Shown: positions 1 through 46,164 of the stretch, one piece after another
Position numbering within the stretch: the first letter of the stretch is position 1
How the letters are laid out: each line of letters opens with the position of its first letter
Source of the DNA: Bdellovibrionota bacterium
Lineage (GTDB): Bacteria > Bdellovibrionota_C > UBA2361 > JBGSMV01
Length of the DNA stretch: 46,164 nt
Assembly: GCA_044356455.1 (NCBI GenBank)
Contig: JBIKWF010000024.1
Coordinates: 1 to 46,164 of the forward strand
Reading direction: 5' to 3'
Notes under the pieces: model-generated
What the model was told of the DNA's origin: nothing
Database searches by the model: none
The model's input: the letters and a program-made list of their open reading frames with translations, nothing else
Program-made: the position numbers and the translations under genes

Positions 1-542
1 CGTTCGCGTTCTGCCTCTGCTTGTTTTGCCATGGCGCGCTGCATCTCTTGAGGTAAATCTATGTGCTTAACCTCAACTCCCGAGACTTTGATGCCCCAAG
101 GACCTGTGCCGTTATCGAGATACTCTTGAATCCTGCGATTAACCTCTTCTCGCTTCGAAAGAAGTTCATCGAGCTCCTTCTCACCGCACACGCTGCGGAG
201 TGTAGTTTGGCAAAGCTGATTGGTCGCTAGCAAATAGTTCTCAACCTGAATGATTGCCTTATCCGGGGCAACGACGCGGAAATAGACGACCGCATTCACT
301 TTTACGGAGACGTTATCACGCGTGATAACGTCTTGGGGCGGCACGTCCATCGTAACGGTACGAAGATCAATGCGCCTTAGCTGCTGCACAAAGGGAATGA
401 GCACCACAAGACCAGGGCCCTTCACGCCAGCGATGCGCCCAAGAAAAAAGACTACGCCGCGCTCATACTCCTGAAGAATATAAACCGACTGCTTCAGCAC
501 GACTCCCACTATGACGAGCGCAACAATTAACAATGAACTCAT
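1..542 (-). CDS. SPFH/band-7 (slipin/stomatin-like) protein, truncated by window edge
   Basis: Hand translation from ATG at 542 (GGAGAG upstream): [36 protein letters not shown]...[34 protein letters not shown]...QTTLRSVCG...[14 protein letters not shown]. Not in the ORF track because it has no stop inside the window. Follows an NfeD-like gene. Confidence 0.93.
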
Positions 543-549
543 ATCTCTC

Positions 550-846
550 CTATGCCTTCCGCTTCACTTCTAAGACTAGCCCTGGCTCAAGGGCTACCAC
601 TTCAACGAGAGCCCCAACTTCTATAACGCCTTCACGAGTAACTGCGCTCCAGCTCTCTCCATTAACTGAAACTCTCCCGCTTGAGCCCACCGGCTCAAGC
701 ACCGCTCCGACAAGTCCGACGAGCCCCTCTGCGCCCGTTGCTCCCTTCGCGCCTAAGCCCAGGTAGCCCTTTGCCACGATAACGCCTACACCAGCCGCAA
801 AGACGAGCACCACACACACGACCGCGAACAAAGAGCCTGTCAGCAT
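550..846 (-). CDS. Short NfeD-family protein (TM helix plus C-terminal OB fold)
   Basis: [11 protein letters not shown]...[12 protein letters not shown]...[10 protein letters not shown] is the NfeD C-domain pattern, and the gene is adjacent to slipin. ATG 846 is preferred over the ORF-track start at 894. Confidence 0.85.
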
Positions 847-865
847 AGCATTCCCAAACAAGCCT

Positions 866-1498
866 TTAAGACGCTCGGCGCCTCGCTGACGCACTTTTCA
901 AATCATTCCAAAACGCTCTCTTCGTCTGATCGTCATGCAGCACCGCACGCAAGGTATGAGTTGCGATGATGGCGACCTCAAGATTTTCGCTCTGCAGCTT
1001 CTCGCGCGCGGGAGTGGAGATCACCCTTGACTCATTCCCCCCCAGTATCACAAGTACCGTTGGCTCCTTAGAAGGCACCTGAGAAAGACGCGGAGAAGCT
1101 TGGCTCTTAAGGGAAGCATTAGCAGACAAAAGTCCCCGCTCAAGTATTTCTGCGAGCCCCTCGGGCGGCAGGTTCTCAAAACGCAGAACGAGCACCTCTT
1201 CGCACGTAAGACGCAGACCCTTTTCTATCGCTCCCTTAAGCAGAGTTCCCTCTTCTCCAGAGAAAACATCTTCCGCGCCTGAGCAAGCCCAAGACCCCGC
1301 AAATACAATCCCAGAATCAAGAGTACCAAAGCGCACAAAAGGTAATGGGCGCACCTCAGACGCTGAGCCCCCCGCACTGCTCGAAGCGCGAAGGCGCGCC
1401 TGTCGACCTGCTGAATCGATTAGTTGCTTGGGAATTCCTGCCGGAAACTGAGGGCCCAAGGAATCAAGCAATGCATATAAGTCGCGCGCGATGGTCAT
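866..1498 (-). CDS. Degenerate family-4 uracil-DNA glycosylase-like protein
   Basis: FSGEEGTLLKGAIEKGLRL...VLVILG...IIATHTLRAVLHDDQTKRAFWNDLK parallels the UDG4 FxGxxGxLL and TYHPxxLLR..KR..W.DL segments. It lies directly downstream of coaBC. Catalytic motifs appear absent. Confidence 0.55.
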   Translation of the reverse strand: MTIARDLYALLDSLGPQFPAGIPKQLIDSAGRQARLRASSSAGGSASEVRPLPFVRFGTLDSGIVFAGSWACSGAEDVFSGEEGTLLKGAIEKGLRLTCEEVLVLRFENLPPEGLAEILERGLLSANASLKSQASPRLSQVPSKEPTVLVILGGNESRVISTPAREKLQSENLEVAIIATHTLRAVLHDDQTKRAFWNDLKSASARRRAS

Positions 1499-1513
1499 GA
1501 AAAGTTTTTGTCA

Positions 1514-2812
1514 TTAGAGCCGTATCACCGCATCAAGAACCTTGTTTGCCACACGACTCTTGTAGGAAGTTGCAATCTCTTCTTGGCGGCCGTTTTTATC
1601 AACAAGCCAGGCACGATTGGTATCTAAGTCAAATGCGTCCTGGGCAAAATTACCGACTATCAGATCCACTCCTTTCGCCTTCAATTTACGATGTGCCTCC
1701 GCCACCAGATCGTCGATTTCGCCCGTCTCTACGGCGAATCCGACCAGCTGCGGAGCTGGAGAAGTTCCCTTCCCCAGCACTTCTTTCTTGCGTTCACCAA
1801 GCGCGGCAAGAATGTCGGGATTCTCAACTAAGCGAATAACGGGGATGCCATCCGCTTTTTTCATCTTATCAGCGGCGAGCATTTCAGGCCTAAAATCAGC
1901 CACCGCAGCGGACATAATAACTATGTCTGGTTTCCTGTAGGCAAAACTTGAAGGCACGCCCGCCACCAGGCTTCCATCTCCAAACGCCAAATCAAGCATC
2001 ACATCGTGCATGTGCTGGGCAGAATCGGCTTGAACACAGCGCACTTGCTGCGGCACTCGCACAGGGACTGGACCGTGCACCAGGGTAATATCTGCGCCGC
2101 GGCGGTAGGCCTCGCGCGTGAGCGCGACGCCCATCTTCCCCGAGGAACGATTCGAAATATAACGCACCGGATCAATGTACTCTCGTGTGGGGCCCGTCGA
2201 GATAAGGACGTGTTTCCCATGAAAATCATGTGACGAAAGCGCCCGGCGCACATGGTAAAAAATTTCATACGGCTCGGCGAGACGCCCGGCGCCATTCCAA
2301 CCGCAGGCAAGAGCCCCTTCTCCAGGATCGACAAACCGTACCCCTCGAGACCTCAGCGCCGCGATATTCTCCTGAGTCTTTGGATGATCCAGCATATTCA
2401 CATTCATCGCGGGGGCGATAAGAATCGGCGCCTTGGTGGCAAGCGCTACTGCGGTGAGCGGGCTATCAGCAAAGCCATTGGCAAGTTTTGCGATACAGTC
2501 GGCTGTGGCAGGAGCTATTACCAAAAGCTGCGCCCAATCGGCCAGCTGAATGTGTCCAATCCCCGCTGCCTCTGAGGAATCCCAAAATTCGGTGGTAACC
2601 GCATTCCCCGTTACTGCACCTATGGTCATTGGCGTAATAAATTCCTGTGCCGAGGGCGTCATGATACAGCGCACTTCGTAGCCCCAAGAGACCATCAAGC
2701 GCGCAAGCTCGGCAGCCTTGTAGGCGGCAATGGAGCCCGTAATTCCCAATACCACGCGGCGTTTTTCGGTAGTGTCGTTTTGCTGATTCTTATTCCACAC
2801 GTGTTCGACCAT
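1514..2812 (-). CDS. coaBC: Bifunctional phosphopantothenoylcysteine decarboxylase / phosphopantothenate-cysteine ligase
   Basis: LGITGSIAAYKA, APATAD, APAMN, GPTREYIDPVRYISNRSSGKMG, AAVADF, VGFAVET motifs. Confidence 0.97.
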   Translation of the reverse strand: MVEHVWNKNQQNDTTEKRRVVLGITGSIAAYKAAELARLMVSWGYEVRCIMTPSAQEFITPMTIGAVTGNAVTTEFWDSSEAAGIGHIQLADWAQLLVIAPATADCIAKLANGFADSPLTAVALATKAPILIAPAMNVNMLDHPKTQENIAALRSRGVRFVDPGEGALACGWNGAGRLAEPYEIFYHVRRALSSHDFHGKHVLISTGPTREYIDPVRYISNRSSGKMGVALTREAYRRGADITLVHGPVPVRVPQQVRCVQADSAQHMHDVMLDLAFGDGSLVAGVPSSFAYRKPDIVIMSAAVADFRPEMLAADKMKKADGIPVIRLVENPDILAALGERKKEVLGKGTSPAPQLVGFAVETGEIDDLVAEAHRKLKAKGVDLIVGNFAQDAFDLDTNRAWLVDKNGRQEEIATSYKSRVANKVLDAVIRL

Positions 2813-2814
2813 GG

Positions 2815-3477
2815 TTAGCGCTCTCCTTTAGGGAAAAGCCCTTTCAGAAAGGGGTTCTGTTCTTTTTCAATTGCCAAGGTTGTATCAGGTCCGTGGCCAC
2901 TGAGCACGGCTGTTTCAGGCGGAAGTGCCGTAATTAACTTCTGGATAGAGTCGAGCAGCACTTGATGGCTCCCCCCAGGCAAGTCGGTACGGCCCACCGA
3001 GCCTTGAAAAAGCACGTCCCCACTCAGGACCAAGCCTTCAGACGGGCAATAAAACGCAAGATGCCCTGGGGAATGCCCAGGGGTAAAATGCACATGGAAC
3101 TCTCGTCCCGCGAAGGACAACGTTTCTCCGCCCCAGAGGTAAAGGTCCGGCTCCGGGCAAACTTCAAACCCATCCCGAGGCACCCCAAACATCATACAAA
3201 TCTGAGGCACCGCTGCACGCATAGGAGCCTCGGCTTGATGCCCTACTAAGGAGGCTCCCGTCGCCTCCTGGAGAGCCTTCACCCCCCCTACGTGATCAAG
3301 ATGAGAATGCGTAAGCCAAATCTCGGTGAGTTTGAGGCCATTCCGATCGAGAAACTTTTTAAGAAGATGACTCTCTCCCCCTGGGTCAATAGCAAGGGCG
3401 AGCTTGCTCTCCGTATCCCAGAGAATACGGGAGTTTTGAGAGAAAAGCGTAACGGGGATAGTCTCAATTCGTAACAT
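2815..3477 (-). CDS. MBL-fold metallo-hydrolase (YcbL/glyoxalase II-like)
   Basis: THSHLDHVGG, TPGHSPG, SGDVLFQGSVGRTDLPGG, SGHGPDTT...E..NPF. Confidence 0.93.
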   Translation of the reverse strand: MLRIETIPVTLFSQNSRILWDTESKLALAIDPGGESHLLKKFLDRNGLKLTEIWLTHSHLDHVGGVKALQEATGASLVGHQAEAPMRAAVPQICMMFGVPRDGFEVCPEPDLYLWGGETLSFAGREFHVHFTPGHSPGHLAFYCPSEGLVLSGDVLFQGSVGRTDLPGGSHQVLLDSIQKLITALPPETAVLSGHGPDTTLAIEKEQNPFLKGLFPKGER

Positions 3478-3768
3478 GCCCCCTACTTCTGCCCCCTTCA
3501 GCGCCAGATCGCAACCCCGATGAGCCTTTAATAAAGCACTAAAATACCATGTTAGTTTAGTAGGTTAAGCTTCATTCCCGAACGAGCATCCTAAAAGGCC
3601 TGAGTAGCCCAGAAAGTTGTTCTAAAAGAATAGTACCTTCGGGCCGATAGAAATATGGGCTCTATAGCGGAGAACTGCTGGGGCCATAACATAAATTCCG
3701 GGGGGTGAGGTGGTAGCGGGATACGCAACCACTCACGGAGTGTACGTTTACTCGTAAGGCGTAACCAC

Positions 3769-5217
3769 GTGGAAATTACCTCAGGCAATCAAAGACTCCT
3801 TCGCGGAGTGCACTACGCAGAACAATCCTGGATTCCGATCTGCGAGCAGAATGCCCGTGCCCTGAGAGAGGGATTAAAGGATGGGCGTTACGAAGGACGC
3901 CATAGCGACCTCTTGAGCGACCTGACAAGAGACCCTGCCCTGTTTCTTTTTTGCTTAAAAAAACGTGCTCAGCAGGAAAGTTCCAAGGACACGGAAAAGC
4001 CAGAGTCCTGGTTCTCCCCAGAGGAGCTTCTTGGCCCCGCCTCTACTCCGGCACTTATTGAAATTCTTTCCTCTTCGCTTGAACTCGTCTCGACACATCG
4101 CCTGGCGGCGGCCTCGCCTGAACAAGGCAGATCGATGCAACAAGCCGCAACTTCCGCAGCCGTCTCAGTGGCTCTCGCTTCAAAAGCAGACCTACCAGAG
4201 ACAACGTCTACCGCGACAAGTTTTCTAAGAAACCTTGGGCTCATGCTGATTGCGTGGAACTACCCGCATATCTACAAAAAGGTGCTTGCGTCCCTCGAAC
4301 CAGATGCCAGCCTCGACCAAGCATTTGGCTTACTCCTGGGATTTAGCCCTACGCTTTTGGGAATCACTCTCGCACGGTCGTGGAGCCTCAGTCCTGAAGT
4401 TCTCGTTGCGATGGGAGATAAAGTCGCACGTGAAATTGCCTCGCCTGAACTCTTAGCTCGCGGCCAGCGACTTGAAGCCATCTGCCGCACAGGAGAAGCA
4501 TTCGCCCGCGCCATGCACCCCGAAAACTACCCGTCGGCGGATGACGATTGGCGAGAAGCTTCAACTGAAATTAAAAGAGCGCTTGGACCCCAGGGACTCA
4601 AAGTTATATCTAAGGTTGTGCGTGATTATTTGCGCGCGTATACCAGCGCATTCCCCGACTCCTTCAAGCTGCCGGAGCGACTTGTTCAGGAACCTGAGCA
4701 CGCAGCAGCTGAGCCCACTGATTTCTCTCAGCGCAATCGCTATCTGTCCGCATGTCCTCCGGCCATCAAAGCTGCATTGGAAGAAATCTACCTGCAGCTT
4801 AGAGCGCATACGGTGGGGAGAATTCCGCTCGAACAGCTGATTCATTCCGTAATTCCGCGGGCAGGGTTCGTGCGCGGATGTGTATATCTTTTTGATCCCG
4901 AGCACCAATGCCTTCGCCCGCGGGTCAGCATAGGAGCGGTGCAGATTAATGAACTCTCCCCTGTTCCCTGCGATTCTCAAGTGGACCGACACGCTCTCGC
5001 TGAGGCTCTCACCTCAGGTATTCCCCAAGAGCTCCAGTCTTCTTGCATTGATGCAAGTCCCTGCGACGCGCTTGCAGGCGTGCTCGGCGGCGCACAAAAG
5101 ACCGGGGTGCTTTACCTCGAGGCAGGTCAGGGCATGCAAGACACGTCACCTCAAGTGAGGATGGGGGTATTCAAGGCTCTGCGGCAGACTATGAATGATG
5201 CGCTGCGGTTGAACTAA
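3769..5217 (+). CDS. HDOD-domain protein with C-terminal GAF-like region
   Basis: DPALFLFCL, FLRNLGLMLIAWNYP and GITLARSWSLSPEV match HDOD helices, with the HD replaced by RN. The C-terminal GFVRGCVYLFDPE...GVLYLE looks GAF-like. Confidence 0.65.
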   Translation: MEITSGNQRLLRGVHYAEQSWIPICEQNARALREGLKDGRYEGRHSDLLSDLTRDPALFLFCLKKRAQQESSKDTEKPESWFSPEELLGPASTPALIEILSSSLELVSTHRLAAASPEQGRSMQQAATSAAVSVALASKADLPETTSTATSFLRNLGLMLIAWNYPHIYKKVLASLEPDASLDQAFGLLLGFSPTLLGITLARSWSLSPEVLVAMGDKVAREIASPELLARGQRLEAICRTGEAFARAMHPENYPSADDDWREASTEIKRALGPQGLKVISKVVRDYLRAYTSAFPDSFKLPERLVQEPEHAAAEPTDFSQRNRYLSACPPAIKAALEEIYLQLRAHTVGRIPLEQLIHSVIPRAGFVRGCVYLFDPEHQCLRPRVSIGAVQINELSPVPCDSQVDRHALAEALTSGIPQELQSSCIDASPCDALAGVLGGAQKTGVLYLEAGQGMQDTSPQVRMGVFKALRQTMNDALRLN

Positions 5218-5316
5218 AGAAGCTCTCGAGATCTCATCGCTGTATGCGCCCCTTTATCCCGGTGAAGAACGCATTCCATGCGACAACTATTTCTTCAATC
5301 CCGAGGATAAGGCAGC

Positions 5317-5886
5317 ATGTCCATGGGCAACTTCAGCGAGGAGACTGGCATGAGCGAGACAATCGATAGAATCAAGTCACTGCGCGCTGGGATTCGATAT
5401 CACCGTGCTCAAGTGAGCGATTATCGCTGCTGGGTAGATGATTTGCGATTATATCAACTTGCGGAGCTTCCCGGGTACTTGAAGCTCGAGGTTCCCCCCG
5501 AAGACGAGTTCATGCTCCGCTGCAAGGCCTTTTGGGATAACCGACAGCGCGAGTACGAACGTGGGACAGGAGATTGCAGCGTTGACAGCTCGCAAGCCGT
5601 GCAGAAAATTCGGATCGCTCAAGACGAGGATCTCGGCAGGCTCCCTGAAGAGTCGCTCAAGCACATACTGACTCTCTTGTTAGAAGAAATTAGGCAGCAT
5701 GAATCGAAGGGGTTTCAGGGGCGCACGGTAGCGGATGACCTACAACTTTATGGTCTCTTACCTGAGACGGAAGCTTGGACCTCTGCCCTGCCTGCTCGAG
5801 CATTCTTTCTTTCGAACTGCGCTAAATTTTGCAGCCATTGTAAAAGCCACCCTGAGCATTTGCTTGAGTGGGCGGAAGAGAAGTAA
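5317..5886 (+). CDS. Hypothetical protein with an internal tandem duplication
   Basis: Clean 189-aa ORF; alternative start at 5350 after GAGGAG. Two copies of IRxH...R...DDLxLY...P...F...C..F. Confidence 0.75.
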   Translation: MSMGNFSEETGMSETIDRIKSLRAGIRYHRAQVSDYRCWVDDLRLYQLAELPGYLKLEVPPEDEFMLRCKAFWDNRQREYERGTGDCSVDSSQAVQKIRIAQDEDLGRLPEESLKHILTLLLEEIRQHESKGFQGRTVADDLQLYGLLPETEAWTSALPARAFFLSNCAKFCSHCKSHPEHLLEWAEEK

Positions 5887-5906
5887 GCGCAAATAGCCTT
5901 TAAATC

Positions 5907-5993
5907 TGAGAAACCTCGGAAAAACTTACCTCTGTACACCTTCGTGCCCTCGGTGGTGAATTTCTTCATGAAAATTTAACCACAGAGGACGCG
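5907..5993. repeat. Family A element, partial copy (degenerate left IR plus CACAGAG hairpin)
   Basis: gagaaacctcggaaaaa...tggtgaatttcttcatgaaaatttaaccacagagg closely matches the copy at 15101-15228. The right IR is missing. Confidence 0.75.
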
Positions 5994-6060
5994 GCACCCT
6001 ACCATCAATCCGGTAGGGCGCCGCGTCCTCGCGGTGCCGAAAGATCTCGCGACCCGGCAC
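5985..6060. repeat. GTAG-type REP cluster
   Basis: gaggacgcggcaccctacc (5985-6003) is the inverse of ggtagggcgccgcgtcctc (6012-6030) with one mismatch. Full unit GGTAGGGCGCCGCGTCCTCGCGGTGCCG at 6012-6039; similar units at 24276 and 24395. Confidence 0.75.
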
Positions 6061-6062
6061 TA

Positions 6063-6173
6063 GGAGTGTGTCTTGCAGAAAAATAGTTTTTTCAATTTGG
6101 ACACAATCCGTAGGGGGCCTGTCCCGCAACTAACACCACATGGCGTGATAGAAATAGTTACGGGACAGACACC
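6063..6173. mobile_element. Family B 111-bp MITE, diverged copy
   Basis: GGAGTGTGTC...TACGGGACAGACACC with TA on both sides. Same length and same internal tttggacacaatccgtaggggg core as the copies at 40365 and 45867. Confidence 0.85.
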
Positions 6174-8416
6174 TAGAAGTTCAACTGAATGGCTACGTAC
6201 GCATTTCTCCCCGGCTGCGTGAGCGAGAAGAAAGGCTCTTTGTAGTTTCTATCAAAGAGATTCTTCACTCCTGAAACAATTGAGGTCTTCCCAAAAGATT
6301 GCTCTGTCAGCAGGAAGTTAAGCTCGAAGTCGACGACCGTAAAGTCTGCCTGCTTCGGAAACTGATCTCTTCCTGCACTTACCGTATTATCCTGAGATGG
6401 CCCAACCGTTCTAAGATTAAAGCCGGTACGCACCCGATCAAGAATCGAGGTGTTCGCTTCAATCGTATAGAGCGCTCCGTAATTGAAGACCCAGCCCGTA
6501 ACATCAATCTTCTCTGATGCATTGGTCCAGGTACGGGAAACATTGGCGTAGACCTCGAGCGCGTCAAAGAACTTGGTTGAAGAACCAAACTCAACGCCGT
6601 AGAGGTTAAGGTCCCCCACGTTCGCATACTGATCCGTCAGGAAGCCCTGCACTACGCCAACAGGCGTCGTACCGATGTAGTCGTATACACGCGTCACGAA
6701 GGTAGCAAGCTCTAAGGCGGTGTCCCCGTCTTGATGTTTTGCGCCAACCTCTGCCGTATACGAACGCTCGGGATCGAGATCCGGATCTCCAATGATGCGT
6801 GTAGGAACGCCAAGATTTACAATTCCATCTTGATAGCGTTCTCCAAGGTCGGGAGCACGGAACCCAGTGGAAAGAGTTGAATAGAGGGAACTCTCTGTAT
6901 CGATCTTATAGACCGTACCGAGAGAACCACTAAGCCCTGCCACGGTATCATCTGAGTTCGTCACGTCATCATTGACCGTGAAGAAATCAAATCGAGCACC
7001 GGGAACGAACTCCCATGAGTCAAGCGACCAGTTATCCTGCGCATAGACGCCGCTTCGGAACTGATTGGCATCGGCGCGCTTTCTTTGGGTCACCTTCACA
7101 GGACCTGAAACAGGTCCAATACCGGCTTGTCCAATCGTTTGCGTTTCTTCCGTTTCAGGAAGATCGCTGAGATCATAACCGAGGTCCAAACCAACCGTAA
7201 TGGCGTGGTCTCCGAACTCAAAACGCGACTGTGTCTGGGACTCAAAGGTATCAACCTGATCATCGGTCTTGGTTCTTGAAGCACCTACCGTAGCGTTCGG
7301 ATTTACGAACGTGGGTGGTCCTGCAAATCCAGGACTAAAGCTTGGGTAGTAAGCAGTTTCTCGGTAGAACTCACGATCGATCTGCTGCCAATAAATCCCC
7401 GTCTTAAACTCCTTCCATGAACCACCCACATCATCCACGGTGAGTTCAACACCCGTCATGGTGCGTTGATACTTGGGGAAACTAAAGTACAAGGGGTTTG
7501 TCACGAAGGCCGCAGAACCTGGGGCTCCGAATACCGCGATGGGAAGAGTAATCTCATCTCGGGTAATCAGAACGTCGGAATTGCGTGTATTGTTGGCAAT
7601 GACACGGAGCTTCGTATCTTCGGTAAGATAGAAATCTGCCTTACCAAAGAGTCCCACCTGCCTAAAAGAACCACTTTGCGCGTCTTCATCATCTGGGAGA
7701 CGCGGCTCAAGCGAGCGGGTGTAACTACCACCAATAACCGCGGCATAACCTTGGTCACCAAAGTCGAGATAACCACCGACGCGGTTTCTGTCATATTGAC
7801 CATCGTAGCCGTAGCGCATCGCACCGCCGATTCCAAAGGAATCCCGGCGCGTGGGCTCACGAGAAATAACGTTCACCACGCCGCCAAAAGAATCAGTTCC
7901 GTAAAGAACGGAGGCGGGTCCGCGCAGAACTTCAATCTTCTCGATACCAATAGTGTCGTAAAGGCTTAGATTTCCGCCGCCGTACCCAATCCCCTGCCCG
8001 GCTTGGCGAATGCCATCAGAAAGGGTCAGCACGCGCTGCGCGCCAAGACCGCGGATGGTAAATCCTTCTTGCCAGTAGTTTGGATTCCCCTCACCTGGAG
8101 CGAGCCCTACGCCTGGAATACGGCGCAGGATATCATCAACGTCGGCATACTCCTGGTTCTCGATCTTTTCTGACGATACGGATGTAATTGCCTGAGGTAC
8201 CACAAGAGGATCTTGCTCTGCGCCACGCGCCGCAGTCACCACCACTTCAATCGCTTTCTTCTCATTCTTTGCATCGCCACTCTTTGCATCTATTGATGCA
8301 GTCTCTGCCGCAGGCGAATTTGTTTCAGCAGCCTCCGGAGCAGCATAGGCGCTGGAGCCGGAAAGCGAACCAACCACTACCGCAATCGCGCTAAGCGCTC
8401 GATATGAAATTTTCAT
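6173..8416 (-). CDS. TonB-dependent outer-membrane receptor
   Basis: Signal peptide MKISYRALSAIAVVVG..AYA (ATG 8416), TonB-box-like EVVVTA, plug IRGLG...IEKIEVLRGPASVLYG...GGVVN, FRAP, NLFDRNY, C-terminal Phe. Confidence 0.95.
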   Translation of the reverse strand: MKISYRALSAIAVVVGSLSGSSAYAAPEAAETNSPAAETASIDAKSGDAKNEKKAIEVVVTAARGAEQDPLVVPQAITSVSSEKIENQEYADVDDILRRIPGVGLAPGEGNPNYWQEGFTIRGLGAQRVLTLSDGIRQAGQGIGYGGGNLSLYDTIGIEKIEVLRGPASVLYGTDSFGGVVNVISREPTRRDSFGIGGAMRYGYDGQYDRNRVGGYLDFGDQGYAAVIGGSYTRSLEPRLPDDEDAQSGSFRQVGLFGKADFYLTEDTKLRVIANNTRNSDVLITRDEITLPIAVFGAPGSAAFVTNPLYFSFPKYQRTMTGVELTVDDVGGSWKEFKTGIYWQQIDREFYRETAYYPSFSPGFAGPPTFVNPNATVGASRTKTDDQVDTFESQTQSRFEFGDHAITVGLDLGYDLSDLPETEETQTIGQAGIGPVSGPVKVTQRKRADANQFRSGVYAQDNWSLDSWEFVPGARFDFFTVNDDVTNSDDTVAGLSGSLGTVYKIDTESSLYSTLSTGFRAPDLGERYQDGIVNLGVPTRIIGDPDLDPERSYTAEVGAKHQDGDTALELATFVTRVYDYIGTTPVGVVQGFLTDQYANVGDLNLYGVEFGSSTKFFDALEVYANVSRTWTNASEKIDVTGWVFNYGALYTIEANTSILDRVRTGFNLRTVGPSQDNTVSAGRDQFPKQADFTVVDFELNFLLTEQSFGKTSIVSGVKNLFDRNYKEPFFSLTQPGRNAYVAIQLNF

Positions 8417-8591
8417 CAACGTTTCCCTACACAATAGTTGCATTATTAGCAGCTCGCGAGTCCCGACTTCATCCCTTCGGCCGGACGACAAGCGCCTCGA
8501 ACTCATACCAGCACCTATGCCCACTTGGTCAAGGAGCAATAGCGCCGAATCTGAGCACTTATCCGTAGTCTTGAGGCATTAAGTCCTGGGT

Positions 8592-8662
8592 GTGACAGGC
8601 ACGTGACAATTGAAGCCTCTTGGGAATAGATGGAACTCTCAACTTATGACAAAAGCGTGACT
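8592..8662. promoter_or_regulatory. Two tandem 11-bp-period direct-repeat boxes (OmpR/PhoB-type operator candidates)
   Basis: TGACA at 8593 and 8604; TGACA/TGACT at 8647 and 8658. The minus strand reads TGTCAC-N5-TGTCAC and AGTCAC-N5-TGTCAT. Located in the divergent promoter of an operon that encodes an OmpR-family regulator. Confidence 0.55.
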
Positions 8663-8756
8663 AAAGCCTCCGGGCGACCCATATTTTGGAGCCAAGGCCG
8701 CCTTAAAACGCGAGTGGGACTGCAGAAGTACCCCCCAAATGCCGTACAATTAAACT

Positions 8757-9488
8757 ATGGCGTTTTCTCAGGGACTTGCTGCTTCGGTGGCGCTGCACGT
8801 TGCAGTGATGGCAAGTTGCCTAAGCGCGGGAACTTTTACTAGGCCTGAGCTGCAGTCCACGTCCTCTGGTGCCTCCGTTTTCAGCATTACACTTTCGCGT
8901 CTGAACGAGAGCACTGCGAGCAGTACCCCCGTAGAAGCGGCCCCACCCTCTCCAAAGATTGAGGTCAAAACTCCGAAGGAGAGCGTAGCCCCGAGTAAGA
9001 CTGCCACCCGCAAGCCTGCGCCAATTAGTCTTGCAAAAGTTTTAAGGCAGCCCGAAGAGCTTGCCCAGAAGAGCCCAGATCCCGTGGCCCCTTCGGTTGC
9101 TGCAACCGCCGCGGACTCTCAAGAAAACACCTCGCAGGCGGAAGGCCGAGCCGCGCTCCGGCTTGTGAGCTCGAGTTCCCCATCTGTGGGAACTTCCGTG
9201 GGAGCAGGAACCCCCGGAAGCGGGCCGACCCTGCTAAGGAGTCCTAAGCCGATATATCCAAGCCTAGCGCGCAGAGCGAACTTTGAAGGCCGGGTACTGC
9301 TCGATGTGCTCGTGGACGAATCAGGTGACGTAACCGAGGCTCAGATTGCGAAAAGCTCAGGACGGGAGGACTGTGACCAATCAGCACGCGAAACGGTTCT
9401 CGCCCGCTGGAAATTCAAGCCAGCACAGTTTAACGGCGTAAGCATACCTTGGCGAGAAAGAGTGGCAGTCTCTTACCAGCTTCGGTAA
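8757..9488 (+). CDS. tonB: Energy transducer TonB
   Basis: N-terminal TM with SVALH (SxxxH), Pro/Ala/Ser-rich linker, C-domain PIYPSLARRANFEGRVLLDVLVDESG...KSSG...WKFKPA. Confidence 0.92.
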   Translation: MAFSQGLAASVALHVAVMASCLSAGTFTRPELQSTSSGASVFSITLSRLNESTASSTPVEAAPPSPKIEVKTPKESVAPSKTATRKPAPISLAKVLRQPEELAQKSPDPVAPSVAATAADSQENTSQAEGRAALRLVSSSSPSVGTSVGAGTPGSGPTLLRSPKPIYPSLARRANFEGRVLLDVLVDESGDVTEAQIAKSSGREDCDQSARETVLARWKFKPAQFNGVSIPWRERVAVSYQLR

Positions 9489-9499
9489 GCTTGTCTCCT

Positions 9500-10522
9500 G
9501 TGATTAAAAGCACTTCTCATACCCCAGCTTCGGAGTCTGTCCTCGAGCACCACGAAGCAACCTACTCTGGGTCACGAGATTACAAGTGGCTACTTTCGAC
9601 CCTTACCTCAAAACCACTGCGCTTTATTCTTGCCGTCATTTGGTTTGTGTTCACCGTTTCACTGAGCGGTTGGTGGGTCATTTTTGGCTTGCAGCAGATC
9701 GACAACCTCATGGAGCTAAAGCACGATGGTATCGATATCCTCGTGAGGCATCAGAAAATGCTGCTCTGGGAGGGCGGAGCACTTTTTGTCTCACTTGTGT
9801 TAGGAGGCAGCGCCCTGGCTTATTTCATGGTTCGAGAAAGGCGCCAGTCCGAGCAGGTCCAGCGTTTTCTTGCCACCTTTACTCACGAGCTAAAAACCCC
9901 TCTCGCCAGTTTGCGCCTGCAGGCCGAATCGCTTCAGGACTCGCGCGGTAGCCCTGAGCACTCGCAGGCACTTCTTCAGCGCCTGGTAGCCGACACCGCC
10001 CGGCTCACGCTCCAGCTGAACAACTGTCTTTTTGTCGCAGATGCCACCAGCAAAGGAATTGGCAAGCGCTCTCTCCGAATAGAACCACTTTCACTCCGCG
10101 CTGCCCTGCAGGCCATCGCCCCGCAGTGGCCAAGCCTTACAGTCCACTGCCCTCAGGACGCAACGCTCCTCGCCGACGCGCGGGGGCTTGAAAGCATTCT
10201 GCAGAATTTGCTTCAAAATGCAGTAACCCACGGCAAGGCTTCGCGCGTTGAGGTGCTTGCACGGCCCCATAGCCAAGACCATGTTTCAGTCCTGGTGCAG
10301 AATAACGGAGCGCCCTTTAAGGGAAACCGCAGCATGCTTGGCAAGCTCTTTGCGAGATTTTATTCAGGAAGCGGCAGTGGGATAGGTCTTTACCTTGTTC
10401 GCACACTTACGACTCTTCTTGGCGGAACAGTCTCAATCTCTCCCCGTGAAACCGGTTTCGAAGTAGAGTTAGTGCTCCCAGGCTCGCTTCGCGTGGCGCC
10501 TGATTCGAGGGAGCTGCCGTGA
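9500..10522 (+). CDS. Membrane sensor histidine kinase
   Basis: Two TM helices, H-box FTHELKTPLASLRL, N-box NLLQNAVTHG, G-box GSGSGIGLYLV. Start uncertain; GTG 9500 avoids overlap with tonB. Confidence 0.92.
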   Translation: MIKSTSHTPASESVLEHHEATYSGSRDYKWLLSTLTSKPLRFILAVIWFVFTVSLSGWWVIFGLQQIDNLMELKHDGIDILVRHQKMLLWEGGALFVSLVLGGSALAYFMVRERRQSEQVQRFLATFTHELKTPLASLRLQAESLQDSRGSPEHSQALLQRLVADTARLTLQLNNCLFVADATSKGIGKRSLRIEPLSLRAALQAIAPQWPSLTVHCPQDATLLADARGLESILQNLLQNAVTHGKASRVEVLARPHSQDHVSVLVQNNGAPFKGNRSMLGKLFARFYSGSGSGIGLYLVRTLTTLLGGTVSISPRETGFEVELVLPGSLRVAPDSRELP

Positions 10523-11238
10523 GCAAACTATTACTTCTAGAGGACGACGAATCTTTGGGGCAAACCCTCACCGAGCGTCTTAGCTTAGAGCATTATCAGG
10601 TACACTGGGCAAAAACGCGCGCGGAGGCGGAGCTTGCGTGCGGCACTCGCGGGATGGCTGAACCGCCTCGCCCGCGTGGAATCGTGGTACCCTTTGATTT
10701 GCTCATCTTGGACATTGGACTTCCAGACGGGTCTGGCCTCGACTTCGCACGCGACCTGCGATTTGTTAGTAGCGTGCCCATTATTTTTCTTTCTGCGCTG
10801 AGTTCCCCTGAATACCGCCTCGAAGGTTTTGAGATTGGCGCCGAGGACTATGTCCCCAAACCCTTTCACCTTAAGGAACTCCTGCTTCGCGTGCGCAAGG
10901 TTCTCGATGCGCACCGCGTGCCGCAAACGGTCGATGCAAATGGTTTCTCGCTTGATGTGAAGGGATTATCGGTAGTGTTCCCTGACGGCAGACGCGAATT
11001 TCCCGCGCCCCGGGATTTTCAGCTGCTTTGCATGTTGGTGGAAAACGCCCCGAAAGTTATCAGCCGCGAGGAAATACTTGCAAAGTTATGGGCAGGAGAA
11101 TCAGCTCAGACCGGACGCACCGTCGACAATGCCATCGTGCGCTTACGCCAGTTACTCCGCTCCGTTGAAGGCGATCCGATACGCTCCGTAAGAGGAATTG
11201 GCTATCAATTCGTCGCGAGTAAGGGAACTGGATCTTAG
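10519..11238 (+). CDS. OmpR/PhoB-family response regulator
   Basis: LLLEDD, LILDIGLPDGSGL, IIFLSA, DYVPKPF and winged helix RTVDNAIVRLR...IRSVRGIGY. GTGA overlap with the kinase. Confidence 0.95.
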   Translation: MSKLLLLEDDESLGQTLTERLSLEHYQVHWAKTRAEAELACGTRGMAEPPRPRGIVVPFDLLILDIGLPDGSGLDFARDLRFVSSVPIIFLSALSSPEYRLEGFEIGAEDYVPKPFHLKELLLRVRKVLDAHRVPQTVDANGFSLDVKGLSVVFPDGRREFPAPRDFQLLCMLVENAPKVISREEILAKLWAGESAQTGRTVDNAIVRLRQLLRSVEGDPIRSVRGIGYQFVASKGTGS

Positions 11239-11371
11239 GGAGCCTCTGAAGAACCTAGATATCTTATTTTTTCTCTCCGTGAGCTCTGTGCCCTCTGTGG
11301 TTGATTTAAATTGTTGAAAAACCACAGAGGGCACCGAGCTCACGGAGTGTGACTCTTTCAGAGCTTCTTTA
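11236..11371. repeat. Family A IR-bounded palindromic element
   Basis: tagggagcctctgaagaa...tctttcagagcttcttta enclosing ctccgtgagctctgtgccctctgtggtt / aaccacagagggcaccgagctcacggag. It fills the whole gap between two convergent stop codons. Confidence 0.85.
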
Positions 11372-12652
11372 GGATCCGCGTGGAACAATCACTTCCTGCC
11401 CACCCATATAGGGCCTTAAAACTTTCGGAATCACGACACTCCCATCAGCCTGCTGATTCATCTCGAGCAGCGGAATAAGGATACGCGGAGAAGCAACGAG
11501 GGTGTTGTTGAGAGTATGACAGATAACATTCTTCCCGTTCTCGTCCTTGTAGCGCGTCTTAAGCCGGCGCGCCTGAAACTCATGGAAGGTTGAGCAGCTA
11601 TGGGTTTCCCCGAAGTTATTTCGAGATGGCATCCAGGCTTCAATGTCATTCTTATAGACCTGTCCGCGCCCAAGATCTCCGGTGCACACCTCAACGATGC
11701 GGTACGGGAGCTCTAGCATCTGCATGAAATCCTCCGCATTCTTGAGCAGCTCAGCATGAAGCATCTCGCTTTCCTTGGCGTCAGCCTTGCAGATGACGAC
11801 TTGCTCTACCTTATAGAACTGGTGAATGCGGTAAATGCCAGCCGTATCCTTACCGGCCGATCCCGCTTCGCGGCGATAGCAAGGCGAATATCCGGCGTAC
11901 CGCAGCGGAAGTTTGCTAGCCTCAAGTATCTCGTCTTGATGATACGAGCAGACCGAAACCTCAGAGGTTCCAATCAAATAGGTATCTGCATCTCTCTCGT
12001 CAAGTTTATACGCTGACTCTTCTCCACCAGGAAAATAGCTCGTCCCCATCATGGCTTCGTAGTGCACGAGGTGCGGAGGATCCATGAGGATGTAGCCGCG
12101 GCGATGAATATGATCGAGCGCGCATTGCATCACGGCGTGCTGAAGACGCGCACCGTCGCCCTTTAAGAAATAAAAGCGAGTGCCGCTAATTTTCACGCCT
12201 CGGTCAATATCGAGAATGTCGAGATGTTTCCCAAGTTCGACATGGTCTCTTAGCTTAAAGCTGAAGTTTGGAAGCGTACCCCAGCGCCGACTCTCAACAT
12301 TCTCGGTATCATCCTTACCCACGGGAACCTTGGCGAGGGCAGGCTGAGGAATAAAAAGCTGCTGCCGGGTCCATTCAGCTTCAAGCTCTGCAAGCTGCTG
12401 AGAGCCGTCTTTTAGCTGGGCGGCGATATCTTTCATTTCCTCAAGGCGCTTTGCCTTAAGGTCGCCCTGAAGCTTTGGAATTTCTTTACTCGCTGCGTTT
12501 TGCTGGGCGCGAAGTTGCTCAACGGAACCCTTGAGGGCTTTAAGCTTCGCATCGAGAGCCAAGAAGGCATCAACATCAAACTGAATTCGCTTCTTGAGGC
12601 AGGCGTCTTTGTAAACTTCCGGCCGCTCTCGTAAGTCGTATAGATCAATCAT
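11369..12652 (-). CDS. serS: Serine--tRNA ligase
   Basis: N-terminal coiled coil, YLIGTSEV, CYRREAGSAGKDTAGIYRIHQFYKVEQ, ETHSCS, HTLNNT. Confidence 0.98.
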   Translation of the reverse strand: MIDLYDLRERPEVYKDACLKKRIQFDVDAFLALDAKLKALKGSVEQLRAQQNAASKEIPKLQGDLKAKRLEEMKDIAAQLKDGSQQLAELEAEWTRQQLFIPQPALAKVPVGKDDTENVESRRWGTLPNFSFKLRDHVELGKHLDILDIDRGVKISGTRFYFLKGDGARLQHAVMQCALDHIHRRGYILMDPPHLVHYEAMMGTSYFPGGEESAYKLDERDADTYLIGTSEVSVCSYHQDEILEASKLPLRYAGYSPCYRREAGSAGKDTAGIYRIHQFYKVEQVVICKADAKESEMLHAELLKNAEDFMQMLELPYRIVEVCTGDLGRGQVYKNDIEAWMPSRNNFGETHSCSTFHEFQARRLKTRYKDENGKNVICHTLNNTLVASPRILIPLLEMNQQADGSVVIPKVLRPYMGGQEVIVPRGS

Positions 12653-12762
12653 GGCTAGTCCTTCTCCAAGGCCCCGAAAATACTGACAATCAGAGTATTT
12701 TGCAACGCTCTGAAGAACGAAGATTTCAGCCGCCCCACCCCGTTATTCGACAAAATCCCCTC

Positions 12763-12797
12763 TTCTTAGTGGTCTCCGTGGTCTTCGTGGTTGTCCC
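12763..12797. repeat. Solo 9-bp-periodic repeat arm
   Basis: ttcttagtggtctccgtggtcttcgtggttgtccc is the near reverse complement of gggacaaccactaagaacacagagaccactaagaa at 33461-33495. Confidence 0.7.
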
Positions 12798-12875
12798 CCC
12801 TACTACCAACGAGAAACTCCCATCGAAAGAATCCGAAAAAGCAGGTACAGTTTTCGCTCAAAAGAACAGGGAGTC

Positions 12876-15086
12876 ATGGAAGCACCTCAAGGGGAAGAAC
12901 AGGTTGTGCGCGGAACTATAAAGCGCGTCACCTTTCACAACCCAGAAAACGGCTATGCCGTCATTCAACTTGCCGTATCAGGCAGAGGAGATGACGTAAC
13001 CGTGGTGGGGTCCTGCCTTAAGGCCTCCGTGGGCGCTCAGCTCGTCGTACGAGGTACTTTTAAGACTCACCCGCGCTTTGGCATTCAACTCGCCGCAAGC
13101 TCCATTACCGAAACCCTCCCAAGCAGCATCGAAGGCATCGCAAACTATTTGGGGAGCGGCATTATTAAGGGCATAGGCCCTAAGACAGCTGAGCGCTTAG
13201 TGGAAGAACTTGGCGACAAAGCCCTAGACATCATCTGCCAAGAACCTGACCGCGTCGCAAAAATAACGGGCGTCGGAAAAAAGAAAGCCGCCCTCCTCAA
13301 AGACACCCTTGCAGCCCAGAAAGGCGTGCAAGAGATTATGCGTTTTCTGCTTGAGCACCATGTTTCCCAGGGGCTTGCGGGCCGCATCTATGAAAAGTTT
13401 GGCAATCGATCCATTGAGATTATCTCTAAGGATCCCTACCTGCTGGCGCGCGAGATGCGGGGCGTGGGGTTTGCCACGGCTGATACGATAGCCTTAAACC
13501 TTGGCATTAAACCGGACGCCCCCCAGCGCCTAAAGGCTGGGCTCTACTACGCCCTAGAACGCGCCACCGACGATGGGCACTGTTTTCTGACGGAGTCCCA
13601 ACTTCTCCAGAAAGCCTCATTCTTGCTCGGTATTGGAGAGGAGCACGCCGGCCTGCTCTCCCCTGAAATTGAAGCGCTCATACAAGAGGGCTACCTCTAC
13701 CGCTCTTTTGAAGGCCTCTACTTAAGGCACTTGTTACATGCTGAAGAATTTGTAGCCAAATTTGTCGCGGAAAGGACCACTCCACGCGACATTCCCGATC
13801 TTAGCGCTGCCGATATTGAAGACGCTCTCGCCTCGGCGCAGCTAAGCCTTGGCGTTACCTTTTCGCCTGAGCAGCGCCTGGCGGTCGAGACCGCCGCGAC
13901 TTACCGCTTCATGATTATCACCGGAGGCCCAGGCTGCGGTAAAACAACTCTCATCCGCGCGCTTTCGGTTCTCTATCAGCGCGCCGGGCGCAGACTATTT
14001 CTCGCTGCCCCTACCGGACGCGCCGCGCAGCGTATGGGCTCTGTCTGCGAAATGAACGCGAGCACCATTCATCGCCTTTTGCGATATGACCCTATGAAGC
14101 GCACGTTCCTGCATGGCATCAATGACCCGCTTCCCACGGACGTGGTCATTATCGACGAAGCTTCCATGATAGATGTGCAGCTTGCGAAGGATCTTTTCTC
14201 GGCTATCCCCAAAGACGCCACCTTGATTCTTGTAGGAGACAAGGACCAACTGCCCTCGGTGGGCCCGGGCCGCGTTTTTGGTGACCTTATTGCCGTGGAA
14301 GAGGTGCGCACCGTGAGTCTCTCAAGGCTCTTCCGCCGCAAGGAAGAGTCTGCAATTACAAGCGTCGCGCATCTTATTAACTCTGGAATCCTACCAGAAA
14401 TTCCTGAGCCGGATGGGGTAACGAAATCTGATGCCTACTTTCTCCCCCGCGTTTCCCCCGAAGAGGCAGGACTCACTATTGAAAAGTTAGTTTCGGAAAC
14501 AATTCCGAAGAAATTTGGCATGAGCGGCTCCGAAATCGCAGTTCTCACCCCCTCCAATCGCGGAGAACTTGGAGCTGAAAGACTCAATCAACGACTGCAA
14601 CAGAGACTCAACCCACCAGGGTCAAAAGACTCAGAGCAAGAAGTTACCGTTAATGGCCATACCTTTAGGCTAGGCGACCGCGTTTGCCAGAGAGTTAATA
14701 ATTACAATCTTGATGACATCGGCGTCTTCAATGGTGACACGGGAGAGATCTACGAAATTGATAAGCAGTCAAAGACGGTAACCGTAGATCTTTGGGATGG
14801 CCGCTTGATCAAGTATGGCATGAGCGACCTCTCGCAGCTTTCACTGGCATATGCGCTCACGGTCCACCGCTCGCAAGGCTCAGAGATGCCCTGCGTGGTC
14901 CTCGCCTTACATGATTCGCACTTTACGCTTCTTGATAGGCAGCTGATTTATACCGCGGTCACGAGGGCGAAAAGACTCCTGGTAGTCGTGGGCTCAAAGC
15001 GCGCGCTCTCGATGTCGGTAAAACGCACAAGCTCTCGGCGGCGCAACTCTAACCTTAAAGAGCGTATACAGGCTCAGCTACGTTAG
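12876..15086 (+). CDS. recD2: ATP-dependent RecD2-like SF1B DNA helicase
   Basis: N-terminal OB fold (HPRFGIQL), HhH YLGSGIIKGIGPKTA, Walker A TGGPGCGKTT, APTGRAA, DEASM, VGDKDQLPSVGPG, AYALTVHRSQGSE, YTAVTRAK. Confidence 0.96.
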   Translation: MEAPQGEEQVVRGTIKRVTFHNPENGYAVIQLAVSGRGDDVTVVGSCLKASVGAQLVVRGTFKTHPRFGIQLAASSITETLPSSIEGIANYLGSGIIKGIGPKTAERLVEELGDKALDIICQEPDRVAKITGVGKKKAALLKDTLAAQKGVQEIMRFLLEHHVSQGLAGRIYEKFGNRSIEIISKDPYLLAREMRGVGFATADTIALNLGIKPDAPQRLKAGLYYALERATDDGHCFLTESQLLQKASFLLGIGEEHAGLLSPEIEALIQEGYLYRSFEGLYLRHLLHAEEFVAKFVAERTTPRDIPDLSAADIEDALASAQLSLGVTFSPEQRLAVETAATYRFMIITGGPGCGKTTLIRALSVLYQRAGRRLFLAAPTGRAAQRMGSVCEMNASTIHRLLRYDPMKRTFLHGINDPLPTDVVIIDEASMIDVQLAKDLFSAIPKDATLILVGDKDQLPSVGPGRVFGDLIAVEEVRTVSLSRLFRRKEESAITSVAHLINSGILPEIPEPDGVTKSDAYFLPRVSPEEAGLTIEKLVSETIPKKFGMSGSEIAVLTPSNRGELGAERLNQRLQQRLNPPGSKDSEQEVTVNGHTFRLGDRVCQRVNNYNLDDIGVFNGDTGEIYEIDKQSKTVTVDLWDGRLIKYGMSDLSQLSLAYALTVHRSQGSEMPCVVLALHDSHFTLLDRQLIYTAVTRAKRLLVVVGSKRALSMSVKRTSSRRRNSNLKERIQAQLR

Positions 15087-15100
15087 TCCCGAAGGCTATC

Positions 15101-15228
15101 TAGGGAATCTCTGAAAAACCTCCATCCTTAATACACCTCTGTGTACCTCTGAGACCTCTGTGGTGAACTTCTTCATGAAAATTTCACCGCAGAGGTACAC
15201 AGAGGTTAGCTTTTCAGAGGTTCCCTTA
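15101..15228. repeat. Family A IR-bounded palindromic element
   Basis: tagggaatctctgaaaa...ttttcagaggttccctta with internal acctctgtgtacctctg..ggtgaa / ttcaccgcagaggtacacagaggt. Starts 14 bp after the recD2 stop. Confidence 0.88.
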
Positions 15229-15566
15229 TCTTCCGCCCGGCTTCTTGTGAGGCTGGGTCTCATGAAATGATTAGCTATCGCAGGCTCTTAGAGTTCCCTC
15301 GAACCTTGGCACCAGAGACTGCCCCAATTCCCTATAACTGCGTCTCACCTCGAAGATACTTGGCGAAGGTTTGATAGATCGCGGCTCGGGCTTCACGCAT
15401 CTCATATCTGACAAGTCTCTGAAAGAAGTCTCCCTTCGTGCCCCCCGCGCACTTAGCGCTAAGTTTCATCAAGAAGTGAACGCGGAGCTGCTCAAAGGAT
15501 GAGGCGTTTCCAGAGATTCTTCAGCAGAGCTGATTACCGCACGAGTAAGATAAGGAAATTATACTA

Positions 15567-17096
15567 ATGAAAACCTTCCATTCTATTTTCCTTGCCGGCC
15601 TCGTGCTCAGCCTTACTCAAACCGCCCAAACTGCACACGCGCAGATCCTGACTCAAACTCCGACTCAAGTAAGCCTGTCGACAACCGGAGGGGCCCCTGA
15701 CGGCCCGAGCTACTTGCCCGTGGCCGGAGCAAATGGAGAGGGCTTCGTCTTCGAATCTTTTGCTTCCAATTTGGTTGCGAATGATACCAACGGTCGAAAC
15801 GACGTATTCTTTCGTTCCAAGCAAACAAACCAAATTGTGCGGGCGAGCGTCAGCACCTCGGGAGCCGAAGGCGATGCCTCCTCATCGGCGCCTTCCATGA
15901 GCCTTACTCTCGCCAATGGTTTTTATGCCATTGCCTTTGAATCACGGGCGAGCTCCTTTGGCAGCATTCCGAATCCAAGCGCGCTGCGAAATATCTACGT
16001 TCGATTTCCGACTCTAGGAATCACTGAAATAGCCTCTCCGGCGCTAGGATTCACCCTTCCCGACGGCGACAGCTCGGAGCCGTCAGTAGCCGCAGTGACC
16101 GAAGATGATGGCAAAAACAAGATCCTGATTGCCTTTAGCTCTGTCGCAACAAACTTAGTGGCGGGAGACATCAATGGCTTCTCAGACATTTTTCTTGCAA
16201 CTCTCACTCCACCAAGCTCCACGAGTTATTCTCCAGCGACCCTGACCACGCTCACGCGCATCACCAACTCTGCCATCGCCGGAGAAGAAATTAATGGGCA
16301 CTCGTTCTTCCCTCAAATAAGCTCAGACGGGCGCTACATTATTTTCTGTTCTCGCGCCCGCAATCTCGTCTCTCCTGCCATTATTAACCTCAACGAAAAC
16401 TCTCAGGTGTTCCGATACGACATACAAACGGGGGAAACTATTCTCGTGAGCAAAACCACCGCAGGGCTACCCGGGGATAGCGATAGCTACTATCCACGTA
16501 TTAGCTACACCGGGAGATACGCAGCTTATTTTTCTTTTGCGACAAATATCGTGGGGTCTGAAACCACGCGCCCAAACTTTCCATTTATCGTTCGTTACGA
16601 CGCAGTTACTGACACGACCCAGCAAGTAAATCTGGCAGCTGACGGAACAAGTAGTGGCCTTGGTCAGCTCAATTCCCTGGGGATCACCGCTAACGGCCGC
16701 CTCATCACCTTTGGAGATGTTTCAAATGCACTCGTGCCCGATGACACCAATGGCCAAGGGGACATCTTCGTGAAAGATATGGAGAACGGCCAGATAGCAC
16801 GCCTCTCGACGGGCCCGGGTGGAGTACAAAGCAATGGCACCAGTTTTAACCCGACGCTTACGGCTACCACTTTGAACGGGCAAACCTTCGCCGTGGTGTT
16901 TGAATCTCTCGCCACGAACCTCACTTCCACGGCGACCGTTTCGGGAACAGGAGATCTTTACAGCACGGGATTTACCGTCGCGGTGCCTCAGCTTGGCTCG
17001 AGCACGCAGCTTGAAACGCCTCCTGACGTAACCCTCAATAGAAAACGGGTCACGATAACGACGCAAAAGTTTGCGGTTCAAAGCTCCGGAAATTAA
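15567..17096 (+). CDS. Secreted TolB-like/PD40-repeat beta-propeller protein
   Basis: Signal peptide ending AHA. Repeated FxSxAxNLVxxDxNGxxD(V/I)F and ISSDGRY / ITANGR blades. Confidence 0.85.
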   Translation: MKTFHSIFLAGLVLSLTQTAQTAHAQILTQTPTQVSLSTTGGAPDGPSYLPVAGANGEGFVFESFASNLVANDTNGRNDVFFRSKQTNQIVRASVSTSGAEGDASSSAPSMSLTLANGFYAIAFESRASSFGSIPNPSALRNIYVRFPTLGITEIASPALGFTLPDGDSSEPSVAAVTEDDGKNKILIAFSSVATNLVAGDINGFSDIFLATLTPPSSTSYSPATLTTLTRITNSAIAGEEINGHSFFPQISSDGRYIIFCSRARNLVSPAIINLNENSQVFRYDIQTGETILVSKTTAGLPGDSDSYYPRISYTGRYAAYFSFATNIVGSETTRPNFPFIVRYDAVTDTTQQVNLAADGTSSGLGQLNSLGITANGRLITFGDVSNALVPDDTNGQGDIFVKDMENGQIARLSTGPGGVQSNGTSFNPTLTATTLNGQTFAVVFESLATNLTSTATVSGTGDLYSTGFTVAVPQLGSSTQLETPPDVTLNRKRVTITTQKFAVQSSGN

Positions 17097-17110
17097 CGCC
17101 CTCACAGAGT

Positions 17111-17254
17111 TAGGGAGCCTCTAGGAAACTTCTTTTTCCCCTTCGCGTCCTTTGCGTCCTTCGCGTTATCTCGCAATCTATCGCGCAGCCGCAATGTTTG
17201 GGTTTAACGCGAAGGTCGCGAAGAGCACGAAGGAGGATTTTTTCAGAGGCCCTA
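17111..17254. repeat. Family A element, CGCGAAG hairpin variant
   Basis: tagggagcctctaggaaa...tttttcagaggcccta enclosing cttcgcgtcctttgcgtccttcgcgtta / taacgcgaaggtcgcgaagagcacgaag. Confidence 0.8.
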
Positions 17255-17605
17255 GGTAATAGTCACCTTTTGGCGTGGACTAAAGGGCGTCGTTCGCCGC
17301 GGGCTGCCCTTGGAAGCAGTCTGAATAACGCGATATCTCGAGGTATAGGTCCCTGGCTTCAGGTTCTTAAACGCGGCGGAGTTGCGCTTACTTATGTATT
17401 TGTATCTGGCACGCTTGACCGCCCCAGAGCCCTCAAGCCGAATGTCATAGCGAATCGATGACCGCGCCGCACTAGTCACTGGAGGGGACAGGGCAACTTG
17501 ATGGGAGGTACTATCTGCCTCAGCATCCCCTACGCGCCCAGAATTCTGAGCAAGATACGCCGTCGCAAGAAGGAGAGCCGCAAGCATCCTAATAGAGTAA
17601 GCCAT
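17252..17605 (-). CDS. Small exported protein with a partial fibronectin-III-like C-terminus
   Basis: Hydrophobic N-terminus (RMLAALLLATAYLA) and an FN3-like segment IRYDIRL...FKNLKPGTYTSRYRV...FSP. Start uncertain (17644, 17605 or 17587). Confidence 0.6.
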   Translation of the reverse strand: MAYSIRMLAALLLATAYLAQNSGRVGDAEADSTSHQVALSPPVTSAARSSIRYDIRLEGSGAVKRARYKYISKRNSAAFKNLKPGTYTSRYRVIQTASKGSPRRTTPFSPRQKVTIT

Positions 17606-17735
17606 ACCAGAGCCTATCGGCTCTCTCAGGTCACGGCATAACAAGAGTTTTTAGGTACCCGAGAGGCCCCTTAAAGCCTTTAAATACGCCGATTCGCGCA
17701 CCCACCACTAAGGCCAGGAGAAACCTGGTCGCCTT

Positions 17736-20159
17736 TTATTTCGTTTCCCACGAATACTGGGCTCGAATCTGATTCGAGGTGCGGTCGATTTTTCCAAGTT
17801 GCTTCAGCGCTCGCTCCTCATCCAGCTTAACAAAATCCTCTTCTTTGAGGGAGAACAGCGTAAGTCTTGGATTATGAAACCCGTAAGTGCCGCGAGGCGC
17901 CGTGATTTGAGTAACGATGGGAACGCGGTCAAATACTTGTCTCATATGCTCGGCGTACATAGGGGCAGCAAGCGGTTGGGTGTAATAGCGATCGTAGAAG
18001 AGACTTGAGAGCACGAGGTAATCGTAGCCACTCTTGCGCAGACTATCCGCGCCAAGCTGCTCGAGAATGTGCGCCCGAGGGATATGAGTAATCTGGAACT
18101 CATTACCAAAGAATCGCGGTGCATATGGCTTCCAATCAAGATACACCTTGCTGCCTGGAGGAAGATTTTCCTTCATCCAGCGCGCCATTTGGTCTCGGGT
18201 ATCATCAGAAACCTCCTGCGCAAGACCAATCGTTCTCTGAGCGGGGAATGCCACAATCACAAGAAAAGCGAGAGGCGCAACTATTCGTGCGGGAGTATTT
18301 CTTAGGAGGCGAATACACTCAGCAGCGCCAAGCGCGAGAAATGGAAGACAAGGATAAATATATCTCTCTGGCTGAGGCTCAGGCTTTGCCTTCACCCACT
18401 CTGCAGGTAGGTAGAAGAGCAGGACAAGCCCAACGATGAAAAGGTCTTCTATACGCCTACGCCAGAGAAGCATTCCTACTCCTGCCATCGCAGCGATAGT
18501 CGCTGGCATGGACATGCCGGGAATGACACTTCTCCAGAAATGGTACATCCAGAACTGAGACCAGGCATCAATTGGTATCGTATGCCCTCGCATCATGTGG
18601 TTACTTTCAGACCCAAAGTCCTTGGCAAAAGTTGCGTTGTTAAGAATGGCGTAAGGGGTGCACGCAAGAAAACCAAGGGGGGCAAAGCAAAGGGCAAGCG
18701 CCGTTGGAGCGATATAGGAGCGCTCGGGAATGAAAGAACGAGAGCGCAACCAAGGGGCCGAAGCTACAATGAGAGCTGCGAGCATCCCCGAGTACTTGCT
18801 TGAAGCCGAAACGCCCGCAAGAAAGCCCGCCGCCATGAGCCAGCCCTTTTTGTCTTCTTGCACCGCTTTGATGACAACGACCACGGTTGCGAGCACCATG
18901 CAGGTAAGTAGTGCATCTTCTTTCATGTAGCGACTGCAGGTGACGTGCAGAGGAAACACTGCCAGCAACATGGCACCCATGATGCCCGTAGCAGGGGAAA
19001 AGAGCCTCTTGCCAATATAATAGACGAAAAGAACGGAGAGTGTTCCTGCGGCGGCGCTTACTATTCTTCCCGCAAGAAATGCCGTTGTCCGAAAATCCCC
19101 GGGAATATCAAAGATTGATTGAATCGGAATTCCTAGCCAATGGAATACCGAGTTGAGGAAATAGGTGAGGTATAAAAGCAGCGAAGGATGCAGGAAATAC
19201 TGCGGGTCCAAGTTCCCATTCTGCACCATTCTCATGATGGCGTTTACCTTGGGAACTTCATCCGGATGATAATTCGCAGGAAGCCCAAAGCTAATTCCAT
19301 AGAGACGAAGCGCCGCAGCAAACAGGACCACAACGGCAACTGCGAGAGTTAAGAACAAAGGAGACGGACTCCCCTTCTCTGTGGAGCCGGCGCCTACGCC
19401 AAGAACTCCGCTTCCGGGAACGTCGCCAAGGTGCTTTCCTGAAAGACCTGAAACAATAAGTGCGCCCGCTGAAACGGAGAAAAAGAGCAGCCAAAGTCCA
19501 AAAAGCTTGATCAGTTCAAGATTATCCGCTCTCGATAGAAGGAGCATGCTGCAAAGCGGCACGAGCCAAAACGGGACTGCACGCAAGGGCCGAAGCGCAG
19601 GAGACTTGCCAAAAACGGCTCCCATCATAAGGGCCAGCGCAAAAATCAGAACTGCAGCTTGGCCCCACGTCGCGAGATCAACAAAGGGCACATAGAGGGG
19701 AGAACGAATCTGGAGCGACTGGAGTTTGGCTCCTAACTTACGTTGGTCGCGATTGGAAGGAACAAACGGATTCACGACCTGAAATTCAATGAGCCGGGGC
19801 TCACACGTCCCCTTGAGCCAAAACTCTTGAACGGTCGATTGAGGCGTAACGAGAAAGGTGGAGACAGGCTTTCCGCAGACTTTAACAGCAATCTCGGCGG
19901 GAGGATTTCCGGGCGGCCGCCAAGGATCAAGGGTAAGGCGGGCACGATTTCCGATGGGGGCAAGATTTTCGAGGCGAACTTCAGCTCCATCCTGAATCCA
20001 GCCGTCTCCCGCAATCCCCTTGAACTGACCAAAGCTACTGCGAGGTGTCAAAAAACCCTCGAACGAGAGTCCAAGCCCCACGAATGCAGCAAGCAGTGAG
20101 AACAGCGCAGAGAGCCACAAGGTGCGCTTGGTAGATGAGTTAGTAGTAAAGAACATCAT
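17736..20159 (-). CDS. ArnT/PMT-like (GT-C fold) membrane glycosyltransferase with N-terminal extracytoplasmic domain
   Basis: ALRLYGISFGLP..YHPDE, HPSLLLY, GRIVSAAAGTLSV, SRYMKED, ASSKYSG, ERYIYPCLPFL, and many TM helices. Confidence 0.85.
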   Translation of the reverse strand: MMFFTTNSSTKRTLWLSALFSLLAAFVGLGLSFEGFLTPRSSFGQFKGIAGDGWIQDGAEVRLENLAPIGNRARLTLDPWRPPGNPPAEIAVKVCGKPVSTFLVTPQSTVQEFWLKGTCEPRLIEFQVVNPFVPSNRDQRKLGAKLQSLQIRSPLYVPFVDLATWGQAAVLIFALALMMGAVFGKSPALRPLRAVPFWLVPLCSMLLLSRADNLELIKLFGLWLLFFSVSAGALIVSGLSGKHLGDVPGSGVLGVGAGSTEKGSPSPLFLTLAVAVVVLFAAALRLYGISFGLPANYHPDEVPKVNAIMRMVQNGNLDPQYFLHPSLLLYLTYFLNSVFHWLGIPIQSIFDIPGDFRTTAFLAGRIVSAAAGTLSVLFVYYIGKRLFSPATGIMGAMLLAVFPLHVTCSRYMKEDALLTCMVLATVVVVIKAVQEDKKGWLMAAGFLAGVSASSKYSGMLAALIVASAPWLRSRSFIPERSYIAPTALALCFAPLGFLACTPYAILNNATFAKDFGSESNHMMRGHTIPIDAWSQFWMYHFWRSVIPGMSMPATIAAMAGVGMLLWRRRIEDLFIVGLVLLFYLPAEWVKAKPEPQPERYIYPCLPFLALGAAECIRLLRNTPARIVAPLAFLVIVAFPAQRTIGLAQEVSDDTRDQMARWMKENLPPGSKVYLDWKPYAPRFFGNEFQITHIPRAHILEQLGADSLRKSGYDYLVLSSLFYDRYYTQPLAAPMYAEHMRQVFDRVPIVTQITAPRGTYGFHNPRLTLFSLKEEDFVKLDEERALKQLGKIDRTSNQIRAQYSWETK

Positions 20160-22161
20160 AGGTACCCATACCTTCTACAGTAACGTGGTTCTTCGCAACC
20201 TGATTCTCAAGCCTAGGAGTTCCTAACTCCTGAGGCTGAAGTTGGTTCTGTGTAAGAAGCCACGCCTTAAGCTTCTTCACATCAACGAGCGCGGCAAAAT
20301 CATCCCGAAACGGCATAGCGGGAAATCTTTCCAAATCTACGGTGCGAGGAAGCTTGCGGAACGCAAATTCATCAACTGGCCTTGACGTAAGCTCAGTCAC
20401 GAGCGAGTCAAATGGTTTAAAATATTTGGCAGACTTCAAGGCTTCTGGATAAAACTTTCGCCGATCGAAGACAAAATAATCGACTCCCGCTGGCTCAAGA
20501 AGCTGGACAAGCTCCTCTAAGGTACGCGCGTAATGCGCCCTTAAGGTTACCTCAATGCGAGGCTTAACAGCCGCATAATACTTGTCGTAAAAAGGATGCG
20601 CAGTCTCTGTCGTGATGTAAGCGCTACGCTTTCCAAAGAGCATCATGCCATCTATGAGCGTGGGCTCTCCGGCAAGCAAGGCATCAACTGGGGTATGCTC
20701 AGCAACCCACTCAAAAACCCCTCCCTTCTTGTGCACTGCGTAATTGAAATTGGCCGAACCCTGCAGACCAGAACCAGAACCAATACCAATGAGCGCGCCA
20801 AGTAACACTAATAAGGCAAGACTCTGCCATGGCAACGCGCGATTATTTCTTACTAGGTCTCCACCAGCAAAAGATTGGCGCATGCCTGCTAAAAGCTCCC
20901 CCGCACGCCAGACCGCAATCGTCAATCCAACGACAAAGAACATCGCAAAAGGAAATTGCAAGTGCCTGTTGGGCACATAGAGCTTAAAGGCAAGTTCGCG
21001 GGAGAGAAAATAAACACCTGCTGCCGATATCAAGAAGCACACCATCGCACTAGGGAAAACAGCAGATTTTTTCCTCCATCCCAATATCGCAAGAGCAAGG
21101 CACAAGGTTACAACTACTTCTGGCATCCAGGCCCTCACAAATGGGCCTGGGTTATAGAAACGCGCGATAAAGGCTTGAAATGCGAATATGTTCATCTCCC
21201 AAGAAACGGACTGCAGGGGGTAGAAAGGAAACCGACCATCTGGGGTTGAGAATTCCGGCATTTGGGCAGCCACCTCATAGCTCGCCATCGTGCCTATCTC
21301 AGGAGGCATGCGAACGACGAGCCATGCCACGAGAGCAAAAAGCGGACTTAGCCCAATGAAGGTAAAGAGAGGACGGCGGAATGCCTCTCTGCTTTCTCTT
21401 CTCGCAAAATGATACAGCAGATGCAGGCCATAGGCTACCGCGATCACAAAAGTTGCAGGCGGATGAAGAAAGCACCCAATCAAAATGGTGACGAGCACTC
21501 CGCGGTGGTTCCCTTTGAGAACAAAATAAAAGAAGGCAGCAAAAAGCGGCGCAGCCCAGCCGCGTGGCAGACCTGAAGTAAGGCGCTGAACAACATGGCG
21601 AGTGTGGAGCATCCAAACGGCCGCAAAGCACGCGGGAATGAAGCCTGCCGCCGCTCTTACGGCCGCAAATACAAAACCCACCGTCAGGCCAAGCTGTATA
21701 AGCATGCCCCAATGACCACTCATGATCGGGTCTTTGGTAGCCAGCGTCAGAAGCCAATTCAAACCGTAATGAAGCGGAGTAAGGTACTGCTCCATCATGA
21801 AAGTTATTAGGTCGCTCTTAAATAGGGCCGGATCGAGCGCCTTATAAAAAGGATATACCTGCTGGAGCGCATCATCCGTGGTCCACTCCGGATTAAACCA
21901 CCACTCATCTACACTGCGCCAAAAAAGGAAGGCGTAAACCAAGAGACCGAGAAAAGAAAACGCTTCAATTATGCCCTTTGCACGCGGCCCCAAAGAGCCC
22001 AAAGGAGTACCGACGCGCAAAGACGACCGCGGGCGCGGCAATGGGGGCGCACCGTCACTTAAACCAGCACCCAATGAACCAGCAGCAAGATCGCCTTCAC
22101 GTGGCTTGAGCGACTCGGGAGCAGCCCCCGAAGTAACAGCTAAGTTCTCGAACTTCCTCAT
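20140..22161 (-). CDS. Polytopic membrane protein, probable GT-C-fold transferase
   Basis: Acidic TTDD motif after the first TM, GLPRGWA, FLHPP, YVPNRH, about 10 TMs plus a soluble C-domain. Overlaps the downstream GT-C gene by 20 nt. The ORF is secure; the function is inferred. Confidence 0.6.
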   Translation of the reverse strand: MRKFENLAVTSGAAPESLKPREGDLAAGSLGAGLSDGAPPLPRPRSSLRVGTPLGSLGPRAKGIIEAFSFLGLLVYAFLFWRSVDEWWFNPEWTTDDALQQVYPFYKALDPALFKSDLITFMMEQYLTPLHYGLNWLLTLATKDPIMSGHWGMLIQLGLTVGFVFAAVRAAAGFIPACFAAVWMLHTRHVVQRLTSGLPRGWAAPLFAAFFYFVLKGNHRGVLVTILIGCFLHPPATFVIAVAYGLHLLYHFARRESREAFRRPLFTFIGLSPLFALVAWLVVRMPPEIGTMASYEVAAQMPEFSTPDGRFPFYPLQSVSWEMNIFAFQAFIARFYNPGPFVRAWMPEVVVTLCLALAILGWRKKSAVFPSAMVCFLISAAGVYFLSRELAFKLYVPNRHLQFPFAMFFVVGLTIAVWRAGELLAGMRQSFAGGDLVRNNRALPWQSLALLVLLGALIGIGSGSGLQGSANFNYAVHKKGGVFEWVAEHTPVDALLAGEPTLIDGMMLFGKRSAYITTETAHPFYDKYYAAVKPRIEVTLRAHYARTLEELVQLLEPAGVDYFVFDRRKFYPEALKSAKYFKPFDSLVTELTSRPVDEFAFRKLPRTVDLERFPAMPFRDDFAALVDVKKLKAWLLTQNQLQPQELGTPRLENQVAKNHVTVEGMGTYDVLYY

Positions 22162-22405
22162 AAGCTGGATGGATATACTTTGCTTTCAAACACCGAGTCA
22201 AAGAGCGGGGCTCCACTGCTCAGGTACCCTCTTTAGGCCCGCTCCCCACCGCACAAAAACATTTGGCGGCACATATAGTGGTCGGAGCGGTCCAAGGGAG
22301 ACGCGCCTCGCACTTCCCTTGAATCGCCGCCCGTCCCTACATCATCTGGATAAGATAGGTATGTAACTGGGGTCCAACCCTACAGGTTTTTGGGGAGTTA
22401 GAAAA

Positions 22406-22621
22406 ATGGATACGCTTCAGAGACTCATGGATATTGCGAGCCGCCTCGAGCACTTAGAGTCAGCGGCCGAATGGATTGCACGCGAAACAGTGCACGCCGA
22501 TAGCGGTATTTCTCAAACTGGCACCATGATCACGGTCCTCGCCGACAATGTACGCGAGAAAATTTATGCCTTGGTCAAAGAACTTGAAAACAAGTCAGAC
22601 ATAGATAGCCGATATCATTGA
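22406..22621 (+). CDS. Small helical hypothetical protein
   Basis: GGGGAG RBS, ATG start, 71 aa of amphipathic helical composition, no competing ORF. Confidence 0.75.
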   Translation: MDTLQRLMDIASRLEHLESAAEWIARETVHADSGISQTGTMITVLADNVREKIYALVKELENKSDIDSRYH

Positions 22622-22813
22622 TTTTTCTCGCTCCCCCTCCTTCTAGGGCGTAGTCTTAAGCCAGACTGCAGGGGGATTGCGAGCACCCGCCTCGAAAGCC
22701 AATACCAGCTTGGCTACTTCAGCCTAAGAAATTCAACTAGTTAAAAATAGAGAGAAGCATTCTCCCCTTGTCCGCTGATTCCCCTATGGTACGTTCCCCG
22801 GGGAGTTTTCGGG

Positions 22814-23293
22814 ATGTCATTGCCTGCAACAAAAATCGCAGTAGAAGAAGTGTGCGCCGCGCCTGGCCTAAGCCACGTGGCCACTCGCCCAAATCTGGCG
22901 CTACTCCCTGGTGGGAAGAGAAATCTCAGTCCTGAAGTAAGCCCCGAAACATCGCTCAATCCTCGAAAAGCAGCCATTGAACCGGGCGTGATCTTGCTCG
23001 CGCTAACCCTTAGTATTCTTCAAATTGGCGACCTTTCTCTCACTTTGATTGGGATTTCCCACTTTGGGCCAGAAGCCGAAGGCAACCCTCTGCTGCGCTG
23101 GCTGATGAGCGCTATGGGCGAAACCTCCGCGCTTGTGCTCACCAAAATTCTCGCGATTGCTATCATCGTCTTTCTCGCTTCCCTTGCAAAACGGGTGGCG
23201 TGGATACCCTCTGCCATGAAGGCGCTTGTGGTGGTCTATGTTCTTGGCGCCATTATTCCCTGGTCGGCAATCTTGATTTTGCACCTCGTTTAA
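22814..23293 (+). CDS. DUF5658-like membrane protein
   Basis: LQIGDLSLTLIGI...EAEGNPLLRWLM...LTKI pattern (D..T...E.NP) with three TMs. Confidence 0.7.
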   Translation: MSLPATKIAVEEVCAAPGLSHVATRPNLALLPGGKRNLSPEVSPETSLNPRKAAIEPGVILLALTLSILQIGDLSLTLIGISHFGPEAEGNPLLRWLMSAMGETSALVLTKILAIAIIVFLASLAKRVAWIPSAMKALVVVYVLGAIIPWSAILILHLV

Positions 23294-23329
23294 CATTTGG
23301 CCTGCAGGGCAATTCGCCTGCCGGACAAT

Positions 23330-23503
23330 TAGGGAACCTCTGAAAAACTCCCCCTCCGCGTACTCAGCGTCCCCGGCGCAGCCGTAAGGCGTAGACGGCT
23401 CCGCGTTACTTGAAAACCGTTGAATAACGCGGAGCACGCAGAGTACGCGGAGGAAGAACAGGACAGAAGAAGCTCGATTTCAAGGTTTTTCAGAGGTTCC
23501 TTA
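23330..23503. repeat. Family A element, CGCGGAG hairpin variant with nested insert
   Basis: tagggaacctctgaaaaac...gtttttcagaggttcctta with arms ctccgcgtactcagcgt[insert]gctccgcgtta / taacgcggagcacgcagagtacgcggag. Confidence 0.88.
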
Positions 23504-23669
23504 GCCTGCCGGGCAATTTAGCAATAGTATCCATACCTTCAGACACTTAAAGGCGTCGCCCTGGCCCTGCCTCTCTGCGCTCCGCTCAGAAGGAGCACTG
23601 GCGAACTTTTATTTGATTCCCGAGCTCTCAGCTTGTTAACTCCCTCTGCAAGTGCTTACTATCCCAGCC

Positions 23670-24263
23670 ATGAGAATTACTCGTTGGGGCGAATACGGAA
23701 TCCTTTGCTGCTTGTATCTTGCAATTAGCGAGCGGAAGGCGGGCCAGGCTGGAGTAACGAAAACTGCCCCGGGCACAGCTTCTCCATCAAATGGGATGGC
23801 CTCGCCTGGGACAGCAGTTGGAGCATCTGAAATTGCCGAGAATCAGGGAATACCAACCCAATACGCTCAGCAGATTCTTCACCGGTTGCGAAAAGGTGGC
23901 GTAATTAAAAGCGTTCGCGGACCCAAGGGCGGGTTCCTGCTCGCGAAACCTGCAAGCGAAATTAGTTTGCATCACATTTTGACCGCAGCTGAAGGCCATA
24001 CGTTTGAGCTGATCTGCGAAAGCGATCCCGTGCACGAACAGTCTTGTGTACACGCGGAAGCCTGCGGACTAAGAACAATTTGGGAAGAACTACAGGGAAC
24101 GATAAATACTTTCCTCTCGAACCGTTCTCTTGCCTCGATACTTGAAATTCATCCGACCATTATTGGGAACCTAGGAGGCGGTCTTGTAGATGGCCCCCAT
24201 AGGAAACCGGCTGCGGCGGCGCCTGCCCCCTCATCCGCTCAAGGCATAGGTGGCGAAAAATAA
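23670..24263 (+). CDS. Rrf2-family transcriptional regulator (three-Cys, Fe-S type)
   Basis: MRITRWGEYG, EIAENQGIPTQYAQQILHRLRKGGVIKSVRGPKGGFLLAKP, C-x9-C-x5-C. Confidence 0.92.
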   Translation: MRITRWGEYGILCCLYLAISERKAGQAGVTKTAPGTASPSNGMASPGTAVGASEIAENQGIPTQYAQQILHRLRKGGVIKSVRGPKGGFLLAKPASEISLHHILTAAEGHTFELICESDPVHEQSCVHAEACGLRTIWEELQGTINTFLSNRSLASILEIHPTIIGNLGGGLVDGPHRKPAAAAPAPSSAQGIGGEK

Positions 24264-24275
24264 CGCCGAGCCATG

Positions 24276-24422
24276 GGTAGGGCGCGCGGTCCCTCGCGTG
24301 CCGAATCAAATGCCGCGGTATATTCATGCACGGTTGCTATTTCGCATCAGTGACGTGGACAAACACATGCCACGTGCAAGGTCGAAAGATCTCTCGGCAC
24401 CGGAGGGATCCGGCGCCCTACC
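24276..24422. repeat. Inverted pair of GTAG-type REPs (REPIN-like)
   Basis: ggtagggcgcgcggtccctcgcgtgccg (24276-24303) and the reverse complement of ggtagggcgccggatccctccggtgccg (24395-24422), between convergent genes. Confidence 0.8.
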
Positions 24423-24437
24423 AGATTTATGTATCTC

Positions 24438-24968
24438 CTACTCCGCCGCAGGAGCGCTTGGTGTCTTGGGAGCCGCGGATTTCTGCTCAAAACGATAAGA
24501 AAAGAGAATTGGCTCCACGCCTCGCACCACCTCTATCATCGCTTCGCGTTCATTTCTGAGCATGCGCACAAACTGCTTAAAGACAATTGAGTTCCTGAGA
24601 TAGCGCTCATTCGCCGCGACGAGAATGTCTGCATTTCGAAGACCAAGAACTCCGTACACGCTCTTGGGGTGCACATCAAAAAGTCGATACAAAGGAACGC
24701 TCCCCGCCTCTTGGCTTGAAAAGGTCTGCACCACCCGAAGTTTATCCGTGAGCACATCTTGTTCGAGAGCCGTAAGCAGCTGGTCGCGCGAGATCATCAT
24801 CTCGACGCGCTTGATATCTGGCGGGGTGAGACGCTGGACGGGACTGACGGTGCCCTCGTCCCCTCCACGGCGCGAACCGGCGCAACCAAATGAGAAAAGA
24901 GCGCAGAACAGGAGCACGAAGACCTTATGCAGACTTGGACTTACCCTATCGCTGTGTTGCATTCTCAT
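24438..24968 (-). CDS. Lipoprotein with a GspC-type PDZ-like domain
   Basis: Lipobox-like FSFGC; YRLFDVHPKSVYGVLGLRNADILVAANE...IEVVRG resembles the PDZ domain of T2SS GspC. Confidence 0.6.
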   Translation of the reverse strand: MRMQHSDRVSPSLHKVFVLLFCALFSFGCAGSRRGGDEGTVSPVQRLTPPDIKRVEMMISRDQLLTALEQDVLTDKLRVVQTFSSQEAGSVPLYRLFDVHPKSVYGVLGLRNADILVAANERYLRNSIVFKQFVRMLRNEREAMIEVVRGVEPILFSYRFEQKSAAPKTPSAPAAE

Positions 24969-25062
24969 ATATTTCTCTCAACCTACCGGCATTACTGCGC
25001 TATCGATTATTCGACGGGCGATTCCTGAGCTGTCGAAGCCTCGCATTTCCTCATCAGAAATA

Positions 25063-25731
25063 TCAGGAAGCCCCGCACACTCCCTCAACTAGCTTCCGCG
25101 TAAAACGCTGGAATCTTTTTCTCTCGGCATCAAGCACGCCCCGAGTTGCCACTACCGCATCGGAAAGCGTCTCGTTGACCACCAGGTACTCGTGAGCATC
25201 TTGGGCCTGGTAGAGCTCAAGAATTCGCGCGTACTCCGTGCGAGCAGTAGCAAGGCGAGCTTCAAGCTCACCTTCCGCAAGTCCACCGCGTCCAACAATC
25301 CTCTCACGCAGCACCTCGGGCGAAGGCGGAAGCACAAATACGATAACGACATCGCGCGGATAACTGCGCCTAAGATTCAAGGCTCCCCGAATATCGATAT
25401 CAAGCACAAGGTCATTCCCATGGCTCACTGCTTGATCAAGGGTCTCTCGGAGTGTCCCGTAGAGATTTCCGTGCACCTGCTCCCATTCAAAAAAGAGCCC
25501 TTCTGCAACACGTTTTTCGAACTCTTGTTTCGAAACGAAATGATAGCTTCCCCCAGGTGTCTCCCCATCACGCATCTTTCGGGAGGTGACGGAAACGGAC
25601 TTTTGAAGACGGCCCGAACTCTCAGCAATCAGAGCCTTTGCAATTGAAGTTTTCCCTCCGCCGGCAGGACCAACGAGGCAAAGCAGAATGCCTGAACGTT
25701 CCGCGGTATTTGCACTCTGAGAGCCTGCCAT
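25063..25731 (-). CDS. gmk: Guanylate kinase
   Basis: GPAGGGKTS, SVSVTSRKMRDGE, YHFVS, EWEQVHGNLYGT, LDIDIRGA, FVLPPS. Confidence 0.96.
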   Translation of the reverse strand: MAGSQSANTAERSGILLCLVGPAGGGKTSIAKALIAESSGRLQKSVSVTSRKMRDGETPGGSYHFVSKQEFEKRVAEGLFFEWEQVHGNLYGTLRETLDQAVSHGNDLVLDIDIRGALNLRRSYPRDVVIVFVLPPSPEVLRERIVGRGGLAEGELEARLATARTEYARILELYQAQDAHEYLVVNETLSDAVVATRGVLDAERKRFQRFTRKLVEGVCGAS

Positions 25732-25747
25732 ACAACCTTCTACTACC

Positions 25748-26746
25748 TTAGGCGATATTTTGTACCTGCTCGCGAATCTTCTCTATCTCCATCTTGGCTT
25801 CAAGCATGGTGCGCTGAAGCCCATTATCCTGAGCCTTGGAGCCAATGGTATTAAACTCGCGGTGAATTTCCTGAAGAAGAAAATCAAATCTCTTCCCGGA
25901 GGGCTCGTCCTTAAGGGCAGCTCGAAATTGTCCAAGGTGGCTGCCTAGGCGCACAATCTCTTCGGTAATATCTGAGCGATCAGCTGCAACCGCGACCTCC
26001 GTTGCTACACGCGCCTCGTCGAGAACAATTTCAGGGCTAAGTTTCTTAATGCGCTCAATCATCTTGGCGCGTAGCACGGCGTGCACCTCTCCCGCGCGAC
26101 TTTCAATGGACGCTCTCAGCCGCTCAAGATTTGCAAGTCGCATTTCAAGATCCGAACGCAGATGAGCGCCTTCCTTCTCCTGCATGGCTTGTACTTGTTG
26201 CAATGCAGCACGAAGCGTCTGGGTGAGCAGATCACGTTCGCCCTCAATACTGGTAAGCTCCTCTGGAACATCAAGGATGTCTTGACGCCGGAACAGGTCA
26301 CTGACAAGCCGCGCGCGCAGTTCAGTTTCTTGGATTTGTGAAAGTCCTTGAAAGAGGCCGAGATTCTGGAATGCTTCGACTTGAAGTCGATACAAACTCG
26401 TGAGCAGCTCGGAATTGAGAACGACGCGAGGAGCGTTCTGTTTTTGAGAGGTGGAAGGGGTCTCCGAGGGCGCCGCATCAAAGGAGCGAGACACAAAGAC
26501 ATCCACTCGTCCGCGCTGCAGAAAAGACTGCACAAGCGTTCGAACTTCACCTTCAAAAGAAGAAAGCACTCTCGGAAGTTTGTAATTTAAATCGAGGAAG
26601 CGGTGGTTAACGGTCTTTACTTCAACCTCAATTGCCACCCCTGCTCGCGCGACACGCGCATGGCCAAAGCCCGTCATGCTGCGAAGCGCCGTGGTGATTC
26701 CCCCTGCCGCACGCTTCTCTTCTGAATTTGGGATGCTCTTTGTCAT
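25748..26746 (-). CDS. yicC: YicC/YloC-family endoribonuclease
   Basis: LRSMTGFG, KTVNHRFLD, RGRVD, DITEEIVRLGSH, GKRFDFLLQEIHREFNTIGSK, EKIREQVQNI; upstream of gmk. Confidence 0.95.
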   Translation of the reverse strand: MTKSIPNSEEKRAAGGITTALRSMTGFGHARVARAGVAIEVEVKTVNHRFLDLNYKLPRVLSSFEGEVRTLVQSFLQRGRVDVFVSRSFDAAPSETPSTSQKQNAPRVVLNSELLTSLYRLQVEAFQNLGLFQGLSQIQETELRARLVSDLFRRQDILDVPEELTSIEGERDLLTQTLRAALQQVQAMQEKEGAHLRSDLEMRLANLERLRASIESRAGEVHAVLRAKMIERIKKLSPEIVLDEARVATEVAVAADRSDITEEIVRLGSHLGQFRAALKDEPSGKRFDFLLQEIHREFNTIGSKAQDNGLQRTMLEAKMEIEKIREQVQNIA

Positions 26747-26756
26747 TACGAACCCA

Positions 26757-27764
26757 CTACCCCATGCGGCTAATTTCAGCCGTAAGCTTATCTACGGTTG
26801 CCGCAACGGTTCCAACCTCGGACACCACAATTCCAGCTCCAAGATTTGCAAAGTCACCGGCGACCGAGGGACTTGCGCCGACGGCAAGAGCCGCGGTGAA
26901 AAGTGAGGTCACGGTATCTCCTGCGCCGCTCACATCAAAGACTTCCCGCGCCATAGTATCAAGGAAGGCAGGCTCCTTTGCTCCGCGCTCCATGATCATG
27001 AGCCCATCTTCTCCGAGCGTAATCATCGCCATGTCGCAGTTCCAGAGCTTGAGCAGCACTTCGCCTGCGAGAGCGGCATTCTCTTTCGTCACAATACTGA
27101 ATCCGACCGCGGCCTCCGCCTCCTTACGGTTAGGCTTCACAATCGGGATATCACGGTAGATTGAATAATTTGCGGGGTGAGGATCAAGCACGAGAGGACG
27201 GTCAGTAATCTTGAGCAAGCCTTGCGCACGCGCCTCTGCAAGGCGCCTTATCAGCGGCTCAGAAATTGCTCCCTTTCCGTAGTCTGAAACTACAATACCT
27301 CGGGCATTGGCAAGATGTGTCTGCACAAAAGCGGCAAACCCTTCGCGCATCGCAGCGCCGAGTCCCTCTTTCTTCTCTCGATCAATGCGTACAATCTGCT
27401 GACGACTTGCGATCACGCGAGTCTTAAGAGAGGTAGGGCGGCCTCGATCAATCATCACCCCTTCTTTCTCTATCCCCTCTTTCTCAAGAAGTGCGAGAAC
27501 TTGTTTTCCTTCGTCATCGTCCCCGATGAAACCGCACAGGCTCACCTTTGCGCCAATAGCGCGAAGATTGTGTGCCACATTCGCCGCGCCCCCAAGGCGG
27601 TCCTCCACTCGGCGAACCTCAACCACGGGCACAGGAGCCTCAGGCGAAATTCTATCAACCCGCCCCCATATGTAGCGATCGAGAATCACATCTCCAATCA
27701 CCACCATCGGGACATCCCGAATCTTCTTTAACGTTTCGAGAAGTTCGGCAGGTTCTGTTTTCAC
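26757..27764 (-). CDS. rfaE1: D-glycero-beta-D-manno-heptose-7-phosphate kinase (stand-alone HldE kinase domain)
   Basis: VIGDVILDRY.WGRVDRISPEAPVPVV, GGAANVA, KTRVIA, SDYGKG, EVFDVSGAGDTV. Confidence 0.95.
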   Translation of the reverse strand: MKTEPAELLETLKKIRDVPMVVIGDVILDRYIWGRVDRISPEAPVPVVEVRRVEDRLGGAANVAHNLRAIGAKVSLCGFIGDDDEGKQVLALLEKEGIEKEGVMIDRGRPTSLKTRVIASRQQIVRIDREKKEGLGAAMREGFAAFVQTHLANARGIVVSDYGKGAISEPLIRRLAEARAQGLLKITDRPLVLDPHPANYSIYRDIPIVKPNRKEAEAAVGFSIVTKENAALAGEVLLKLWNCDMAMITLGEDGLMIMERGAKEPAFLDTMAREVFDVSGAGDTVTSLFTAALAVGASPSVAGDFANLGAGIVVSEVGTVAATVDKLTAEISRMG

Positions 27765-27870
27765 GAAAAATGCCCCTTAAAGCGACAAAAGTATCATTAG
27801 AACCTAATTAAATTGAGCGGTTAAGGCAAGGCTCTGCTCCCCGGACGAAAGTCCCCAAAAGGAGGCTTTG

Positions 27871-28986
27871 TCAGGAGGCGAGAATCGGCCTCAAACGCTC
27901 CAAAACCTGCTCCGGAGAGACGAGTCGCATACAGAGCCGCCCGAGTCCCGGGCAGCGCCGAAGATAACAGGGGGAACAGCCAACATCAGACCTGATCACT
28001 CTCTCGAAGTTCCCTACCGGCGCAGTGCGCTCAGGAGAGGTGGCGCCAAAGATGCCAAAGTACGGAGTCCCCACTGCGGCGGCGAGATGACCAGGCCCCG
28101 AGTCTGGGCCTACCGCAGCTTCCGCATATTCAAGAAGACTTACGAGATCTCCAAGAGAAGTTTTTCCCAGAACATTCATCACGCGAGGGAGCGAGCTCGA
28201 GAGCGCGCTGCCGCTCGAGGGGACCGCAAAAGCCTGGGCAAGTTTTTCAGCCAAGCTCGCTTGAGAAAGATCGCCAAGCAGCACTACCCCTACTCCCTGT
28301 TTTAGCAAACCGGCAGCTACGCCTTGATATCCCTCACCCACCCAGTTTTTAGATTCCCAAGAGCTGCCAAGCACTAAAACCACATACCGCGAAAGCGCAC
28401 GGCACACGCTTCCCACAAGCGGACTTTGTGGCAGGCCGGTAATCCCGGCATCAGGGTACTCAAGCGCGGCTTGACCCGAGGTGCCCGGAGACGACAATCT
28501 TGGAATTTCTAGGACATCAAGAAAACGCTCGTAGGCTTCAAATTTATTGGTGACAGCCTCTTCGTAGGGCAGAATTCGCTCAGTACTAAAAAGCCAGTTC
28601 CCTTCTTTTGCATTGCGGCGAGCAAAACCGATACGTCTTCGGGCCCCCGACAAAAAGGTAAGAAAACCGCTCTTGAAATGTCGCTGCATATCAAGAGCCA
28701 CATCATAAGGCTCCGCTCTAAGTTCGCGGCGCACCTTAAGGAGAGCGGCCAAACCCTTCCCTCGTTCAAAAACCACAATGCGGTCCAGATAGCGCGAAAG
28801 ACGCACAAGCCCCTCGCACTTTGGCTCTACCAACCAAGTAATACGAAACTGAGGATTATGGCGCTTTAACGCGGCAGCAATCGCAAGCCCTCTCGTCACG
28901 TCGCCTAATGACCCCATGAGGGTAATAAGGACCCTAAGGGGAACGCCTTCTTCAAGGGTTCCTGGAAATGCGCCAGAACGACTCAC
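27871..28986 (-). CDS. GT9 LPS heptosyltransferase (WaaC/WaaF-like)
   Basis: SLGDV, ITWLVEP, YDVALDMQRHFKS, GPDSGPGHLAAAVGTP..GIFG. Confidence 0.9.
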   Translation of the reverse strand: MSRSGAFPGTLEEGVPLRVLITLMGSLGDVTRGLAIAAALKRHNPQFRITWLVEPKCEGLVRLSRYLDRIVVFERGKGLAALLKVRRELRAEPYDVALDMQRHFKSGFLTFLSGARRRIGFARRNAKEGNWLFSTERILPYEEAVTNKFEAYERFLDVLEIPRLSSPGTSGQAALEYPDAGITGLPQSPLVGSVCRALSRYVVLVLGSSWESKNWVGEGYQGVAAGLLKQGVGVVLLGDLSQASLAEKLAQAFAVPSSGSALSSSLPRVMNVLGKTSLGDLVSLLEYAEAAVGPDSGPGHLAAAVGTPYFGIFGATSPERTAPVGNFERVIRSDVGCSPCYLRRCPGLGRLCMRLVSPEQVLERLRPILAS

Positions 28987-29702
28987 CGGCCCGTCGCTGC
29001 GACTTGCCGCAGCTCCATGGCCATAAGTTCTGATAGAGTTTCTGGGAGTTCATGTTTTATCACCGCCCTGCGCCAGCGGCGTAGGTATTGGTCACGAAGC
29101 TCGCGCTGCGTACCCCGATAAGGATGGGCATTGTCAAAGTCCACCACGTGCACCGCGCCCTCCCTGTCCACAAGAATATTACCAGGATGAAGATCCACGT
29201 GCAGAAGTCCGTTTTCAATCAAGACTCGCATTTGACGAGCAACTTCATGCACGAGAATGTCAGCGCCATGCATTTCTAGGACGTGAGAATCTGAGAGCCT
29301 GGAGTGCTCCGGGATCTCGCGCATAAAGAGCCAGCCCTCGTAAAGGAGAAACCCGCGCGTCGCATAGGCGATTGGTTCAGGCGCGAGAACACCAAGAGAA
29401 CGCACCTTATCCAAAAGCTCGAACTCGCGCCGAGGCCTTGGTTTTCCAAATCGGAAATAAAAGCGGGCCACAAGGCGACGCATCAGGCCACCTCGCAAAT
29501 AGCGCTTCACTACGACGCGTCCAAGACCAGGGATTTCACCAGCCGAGATCCCCCCGCGCCCGCCGAGTGGCCCCTCACCTTTAAGGGAAGGTTGCTGCGT
29601 TAGCCGCGCAAGCGCGCTTAGCTGCTCGGGAGAAAGCGAGCGAGTGGCCCCAAAATCATATCCAGAAACGCGAAAATGCTGCATTGATAGAGATACTCGC
29701 AA
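28983..29702 (-). CDS. Kdo/LPS kinase (KdkA/InaA-like)
   Basis: GGRG, VVKRYLRGGL, RPRREFELL, APEPIAY, LHVDLHPGNILV, VDFD; inside the LPS core cluster. Alternative start at ATG 29684. Confidence 0.85.
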   Translation of the reverse strand: MRVSLSMQHFRVSGYDFGATRSLSPEQLSALARLTQQPSLKGEGPLGGRGGISAGEIPGLGRVVVKRYLRGGLMRRLVARFYFRFGKPRPRREFELLDKVRSLGVLAPEPIAYATRGFLLYEGWLFMREIPEHSRLSDSHVLEMHGADILVHEVARQMRVLIENGLLHVDLHPGNILVDREGAVHVVDFDNAHPYRGTQRELRDQYLRRWRRAVIKHELPETLSELMAMELRQVAATGR

Positions 29703-29717
29703 AGGCCGCGCCTTGAA

Positions 29718-30731
29718 TCAACTGGCTGAAATTACTCGCCTGAAGGCGCTTGCAACCTCCGCGCTTTGAACCTCTCGCATGCAAGCCTCAGTGCGCACAG
29801 GGCAAGTTTTTGTGCCATGGCGACTGCAGGGCTTACAGGGGAGCCCCTTGCGCTCGACGACCTCAGACCGAGGGTTCTGCCAAGGCCCAAACCCGAATTC
29901 AGGTGAGGTCGCACAGAAAACTGCTACGGTGGGAATTGCAAAAGCAGACCCAAGATGGAGCGCCATGCTGTCATTACAGATGAGCGCCTTGGCACCACGA
30001 ATAATCGCCATCATCTCAGGAATGCTCGTGTGACCTGCCAAGTTGAGCGCCTGAGTTCCCGCGCACGCGGCGTGGGCCGTTTCTTGCTCAGAGCGATCCC
30101 CAAGCACGACCACACGCTGCCCTTCCAGGCAAAGAGCCTCAATAAGCTCCCGGTACCTCTCTACATGCCACCGTTTTGTGTACCACACGCTCCCCGGGAC
30201 CACGCACACATAGGCCCCCTCTGCCGGAAGCGCAGAGAAGAGCTCTGGACGAAGCTCTTCCCGAGCCGACGCAAAAAGCCGAAGTCGCATATCAAAGGTT
30301 TCGTGAGCTGCCTCTTTACTAAGCAGTACCAGATTGCGCATCACCTCATGACCGACGCCTGTTCTTGCAACACGCTCGTGCAGAAGAAAACCGAGCTTGG
30401 CCTCCTCAAAACCAACCCGCCTTGGAATCCCCGCAAGCGTAATCAGAAGAGCCGTGCGCCAAGAGCGATGCAGCGCATAGACGATATCGAACCTCATCGC
30501 GCGCAGCTCTTTTGCTTTTCTCAAAAGCCCGCCAATCCCGCGGTCATTTCGGCGCTTATCAAAGGTGAGAACTCCCGCCAGTAACGGATCCCGCTCCACG
30601 AGCCCGCGTCCCAAAGGGGTAGTGAGCATCCAAAGTTCAGATTGAGGATAAAGCTTCTTGATGCCCGCAATCACAGGAGTCGAGAGGATTGTGTCTCCAA
30701 GAAAGCTCGTTTGAATGAGAAGAATCTTCAC
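29718..30731 (-). CDS. waaF: GT9 LPS heptosyltransferase II-like
   Basis: KILLIQTSFLGDTIL, HRSWRT, PGSVWYTKRW, CNDSMALHLGSA, CKPCSRHG. GTG 30731 is preferred to avoid overlap with the epimerase. Confidence 0.85.
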   Translation of the reverse strand: MKILLIQTSFLGDTILSTPVIAGIKKLYPQSELWMLTTPLGRGLVERDPLLAGVLTFDKRRNDRGIGGLLRKAKELRAMRFDIVYALHRSWRTALLITLAGIPRRVGFEEAKLGFLLHERVARTGVGHEVMRNLVLLSKEAAHETFDMRLRLFASAREELRPELFSALPAEGAYVCVVPGSVWYTKRWHVERYRELIEALCLEGQRVVVLGDRSEQETAHAACAGTQALNLAGHTSIPEMMAIIRGAKALICNDSMALHLGSAFAIPTVAVFCATSPEFGFGPWQNPRSEVVERKGLPCKPCSRHGTKTCPVRTEACMREVQSAEVASAFRRVISAS

Positions 30732-30745
30732 AGCTCGCGCGGCTC

Positions 30746-31729
30746 TCACTTCGCGAGCACCATACGCAGCCACTCAGCCTCCTGAGCAATTCCCTCTTTA
30801 AGCTTTACTTGAGGATTAAAGCCCAGAATCTCGCGGGCCTTGGTAGTATCAGCGCTCGTGTGGCGCGCATCACCTGCCTGACGTTCGAGGCGATTAATGG
30901 TGAGAGGACCAACCAAGGATTCAATAATGGCAAGCACCTCATTGACGGTGGCTTGCACGCCTCCACCCACGTTAAAAACAGAGCCTGAGGGACCACGCTC
31001 AGCAGCTAGAATATTCGCTTCGACAATATCAGAGATGAAGGTGAAGTCGCGTGATTGCTCACCATCACCAAAAAGCGAAAGCGCCTCCTTAGTCAGACCT
31101 GCCCGAATAAAGCGATGAAAGGCCATGTCGGGACGCTGACGAGGACCAAAAACGGTAAAATACCGGAGTGAAACGGTAGGAACCTTGAACTCCTTGGCAT
31201 AGAGCACCATGAGATGCTCAGCCGCAAGCTTGCTTACTCCGTAGGGGCTTACGGGGCGAGGCGTAACGGTCTCGGAAGTAGGAAATGACTCTGCATCTCC
31301 ATACACAGAGGAGCTCGACGCATACACCACTTTCTTAATGGAGGCCCCCTTCGCATGCGAAGATTGCCGGCGAACTGCCTCAAGAAGCTGCTGCGTTCCG
31401 AGAATGTTGTTGTCGGTATAACTTTGAAACGTCGTGCCCCAACTCGCGCGCACTCCCGCCTGGGCCGCTTGATGAAAGACCCAGTCGACTCCTTCGAGCA
31501 GCGGATCAAGGGTTGCCGCGGCGGAAAGACCACTCGCCCCTAATAAATTGCCTTCGACAAAGCGAAAATTCTTATGGGAACGAGCGCCGGCAAGATTTCG
31601 CTCCTTCATTGCACGGGGATAGTAGTCCACGAAACAGTCAAGCCCAACCACGGTATGCCCATCGGCAAGCAGCCGATCGCAAAGTGACGAACCTACAAAT
31701 CCAGCTGCTCCAGTTACTAAACAATGCAT
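30746..31729 (-). CDS. NAD-dependent nucleotide-sugar epimerase/dehydratase
   Basis: TGAAGFVG, HQAAQAGVR, ASSSSVYG, YGVSK, LRYFTVFGPRQRPDMA, RDFTFISD. Confidence 0.95.
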   Translation of the reverse strand: MHCLVTGAAGFVGSSLCDRLLADGHTVVGLDCFVDYYPRAMKERNLAGARSHKNFRFVEGNLLGASGLSAAATLDPLLEGVDWVFHQAAQAGVRASWGTTFQSYTDNNILGTQQLLEAVRRQSSHAKGASIKKVVYASSSSVYGDAESFPTSETVTPRPVSPYGVSKLAAEHLMVLYAKEFKVPTVSLRYFTVFGPRQRPDMAFHRFIRAGLTKEALSLFGDGEQSRDFTFISDIVEANILAAERGPSGSVFNVGGGVQATVNEVLAIIESLVGPLTINRLERQAGDARHTSADTTKAREILGFNPQVKLKEGIAQEAEWLRMVLAK

Positions 31730-31745
31730 AAGTCAGAACCCGTCG

Positions 31746-31822
31746 AAAAAGAGCGCACGGTAAAAAAGGGTCACAGTAAAAGAGGGCCCAGCAAAAAAGG
31801 GCCCAATAAAAGAAGACACTGC
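31746..31822. repeat. Five degenerate 15-16-bp tandem units
   Basis: aaaaagagcgcacggt / aaaaaagggtcacagt / aaaagagggcccagc / aaaaaagggcccaat / aaaagaagacactgc. Confidence 0.6.
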
Positions 31823-32010
31823 AACGCCCACTATCGTGCTTGGCCTTCTAAAGAGCATAAACCTTACCAGACAGTGCCTCGAATGACGAGCACCTGGGTA
31901 ATATTCCCCAAACGCCCCCCTGACCTCACCGGATAACCTTCTTAATTTGAACTTATTGTGCCGCGCTCCCGCATGCTATAAGGCTATTCTCAACGTCTAG
32001 CAGCACCTCT

Positions 32011-33444
32011 ATGAGCCCCTCAACACCCCGCCTTGCGCTCCTTAAAAGCGAAGAACCCGAATTCCAGGCCATTGCAAGTTCCTTCGGGAGACATGCCGCG
32101 AGCCTTGAGCTCGTCCAGAACCTCGAAGAAGCAGCAGCGCTCGTGAATGACGGAGGCGCTCCTTTGCAAGGAATCCTCTATCCGCTGCGCATCCGTGCGG
32201 GACTAACCGGCATTAGTGCTTGCGTGCAATCGAAGGCCCACCCCGTCCTTTCTCTCATCCCTGCCCTGGGAATTTCTCCGACCAAAGATCGGCTCGTCAT
32301 AGACTCTTTTTATGGAGCAGGCGCAGACTGCGTTTTTGTTGTTCCCTTCGAAGCCGAACAAGTACTGATGCAAGCTGTTGCCTTAACGCGCGTATATCAA
32401 ATAGTGAAGGAGCGCTTGGCGGAGGAACGCGATACCTTTGCGCTCTCGTCAGGAGTGCTAAGTGCGCTCAATTCTCTACCCGAACCACTGGTTATTTTTG
32501 ACACGGCGGCTGGGGCCAAGTTCCTAAATTCCGCAGCCAAGAGGCTTGTTGGGATAGAGCAGGACGCCGCGATTGACCCCGAGAAGGCTCATCAATTTTT
32601 TCTGCACCTCGAACCTGCCCTTGAGACTTTCCTGAGAGACTGCAAGCCGCGAACCGGCTTAGACCCCAAGACTCTTGGCACCACAGTCACAGAAACTGAC
32701 GTCGTAAGCGCCAGCAAGCAGCGCATTCCGGTGCGCTGCACCCTTACTCCCCTGGTGGGAGAGCGTGGAGGCGTGCTTGGCGCCTCTGCCCACTTACAAA
32801 GCTTTGCTGAGCTTGAAGACGTGAAGCAGTCCTTACTCTTCGCTCAGCGCTCTCATGCACTCTCGCTGCTCGCCTCTGCCGGAATGCTTAAATTTTTGGA
32901 GCAACAGCATGGGGGCTTCCCCGTAGCGCCGGTGCAGCGCTTTATTTCTCTCTCCCAGAAGGAAGATGCTCGTTGCCGGCTCTCTCCGATCCTGACCGCA
33001 CTGATTGAAATCTTAGATAGCATTGTCCCTCCCGGCCTCACTATTATTACTAAAATGGGCGCGGACATTGAGAGTTCTGACCTTGCGGTCGCGCTTCGCC
33101 CGAGTGATGCACTTCAACTCTTTGGACATATCCTACTGCACGCCACTCGTACCTCCGGAATAGACGGAGAAGTCACGCTCTCCGCCCAACTCGACACCAG
33201 CCCTCCTTCTCAAGCAGTGGTTCTGCTTTGCACCGCAGAACAAGGCCCAAGCCGTGCCTTAATTTCTAGAGATTTAATTGGAGAGGCTACCAATTTAGGA
33301 GTGAGCCCCACAGCAGATAAAAACGGCAAGCTACTCGTCGGGCTCGACGCAGCCCAGGTCCTTGCGGACCGCTACCATGTGCGCATTGAGTTCAAGACTA
33401 CGGCGACGAGTTTTAAGGTGCGGCTACGGCTGCCTCTCTGTTAG
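32011..33444 (+). CDS. Degenerate receiver-PAS-kinase-like signalling protein
   Basis: Receiver-like N-terminus (AGADCVFVVPF), PAS (ALNSLPEPLVIFD...FLNSAAKRLVG) and a C-terminal HATPase-like tail (GLDAAQVLADRYHVRIEF...RLRLP). Phosphorylation motifs are lost. Confidence 0.6.
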   Translation: MSPSTPRLALLKSEEPEFQAIASSFGRHAASLELVQNLEEAAALVNDGGAPLQGILYPLRIRAGLTGISACVQSKAHPVLSLIPALGISPTKDRLVIDSFYGAGADCVFVVPFEAEQVLMQAVALTRVYQIVKERLAEERDTFALSSGVLSALNSLPEPLVIFDTAAGAKFLNSAAKRLVGIEQDAAIDPEKAHQFFLHLEPALETFLRDCKPRTGLDPKTLGTTVTETDVVSASKQRIPVRCTLTPLVGERGGVLGASAHLQSFAELEDVKQSLLFAQRSHALSLLASAGMLKFLEQQHGGFPVAPVQRFISLSQKEDARCRLSPILTALIEILDSIVPPGLTIITKMGADIESSDLAVALRPSDALQLFGHILLHATRTSGIDGEVTLSAQLDTSPPSQAVVLLCTAEQGPSRALISRDLIGEATNLGVSPTADKNGKLLVGLDAAQVLADRYHVRIEFKTTATSFKVRLRLPLC

Positions 33445-33460
33445 ATGTGCGCGTGACTTG

Positions 33461-33639
33461 GGGACAACCACTAAGAACACAGAGACCACTAAGAAAAATT
33501 TTGGGGAAACCTCTGAAAAGCACACTTCTTTGTACCTCCGTGCCCTCTGTGGTGATTCCCTTGATAAATTTTTCACCACAGAGGACGCAGAGGTACACCG
33601 AGGTGTACTAAGAATAACGGCTCTTCAGAGGTTCCGTAG
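33461..33639. repeat. Solo 9-bp repeat arm (33461-33495) followed by a family A element (33502-33639)
   Basis: ggggaaacctctgaaaag...ctcttcagaggttccgta enclosing tgtacctccgtgccctctgtggtga / tcaccacagaggacgcagaggtaca; between convergent genes. Confidence 0.85.
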
Positions 33640-33688
33640 GTCTGACCGCGGTGCGCTCATCGTGGAGGCGGCAGCCCCGTGAAAAGGA

Positions 33689-34813
33689 TTACTGTTTATT
33701 GAGAATCCACCAGACTACCATGATAATGAGCGCCATCACCATGATGAGCCCAATACCAAGCCAGATTTTGTCCTCGAGAGAAGACATGGCGTCTTCTTCT
33801 GGCACACCAATCATGTTTCGACTCCCTGGATGAATATCGTATCCAGAGATGCGTGAATTTATCGCGGACGAATCCAAGGTCACGGTTTGTGCTACACCAA
33901 TTTTACCAAATGGCAGCCGTTCAGGAGCTCGCGGCATTGCAGAAACCGTTGCGCCTTCGTCTGTACCGGCCTCGGCTGCCCAGGGAAAGGATCTCGTTGC
34001 GTCTCTCGCCGCAGGAGGCGCGGCCTCTTCCTGAGGGAGGTCTACTTCCGTGCCTTCCACAAGCTCAGCGTGATACTCCATCGTGGGCTTGCCCTTCGAG
34101 CTTGACGCCACGTGGGAAGCAGATTGAGACGCAGATGGGACAGGACGAACTTCAAGGGCGCGGCGATTCGCGCCCACAATCATGTCGTTAAAAATGACGC
34201 GGTAATGATCCACACTAAGCTCATCTCGGTCAGCGAGGACCGAAGTGCGGGTCAAAGGCTCGCCGTTAAGCGCAACGGCCACTTCTCCAGAGATCGTGAA
34301 AGCGGCCACACTTTCGCCCCGACGCTCAATCACTAAAGACGGAAGATCGTGAATATCAACATCAAGCCGTAAATCGGCCTTCGCTCCGCCAATCACGAGC
34401 GCACGACCGAACTCGGGGACGGGATACTCTTGAAGAAAGCGGCCGCGCGAAAATACGATCAAAGACCGAATGCCCGTGGGGGCGCCTACGCGCGTGTCAT
34501 GGCTATCTGCGAATGCAAGCTCCAAGGCGATATCGCCAAGCTGCAAATAATCGCCCGGTTTTACAAGTTTCCATTCCTGGGGGGTAATTTTGCGCCCGTT
34601 GAGCCACGATCCGTTGGTGCTATCTTGATCAAGGAAAAACCACTGCTGACCAATACCGCGGAGTACTCCGTGGTGGCGCGAAACGGCATGGCTATTAAGC
34701 AACACGCCGCCCTCAGGCGGATCTCTGCCCAGCACTACTTCCTCAGAGTCAACGTGACCCAGGTCTATTCTGCCCTCTTGGGCCAGATGAATGAGCTGAA
34801 GCGGTCGTGCCAT
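33689..34813 (-). CDS. FHA-domain protein (FHA, second FHA-like domain, linker, C-terminal TM)
   Basis: LGR...AVSRHHG...DQDSTNGSWLNG...LVKPGDYLQLG is a canonical FHA. A second FHA-like unit follows (VALNGEPL...LADRDELSV), then a C-terminal hydrophobic helix. Confidence 0.88.
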   Translation of the reverse strand: MARPLQLIHLAQEGRIDLGHVDSEEVVLGRDPPEGGVLLNSHAVSRHHGVLRGIGQQWFFLDQDSTNGSWLNGRKITPQEWKLVKPGDYLQLGDIALELAFADSHDTRVGAPTGIRSLIVFSRGRFLQEYPVPEFGRALVIGGAKADLRLDVDIHDLPSLVIERRGESVAAFTISGEVAVALNGEPLTRTSVLADRDELSVDHYRVIFNDMIVGANRRALEVRPVPSASQSASHVASSSKGKPTMEYHAELVEGTEVDLPQEEAAPPAARDATRSFPWAAEAGTDEGATVSAMPRAPERLPFGKIGVAQTVTLDSSAINSRISGYDIHPGSRNMIGVPEEDAMSSLEDKIWLGIGLIMVMALIIMVVWWILNKQ

Positions 34814-34988
34814 CTCGTGTTAAACTCCCCGTACTACTTAAAGAGCAATACAGGCATGCAATTTTAAAACCACGTCTCGCCGGAGGGGCTTTAGGCGGGG
34901 TTCTTGTATCCCCGCAAAAGCCAATAATACTTGGCTGTTACACCCTATTCTCCGCACAGATAGAATGTCGGAACAAGTACAGGAATTA

Positions 34989-35264
34989 TTAAGCTCGGCG
35001 TGAAAGCTTTTTATCAAGCTCGAGAAGAACGAAGGCTACCGCTTCAAAAAGTGGGCCGGGAATCTGCTCATCAATCTCAAGGGCGCTCAAAGATTTCGCC
35101 AGACCTGGATTTTCAATAACGGGAACTCCATAGCGCTTGGCAAGTTTTACGACTTCGTCAGCGCGAAGCTGCTCAGCCTTAAGGCTCACGGCAGGCGCTT
35201 CCATTGATTTGGTGTCGTACTCAAGACCAACAGCACGACGATAACGCGGGCGCCGAGAGCTCAT
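34989..35264 (-). CDS. Stand-alone FlhB/SctU C-terminal (post-cleavage, CC) domain protein
   Basis: AVGLEYD...APAVSLKA...A.EVVKLAKRYGVPVIENPGLAKSL..LEIDEQIPGPLFEAVAFVL matches FlhB-CC and FlhX/YlqH-type proteins. Confidence 0.9.
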   Translation of the reverse strand: MSSRRPRYRRAVGLEYDTKSMEAPAVSLKAEQLRADEVVKLAKRYGVPVIENPGLAKSLSALEIDEQIPGPLFEAVAFVLLELDKKLSRRA

Positions 35265-38200
35265 AGCTTCTCCTTCTCAACGGCCTTTTCCAGAGAAGAG
35301 AGCGGGAATGGAAGTACACTTGCAGCGGACTTAGAAGCCCTACTCTTTTCCGCTTCAGAGCTATCAATATGAGCAGCCAACCTGAGAGCACCGCCAGAAG
35401 TTGCAACCTTTTCCAACGCCTGCCGAATATGCTCCGTCATCGACCAAATCCGAAGCGGCTTTTCAAACAAGCGCACCCGCGGCGTAGGCTCGGAAAGGCT
35501 ATTTTTGAGACGCTCTTCCCAGGTACTCATATTAGCCACGTAGGCTAAAACGCGCGCACCTGAGTGTTTCTTAAGCACCTCCGCCACGAGCTCTTCTGCG
35601 TGCACCCCTACTCTATCAAGATCCATGACAAGCACTGCGGGTTCAGGCTGCATCTGACCAACGAGCTGCACCACGCGGTCGCGAGATACGGGAACCGAAA
35701 CGATGGTGCCAGGGGCTTCAACTGAAGCCCGCAGAGAAAATGCGATGGCGTGATCGATCTCAAACAGAACCACATTCGAAATCACCCGAACACGAGATTC
35801 AGGATCTCCCTGCGACAGCTCTGCTGTTTTTTGAACCACTGCCGGCAAATAAAGCGAAAAGGTAGTTCCCCGCCCAAGCTGACTCCTCGCGGTAATTACG
35901 CCATCGTGCTGTTTCATGATGGAATAGGCAGAAGAAAGTCCTAGCCCCGAGCCTCCAAAACCAAGGCCTGTTCGCGTATCGGCGTTTTTCGTCGTAAAGA
36001 AAGGTTCGAAGCACCTGGCCAGGCTTTCTGGCGTCATGCCGGCCCCGTTATCTTCAACCTCGACTCTCAAATACACCCCAGGAGCCAGCTCAGGATCCAC
36101 CTCTCCAGAGCGCACCCGTACTCGCTTTGCCACCACTTTCACCTTGCCATCAGATTTCCCCTCAAGAGCCTCCTTGGAGTTCATGAGAAGATTTGTCACT
36201 ACCTGCTGCATCTGAGAAGAATCTGCCACAACCTGGGGGCAGTCCTCAGCAAGGTCGTATTCAAGTGCGATGGGAGAACCAAGAATAGAACGATAGAGCT
36301 CACGCGACTCAAGCAGAAACTGTTTGAGGGTAAGGGTCTCGGGGGAATAACCGCCCTGCATGGAGAAACTGAAGAGCTGCTTCACTAGCGCTGCTCCGCG
36401 CGTAGAAGCCTCAGCAATCATCTTCGCCGCCGACACAATACGCGCATCCCCGGAGGCCTGCATCTCAATCAGAGAAGCCTGCCCCATCACTGCCTGCAAC
36501 AAATTGTTAAAATTATGCGCCACGCCTGACGCAAGAAGACCTGCCATGCGCATCTTGTCCGCATCCGCCATGCGCGCTTCAAATTTGCGGGCCAAAATGA
36601 CCGTGGCGATTTCTGTCGCCATGCTGTTAAGAAGCGGAAGCTTGCGCTGAACAAAAAATCCAGAGGGGACAGCGGGTTCAACTACAAGCACCCCAACTAC
36701 TTGCCCTAAGGAAACAAGTGGCACCACCACAATAGTGCCGCAGTTCAGGCGAGCGAGCACCTTTCCAAGATCGCCACACTCCACTTCGGTTCGAGGATCA
36801 ACCACCACCGGCGTGCGCTTGGCGATGGCTTGATCAAGAAAATCCCCTCGCACATTAAGTTCTATCTGGAGATCGATTAGGTGCTTTCTGATTCCTGGCC
36901 CGACGCCCCCTGTGCCCGTAAGGTGCGAACCGCGGTTGTTCATCACGCCAAGCCACATACGCTTACAGGCAATTTCTTCTTGAATGGCCGGGAACGCATG
37001 CTCCGCGACCTCTTTAAGCGTCATCTGCTTCGAGAGCTCATGGCTCAAGCGATACAGCGCAGAGAGAGAACTTGATTGGCGCTTCTCCGCGGCAAAGAGC
37101 TCAGCTTGCCGGGCCGCAAGCGCAATCTGCGAACAAGCTGCAGAAACTAAATCGTAATCTTCATTTGAGTAGCGGCTCTCATCTCTTCTAAAGAGAACCA
37201 TGACGCCAAGCACATGCTCTTCGAATACTAGAGGCATGATAATGGTCGCATGAAGTCCTTCGTGCTTGGCAAGTTCAACCGCGGCACGGGGTTCTTGCTG
37301 AATATCCTGGAGAAGCACGCCCTCCCTACGCTCAACGGCGTCATGTGCCAGTGTCTTCTTCCCAATGATCTTTCCAATCTCTTCTATATAGCGACTCGAC
37401 AAGCCCTCTGCGGCAACCACTTCGAGCTGCCCTGAGGAGGCATCAACAAGTCCGCCGAACCCACACTCGCTACTGGTCGCCTTGAGCAGCGCACGCAGCC
37501 CCTTAAGTGCAACCACACTCGGATCAAGATTGAGCTCAAGAGAACGAGCGACTTCATAGAGAGCCTCGATTCTCTTTCCTTGAGCCTTTGACTGCTCTTC
37601 AGCCAGCCGCTGGGCCGTAATATCAAGAATAAAGCCTTCCCAGCCCGAAGAACCAACAGTATCTCCGAGTACCGCGGTGGCAGGAAAACCACGCACCAAA
37701 AGCCAGCGTGGCTCCGCCGTCTTGGCATGAGCAACTTCTATTTGAAGCGAAAACTCGGAGGGTGGGCTCATGCGAGCCCTCTCAAATAACTCGTGCAAGT
37801 GCTGAGGACGCACGAGCCGTTGCCAAGAACGAGGGCGGGAGACTATCTCTTCTTGAGAAAGTCCGATGAGGTGGAGGGTATCTCCCTCGATACTAGAGAA
37901 AGAAAGGTCTTGCTCGGCTCGTACGATAAGAATTTCACCAAACTCCATGATGCGCCGATAGAGCGCATTCCTTTGGTCAAGGGATGTTCCCTCAATCGGC
38001 GTCGCTCGTTCGCGCACATCGTGTGTGTGTGCCCCTCCTATTGCGGTAGACTTTTGCCACAGCTCTTCCTGGGAGGTGCTCGCGTATAAAGGTTGTTCCT
38101 GAGGCTCATGGTCCGCTGGCTCAGAATCTTCAGCTTCGGGAACTTCAGCTGAAACATCTTGAGATACATAGTCTGCGGGGTCATCGTCGAGATGCTCACC

Positions 38201-38749
38201 GTCTTCAGACTCGCGAGCGGTGAAATCTGTATAAAAATCGTCCGGCACATGCTCGCGAGACGGCTGGGTTTCGGAAACGAGCGGTGCGGAACTCGCCACC
38301 GGCATCTGTCCGTTTAAGCGGCGCCAATGCAGCGCCAAGAGCTCCGCGGCAATCTCGAGAACCCCAAGGACTTCTGGACGAAGCCGCACAAACCTTGAGA
38401 ACGAGGCGCCCTGAATGACTGCAACAAAACTTCCCTCGAGGAACACAGGCACCAGCACATAAGAACGCACCCCCCATTCCAAGAGACGTTCTCTGACTAA
38501 AGGAGCGAGCTGCTGGCGCTCGATATCGCTCGCGACAAGTGGCATGCGTATCTCATGCCCGGCAATAGAAACACCTCCCGCGTCAATAGAAACTTCATCA
38601 GGGGCTGTCTCTGGGGATAAGATTCTTATCTGCTCAAGCTCAAGCTGCTGAGAGAGAAACGCGGCGAGGACACTACTGGCCTCTTCTTGGGTGGATGCAG
38701 CAGAGAGTTTTCTCCGCACCTCAGTCCATGTCGCGTTTGTTTCCGTCAC
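35261..38749 (-). CDS. Cytoplasmic hybrid histidine kinase (GAF-PAS-GAF-GAF-HisKA-HATPase-receiver-like)
   Basis: H-box LASGVAHNFNNLL, QVVTNLLMNSKEA, EDNGAGM, FEPFFTTK, GSGLGLS; GAF motifs (PLVFEEHVLGVM, PLVSLGQVVGVL); C-terminal VLVMD...EKP; no TM. Confidence 0.93.
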   Translation of the reverse strand: MTETNATWTEVRRKLSAASTQEEASSVLAAFLSQQLELEQIRILSPETAPDEVSIDAGGVSIAGHEIRMPLVASDIERQQLAPLVRERLLEWGVRSYVLVPVFLEGSFVAVIQGASFSRFVRLRPEVLGVLEIAAELLALHWRRLNGQMPVASSAPLVSETQPSREHVPDDFYTDFTARESEDGEHLDDDPADYVSQDVSAEVPEAEDSEPADHEPQEQPLYASTSQEELWQKSTAIGGAHTHDVRERATPIEGTSLDQRNALYRRIMEFGEILIVRAEQDLSFSSIEGDTLHLIGLSQEEIVSRPRSWQRLVRPQHLHELFERARMSPPSEFSLQIEVAHAKTAEPRWLLVRGFPATAVLGDTVGSSGWEGFILDITAQRLAEEQSKAQGKRIEALYEVARSLELNLDPSVVALKGLRALLKATSSECGFGGLVDASSGQLEVVAAEGLSSRYIEEIGKIIGKKTLAHDAVERREGVLLQDIQQEPRAAVELAKHEGLHATIIMPLVFEEHVLGVMVLFRRDESRYSNEDYDLVSAACSQIALAARQAELFAAEKRQSSSLSALYRLSHELSKQMTLKEVAEHAFPAIQEEIACKRMWLGVMNNRGSHLTGTGGVGPGIRKHLIDLQIELNVRGDFLDQAIAKRTPVVVDPRTEVECGDLGKVLARLNCGTIVVVPLVSLGQVVGVLVVEPAVPSGFFVQRKLPLLNSMATEIATVILARKFEARMADADKMRMAGLLASGVAHNFNNLLQAVMGQASLIEMQASGDARIVSAAKMIAEASTRGAALVKQLFSFSMQGGYSPETLTLKQFLLESRELYRSILGSPIALEYDLAEDCPQVVADSSQMQQVVTNLLMNSKEALEGKSDGKVKVVAKRVRVRSGEVDPELAPGVYLRVEVEDNGAGMTPESLARCFEPFFTTKNADTRTGLGFGGSGLGLSSAYSIMKQHDGVITARSQLGRGTTFSLYLPAVVQKTAELSQGDPESRVRVISNVVLFEIDHAIAFSLRASVEAPGTIVSVPVSRDRVVQLVGQMQPEPAVLVMDLDRVGVHAEELVAEVLKKHSGARVLAYVANMSTWEERLKNSLSEPTPRVRLFEKPLRIWSMTEHIRQALEKVATSGGALRLAAHIDSSEAEKSRASKSAASVLPFPLSSLEKAVEKEKL

Positions 38750-39564
38750 GTTGAATTCGTCTTCGATAAATCGTTCCGCTCTACAATCACCACGCGCGCG
38801 CTTCGCACTCGGCGCGCAAGGTCCTGCATCACAAGGGCCTCATGAAGCGAGCGTCTAGCTCCCTTCACGTGAGGATCTCCCTCGTCTTCTCGGTGTTCCC
38901 GGCGGACCTCATCGGCCGACATGGACAACTCCCGATAAAACGCGCGGCGATTGAGCAGGTACTCGAATACGCCCAAAACCATCAGCACTGCGGCGCTTGC
39001 GGCAAGCACTGAGATAAGCGCTGAGGCGAACCACTCTGCACGAACCTGACCCGCTACCGCGAGCCCGCCCATACTGAGCTGGGTAATGCCCTCTGCTACC
39101 ACTCGAGAAACAGTCAATCCCAAAACCCAAACAAGCAACGCGAGCTGCACCACCGTGCGCCAGCCTCTTGCAAGTCCCGACCAAATACGACCAAATCCTG
39201 AAACTGGATTGCATCGCTCGGGATTAAAACCAACGCCCTCAGGTTCGAACGTAACTCCAACTTGAAGCGCTTCCACTAGAATTGCGATTACCGCCCCGGC
39301 ACCTAAACTCCCGCCTACAAGAAGCACAAGCTCTGCAAGAAAGGACCGAGAACAGTACTCTAGATGGGAAGCCCCCTCGATAAAACAATAGTTTATCAAG
39401 TTAGCATTCCTTACCCAACTATACCGAATAAGGCCGAGAAGAGCCCCAGAAACTGCCATAAGTACAGCCACTTGCGATAGTAGCTGACTTTTGAGTACCT
39501 GCCCTTTTCGGCGTGCCTCTAAAACTCGCTTCGGGGTGGGGTGAAATCCCTTATCTTCTGCCAT
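38746..39564 (-). CDS. SctU/FlhB export switch protein, N-terminal part only (TM plus CN; no NPTH)
   Basis: EDK..HPTPKRVLEARRKGQVLKS, RCNPVSGFGRI, LSMSADEVRREHREDEGDPHVKGARR; ends SARVVIVERNDLSKTNST. Confidence 0.9.
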   Translation of the reverse strand: MAEDKGFHPTPKRVLEARRKGQVLKSQLLSQVAVLMAVSGALLGLIRYSWVRNANLINYCFIEGASHLEYCSRSFLAELVLLVGGSLGAGAVIAILVEALQVGVTFEPEGVGFNPERCNPVSGFGRIWSGLARGWRTVVQLALLVWVLGLTVSRVVAEGITQLSMGGLAVAGQVRAEWFASALISVLAASAAVLMVLGVFEYLLNRRAFYRELSMSADEVRREHREDEGDPHVKGARRSLHEALVMQDLARRVRSARVVIVERNDLSKTNST

Positions 39565-39573
39565 AGAGACCCC

Positions 39574-40386
39574 TTAGAAGGCTCCTAAGGCATGCGGCTG
39601 TGCTGCATGGAAGAGGCTTTGCTCCAAACCGAGACGCCACCACATGAGCGCCGCCGCAAAAAGGACTGCACTCTTTAGCAAAAAGCTTTCATGAGAGAAG
39701 CCACCTTGCGGAAGAAACTTTGCTACCAACGCAAGAGCCACCTCAATTACGGCACCGATTACCGCGAGAGGGAAGGCCGCGTTAGTTACGACATCGAGAC
39801 TTCCCAGCACGGCTCTGAACGTCTGCATCGCACCCTCTTGGAGTTTCGAAAGAGAAAGACCTCCGACCGGAAGTACGTCAAAACTTCGCGCGTACGCCTG
39901 CACCAACGCTTCCCCCAGTCCCAGCACAAGAATGGAGGCAAGGACAAGCGAACGAACTAACGTCACAAGGCCCGTTTCCTGCCGCTCAGTAAGCGGATCA
40001 AAAAACGTGGCCGTGGTCTGGCCGCGCACCCCGTCGACAATCTCCGCCCACATTGAAGCTGCGTTCACTACAAGTGCTGCGGGAAGGCCCAAAAAAAGTC
40101 CCAAAAGAAATTCTCCAAGAATCCCGCCCAAGCTAAGATCTTGAAAGGGGACCAAAGGGACTGAAACCGAGTCTCCCATGGCTGCGGCCTCCACACTTGA
40201 TGCCTGAGGGAGAACTCCGCCAAAAGCAAGTGCGAGTCCAACCGCGAACGAAACTCTAAGCACTGCGATTTGCGGCAATGAAGTAAACGGAACCATCGCC
40301 ACGAGCCCAAGGGCTCGGCTCGCTGCCATAGCGAGCCCAGGGAGCAATGGAGTAATCTCGCCTAGGAGTGTGTCCCGTAGAAACAT
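39574..40386 (-). CDS. SctT/FliR export gate protein; current start codon lies inside a MITE
   Basis: SRALG..AMVPF, GEFLLGLFLG, EIVDGVRGQTTATFFDP (SctT-like D..RG motif), about six TMs; lies between sctS and sctU. Confidence 0.85.
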   Translation of the reverse strand: MFLRDTLLGEITPLLPGLAMAASRALGLVAMVPFTSLPQIAVLRVSFAVGLALAFGGVLPQASSVEAAAMGDSVSVPLVPFQDLSLGGILGEFLLGLFLGLPAALVVNAASMWAEIVDGVRGQTTATFFDPLTERQETGLVTLVRSLVLASILVLGLGEALVQAYARSFDVLPVGGLSLSKLQEGAMQTFRAVLGSLDVVTNAAFPLAVIGAVIEVALALVAKFLPQGGFSHESFLLKSAVLFAAALMWWRLGLEQSLFHAAQPHALGAF

Positions 40387-40475
40387 AAATCCTCATTTTG
40401 GACACAATCCGTAGGGGGGCTGTCCCGTTGCCACCACAACATGTAGTGGTAGAATTTTTCTACGGGACAGACTCC
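40365..40475. mobile_element. Family B 111-bp MITE inserted in the 5' end of sctT
   Basis: 19-bp TIRs GGAGTGTGTCCCGTAGAAA / TTTCTACGGGACAGACTCC (one mismatch) with a TA duplication; nearly identical to 45867-45977. Confidence 0.92.
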
Positions 40476-40483
40476 TAAAAGTG

Positions 40484-40747
40484 TCATGGCATTTTCCCAA
40501 GGTACGAGATGCTCGCCAACATCTGCTGCAAAAAGCCCACGAGCTCCCCCCAGAACCAGCCACCACAAAGGGCAAAAACTCCGCAGACTGAGAGAAATCG
40601 CACGGCGAACCCAATGCTCTGCTCCTGAATCTGCGTCAGCGTTTGAAGGAGAGAAACAACAAAGCCAGCAACGCAGCTTGCAGCGAGCGGAATGCCGCTC
40701 ACCAGAGCAACCACAACAAACGCTTTGGTAAGATAGAGATCAAACAT
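40484..40747 (-). CDS. SctS/FliQ export gate protein
   Basis: 87 aa from ATG 40747; P.....AGFVVSLLQTLTQIQEQSIGFAVR motif. Confidence 0.92.
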   Translation of the reverse strand: MFDLYLTKAFVVVALVSGIPLAASCVAGFVVSLLQTLTQIQEQSIGFAVRFLSVCGVFALCGGWFWGELVGFLQQMLASISYLGKMP

Positions 40748-40754
40748 ACCACGC

Positions 40755-41462
40755 TCAGAGATAAGACTGCAGGAGCCCCTTCGCCAGAAGCAGCCAGCCG
40801 TCAGCCACGACAAAAAGAACTAGCTTCAAGGGCAGAGAAACCATGACAGGACTCACCATCATCATCCCCATTCCCACCAGCACATTCGCAACAATCAAGT
40901 CGATCACAAGAAACGGCAGCAGCAACACAAAACCCATGGCGAATGCTTCTTTTAGCTCCGTAAGCACAAACGCAGGAAGAAGAGCGCTAAGCGGAATACT
41001 CTCAGGCGCGGGAGCTTCCTTAAATTCCAAAGCGGAAGGCGCTTCTTCTTTAGGCTGCTCAGAACGCGCGTGTGTTTGGCGCGCCGCAAGATCAGTAAGA
41101 ACTCTAAGCTCACGACTACCACTATGCGCCAAGAGAAACGTACGAAAAGGAGCAAGCGCCGGGGTAAGCGCAGAGAAACCAGCCAAGGTTGGCGTCTCCA
41201 TCAAGCTTTGGAGCTTCTTCTCATCAAGAGCTTTTACACTCTCATCAAGCACTGGGCCCATGGTGTAAAGCGTGAGAGAAAGAGAAAGCGCCATAATCAC
41301 AAGCCCGCTCGGTACTTGCTGGGTACCAAGCGCACTCCTAAGAAGTCCAAGAACCACACTAATCTTCACGTAGGCAGTAAAGAGACCAAGAACTATTGGG
41401 ATAGCCGCAAAGGCCGCCGCAACAAGTACAAGCCATACGGGATGCATTGTTTGGCTTAACAT
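40755..41462 (-). CDS. SctR/FliP export gate protein (injectisome-type residues)
   Basis: TAYVKISVVLGLLRSALGTQQVP, LLPAFVLTELKEAF, LPFLVIDLIVANVL..MGMMMVSP..VSLPLKL.LFV..DGW; no FliP-type cleavable leader. Confidence 0.95.
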   Translation of the reverse strand: MLSQTMHPVWLVLVAAAFAAIPIVLGLFTAYVKISVVLGLLRSALGTQQVPSGLVIMALSLSLTLYTMGPVLDESVKALDEKKLQSLMETPTLAGFSALTPALAPFRTFLLAHSGSRELRVLTDLAARQTHARSEQPKEEAPSALEFKEAPAPESIPLSALLPAFVLTELKEAFAMGFVLLLPFLVIDLIVANVLVGMGMMMVSPVMVSLPLKLVLFVVADGWLLLAKGLLQSYL

Positions 41463-41908
41463 AAGACCATCCTTGGCTCCCCGCCGCTTTCAGACTGCGC
41501 CCTCTGCGTTTCTTCAAGGTTTTGCGGCGCTCGTATCGATGACTGACTTCGAACGTGCGTGCTCGAAAACTCCCCCAAAGAGCAAATGCCTGAGGGCGAG
41601 CAGGCAATCAGAAGTTCTCTCTGGTCCATGGTTACGAGCACAAGGCGCTGCCCCTTCTCAAGAGAAAGTGATTCTATCAACTTGAGCCTAGCCGAGGGAC
41701 GCCGAGAGTCTCTTTGCCTGCGAAGAACTACGCGCGAAAGCAGCCAGAAGACACCAAGCACAAAAAGACTTTTTCCGAAGGCCCCCAGATAATCAGAATC
41801 ACTGAGAGCCGCATCACTGAAAGCCTTCGACGCATCTTGTGCGAGCCCAAGCGTAGGGCACAGCAAGATTCCAAATAGGAGGCGCGAGAAATACAAAACG
41901 TTAGCCAC
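41456..41908 (-). CDS. FliO-like protein
   Basis: Signal/TM segment, TM, then RLKLIESLSLEKGQRLVLVTMDQRELLIACSPSGICSL (FliO cytoplasmic pattern). Directly upstream of sctR; GTG 41908 preferred. Confidence 0.8.
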   Translation of the reverse strand: MANVLYFSRLLFGILLCPTLGLAQDASKAFSDAALSDSDYLGAFGKSLFVLGVFWLLSRVVLRRQRDSRRPSARLKLIESLSLEKGQRLVLVTMDQRELLIACSPSGICSLGEFSSTHVRSQSSIRAPQNLEETQRAQSESGGEPRMVLC

Positions 41909-42968
41909 GACGATCTCCTTTCTGGACTGCCCCCACGTGCGCTCCCGCAACTTTCATTCCTTGACGCTCAATTGAGTTCTTTACTTCCCTGAGCGCACGC
42001 CCCATAAGGTGCTGCTCTGCGAGAGACTCAGGCGCAAGCGAAACCACCGTGCCCTTGTCGGGGAGGTGCGTAAGCTGAACGTTCAATTTGCGACCCTCAG
42101 AGGAAGAGAAGGAAAAAGAGACCCCTGCCCCACGCGAGTCGCTCCAACTCTCAAGCCCGGAGAGACGCTCCGCAAAGTCGCCTGCCTTAACCGAGCTTCC
42201 GTACCCTGCGCTACGCAGCTGCTCTTGAAGGGTGTTCTCTGGTTGAGGCTGCTGCCTTGAAGACTGGCCCGAGGAGTCTTGCGTCCCACCTTCGCCTTGA
42301 CGACTCAAGTGAACTAGGCCAGTTGCTACATTACTTGGATCAATTTCACGCTGCTTCACAGACTCTGGTTGCGTCGCCGAATCCGCCTGCTCAAGCCCCT
42401 GCTTCTCCTTGGTAGCTGCCACCGCTTCAGCACTCGAACGTGTATCCTTTTCAAGGTCCTCCCGGGTAGAAACCGCGGAAAGCTTGACCGTTCCTTCAAC
42501 TTTCTCTTTACCGCTTCGAGCGAGACGAACCGCACCCATAAGCTCATTCACTGCCTGTTCCTGAGAAACTTCCCCAGCCTGGGCCTTTCGTCTCACCAAG
42601 GTAGCGAGAGCTTCCCCAAGCTTGTCAAAGCGCACCTTCCCGGTGGCGAGCTCGGCGAGCGCCTTGCCTTGCGTCTCAGTGAGAACCGCAAGCTTACCCT
42701 GCGCTTGAGTGAGTTCTTTCTTCTCCTGCTGCACACGCTTTAATCCTTCCCGAAGGGCAAGCGACTGTAGCTTGGGGTCCTTTAGTTCACGTGAGTGTGC
42801 GAGGAACTTCTCGCACACGCTCTTAAAGCTGGTTTCTACGCGTTCAGTTTTTGCACGCGATTCCTGGACTTCTCGTCCGATCGCGCTGGCTCTTGTCTCT
42901 AGCCCCCGGAGCTGTATACGCTCGACATCGCGCCGAATCTCAACCCTCTCGAAATCTGAAATTTCCAT
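41901..42968 (-). CDS. Putative FliJ/SctO-like coiled coil fused to a FliK/SctP-like C-terminal domain
   Basis: About 150-aa coiled coil ending RFDKLGE...EVSQEQAVNELM, a Q/S-rich linker, and C-terminal GRKLNVQL...VVSLAPES......LREVKNSIERQGMKV. Confidence 0.6.
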   Translation of the reverse strand: MEISDFERVEIRRDVERIQLRGLETRASAIGREVQESRAKTERVETSFKSVCEKFLAHSRELKDPKLQSLALREGLKRVQQEKKELTQAQGKLAVLTETQGKALAELATGKVRFDKLGEALATLVRRKAQAGEVSQEQAVNELMGAVRLARSGKEKVEGTVKLSAVSTREDLEKDTRSSAEAVAATKEKQGLEQADSATQPESVKQREIDPSNVATGLVHLSRQGEGGTQDSSGQSSRQQPQPENTLQEQLRSAGYGSSVKAGDFAERLSGLESWSDSRGAGVSFSFSSSEGRKLNVQLTHLPDKGTVVSLAPESLAEQHLMGRALREVKNSIERQGMKVAGAHVGAVQKGDRRG

Positions 42969-42980
42969 TTGCCGCTCTCG

Positions 42981-43331
42981 TTATGGTTGGCTTTGCAGTT
43001 TACGAAGAGTTCCAAGCAAGCTCTCTGCGACCTTCGATACGAGCTCTACTCGCATGTTAAATTGACCGGCTTTAATTTGATAAAGCAGCAGCTCTCGTGC
43101 ATCAAAGGCGCCGCCCCCAAGAGCTTTCTGCTGAAGGGCGCCTAGTTCTTTGTGGAGATTGTTCGAGAAGGGGTCTTTGGAGCTTGGAGATGCGGCAATC
43201 TTCTCGAACAGCTCCCTAAAGCCCTGAGCAGAACCTGAATGTGGCGTGGTAGGCTTTGGGCCAGGGGCCTGTATTCCCTGTGACCCTGAAAAGGATTGAG
43301 ACACGGCAAGTGGTTGAATTGATGAGGTCAT
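42981..43331 (-). CDS. SctI (EscI/YscI/HrpB2-like) inner-rod-type protein
   Basis: 116 aa from ATG 43331 (AGGGG upstream); disordered N-terminus and C-terminal ELLLYQIKAGQFNMRVELVSKVAESLLGTLRKLQSQ. Confidence 0.6.
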   Translation of the reverse strand: MTSSIQPLAVSQSFSGSQGIQAPGPKPTTPHSGSAQGFRELFEKIAASPSSKDPFSNNLHKELGALQQKALGGGAFDARELLLYQIKAGQFNMRVELVSKVAESLLGTLRKLQSQP

Positions 43332-43430
43332 GAGCGCCCCTTTTCCCTGTGTTGAGCTTCTTCGCGCTACCCTCATCGGAAATTTGAGCCAAAAGTTTCC
43401 TGTGGGAGAGAAAATATTTCATTTTCTCTA

Positions 43431-43679
43431 ATGAGAGTTTTTGCGAAGCTACGGGAATACATGCTGTCGCATGAGGAGCCTTCAAAGAAAATCGAAAGTC
43501 TCGAACGCCGACAGGGCGCTCAGTTCAGTGTGGTTTTCAATAGCATTCGAGAGCTGACAACTGCAAAACTGAGGGATCTCATTCAGGTGCCACCCAAAAA
43601 TCGCTCGTCCGTTCTCGGCAGGAATTGTTTGTTAGCCGGCCTAAGCAACTTTCCCGTAAAATTAGCGATTAAGTTATAG
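43431..43679 (+). pseudogene. Fragment of an ORF6N-family gene (C-terminal half only)
   Basis: MRVFAKLREYMLSHEEPSKKIESLERR..AQFSVVFNSIREL aligns with MRAFVSMREALSTHLELSGKLEQLEYR...EIAALFEAIKQL of the next gene. The DNA-binding N-domain is absent. Confidence 0.7.
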
Positions 43680-43703
43680 AATATATGCCTTGAATTTTTA
43701 AAA

Positions 43704-44219
43704 ATGGTGCGTGTGAAAGCTGAATTAACTGCCGAAATTGCTGGGATGATTTTCCTTGTTCGAGGTAGACGCGTCATGCTTGACTCCGATCTCGCGCGTC
43801 TTTACGGGGTAGGGACAAACCAAGTCAATCGTGCGGTGCTCCGGAATCCTGAAAGATTTCCCGAAGACTTCTATTTTCAATTGAGTTATCAAGAAGTTGC
43901 AAACTTGAAGTGCCAAATTGGCACTTCAAGTTCTTGGGGTGGCAGGCGGCGATCCTTGCCATTTGCGTTTACTGAACAGGGCGTAGCGATGCTTTCGAGC
44001 GTACTACGTAGCAGGGAAGCTGCGACCATCAATGTTCAAGTGATGCGAGCCTTTGTTTCAATGCGTGAAGCTCTGTCGACACACCTAGAGCTATCGGGGA
44101 AATTGGAACAGCTTGAGTATCGACTCGGCAAGCATGATGACGAAATTGCAGCGCTGTTTGAGGCAATCAAGCAACTCATGCTTCCCATAAGTCACAAAAA
44201 ACGCCGCATAGGCTTCTAA
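43704..44219 (+). CDS. ORF6N-domain (KilA-N-like) DNA-binding protein
   Basis: RGRRVMLDSDLARLYGV...RNPERFPEDFYFQL...FAFTEQGVAMLSSVLRS...RRIGF. Confidence 0.93.
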   Translation: MVRVKAELTAEIAGMIFLVRGRRVMLDSDLARLYGVGTNQVNRAVLRNPERFPEDFYFQLSYQEVANLKCQIGTSSSWGGRRRSLPFAFTEQGVAMLSSVLRSREAATINVQVMRAFVSMREALSTHLELSGKLEQLEYRLGKHDDEIAALFEAIKQLMLPISHKKRRIGF

Positions 44220-44384
44220 AGCAAATGATGGCTATCGACAAAAATGATCCGGGCGTACTCGCCTCGGCTCGCGTTCAATCATTCGGTACTAAACTCAAGA
44301 AGGTGCATCTCATTCAAAGAAATTACCTCTATCGCACGCCGCCCAGAATCTGCACAACTCAGTTGTTATATTCCGCGAATAGCC

Positions 44385-44927
44385 TCAGAATTTACTCAAT
44401 TGAATATATGCTTCCAGCGCTTTGTTTAGCGCGAATACGTGATGAAACACGAAATTGCGGTCCGACTGCTCAAAGGAGTCTGCGAATTTTGCCTGTCCCG
44501 CTACTTCGAACCCAATAAGTTCAGCGCCGCGACCGTGTAGCTTGCAGGTAGTTGTCGCGTCACCTACCGCAATTTCGCAGCTCCACGTCGACGACGCGGC
44601 ATTTTCAATCGTGAAGGTCAGAGGACGGTCAACTAACGCACCAAACGGAACTCCTGGCCCGTCCCGACGGGGCGCAAACTCACGTAGGTTAATTTCAAAC
44701 GATTGGGCATGCGGCGCAACGAACTGTTTCTCTAGAAACTTACGAATCTGGTTCAGGCGGTCAAACTCGTCGGCATGTGCATACAATAGAATCGCCGTCT
44801 TACCCCCTGCTAAAGGATCTCGTTTCATCTCGGGAAAAAAACGGCGAGAAGCGAGTTCCTGCACATCACGCGGATGAAATTCAGCTTTAGGATCCATAGC
44901 ATTGGTTATGGTCGAGCCAGATTCCAA
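44385..44927 (-). CDS. Hypothetical protein
   Basis: Longest ORF in the interval with globular-protein composition; no motif recognised. The start may be the ATG of MDPKAEF. Confidence 0.5.
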   Translation of the reverse strand: MESGSTITNAMDPKAEFHPRDVQELASRRFFPEMKRDPLAGGKTAILLYAHADEFDRLNQIRKFLEKQFVAPHAQSFEINLREFAPRRDGPGVPFGALVDRPLTFTIENAASSTWSCEIAVGDATTTCKLHGRGAELIGFEVAGQAKFADSFEQSDRNFVFHHVFALNKALEAYIQLSKF

Positions 44928-45035
44928 CGTAGCCTAGGGATACAGCAGCTAAGCCTTAAGGGGTTCTCCCAAGGGGGGTAGTACAACTCTTCAATTTCAC
45001 TCGCGGCTCAAGGGCTTTGTTATTTCTGCACTTTT

Positions 45036-45542
45036 CTAAAAATTCGTGACACCAACGATCGCCACCACGGCACTTAGCTTCTTCGCGGGCTCTATAAACC
45101 TAAACGACTCAGCGCCTTTGTTTGCATGTTGAAAACAATCACGGCGATACACGACAAAAACACCGCGAGCAGTACTTTCCGCGTGTATACGGAGATAATA
45201 AACTAGGTCTCTAAAGTCACCAACATCAGAAATTATTGGTTTTCCAGTCTGTGAATCCGCCTGAACATGGCATGCATGAATTACATCGCTCTCCTCCGCA
45301 TCAGGTCCACCTCGGTAGGTACCAGTAGCTCTGACAAGTTTCTCGAGATGTGGACGAACTGAGGAGTAAAGATATTGCACGTCGAACAAGCCCAGCTTTT
45401 GCAGCTGAAGGCGTAAATAATCCTGGGGTTCCAATGGCGGGCCTGATCCTGGGTCACCTATGTCTATTTCATGGGTACGAATCGCACCGATGGATTCCCC
45501 GTGAAGAGAGCCGGTGTCCTTTCGTTGATGTCTAATATGCAT
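45036..45542 (-). CDS. Hypothetical protein
   Basis: 168-aa ORF from ATG, co-oriented with its neighbour; no motif recognised. Confidence 0.55.
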   Translation of the reverse strand: MHIRHQRKDTGSLHGESIGAIRTHEIDIGDPGSGPPLEPQDYLRLQLQKLGLFDVQYLYSSVRPHLEKLVRATGTYRGGPDAEESDVIHACHVQADSQTGKPIISDVGDFRDLVYYLRIHAESTARGVFVVYRRDCFQHANKGAESFRFIEPAKKLSAVVAIVGVTNF

Positions 45543-45566
45543 AGGCGCACTGCAGATATAACGGCT

Positions 45567-46101
45567 ATGAGCACCGGTGCGACCGCAGGGAGCATCCGCT
45601 GGCTCAATTTGTTCTCTTCCGTATTTCTAACTTTGGTTTGGTTTCTAAGCAACTTTTCTGCCGATTTGTCGATTAGGGTTTCAAGGGTTAGGCCGCGGAG
45701 ACACGGAGACCGCGGAGGGGGGAGATAGAATCGAGATATTGCTCAGCTCCGTGGCTTAGCATAACTGCTAGTTATCCTGAACATTCGCAAACAAAATCCT
45801 GTCAACACCTAGAAAGTTACAAATTTGCCGGCGAACACTCCGCGGTCTCCGTGTCTCCGCGACCAAGGAGTGTGTCCCGTAGAAACATAAATCTTCATTT
45901 TGGACACAATCCGTGGGTGGGCTGTCCCGTTGCCACCACAACATGTAGTGGTCGGAACTTTCTACGGGACAGACTCCTACCCCTTGTAACCCCAATCAAC
46001 AAATCGGCAGAAGAGTTCCTAAGAAACCATGCCAAAGTTTGAGGTTCGGAAGAGAGCAAATTGAGCCTGCGGATGCTCCCTGCGTTTGCACTGCCGCTCA
46101 T
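45567..46101. repeat. Long imperfect inverted duplication (arms 45567-45717 and 45838-46101, right arm interrupted by a MITE)
   Basis: Hand alignment of 45567-45692 with the reverse complement of 45976-46101 gives about 20 mismatches in 126 nt and no gaps. The inner cgcggagacacggagaccgcggag pairs exactly with ctccgcggtctccgtgtctccgcg. Confidence 0.9.
45867..45977. mobile_element. Family B 111-bp MITE
   Basis: GGAGTGTGTCCCGTAGAAA...TTTCTACGGGACAGACTCC, a few substitutions from the 40365 copy. Right flank TA, left flank AA. Confidence 0.92.
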
Positions 46102-46164
46102 CGCCATTCTCTTCCTACTAGAATATTCGAGGAAACTCTGTAGATGGGGTTAAGAAGGGATTAG

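Follow-up and report, generated by a model that had tools for sequence, protein, structure and literature searches.

SctU/FlhB encoded in two pieces at its autocleavage position, with a sensor kinase gene between them, in a Bdellovibrionota lineage

Introduction

SctU and FlhB are switch proteins of type III secretion that normally cut themselves in two. To our knowledge, autocleavage at the NPTH motif is regarded as a hallmark of every SctU/FlhB. In the systems studied, the PTH loop binds the ruler (T3S4) protein as well as early substrates. So far, the debate on whether the act of cutting or the resulting two-piece state is decisive has drawn on engineered mutants; in Salmonella, the C-terminal fragment of FlhB has reportedly been supplied in trans by co-production. 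In addition, stand-alone proteins consisting of the CC subdomain accompany full-length FlhB elsewhere, an example being FlhX/HP1575 of Helicobacter pylori.

In Xanthomonas, the C-terminal fragment of HrcU is active in trans, while NPTH is required for the binding of the T3S4 protein and an early substrate, and the authors, in the sections of the paper considered here, conclude that it is the outcome of cleavage that counts and not the event itself (PMC3040844). The same sections refer to trans supply in H. pylori (Wand 2006, as cited in PMC3040844). Furthermore, the needle-less NF-T3SS of Myxococcus ('Myxo', T3SS*) is described, in the excerpts considered, as operating with the Tad-like Kil system (PMC3459982, PMC12428579, PMC10849154). 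Literature searches, which covered abstracts and passages of openly accessible papers, returned no natural split of sctU or flhB and no kinase gene within one. Here, a locus is described in which both are found.

Locus organization

The window, i.e. the whole stretch of DNA analysed, comprises 46,164 nucleotides and belongs to a metagenome-assembled genome of 216 contigs, from a lineage of uncultured lake bacteria labelled Bdellovibrionota. The gene for the SctU N-part is followed on the minus strand by that for a histidine kinase and then by that for the SctU CC-part (Table 1), with a 4-nt overlap at each junction: GTGA at 38749-38746 joins the N-part stop to the kinase start, and ATGA at 35261-35264 joins the kinase stop to the CC-part start. 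The open reading frame coordinates, lengths, overlaps and translations agree in full with those of an earlier model-made note on the letters alone (hereafter the sequence-only reading). By Pfam, sctR, sctS and sctT lie directly upstream of the N-part, an arrangement that is kept in relatives.

Table 1. Genes of the operon and its convergent neighbour
Feature	Coordinates	Strand	Basis or remark
Possible inner-rod (SctI)-like protein, 131 aa; first gene of the operon	42981..43376	(-)	putative identity
355-aa protein	41901..42968	(-)	no TM-like segment; weak conservation in few relatives
FliO-like small membrane protein, 164 aa	41456..41950	(-)	PF04347 FliO, E 2.2e-9
SctR/FliP export-gate subunit, 235 aa	40755..41462	(-)	PF00813, E 4.7e-57
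SctS/FliQ export-gate subunit, 109-aa ORF as listed	40484..40813	(-)	PF01313, E 1.1e-18
SctT/FliR export-gate subunit, 270 aa	39574..40386	(-)	PF01311, E 2.5e-21
SctU N-part, 272 aa	38746..39564	(-)	Pfam PF01312, TIGR01404 SctU
Soluble hybrid sensor histidine kinase, 1162 aa, GTG start	35261..38749	(-)	Pfam, predicted fold
SctU CC-part, 91 aa, ATG start	34989..35264	(-)	Pfam PF01312, FlhB alignment
FHA-domain protein, 374 aa, single C-terminal TM anchor	33689..34813	(-)	PF00498 and PF16697 Yop-YscD_cpl
PAS-containing protein, 477 aa, convergent with the operon	32011..33444	(+)	weak PAS_4, E 0.0053

For the 131-aa protein, the sole family hint is a sub-threshold match to PF17001 T3SS_basalb_I (E 0.14), and its C-terminal ~55 residues are found again by tblastn upstream of sctR in most relatives' loci. 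The 355-aa protein has no match in Pfam and NCBIfam. The FliO-like protein matches TIGR03500 with an E of 1.7e-11, under that model's cut-off. The best NCBIfam models for SctR are the non-flagellar EscR/YscR/HrcR ones (191.7 bits, above the cut-off of 179), and the NCBIfam SctS and SctT models likewise score higher than the FliQ and FliR models, respectively; the true start of SctS probably lies further in than that of the listed frame. The FHA gene closes the conserved block and, in most relatives, is found downstream of the CC-part gene; its product resembles the cytoplasmic domain of SctD, with the TM-like segment at residues 346-364. The PAS-containing neighbour is kept in many relatives, and its tblastn matches adjoin the FHA gene in 10 of 37 loci of the same order.

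The break lies at the SctU autocleavage site

On the PF01312 (Bac_export_2) profile, the N-part covers positions 2-256 of 335 (E 2.9e-46) and the CC-part positions 262-332 of 335, so that between the two halves positions 257-261 alone, the five positions holding NPTH, are missing. When compared with PDB chains by phmmer, N-part residues 3-262 align with FlhB 7-269, E262 facing N269 of NPTH, and the N-part also aligns with the SpaS chains of solved export gates, while CC-part residues 11-81 align with FlhB 274-345 and with solved CC chains. The position of the break is taken from these comparisons, as a mixed MAFFT alignment with intact FlhB misplaced the N-part tails.

The N-part consists of four TM-like segments, a cytoplasmic linker and the first beta strand, and its C-terminus reads ...SARVVIVERNDLSKTNST, with the stop 10 residues past E262; it has VVIVERND where relatives have VIVTNPTH and does not carry the autocleavage motif of the SctU/FlhB family. 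In the CC-part, a basic stretch of 10 residues at the N-terminus replaces PTH. With CN formed by N-part residues 212-262 and CC by CC-part residues 11-81, in agreement with the solved CN and CC chains, the C-domain is complete, over two polypeptides. Against TIGR01404 (SctU), the N-part scores 145.2 bits and the CC-part 61.3 bits, each half covering part of the model and remaining below the whole-protein cut-off of 358; non-flagellar Sct models outscore the flagellar ones for both halves as well as for SctR, SctS and SctT. Profile coverage and alignment bear out the claim of the sequence-only reading that the 272-aa SctU lacks NPTH and CC and that the 91-aa gene encodes CC only.

Conservation of the split arrangement

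N-type and CC-type matches occur on the same contig and strand in 35 of 40 genomes of the same order, at a spacing of 1.7-6.0 kb in 31 of these and adjacent to each other (12-71 bp) in the remaining four. The kinase core lies between or beside the halves in 33 of the 37 same-order loci that were fetched, in 30 of these 33 together with the GAF-GAF region, and, in other orders of the class, the kinase lies between the halves in 13 of 13 loci fetched; the order of sctU-N, kinase and sctU-C, whose conservation the sequence-only reading had left to be seen, is thus kept in most loci. At the level of the phylum, the N-part is matched at E <= 1e-9 in 105 of 124 genomes. A search for related loci with the kinase protein gave two members of the lineage only.

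The 46 N-part orthologues in relatives' loci share the stop position of the N-part described here, at 17-44% identity between N-parts. NP[TS][HR] is absent from all 51 CC-parts and occurs in one of 47 N-parts, at residue 8, far from the break. Of the 12,330 sequences matched by the N-part profile in the database, the best 150 are all 248-290 aa long, and none of these 150 contains NP[TS][HR]; truncated-length relatives form at least 150 clusters at 50% identity. No fused forms of 477-2000 aa were found in the database search, which is weak evidence, and the nearest full-length relatives examined (346 and 343 aa) retain NPTH or NPTR. In this lineage, the break in the gene falls at the N-P autocleavage position, neither half has NPTH any longer and the arrangement is lineage-wide.

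The kinase between the halves

The kinase is composed of an N-terminal GAF-like domain, an acidic linker, PAS, GAF, GAF, HisKA and HATPase domains and a C-terminus of receiver fold. Pfam assigns two to three GAF domains and HATPase_c (E 1.3e-21), with weak matches to HisKA (E 0.0021), PAS (E 0.0055) and the N-terminal GAF (E 0.0004), and NCBIfam indicates a CckA/VirA-like core. No TM segment was found in the protein, which marks it as soluble. Pfam finds no receiver domain; the C-terminal 173 aa are predicted to adopt a (beta-alpha)5 receiver fold (pLDDT 83.1), with CheY-like and pseudo-receiver domains as top PDB fold matches, so that the label 'hybrid' is acceptable. As the receiver acidic pair is not conserved, the C-terminus may be a pseudo-receiver. 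In 34 orthologues the H, N, G1, F and G2 boxes are retained, and the receiver fold lies on the same chain, as in hybrid sensor kinases; the GAF/PAS hybrid kinase of 1162 aa proposed by the sequence-only reading is thereby upheld.

The GAF-HK core shows 41-58% mean identity, compared to 17-44% for the N-parts, and conservation is poor towards both ends of the kinase, at a mean identity of 12-19% in its N- and C-terminal domains. At the junction of N-part and kinase, stop and start codons overlap or lie <=5 nt apart in 14 of 31 loci, and at the junction of kinase and CC-part they overlap in 20 of 34, both counts being approximate because start codons of orthologues were picked by rule. Four of the 37 same-order loci, from families f3 and f13, have no kinase between the halves, and a search of their genomes gave no GAF-GAF orthologue at another site; in three further same-order loci (family f7) the kinase is reduced to the HK core, and in two loci an extra 2.0-2.8 kb separates it from the CC-part. 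In a quick tree of the N-parts, in which most deep branches are unsupported, the kinase is present on either side of the deepest split, so that its absence is most simply explained by loss. The kinase appears to be ancestral to the clade, with its catalytic motifs intact, and to have been lost in two families. For a candidate partner, the highly conserved 155-aa single-domain receiver of the sctJ/sctQ locus, a phyletic-profile test was negative: it is found at 55-60% identity in kinase-less family f3 and at 43% in f13, and one short-kinase genome has a 33% match only, counted as not found.

A second, non-flagellar secretion system

On another contig of the same genome, a fliQ-fliR-flhB-flhA operon encodes a full-length FlhB of 364 aa with NPTH (...VIVTNPTHISIALRYD...). 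A lone CC protein, distinct from the CC-part, is encoded on another contig as well. The split pair therefore belongs to a second, non-flagellar system. In line with the question raised by the sequence-only reading, an intact NPTH-containing gene does exist in the genome, but in a separate flagellar operon; its contrast between this locus and FlhX-type proteins needs adjusting, as an intact FlhB and a lone CC protein are present here too. The genome further has extra copies of SctV, SctJ and SctQ, which are scattered away from the sctRST locus, and one extra FliI/YscN-type ATPase. The sctV gene adjoins Tad genes, and many FHA proteins are encoded.

Predicted reassembly of the halves

Co-folding of the N-part with the CC-part scores 0.63 in three runs, compared to 0.00 for the best of 3 controls, and passes a mark that 116 of 157 solved complexes and 2 of 215 mismatched pairs attain. 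Contacts agree to >=96% between runs, with a partner pLDDT of >=71. The predicted interface joins N-part residues 252-265 to CC-part residues 5-16 and 47-57 and puts the last strand of the N-part inside the CC sheet. The co-folding suggested by the sequence-only reading thus favours an interaction, with the caveat that the pass may stem from structures already known to the predictor, since two-chain CN/CC structures of FlhB, YscU and EscU have already been solved.

Discussion

The locus is probably an ancient and functional split of SctU/FlhB in a second, non-flagellar T3SS, whose halves reassemble and for which the kinase is a dedicated signal input. That cleavage is here replaced by a gene split, as the sequence-only reading had claimed, is well supported by the break at N-P, the lineage-wide conservation, the NPTH-less orthologues and the predicted reassembly. 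According to the model, the membrane-bound N-part and the soluble 91-aa CC-part would rejoin by strand complementation, the last strand of the N-part (~residues 252-265) fitting between two strands of the CC-part. The product would be the same two-chain domain that autocleavage yields, and the protein would be born 'pre-cleaved', making the cleavage chemistry dispensable. The apparatus has no PTH loop and hence probably makes no use of the usual trigger, as would suit a needle-less apparatus like the Myxococcus T3SS*. The kinase would be co-transcribed with both halves and, judging from the overlaps, often translationally coupled to them; a search for RNA runs containing this stretch gave none. 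From this conserved and tightly packed gene order, we infer that the export switch may be tied to kinase signalling. The kinase may be a cytoplasmic signal input dedicated to the apparatus, perhaps in a regulatory role only. A bolder version, which we regard as unlikely, is that the kinase, N-part and CC-part form a ternary complex in which the signal state of the kinase (ligand, autophosphorylation, receiver) decides on CC docking, so that a needle-less T3SS would be gated by a cytoplasmic signal rather than by a secreted ruler.

The kinase could instead be a passenger, i.e. SctU was split first into two adjacent genes, as in f3 and f13, and an unrelated kinase without a specific role in secretion was inserted later and retained by sticky operon order. 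Four same-order loci do manage without it, its terminal domains are poorly conserved (12-19%) and the receiver-profile test showed no link. This explanation is a realistic one to which we nevertheless give the lesser weight, as it sits poorly with the occupation of the same slot in 33 of 37 same-order and 13 of 13 other-order loci, with a core better conserved than the SctU halves, with the recurrence of stop/start overlaps at both junctions and with the presence of the kinase on both sides of the deepest N-part split (a quick tree of weak support).

Two further explanations would dispense with a functional split altogether. If the 91-aa protein were a FlhX/YlqH-type accessory of the flagellar FlhB, the N-part alone would be a gate subunit devoid of a C-domain; the intact FlhB in the genome and the match of the CC-part to TIGR00789 flhB_rel (54 bits) fit this idea. 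However, the match remains below the flhB_rel cut-off of 117.35 and below the SctU score of the CC-part (61.3 bits), and the lone CC protein on the other contig fits flhB_rel better (83 bits). Moreover, in 35 of 40 relatives only a few kb separate the CC-part from the N-part, and the N-part retains a linker and a strand that are sensible only with a CC partner and that strand is the one used in the co-fold, which makes an accessory role very improbable. That the split stems from faulty sequencing or assembly, or from sctU having been inactivated recently, would be a natural suspicion for a window taken from a metagenome-assembled genome in 216 contigs, and the sequence-only reading had named a frameshift, a misassembly, another frame restoring NPTH plus CC and recent pseudogenisation as possible causes. 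Independent contigs of three other lake metagenomes, however, run across the junction of N-part stop and kinase start (X3, 38507-39529; X4, 38297-39069; X5, 38554-39046), and two of these also across that of kinase stop and CC start (X3, 35215-36067; X4, 35186-35421), with no insertions or deletions listed over both junctions. A six-frame PF01312 search of the whole genome found no other CC-like stretch on the contig, hence no alternative frame giving NPTH plus CC. Furthermore, no fetched locus holds an intact orthologue, the same stops recur in relatives at 17-44% protein identity, and the truncated-length relatives fill at least 150 clusters (50% identity), so that an error or recent inactivation is hardly credible.

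With a functional split as the preferred reading, a large natural lineage has long done without the cleavage chemistry and its motif while keeping both pieces, a natural experiment that favours the importance of the two-piece state. The N-part and CC-part are a ready, motif-free pair for structural and biochemical study, and from the missing PTH loop one would predict that switching in this system is not driven by a ruler. That the kinase has kept its place between the halves across orders hints at what may be a new mode of type III control. In addition, the Bdellovibrio-like hosts, the position of sctV by Tad pilus genes and the many FHA proteins suggest that Myxococcus-style contact-killing machinery may be more widespread than the reviews considered here state.

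Comparison with known systems

FlhX, HP1575 and YlqH (TIGR00789 flhB_rel) are likewise proteins of ~90 aa that consist of the CC subdomain alone and lack NPTH. However, they are spare or accessory proteins beside an intact FlhB, whereas the system of the CC-part has no other C-subdomain and no intact SctU; the score of the CC-part below the flhB_rel cut-off also sets it apart from that family. Core T3SS genes also occur as two ORFs in HrcQA/HrcQB and in the rhizobial-type secretin, where another gene separates RhcC1 from RhcC2, but there, as far as the part of the source considered here describes them, another component is split, without a break at a self-cleavage site and without a kinase in between (PMC3574062). 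With the Myxo T3SS*, the locus shares a non-flagellar export apparatus in a predator-related lineage, scattered loci and FHA proteins, and here sctV lies beside Tad genes; this likeness is one of gene content. The Myxo type is characterized by a non-flagellar gate, an ATPase, SctJ and an inner rod, in the absence of secretin, needle and translocon, and by phylogenetic placement with the Myxo group; the present genome has gate genes that score as non-flagellar, extra SctV, SctJ and SctQ and one extra FliI/YscN-type ATPase, which makes it a candidate for this type.

The trans fragments made in the laboratory, such as Xanthomonas HrcU 265-357 in the sections considered of PMC3040844, resemble the arrangement proposed here in that membrane and CC parts are made apart and are functional. 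They are engineered and keep PTH on the fragment, whereas the present split is natural, phylum-wide and motif-free. With canonical SctU/FlhB proteins (YscU, EscU, SpaS, HrcU, FlhB), the pair shares the four-TM N-domain, the linker, the beta-strand plus CC, the position after sctRST and the two-polypeptide end state. In contrast to them, it has neither NPTH nor a PTH loop, and its two chains come from two genes, with a 3.5-kb kinase gene between them in most genomes.

Organization of the gene block

The two SctU/FlhB parts lie in a single tightly packed gene block on the minus strand, which spans a 131-aa ORF through an FHA gene (families from Pfam and NCBIfam). The sequence-only reading had described an N-terminal part (N-part) separated from the C-terminal subdomain (CC-part) by a hybrid sensor histidine kinase, and the ORFs and translations bear out its coordinates, lengths and N-part end sequence (…SARVVIVERNDLSKTNST*). 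The GTG start of the kinase contains the TGA stop of the N-part (GTGA), and the ATG of the CC-part shares 4 nt with the kinase stop. Just upstream of the operon, on the opposite strand, an ORF6N-domain gene (43704-44219, +, E 2.2e-32) forms the boundary of the conserved block in the window's genome. At the other end, a 477-aa protein that weakly matches PAS (32011-33444, +) is convergent to the FHA gene, which it accompanies in 10 of 37 same-order loci.

Genes of the block in the window
Feature	Position	Strand	Basis
131-aa ORF	42981-43376	-	ORF
355-aa ORF	41901-42968	-	ORF
FliO-like gene	41456-41950	-	Pfam/NCBIfam
sctR/fliP	40755-41462	-	Pfam/NCBIfam
sctS/fliQ	40484-40813	-	Pfam/NCBIfam
sctT/fliR	39574-40386	-	Pfam/NCBIfam
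SctU/FlhB N-part, 272 aa	38746-39564	-	Pfam/NCBIfam
Kinase, 1162 aa	35261-38749	-	Pfam/NCBIfam
SctU CC-part, 91 aa	34989-35264	-	Pfam/NCBIfam
FHA protein gene	33689-34813	-	Pfam/NCBIfam

Position and origin of the split

The Pfam family Bac_export_2 is covered at positions 2-256 by the N-part and at 262-332 by the CC-part. When compared with solved chains (phmmer), N-part residues 3-262 align with residues 7-269 of a 383-aa FlhB, so that E262 occupies the place of N269 in the autocleavage motif NPTH (cut between N and P), while CC-part residues 11-81 align with FlhB residues 274-345. Cleaved FlhB, YscU and EscU have their CN and CC chains deposited separately, and these map to N-part 212-260 and CC-part 11-81, respectively. 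Judged by this chain mapping together with the E262/N269 alignment and the Pfam coverage, the sctU gene is broken exactly at the autocleavage site. The N-part runs on for ten extra residues beyond the break, and the CC-part has a basic ten-residue head in place of PTH.

The sequence-only reading had named a frameshift or misassembly as something to exclude. The stretch is found in lake-water metagenomes, and no RNA run was among those listed for it. Contigs from three runs span the junction between N-part stop and kinase start (X3 38507-39529, X4 38297-39069, X5 38554-39046), two of them also the kinase stop and CC-part start (X3 35215-36067, X4 35186-35421). These contigs come from runs not flagged as a possible source and show a few substitutions and zero listed insertions or deletions, so the split is not an error. 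Nor does another frame restore the missing NPTH and CC subdomain, as a six-frame PF01312 search of the whole genome returned no other CC-like stretch on the window's contig.

Recent decay of an intact gene is likewise at odds with the comparative record, by which the split is no recent pseudogene. An N-type and a CC-type match share contig and strand in 35 of 40 same-order relatives (21 families), at a distance of 1.7-6.0 kb in 31 and of 12-71 bp in 4; the other 5 have matches at contig ends or on different contigs, a divergent N-part, or a genome that is 62% complete. An intact FlhB of about 360-390 aa is encoded separately in most of these relatives. All N-part orthologues end 0-15 residues past the strand …R(S/A)(K/R)V(I/V)(I/V)V, and all CC-parts begin a few residues ahead of …A(V/I)GLxY. 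Across the phylum the N-part is matched at E <= 1e-9 in 105 of 124 genomes, and 17 genomes from other orders of the class have N…CC spacings of 1.9-3.4 kb. The motif NP[TS][HR] occurs in 1 of 47 N-parts, at residue 8, and in 0 of 51 CC-parts. Searched against 1.84 billion representatives, a profile built from 33 N-parts hit 12,330 proteins (E <= 0.001); the 150 top-ranked hits are all 248-290 aa long, match the full profile and lack NP[TS][HR]. The nearest readable full-length relatives (346 and 343 aa) retain NPTH or NPTR, and a search for fused forms of 477-2000 aa came up empty, which weighs little.

The intervening kinase

The gene order (131-aa ORF)-sctR-S-T-N-part-kinase-CC-part-FHA was recovered with the window's proteins (tblastn) in the 37 fetched same-order loci; the PAS protein and an epimerase often come next. 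The sequence-only reading had proposed examining whether the kinase keeps its place between the halves in related genomes, and it largely does: 33 of 37 same-order loci have the kinase core and 30 of 37 the GAF-GAF region, and a PAS/GAF/HK kinase lies between or beside the halves in 13 of 13 loci from other orders. With start codons chosen by rule, 14 of 31 loci have the N-part stop overlapping the kinase start or no more than 5 nt from it, and the kinase stop overlaps the CC-part start in 20 of 34. Two relatives have extra DNA between kinase stop and CC-part start (2.8 kb in locus L043 of genome G040, 2.0 kb in L054 of G009).

The kinase has no TM segment. From the N terminus it comprises a weakly matched GAF, an acidic linker, a weakly matched PAS and two clear GAFs, followed by a CckA/VirA-like HisKA-HATPase core. 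Its C-terminal 173 residues have no Pfam match and are predicted to fold as a (beta-alpha)5 domain (pLDDT 83.1), with receiver and pseudo-receiver domains as best PDB matches; the acceptor-position Asp and Lys-Pro are common, but conservation does not extend to the N-terminal acidic pair. The H-box histidine is conserved across 34 orthologues, as are the N, G1, F and G2 boxes. Within the GAF-HK core these orthologues average 41-58% identity to the window's kinase, falling to 12-19% at the ends; the N-parts are at 17-44%.

The kinase is reduced to the HK core in one family (f7) and missing between the halves in four loci of families f3 and f13, in whose genomes no GAF-GAF orthologue was found elsewhere. 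In a quick N-part tree, most deep branches of which are unsupported, sequences from the other orders group together with support 95, all 12 of them having a kinase, and the f3 group adjoins a kinase-bearing family (support 92). Kinase presence would therefore most simply be ancestral, with one or two losses. We propose with moderate confidence that the kinase acts as a dedicated cytoplasmic input to the apparatus.

Predicted reassembly of the halves

The sequence-only reading had suggested co-folding the two parts. N-part residues 205-272 and the CC-part, with a separate alignment for each, scored 0.63 each time in three runs, whereas the best of three controls scored 0.00. Among solved complexes, 116 of 157 attain this mark, as do 2 of 215 mismatched pairs. 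Contact agreement between runs was at least 96% and partner pLDDT at least 71. The predicted interface sets N-part 252-265 against CC-part 5-16 and 47-57, reproducing the central-strand arrangement seen in the C-domains of cleaved SctU. Two-chain structures of this kind have been solved and the predictor may be reproducing them, so the model shows likeness rather than binding.

We infer that the N-part would be inserted in the export gate and that the soluble CC-part would dock onto its last strand, giving the same two-chain domain as autocleavage yields. Ruler-driven switching is unlikely here because there is no PTH loop, and its absence would suit a needle-less apparatus.

The secretion system and comparable known systems

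PF01312 has five matches in the window's genome, an assembly of 4.7 Mb in 216 contigs at 93% completeness. One answers the question, raised from sequence alone, of a full-length NPTH-bearing FlhB/SctU: this FlhB is intact (364 aa), reads …VIVTNPTHISIALRYD… and is encoded in a fliQ-fliR-flhB-flhA operon. The others are the N-part, the CC-part, a 224-aa second N-part after another sctRST set and a lone 87-aa CC protein. This second N-part (L071:3134-3808, another contig), which follows a third sctRST set, stops right after the last TM helix, at the EGD motif position, and has neither a CN linker nor a CC nearby. The lone CC protein (L072:6517-6780, another contig) fits flhB_rel best (83 bits, below cut-off), and many relatives likewise have a third CC match standing alone. 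Both non-flagellar gates of the lineage therefore have a non-canonical SctU.

Non-flagellar Sct models (NCBIfam) outscore flagellar ones for the N-part, the CC-part and SctR/S/T, and in the genome FHIPEP genes and SctJ/FliF-type genes number three each, with only two FliI/YscN-type ATPases exceeding the cut-off. The lineage thus has a flagellum and, in addition, two non-flagellar export gates whose loci are scattered. Three FHIPEP genes are found in most genomes of the order, in score classes of about 850, 580 and 450 bits, the last about 620 aa long, which points to this complement of one flagellum and two gates throughout the order.

On another contig (L068:5004-17994), a non-flagellar sctV (723 aa) directly adjoins Tad/Flp pilus genes (two TadB/C-like, a CpaF-like ATPase, RcpC/CpaB and a ParA-like gene), and protein-kinase-like genes flank the region. 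A further contig (L069:2249-9384) carries FHA(144)-receiver(155)-FHAx2(447)-FHA(484)-SctJ-73 aa-104 aa-SctQ, a block conserved in relatives (L092-L096), with identities in three same-order genomes of 69-87% for the receiver and 51-87% for the 73-aa protein, which has no family match. As a partner of the kinase, the 155-aa receiver tested negative, for it persists in kinase-less genomes.

In the literature searched, no mention was found of a natural sctU/flhB split or of a kinase within one. Split secretins and a split SctQ have been described (PMC3574062), and the present case resembles them as a split T3SS gene, the gene here being sctU. In Myxococcus, a needle-less T3SS* operates together with the Tad-like Kil system (PMC12428579, PMC10849154, PMC3459982), a pairing described in reviews as restricted to Cystobacterineae (PMC12428579, PMC10849154). 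By analogy, the scattered loci of this lineage, with a non-flagellar sctV beside Tad/Flp genes and an FHA-rich sctJ/sctQ locus, recall the Myxococcus T3SS* and Kil.

Follow-up and report, generated by a model that had tools for sequence, protein, structure and literature searches.

Among described systems, those most like the operon reported here include those of the Myxococcales, whose short locus, or T3SS(2) (Abby and Rocha 2012, PMC3459982), has no secretin, SctF match or translocon and combines SctI and FliO with gate genes in the order R-S-T-U; the T3SS(2) of Myxococcus xanthus, also needle-less, is reported to have no part in killing. The Myxococcus T3SS* is described, in the accessible part of the report, as having no secretin, needle or translocon and as acting with Kil at prey contacts (PMC12075869). 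A 2025 review, as far as its available text goes, considers the co-occurrence of Kil and T3SS* apparently restricted to Cystobacterineae (PMC12428579); Bradymonadia have also been claimed to have both (PMC11509652). Here we compare with these systems an operon (34989..43331) from a Bdellovibrionota bacterium, found in a window of 46,164 nucleotides, i.e. the whole stretch of DNA that was analysed (assembly GCA_044356455.1, contig JBIKWF010000024.1).

All nine ORFs lie tightly packed on the minus strand in the order sctI, putative sctO-sctP fusion, fliO, sctR, sctS, sctT, sctU-N, kinase, sctU-C; an earlier note made from the sequence had listed the same packed operon, and both the ORF coordinates and the Pfam and NCBIfam matches agree with it. 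The operon's most unusual trait, which that note listed and gave no weight, is the split SctU. NPTH self-cleavage is regarded as common to all FlhB/SctU, and it is still debated whether it is the cut that counts or the two-chain state; HP1575, a free FlhB C-part, is a spare part alongside full FlhB. In the operon, the SctU N-part (38746..39564, minus strand), with the membrane helices and first cytoplasmic strand, ends at the NPTH position, and the FlhB-CC-like C-part (34989..35264, minus strand) begins directly after the missing PTH, so that in Pfam positions 2-256 of Bac_export_2 are matched by a 272-aa ORF and positions 262-332 by a 91-aa ORF. These are the same two pieces that canonical FlhB/SctU (PF01312) has after cleavage, the second resembling free FlhB-C (HP1575/FlhX, TIGR00789), but here NPTH is missing, this gate has no full-length copy, and a kinase gene lies between the halves. 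That gene (35261..38749, minus strand), which shares a 4-base overlap with each half, encodes a cytoplasmic hybrid histidine kinase of 1162 aa with GAF/PAS-like sensors, HisKA (His745), HATPase and an atypical receiver (Asp1043), the GAF, HisKA and HATPase domains being matched in Pfam.

Is the split a quirk of one genome? All 41 related loci divide SctU at the site of NPTH self-cleavage; 22 of them were chosen through SctR rather than SctU, and the kinase lies between the halves in 37; the split loci share one ancestor and therefore reflect one event. The split does not need the kinase: locus L081 lacks the kinase and still has a divided SctU. The FlhB/SctU C-part can act in trans in Xanthomonas and Helicobacter, and an engineered HrcU-C functions in trans according to the accessible part of the report (PMC3040844). 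A complex model of the two halves scored 0.57, against 0.00 for the best control, with 78% contact agreement and a partner pLDDT of 68; the mark is reached by 116 of 157 solved pairs and 2 of 215 mismatched ones, and the band up to 0.60 holds 18 of the 157 solved pairs together with both mismatched pairs. The score thus lends slight backing to an association of the halves, and it may reflect likeness to solved FlhB/SctU domains. Our literature search, with subscription papers and preprint supplements outside its scope, returned no report of a natural split at the NPTH site or of these systems. We are confident that this is a non-flagellar gate with a genuine, functional split of SctU.

The remaining gate genes, all on the minus strand, are equally recognizable. 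SctR (40755..41462; FliP family in Pfam), SctS (40484..40747; Bac_export_3) and SctT (39574..40386; Bac_export_1), as well as SctU, score higher with non-flagellar than with flagellar NCBIfam models (191.7/177.5 vs 168.1 bits for FliP, 57.7 vs 51.2, 58.1 vs 49.2 and 145.2 vs 116.8, respectively), the cut-off being passed by the subfamily model NF009438 only. The residues that the earlier note quoted (TAYVKI, VANVL and MMVSP in SctR, DGVRGQT..FFDP in SctT) are present in the translations, and SctR has no signal peptide, as that note held, whereas the FliP of the same genome has a leader. SctRSTU trees place the gate on the non-flagellar side (100%) rather than within flagellar clades, in a clade of its own (98 with a mixture model, for which the Tad rows, six of which have no SctT, were left out along with 18 of 54 long or redundant rows; support is SH-aLRT), outside the proteobacterial injectisome clade (99-100) and not within the Myxococcales short-locus clade (100), the short locus being the Myxococcales RSTU sample. 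On this point the note is borne out: the gate is divergent and non-flagellar, and it lies outside those injectisome families that were sampled. SctV, SctJ, SctQ and SctN of this genome also fall on the non-flagellar side; the placement of SctN is not resolved in an ATPase tree with a distant outgroup.

An inner-rod-like gene had likewise been proposed, and the 116-aa SctI-like inner rod/adaptor (42981..43331, minus strand), present in 39 related loci, substantiates it: MxiI is the top PDB match of its profile (E 0.013), the profile ranks a Myxococcales-type SctI-position ORF (3e-6) and AscI (7e-4) above 10,499 decoy ORFs, and the ESM Atlas also supports the call. The family profile matches the ORF before sctJ in three Myxococcales short loci (L159, L173, L187); Foldseek with the SctI-like model (pLDDT 72, pTM 0.42) returned no match. 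The next ORF (41901..42968, minus strand) lies where the note saw a fliJ/fliK-like fusion; its identity as SctO-SctP is tentative, resting partly on position. It would consist of a SctO/FliJ-like coiled-coil N-part, for which one SctO ranked second among decoys (E 0.13), a disordered linker and a T3S4/FliK-C-like domain. The FliK Pfam matches 5 of 21 orthologues (best E 5e-4), and the model of the C-domain matches PscP with a Foldseek probability of 0.98 but an E of 0.18, and at VIA Z 5.1, level with unrelated folds; PDB sequence matches of this domain were discarded as repeat artefacts. Orthologues in other orders are ~150 aa long and comprise the O part alone. FliO (41456..41908, minus strand; PF04347, E 2e-9) was the basis on which the operon had been called a hybrid. 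That label is not supported: both M. xanthus non-flagellar systems have FliO, as the available part of a published report states (PMC12403147), making its presence in a non-flagellar system nothing new, a Myxococcales-type short locus (L159) has a matching sctI..fliO-R-S-T-U set, and only 6 of 42 related loci retain it. Beyond the operon, an FHA protein with a C-terminal membrane anchor (33689..34813, minus strand; PF00498, PF16697) resembles the cytoplasmic part of SctD, the periplasmic part being absent; in 26 of 41 loci its gene comes after sctU-C, and all but one of these 26 proteins have the tail anchor.

Where are the other parts? The contig has no match to rod, hook, flagellin, motor, secretin, SctJ, SctV or ATPase genes, as the earlier note had listed for the window, and its guess that the missing genes lie elsewhere proved right. 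The genome (G000) encodes a complete flagellum with its own FliOPQR/FlhAB plus two secretin-less non-flagellar type III systems, amounting to three SctR, three FHIPEP (three score classes over 61 genomes), three SctJ/FliF and two T3SS-type ATPases. One cluster (C7) reads sigma factor-sctJ-sctQ-108-aa axial protein-sctV-TPR, and another contig (C112) carries sctL-sctN; the 108-aa protein is a SctI/SctF-like candidate (HHalign 87% to the operon's SctI family; nothing below E 0.5 among PDB sequences). The second system forms a single fused operon with Tad genes (12 of 12 loci), and its gate (C95) is contiguous with that operon in three genomes (G047, G045, G053); this leaves the C7 genes for the gate described here, and a pairing with the Tad-linked SctV was dropped. 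We regard the pairing with C7 and C112 as likely. In no examined genome does the operon adjoin the sigma-J-Q-V cluster or sctL-N, and the neighbourhoods of 20 sctL-sctN loci show no tie to either system. Only two secretins occur in this genome (93% complete), in the T2SS and type IVa pilus operons, with two per genome in each of five relatives and none in the T3SS/Tad loci retrieved; SctF and SctW have no Pfam match, and no periplasmic SctD or effector was identified.

A putative alternative-sigma promoter of the type GGAAACTT-N12-TCCGA (43373..43401, minus strand) heads the operon. The motif has 58 genome matches at spacing 12, vs 9-25 at six other spacings, and also stands upstream of sctL, the sigma gene, the 108-aa gene and a second Tad operon; this shared motif ties the operon to sctL-N, to the sigma-sctJ-sctQ-sctV cluster and to that Tad operon. 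In 8 relatives the second Tad operon was not found close to the sigma cluster. Among related loci it precedes 7 of 39 sctI genes, vs 0.6 in shuffled sequence, and in relatives it was found in 0/8 sigma, 1/8 108-aa and 3/19 sctL regions. A FliA-type flagellar regulon was ruled out (motif upstream of 0 of 22 flagellins).

Taken against the known systems, the locus shares with the proteobacterial injectisomes (Ysc, SPI-1, Hrp1, Hrp2, Rhc) its type of gate scores, SctI, and O and P before the gate, but has no single-chain SctU with NPTH and no SctC, SctF, SctW or periplasmic SctD that we could find. With the Myxococcales non-flagellar systems it shares the missing secretin and the presence of SctI and, patchily, FliO, but SctU is split round a kinase, the genes are scattered, the host is flagellated and its relatives are labelled Bdellovibrionota rather than Cystobacterineae, and SctV and RSTU form separate clades; in the three short loci SctU is whole, with NPTH or NPVH, and sctJ, Q and V lie in the same locus (3/3). 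As in the T3SS*/Kil pair, so far as the accessible text (PMC12075869) goes, a needle-less system has FHA proteins and kinases nearby and Tad genes in the genome, but here one system is Tad-fused, no Tad secretin was found, and the SctV lineages group with neither Myxococcales paralogue (the SctU comparison covers the short locus).

On balance, the operon probably encodes the gate by which a secretin-less non-flagellar type III system exports across the inner membrane, with partner genes on other contigs. We would expect SctR5S4T1, SctU-N and SctV to assemble inside a SctJ ring, with export powered by SctN, L, O and Q and a short periplasmic rod built from SctI and perhaps the related 108-aa protein. 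If separately made SctU-N and SctU-C associate, they would reach the same two-chain state as NPTH self-cleavage; in other words, the gate would be born 'cleaved', and switching, if any, would hinge on how SctU-C and the fused SctP domain are supplied or bound rather than on cutting. The co-translated kinase might sense a cytoplasmic cue and gate expression or activity. Cargo would reach the periplasm and cross the outer membrane by another route, most plausibly with a Tad pilus, as in the T3SS*/Kil pair, on contact with prey or host cells. A needle-less exporter like the Myxococcus T3SS* is likely, a role in predation is our inference, and contact-dependent attack with Tad is a serious prospect that we put slightly short of even. 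The split switch with a kinase gene between its halves suggests a so far unrecognised weapon, contact-dependent and found outside the myxobacteria.

A housekeeping or developmental exporter, comparable to the Myxococcus T3SS(2), might instead build an envelope structure or deliver wall enzymes to the cell's own periplasm under kinase and sigma control, independently of prey. Retention is near-universal, including 1.8-Mb genomes and genomes without flagella, the putative regulon is broad (the motif heads ~45 loci of mixed kind, transposases among them), T3SS(2) is dispensable for killing, and a secretin is absent; but the sister system is Tad-fused throughout, and the loci headed by the motif include a Tad operon, a pilin-like gene and a pesticin-like lysozyme gene. 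We consider this exporter unlikely, if the strongest of the alternatives. Could the two non-flagellar sets be one composite machine, sharing SctN, SctI and a free SctU-C that serves both gates? This order has a single non-flagellar ATPase (2 matches in 25 of 27 genomes including this one, one being FliI), the Tad gate has SctU-N with neither SctU-C nor SctI alongside, and the two gates group together (97-99). Against this stand each set's own R, S, T, U-N, V, J and Q and the two non-flagellar sctL-sctN pairs of other orders, and the grouping may be long-branch attraction; one composite machine seems improbable to us.

About equally doubtful is the view of the earlier note, by which the operon would be an intermediate that survives from the step between flagellum and injectisome and predates the Myxococcales systems. 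The system does retain FliO, a FliK-like domain and a FliA-related sigma, and a clade (SH-aLRT 94) that unites both Myxococcales paralogues, Chlamydia-like and proteobacterial SctV leaves out both SctV lineages, so that the SctV tree leans to the deepest non-flagellar position. In AU tests, for which 18 of 54 long or redundant rows were removed beforehand, that position is not rejected (p 0.32), but neither are sister positions to the Myxococcales (p 0.45) or to proteobacterial injectisomes (p 0.57); the RSTU trees have a deeper branch in another lineage (L161, L166), branches are long, and both the divided SctU and the O-P fusion are derived. An accessory or decaying flagellar gate, its sctU broken by kinase insertion, would suit a fully flagellated genome, fast evolution, an element inside sctT and the existence of free FlhB-C genes (FlhX/HP1575 type), but is refuted by the AU test (kinship with its own lineage's flagellar gate, p 3e-6), by SctU halves intact and coupled throughout the class and by retention in 5 of 5 tested genomes without rod genes (92-97% complete), with a separate FlhX-like ORF on C176; the gate neither groups with FliPQR/FlhB nor tracks rod genes, and the complete flagellum encoded elsewhere in the genome, with its own FliOPQR/FlhAB, means that the operon is no degenerate flagellum.

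A lineage that encodes the SctU chains separately offers a natural test of cut versus two-chain state. Two non-flagellar systems with Tad genes across another class yield more candidates for contact-dependent predation, and two deep lineages are added for rooting injectisome evolution. At its boldest, the picture would be of an uncultured class in which two secretin-less type III systems, branching before the Myxococcales ones, coexist with a flagellum for Tad-linked prey attack, one fused to Tad and the other with a SctU encoded pre-cut, its free C-part and the embedded kinase serving as the switch in place of self-cleavage, along with a cryptic needle-like subunit; we think this full combination improbable, and if true, it would give the nearest view among living organisms of the step from flagellum to injectisome.

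A 109-bp miniature inverted-repeat element (40366..40474) sits in the fourth codon of sctT, at its 5' end, where it supplies an in-frame ATG. It was not found in related loci; this genome has 67 full-length copies, 44 of them with CTAG/CTAG flanks.

The operon at 34989..43331, on the minus strand of a contig from a 4.7-Mb genome that is 93% complete, runs from a 116-aa ORF and a 355-aa ORF through fliO, sctR, sctS and sctT to the N-terminal part of sctU (272 aa), a kinase gene (1162 aa) and the C-terminal part of sctU (91 aa), followed by an FHA gene. The packed gene order and injectisome-type gate described in the earlier note are borne out; the ORFs were found, and for every gate gene the NCBIfam non-flagellar (NF) model scores above the flagellar one, mostly under the cut-offs. 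The 116-aa protein is SctI-like, a call on which three routes agree, and the 355-aa protein has a coiled N-terminal part and a C-terminal domain modeled (pLDDT 88) with FliK-C/T3S4 topology, yet with weak matches. In sctT lies a 109-bp element (40366-40474; it recurs near 45873-45979 and 6092-6180) with 15-bp inverted ends, a CTAG-type target duplication and 67 full-length copies in the genome. It breaks the overlap of sctS and sctT, and the new start that it provides keeps SctT in frame. Upstream of the operon, at 43704-44219, is an ORF6N-domain gene, and similar genes recur near other type III clusters.

What sets this operon apart is its divided SctU. Aligned to FlhB of the same genome, the N-terminal part stops with the strand before the Asn of NPTH, and the C-terminal part begins at the residues after PTH; the kinase gene overlaps each sctU half by 4 bases. 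The N-terminal part is present in 41 of 42 related loci (the 42nd genome carries it on another contig), and all 41, which descend from one ancestor, lack NPTH. The kinase follows in 40 of the 41, and the C-terminal part follows the kinase in 37, the misses being two contig ends and one unexplained case; one locus has the halves side by side and no kinase. Selection does not explain the split, since 22 of the 41 loci were picked by SctR. Every NF reference locus and every Myxococcales-type (short-locus) example examined encodes an undivided SctU, and no split SctU switch came up in the paper passages searched. The kinase has no clear membrane helix and an atypical receiver; its H-box is conserved in 38 of 40 loci, the remaining two being cut. 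A predicted complex of the two halves (0.57 vs 0.00 for the best control, a score that may reflect likeness to solved FlhB/SctU domains) hints that they may associate. In calibration, 116 of 157 solved pairs and 2 of 215 mismatched pairs reached the mark, 18 of the 157 and both mismatches doing so at 0.60 or less; contact agreement is 78% and the partner's pLDDT 68. Passages of one paper report that HrcU-C of Xanthomonas functions in trans and cite Helicobacter HP1575 as a spare part (PMC3040844). The switch would be born in the two-chain state, with control shifting to the expression or binding of free SctU-C, to the fused SctP-like domain and to the kinase. A stand-alone FlhX-like FlhB-C gene lies at C176:12516-12779, separate from this SctU-C.

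The operon had been read as a flagellum/injectisome hybrid or intermediate, with FliO as a typically flagellar character beside injectisome-type ones. That sign fails, as passages of PMC12403147 place FliO in both M. xanthus NF systems; in the window operon it is an ancestral leftover. FliO was detected in 6 of 42 related loci, 4 of the 6 having been profile seeds. Locus L159 holds sctI, sctJ, sctQ, a 130-aa ORF and sctR, S, T, U and V; L159, L173 and L187 are labeled Myxococcales because their SctV is 60-65% identical to that of M. xanthus. In a tree built from joined SctR, S, T and U alignments (54 rows, 814 columns), flagellar and NF gates part at 100, with the window type and a second, Tad-type system both on the NF side and outside the Myxococcales short-locus and proteobacterial clades. 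The window type forms a single clade (98; mixture model, Tad rows left out). AU tests on 36 rows rejected a grouping of the window's gate with the flagellar gate of this lineage (p 2.9e-6); they did not reject the deepest NF position (0.32), a place as sister to Myxococcales (0.45) or one as sister to proteobacterial injectisomes (0.57). In an 80-row SctV tree, the window-type and Tad-type lineages are separate clades (each 100), excluded from a group (94) of both Myxococcales paralogues and injectisomes. The trees have long branches, and their support is SH-aLRT only. Loci L161 and L166 form an NF lineage that is the deepest branch in the SctRSTU trees.

The partner genes, which the earlier note placed elsewhere or considered lost, probably lie on other contigs. 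The genome has three FHIPEP, three SctJ/FliF and three SctR/FliP genes and two T3SS-type ATPases, and its type III genes make up a full flagellum plus two further NF sets. The flagellum comprises motor, switch, fliOPQR, full-length flhB with NPTH, flhA, rod and rings; flagellin-domain matches over the cut-off number 24. About 22 flagellin-domain genes, each coding for 260-640 aa, are scattered over the genome, which is unusually many. The Tad-type set is fused into a Tad operon and has cpaE, cpaB, cpaF, tadB, tadC, sctV and a kinase-like gene in 12/12 loci fetched, continuing with FHA genes, sctJ, sctQ, sctR, S, T, the SctU N-terminal part only, an 85-aa ORF and a TPR gene; a Ser/Thr kinase is included. 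It is unbroken in G047, G045 and G053 and spread across contigs C184, C24 and C95 here; L119+L139, L129+L141 and L130+L142 are further loci that carry it. In the loci fetched, the SctU C-domain is absent, neither SctI nor an ATPase adjoins, and no Tad secretin was found. By elimination, the third set joins the window's gate to the sigma factor-sctJ-sctQ-108-aa-sctV-TPR cluster on C7 (this order in 8/8 loci fetched, sctQ detected in 1 with a single query) and to sctL-sctN on C112. Other orders of the class have two stand-alone NF sctL-sctN pairs (L244-L258), this order one. Only two secretins were found, and they belong to T2SS and type IVa pilus operons. FHIPEP matches occur in 61/61 genomes screened and fall into three score classes. 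No match reaches the FlhA level in seven genomes; five of the seven were tested for rod genes, and all five have none and retain the window-type operon. Named relatives are labeled Bdellovibrionota or Bdellovibrionales, and the phylum-wide set of 96 genomes (completeness at least 85%) comes from one class, which we infer to be GTDB UBA2361.

We consider the system a candidate variant of the NF systems without a secretin that Abby and Rocha described (PMC3459982), one that works like those of Myxococcales and may belong with them, and that has a split switch. Most likely, an inner-membrane exporter would deliver cargo into the periplasm, and another structure, probably a Tad pilus, would be needed to reach the target cell, as passages of PMC12075869 show for the needle-less M. 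xanthus T3SS* and its Kil pilus. By analogy the system may serve predation, and M. xanthus T3SS(2) shows that killing is not a necessary part of what these systems do (PMC10469934, PMC10196010).

The motif GGAAACTT-N12-TCCGA lies upstream of the window operon, sctL, the C7 sigma gene and the 108-aa gene, and before neither the Tad-fused genes nor any of the 22 flagellins. It is enriched at N12 spacing (58 matches, 45 outside long ORFs, vs 9-25 at other spacings), and in this genome it supports, without proving, the pairing of the gate with the C7 and sctL genes. Among relatives it precedes 7/39 sctI (0.6 expected), 0/8 sigma genes and 3/19 sctL regions (control set sctU-C, 3/38). It also precedes transposases, a pilin-like gene, a second Tad operon (L264:480-8863 on C19; cpaE, cpaB, cpaF, tadB, tadC, tadG-like; motif at its head) and a pesticin-like lysozyme ORF (L267:352-1056 on C37), a candidate lytic cargo. 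The 108-aa protein (L026:13865-14191 on C7), encoded between sctQ and sctV, has a conserved C-terminal motif that recurs in the unrelated NF locus L161. Its family may resemble needle C-termini; searches did not confirm such a likeness. The family is related to the window's SctI family (HHalign 87%), and the protein is a candidate second axial subunit.
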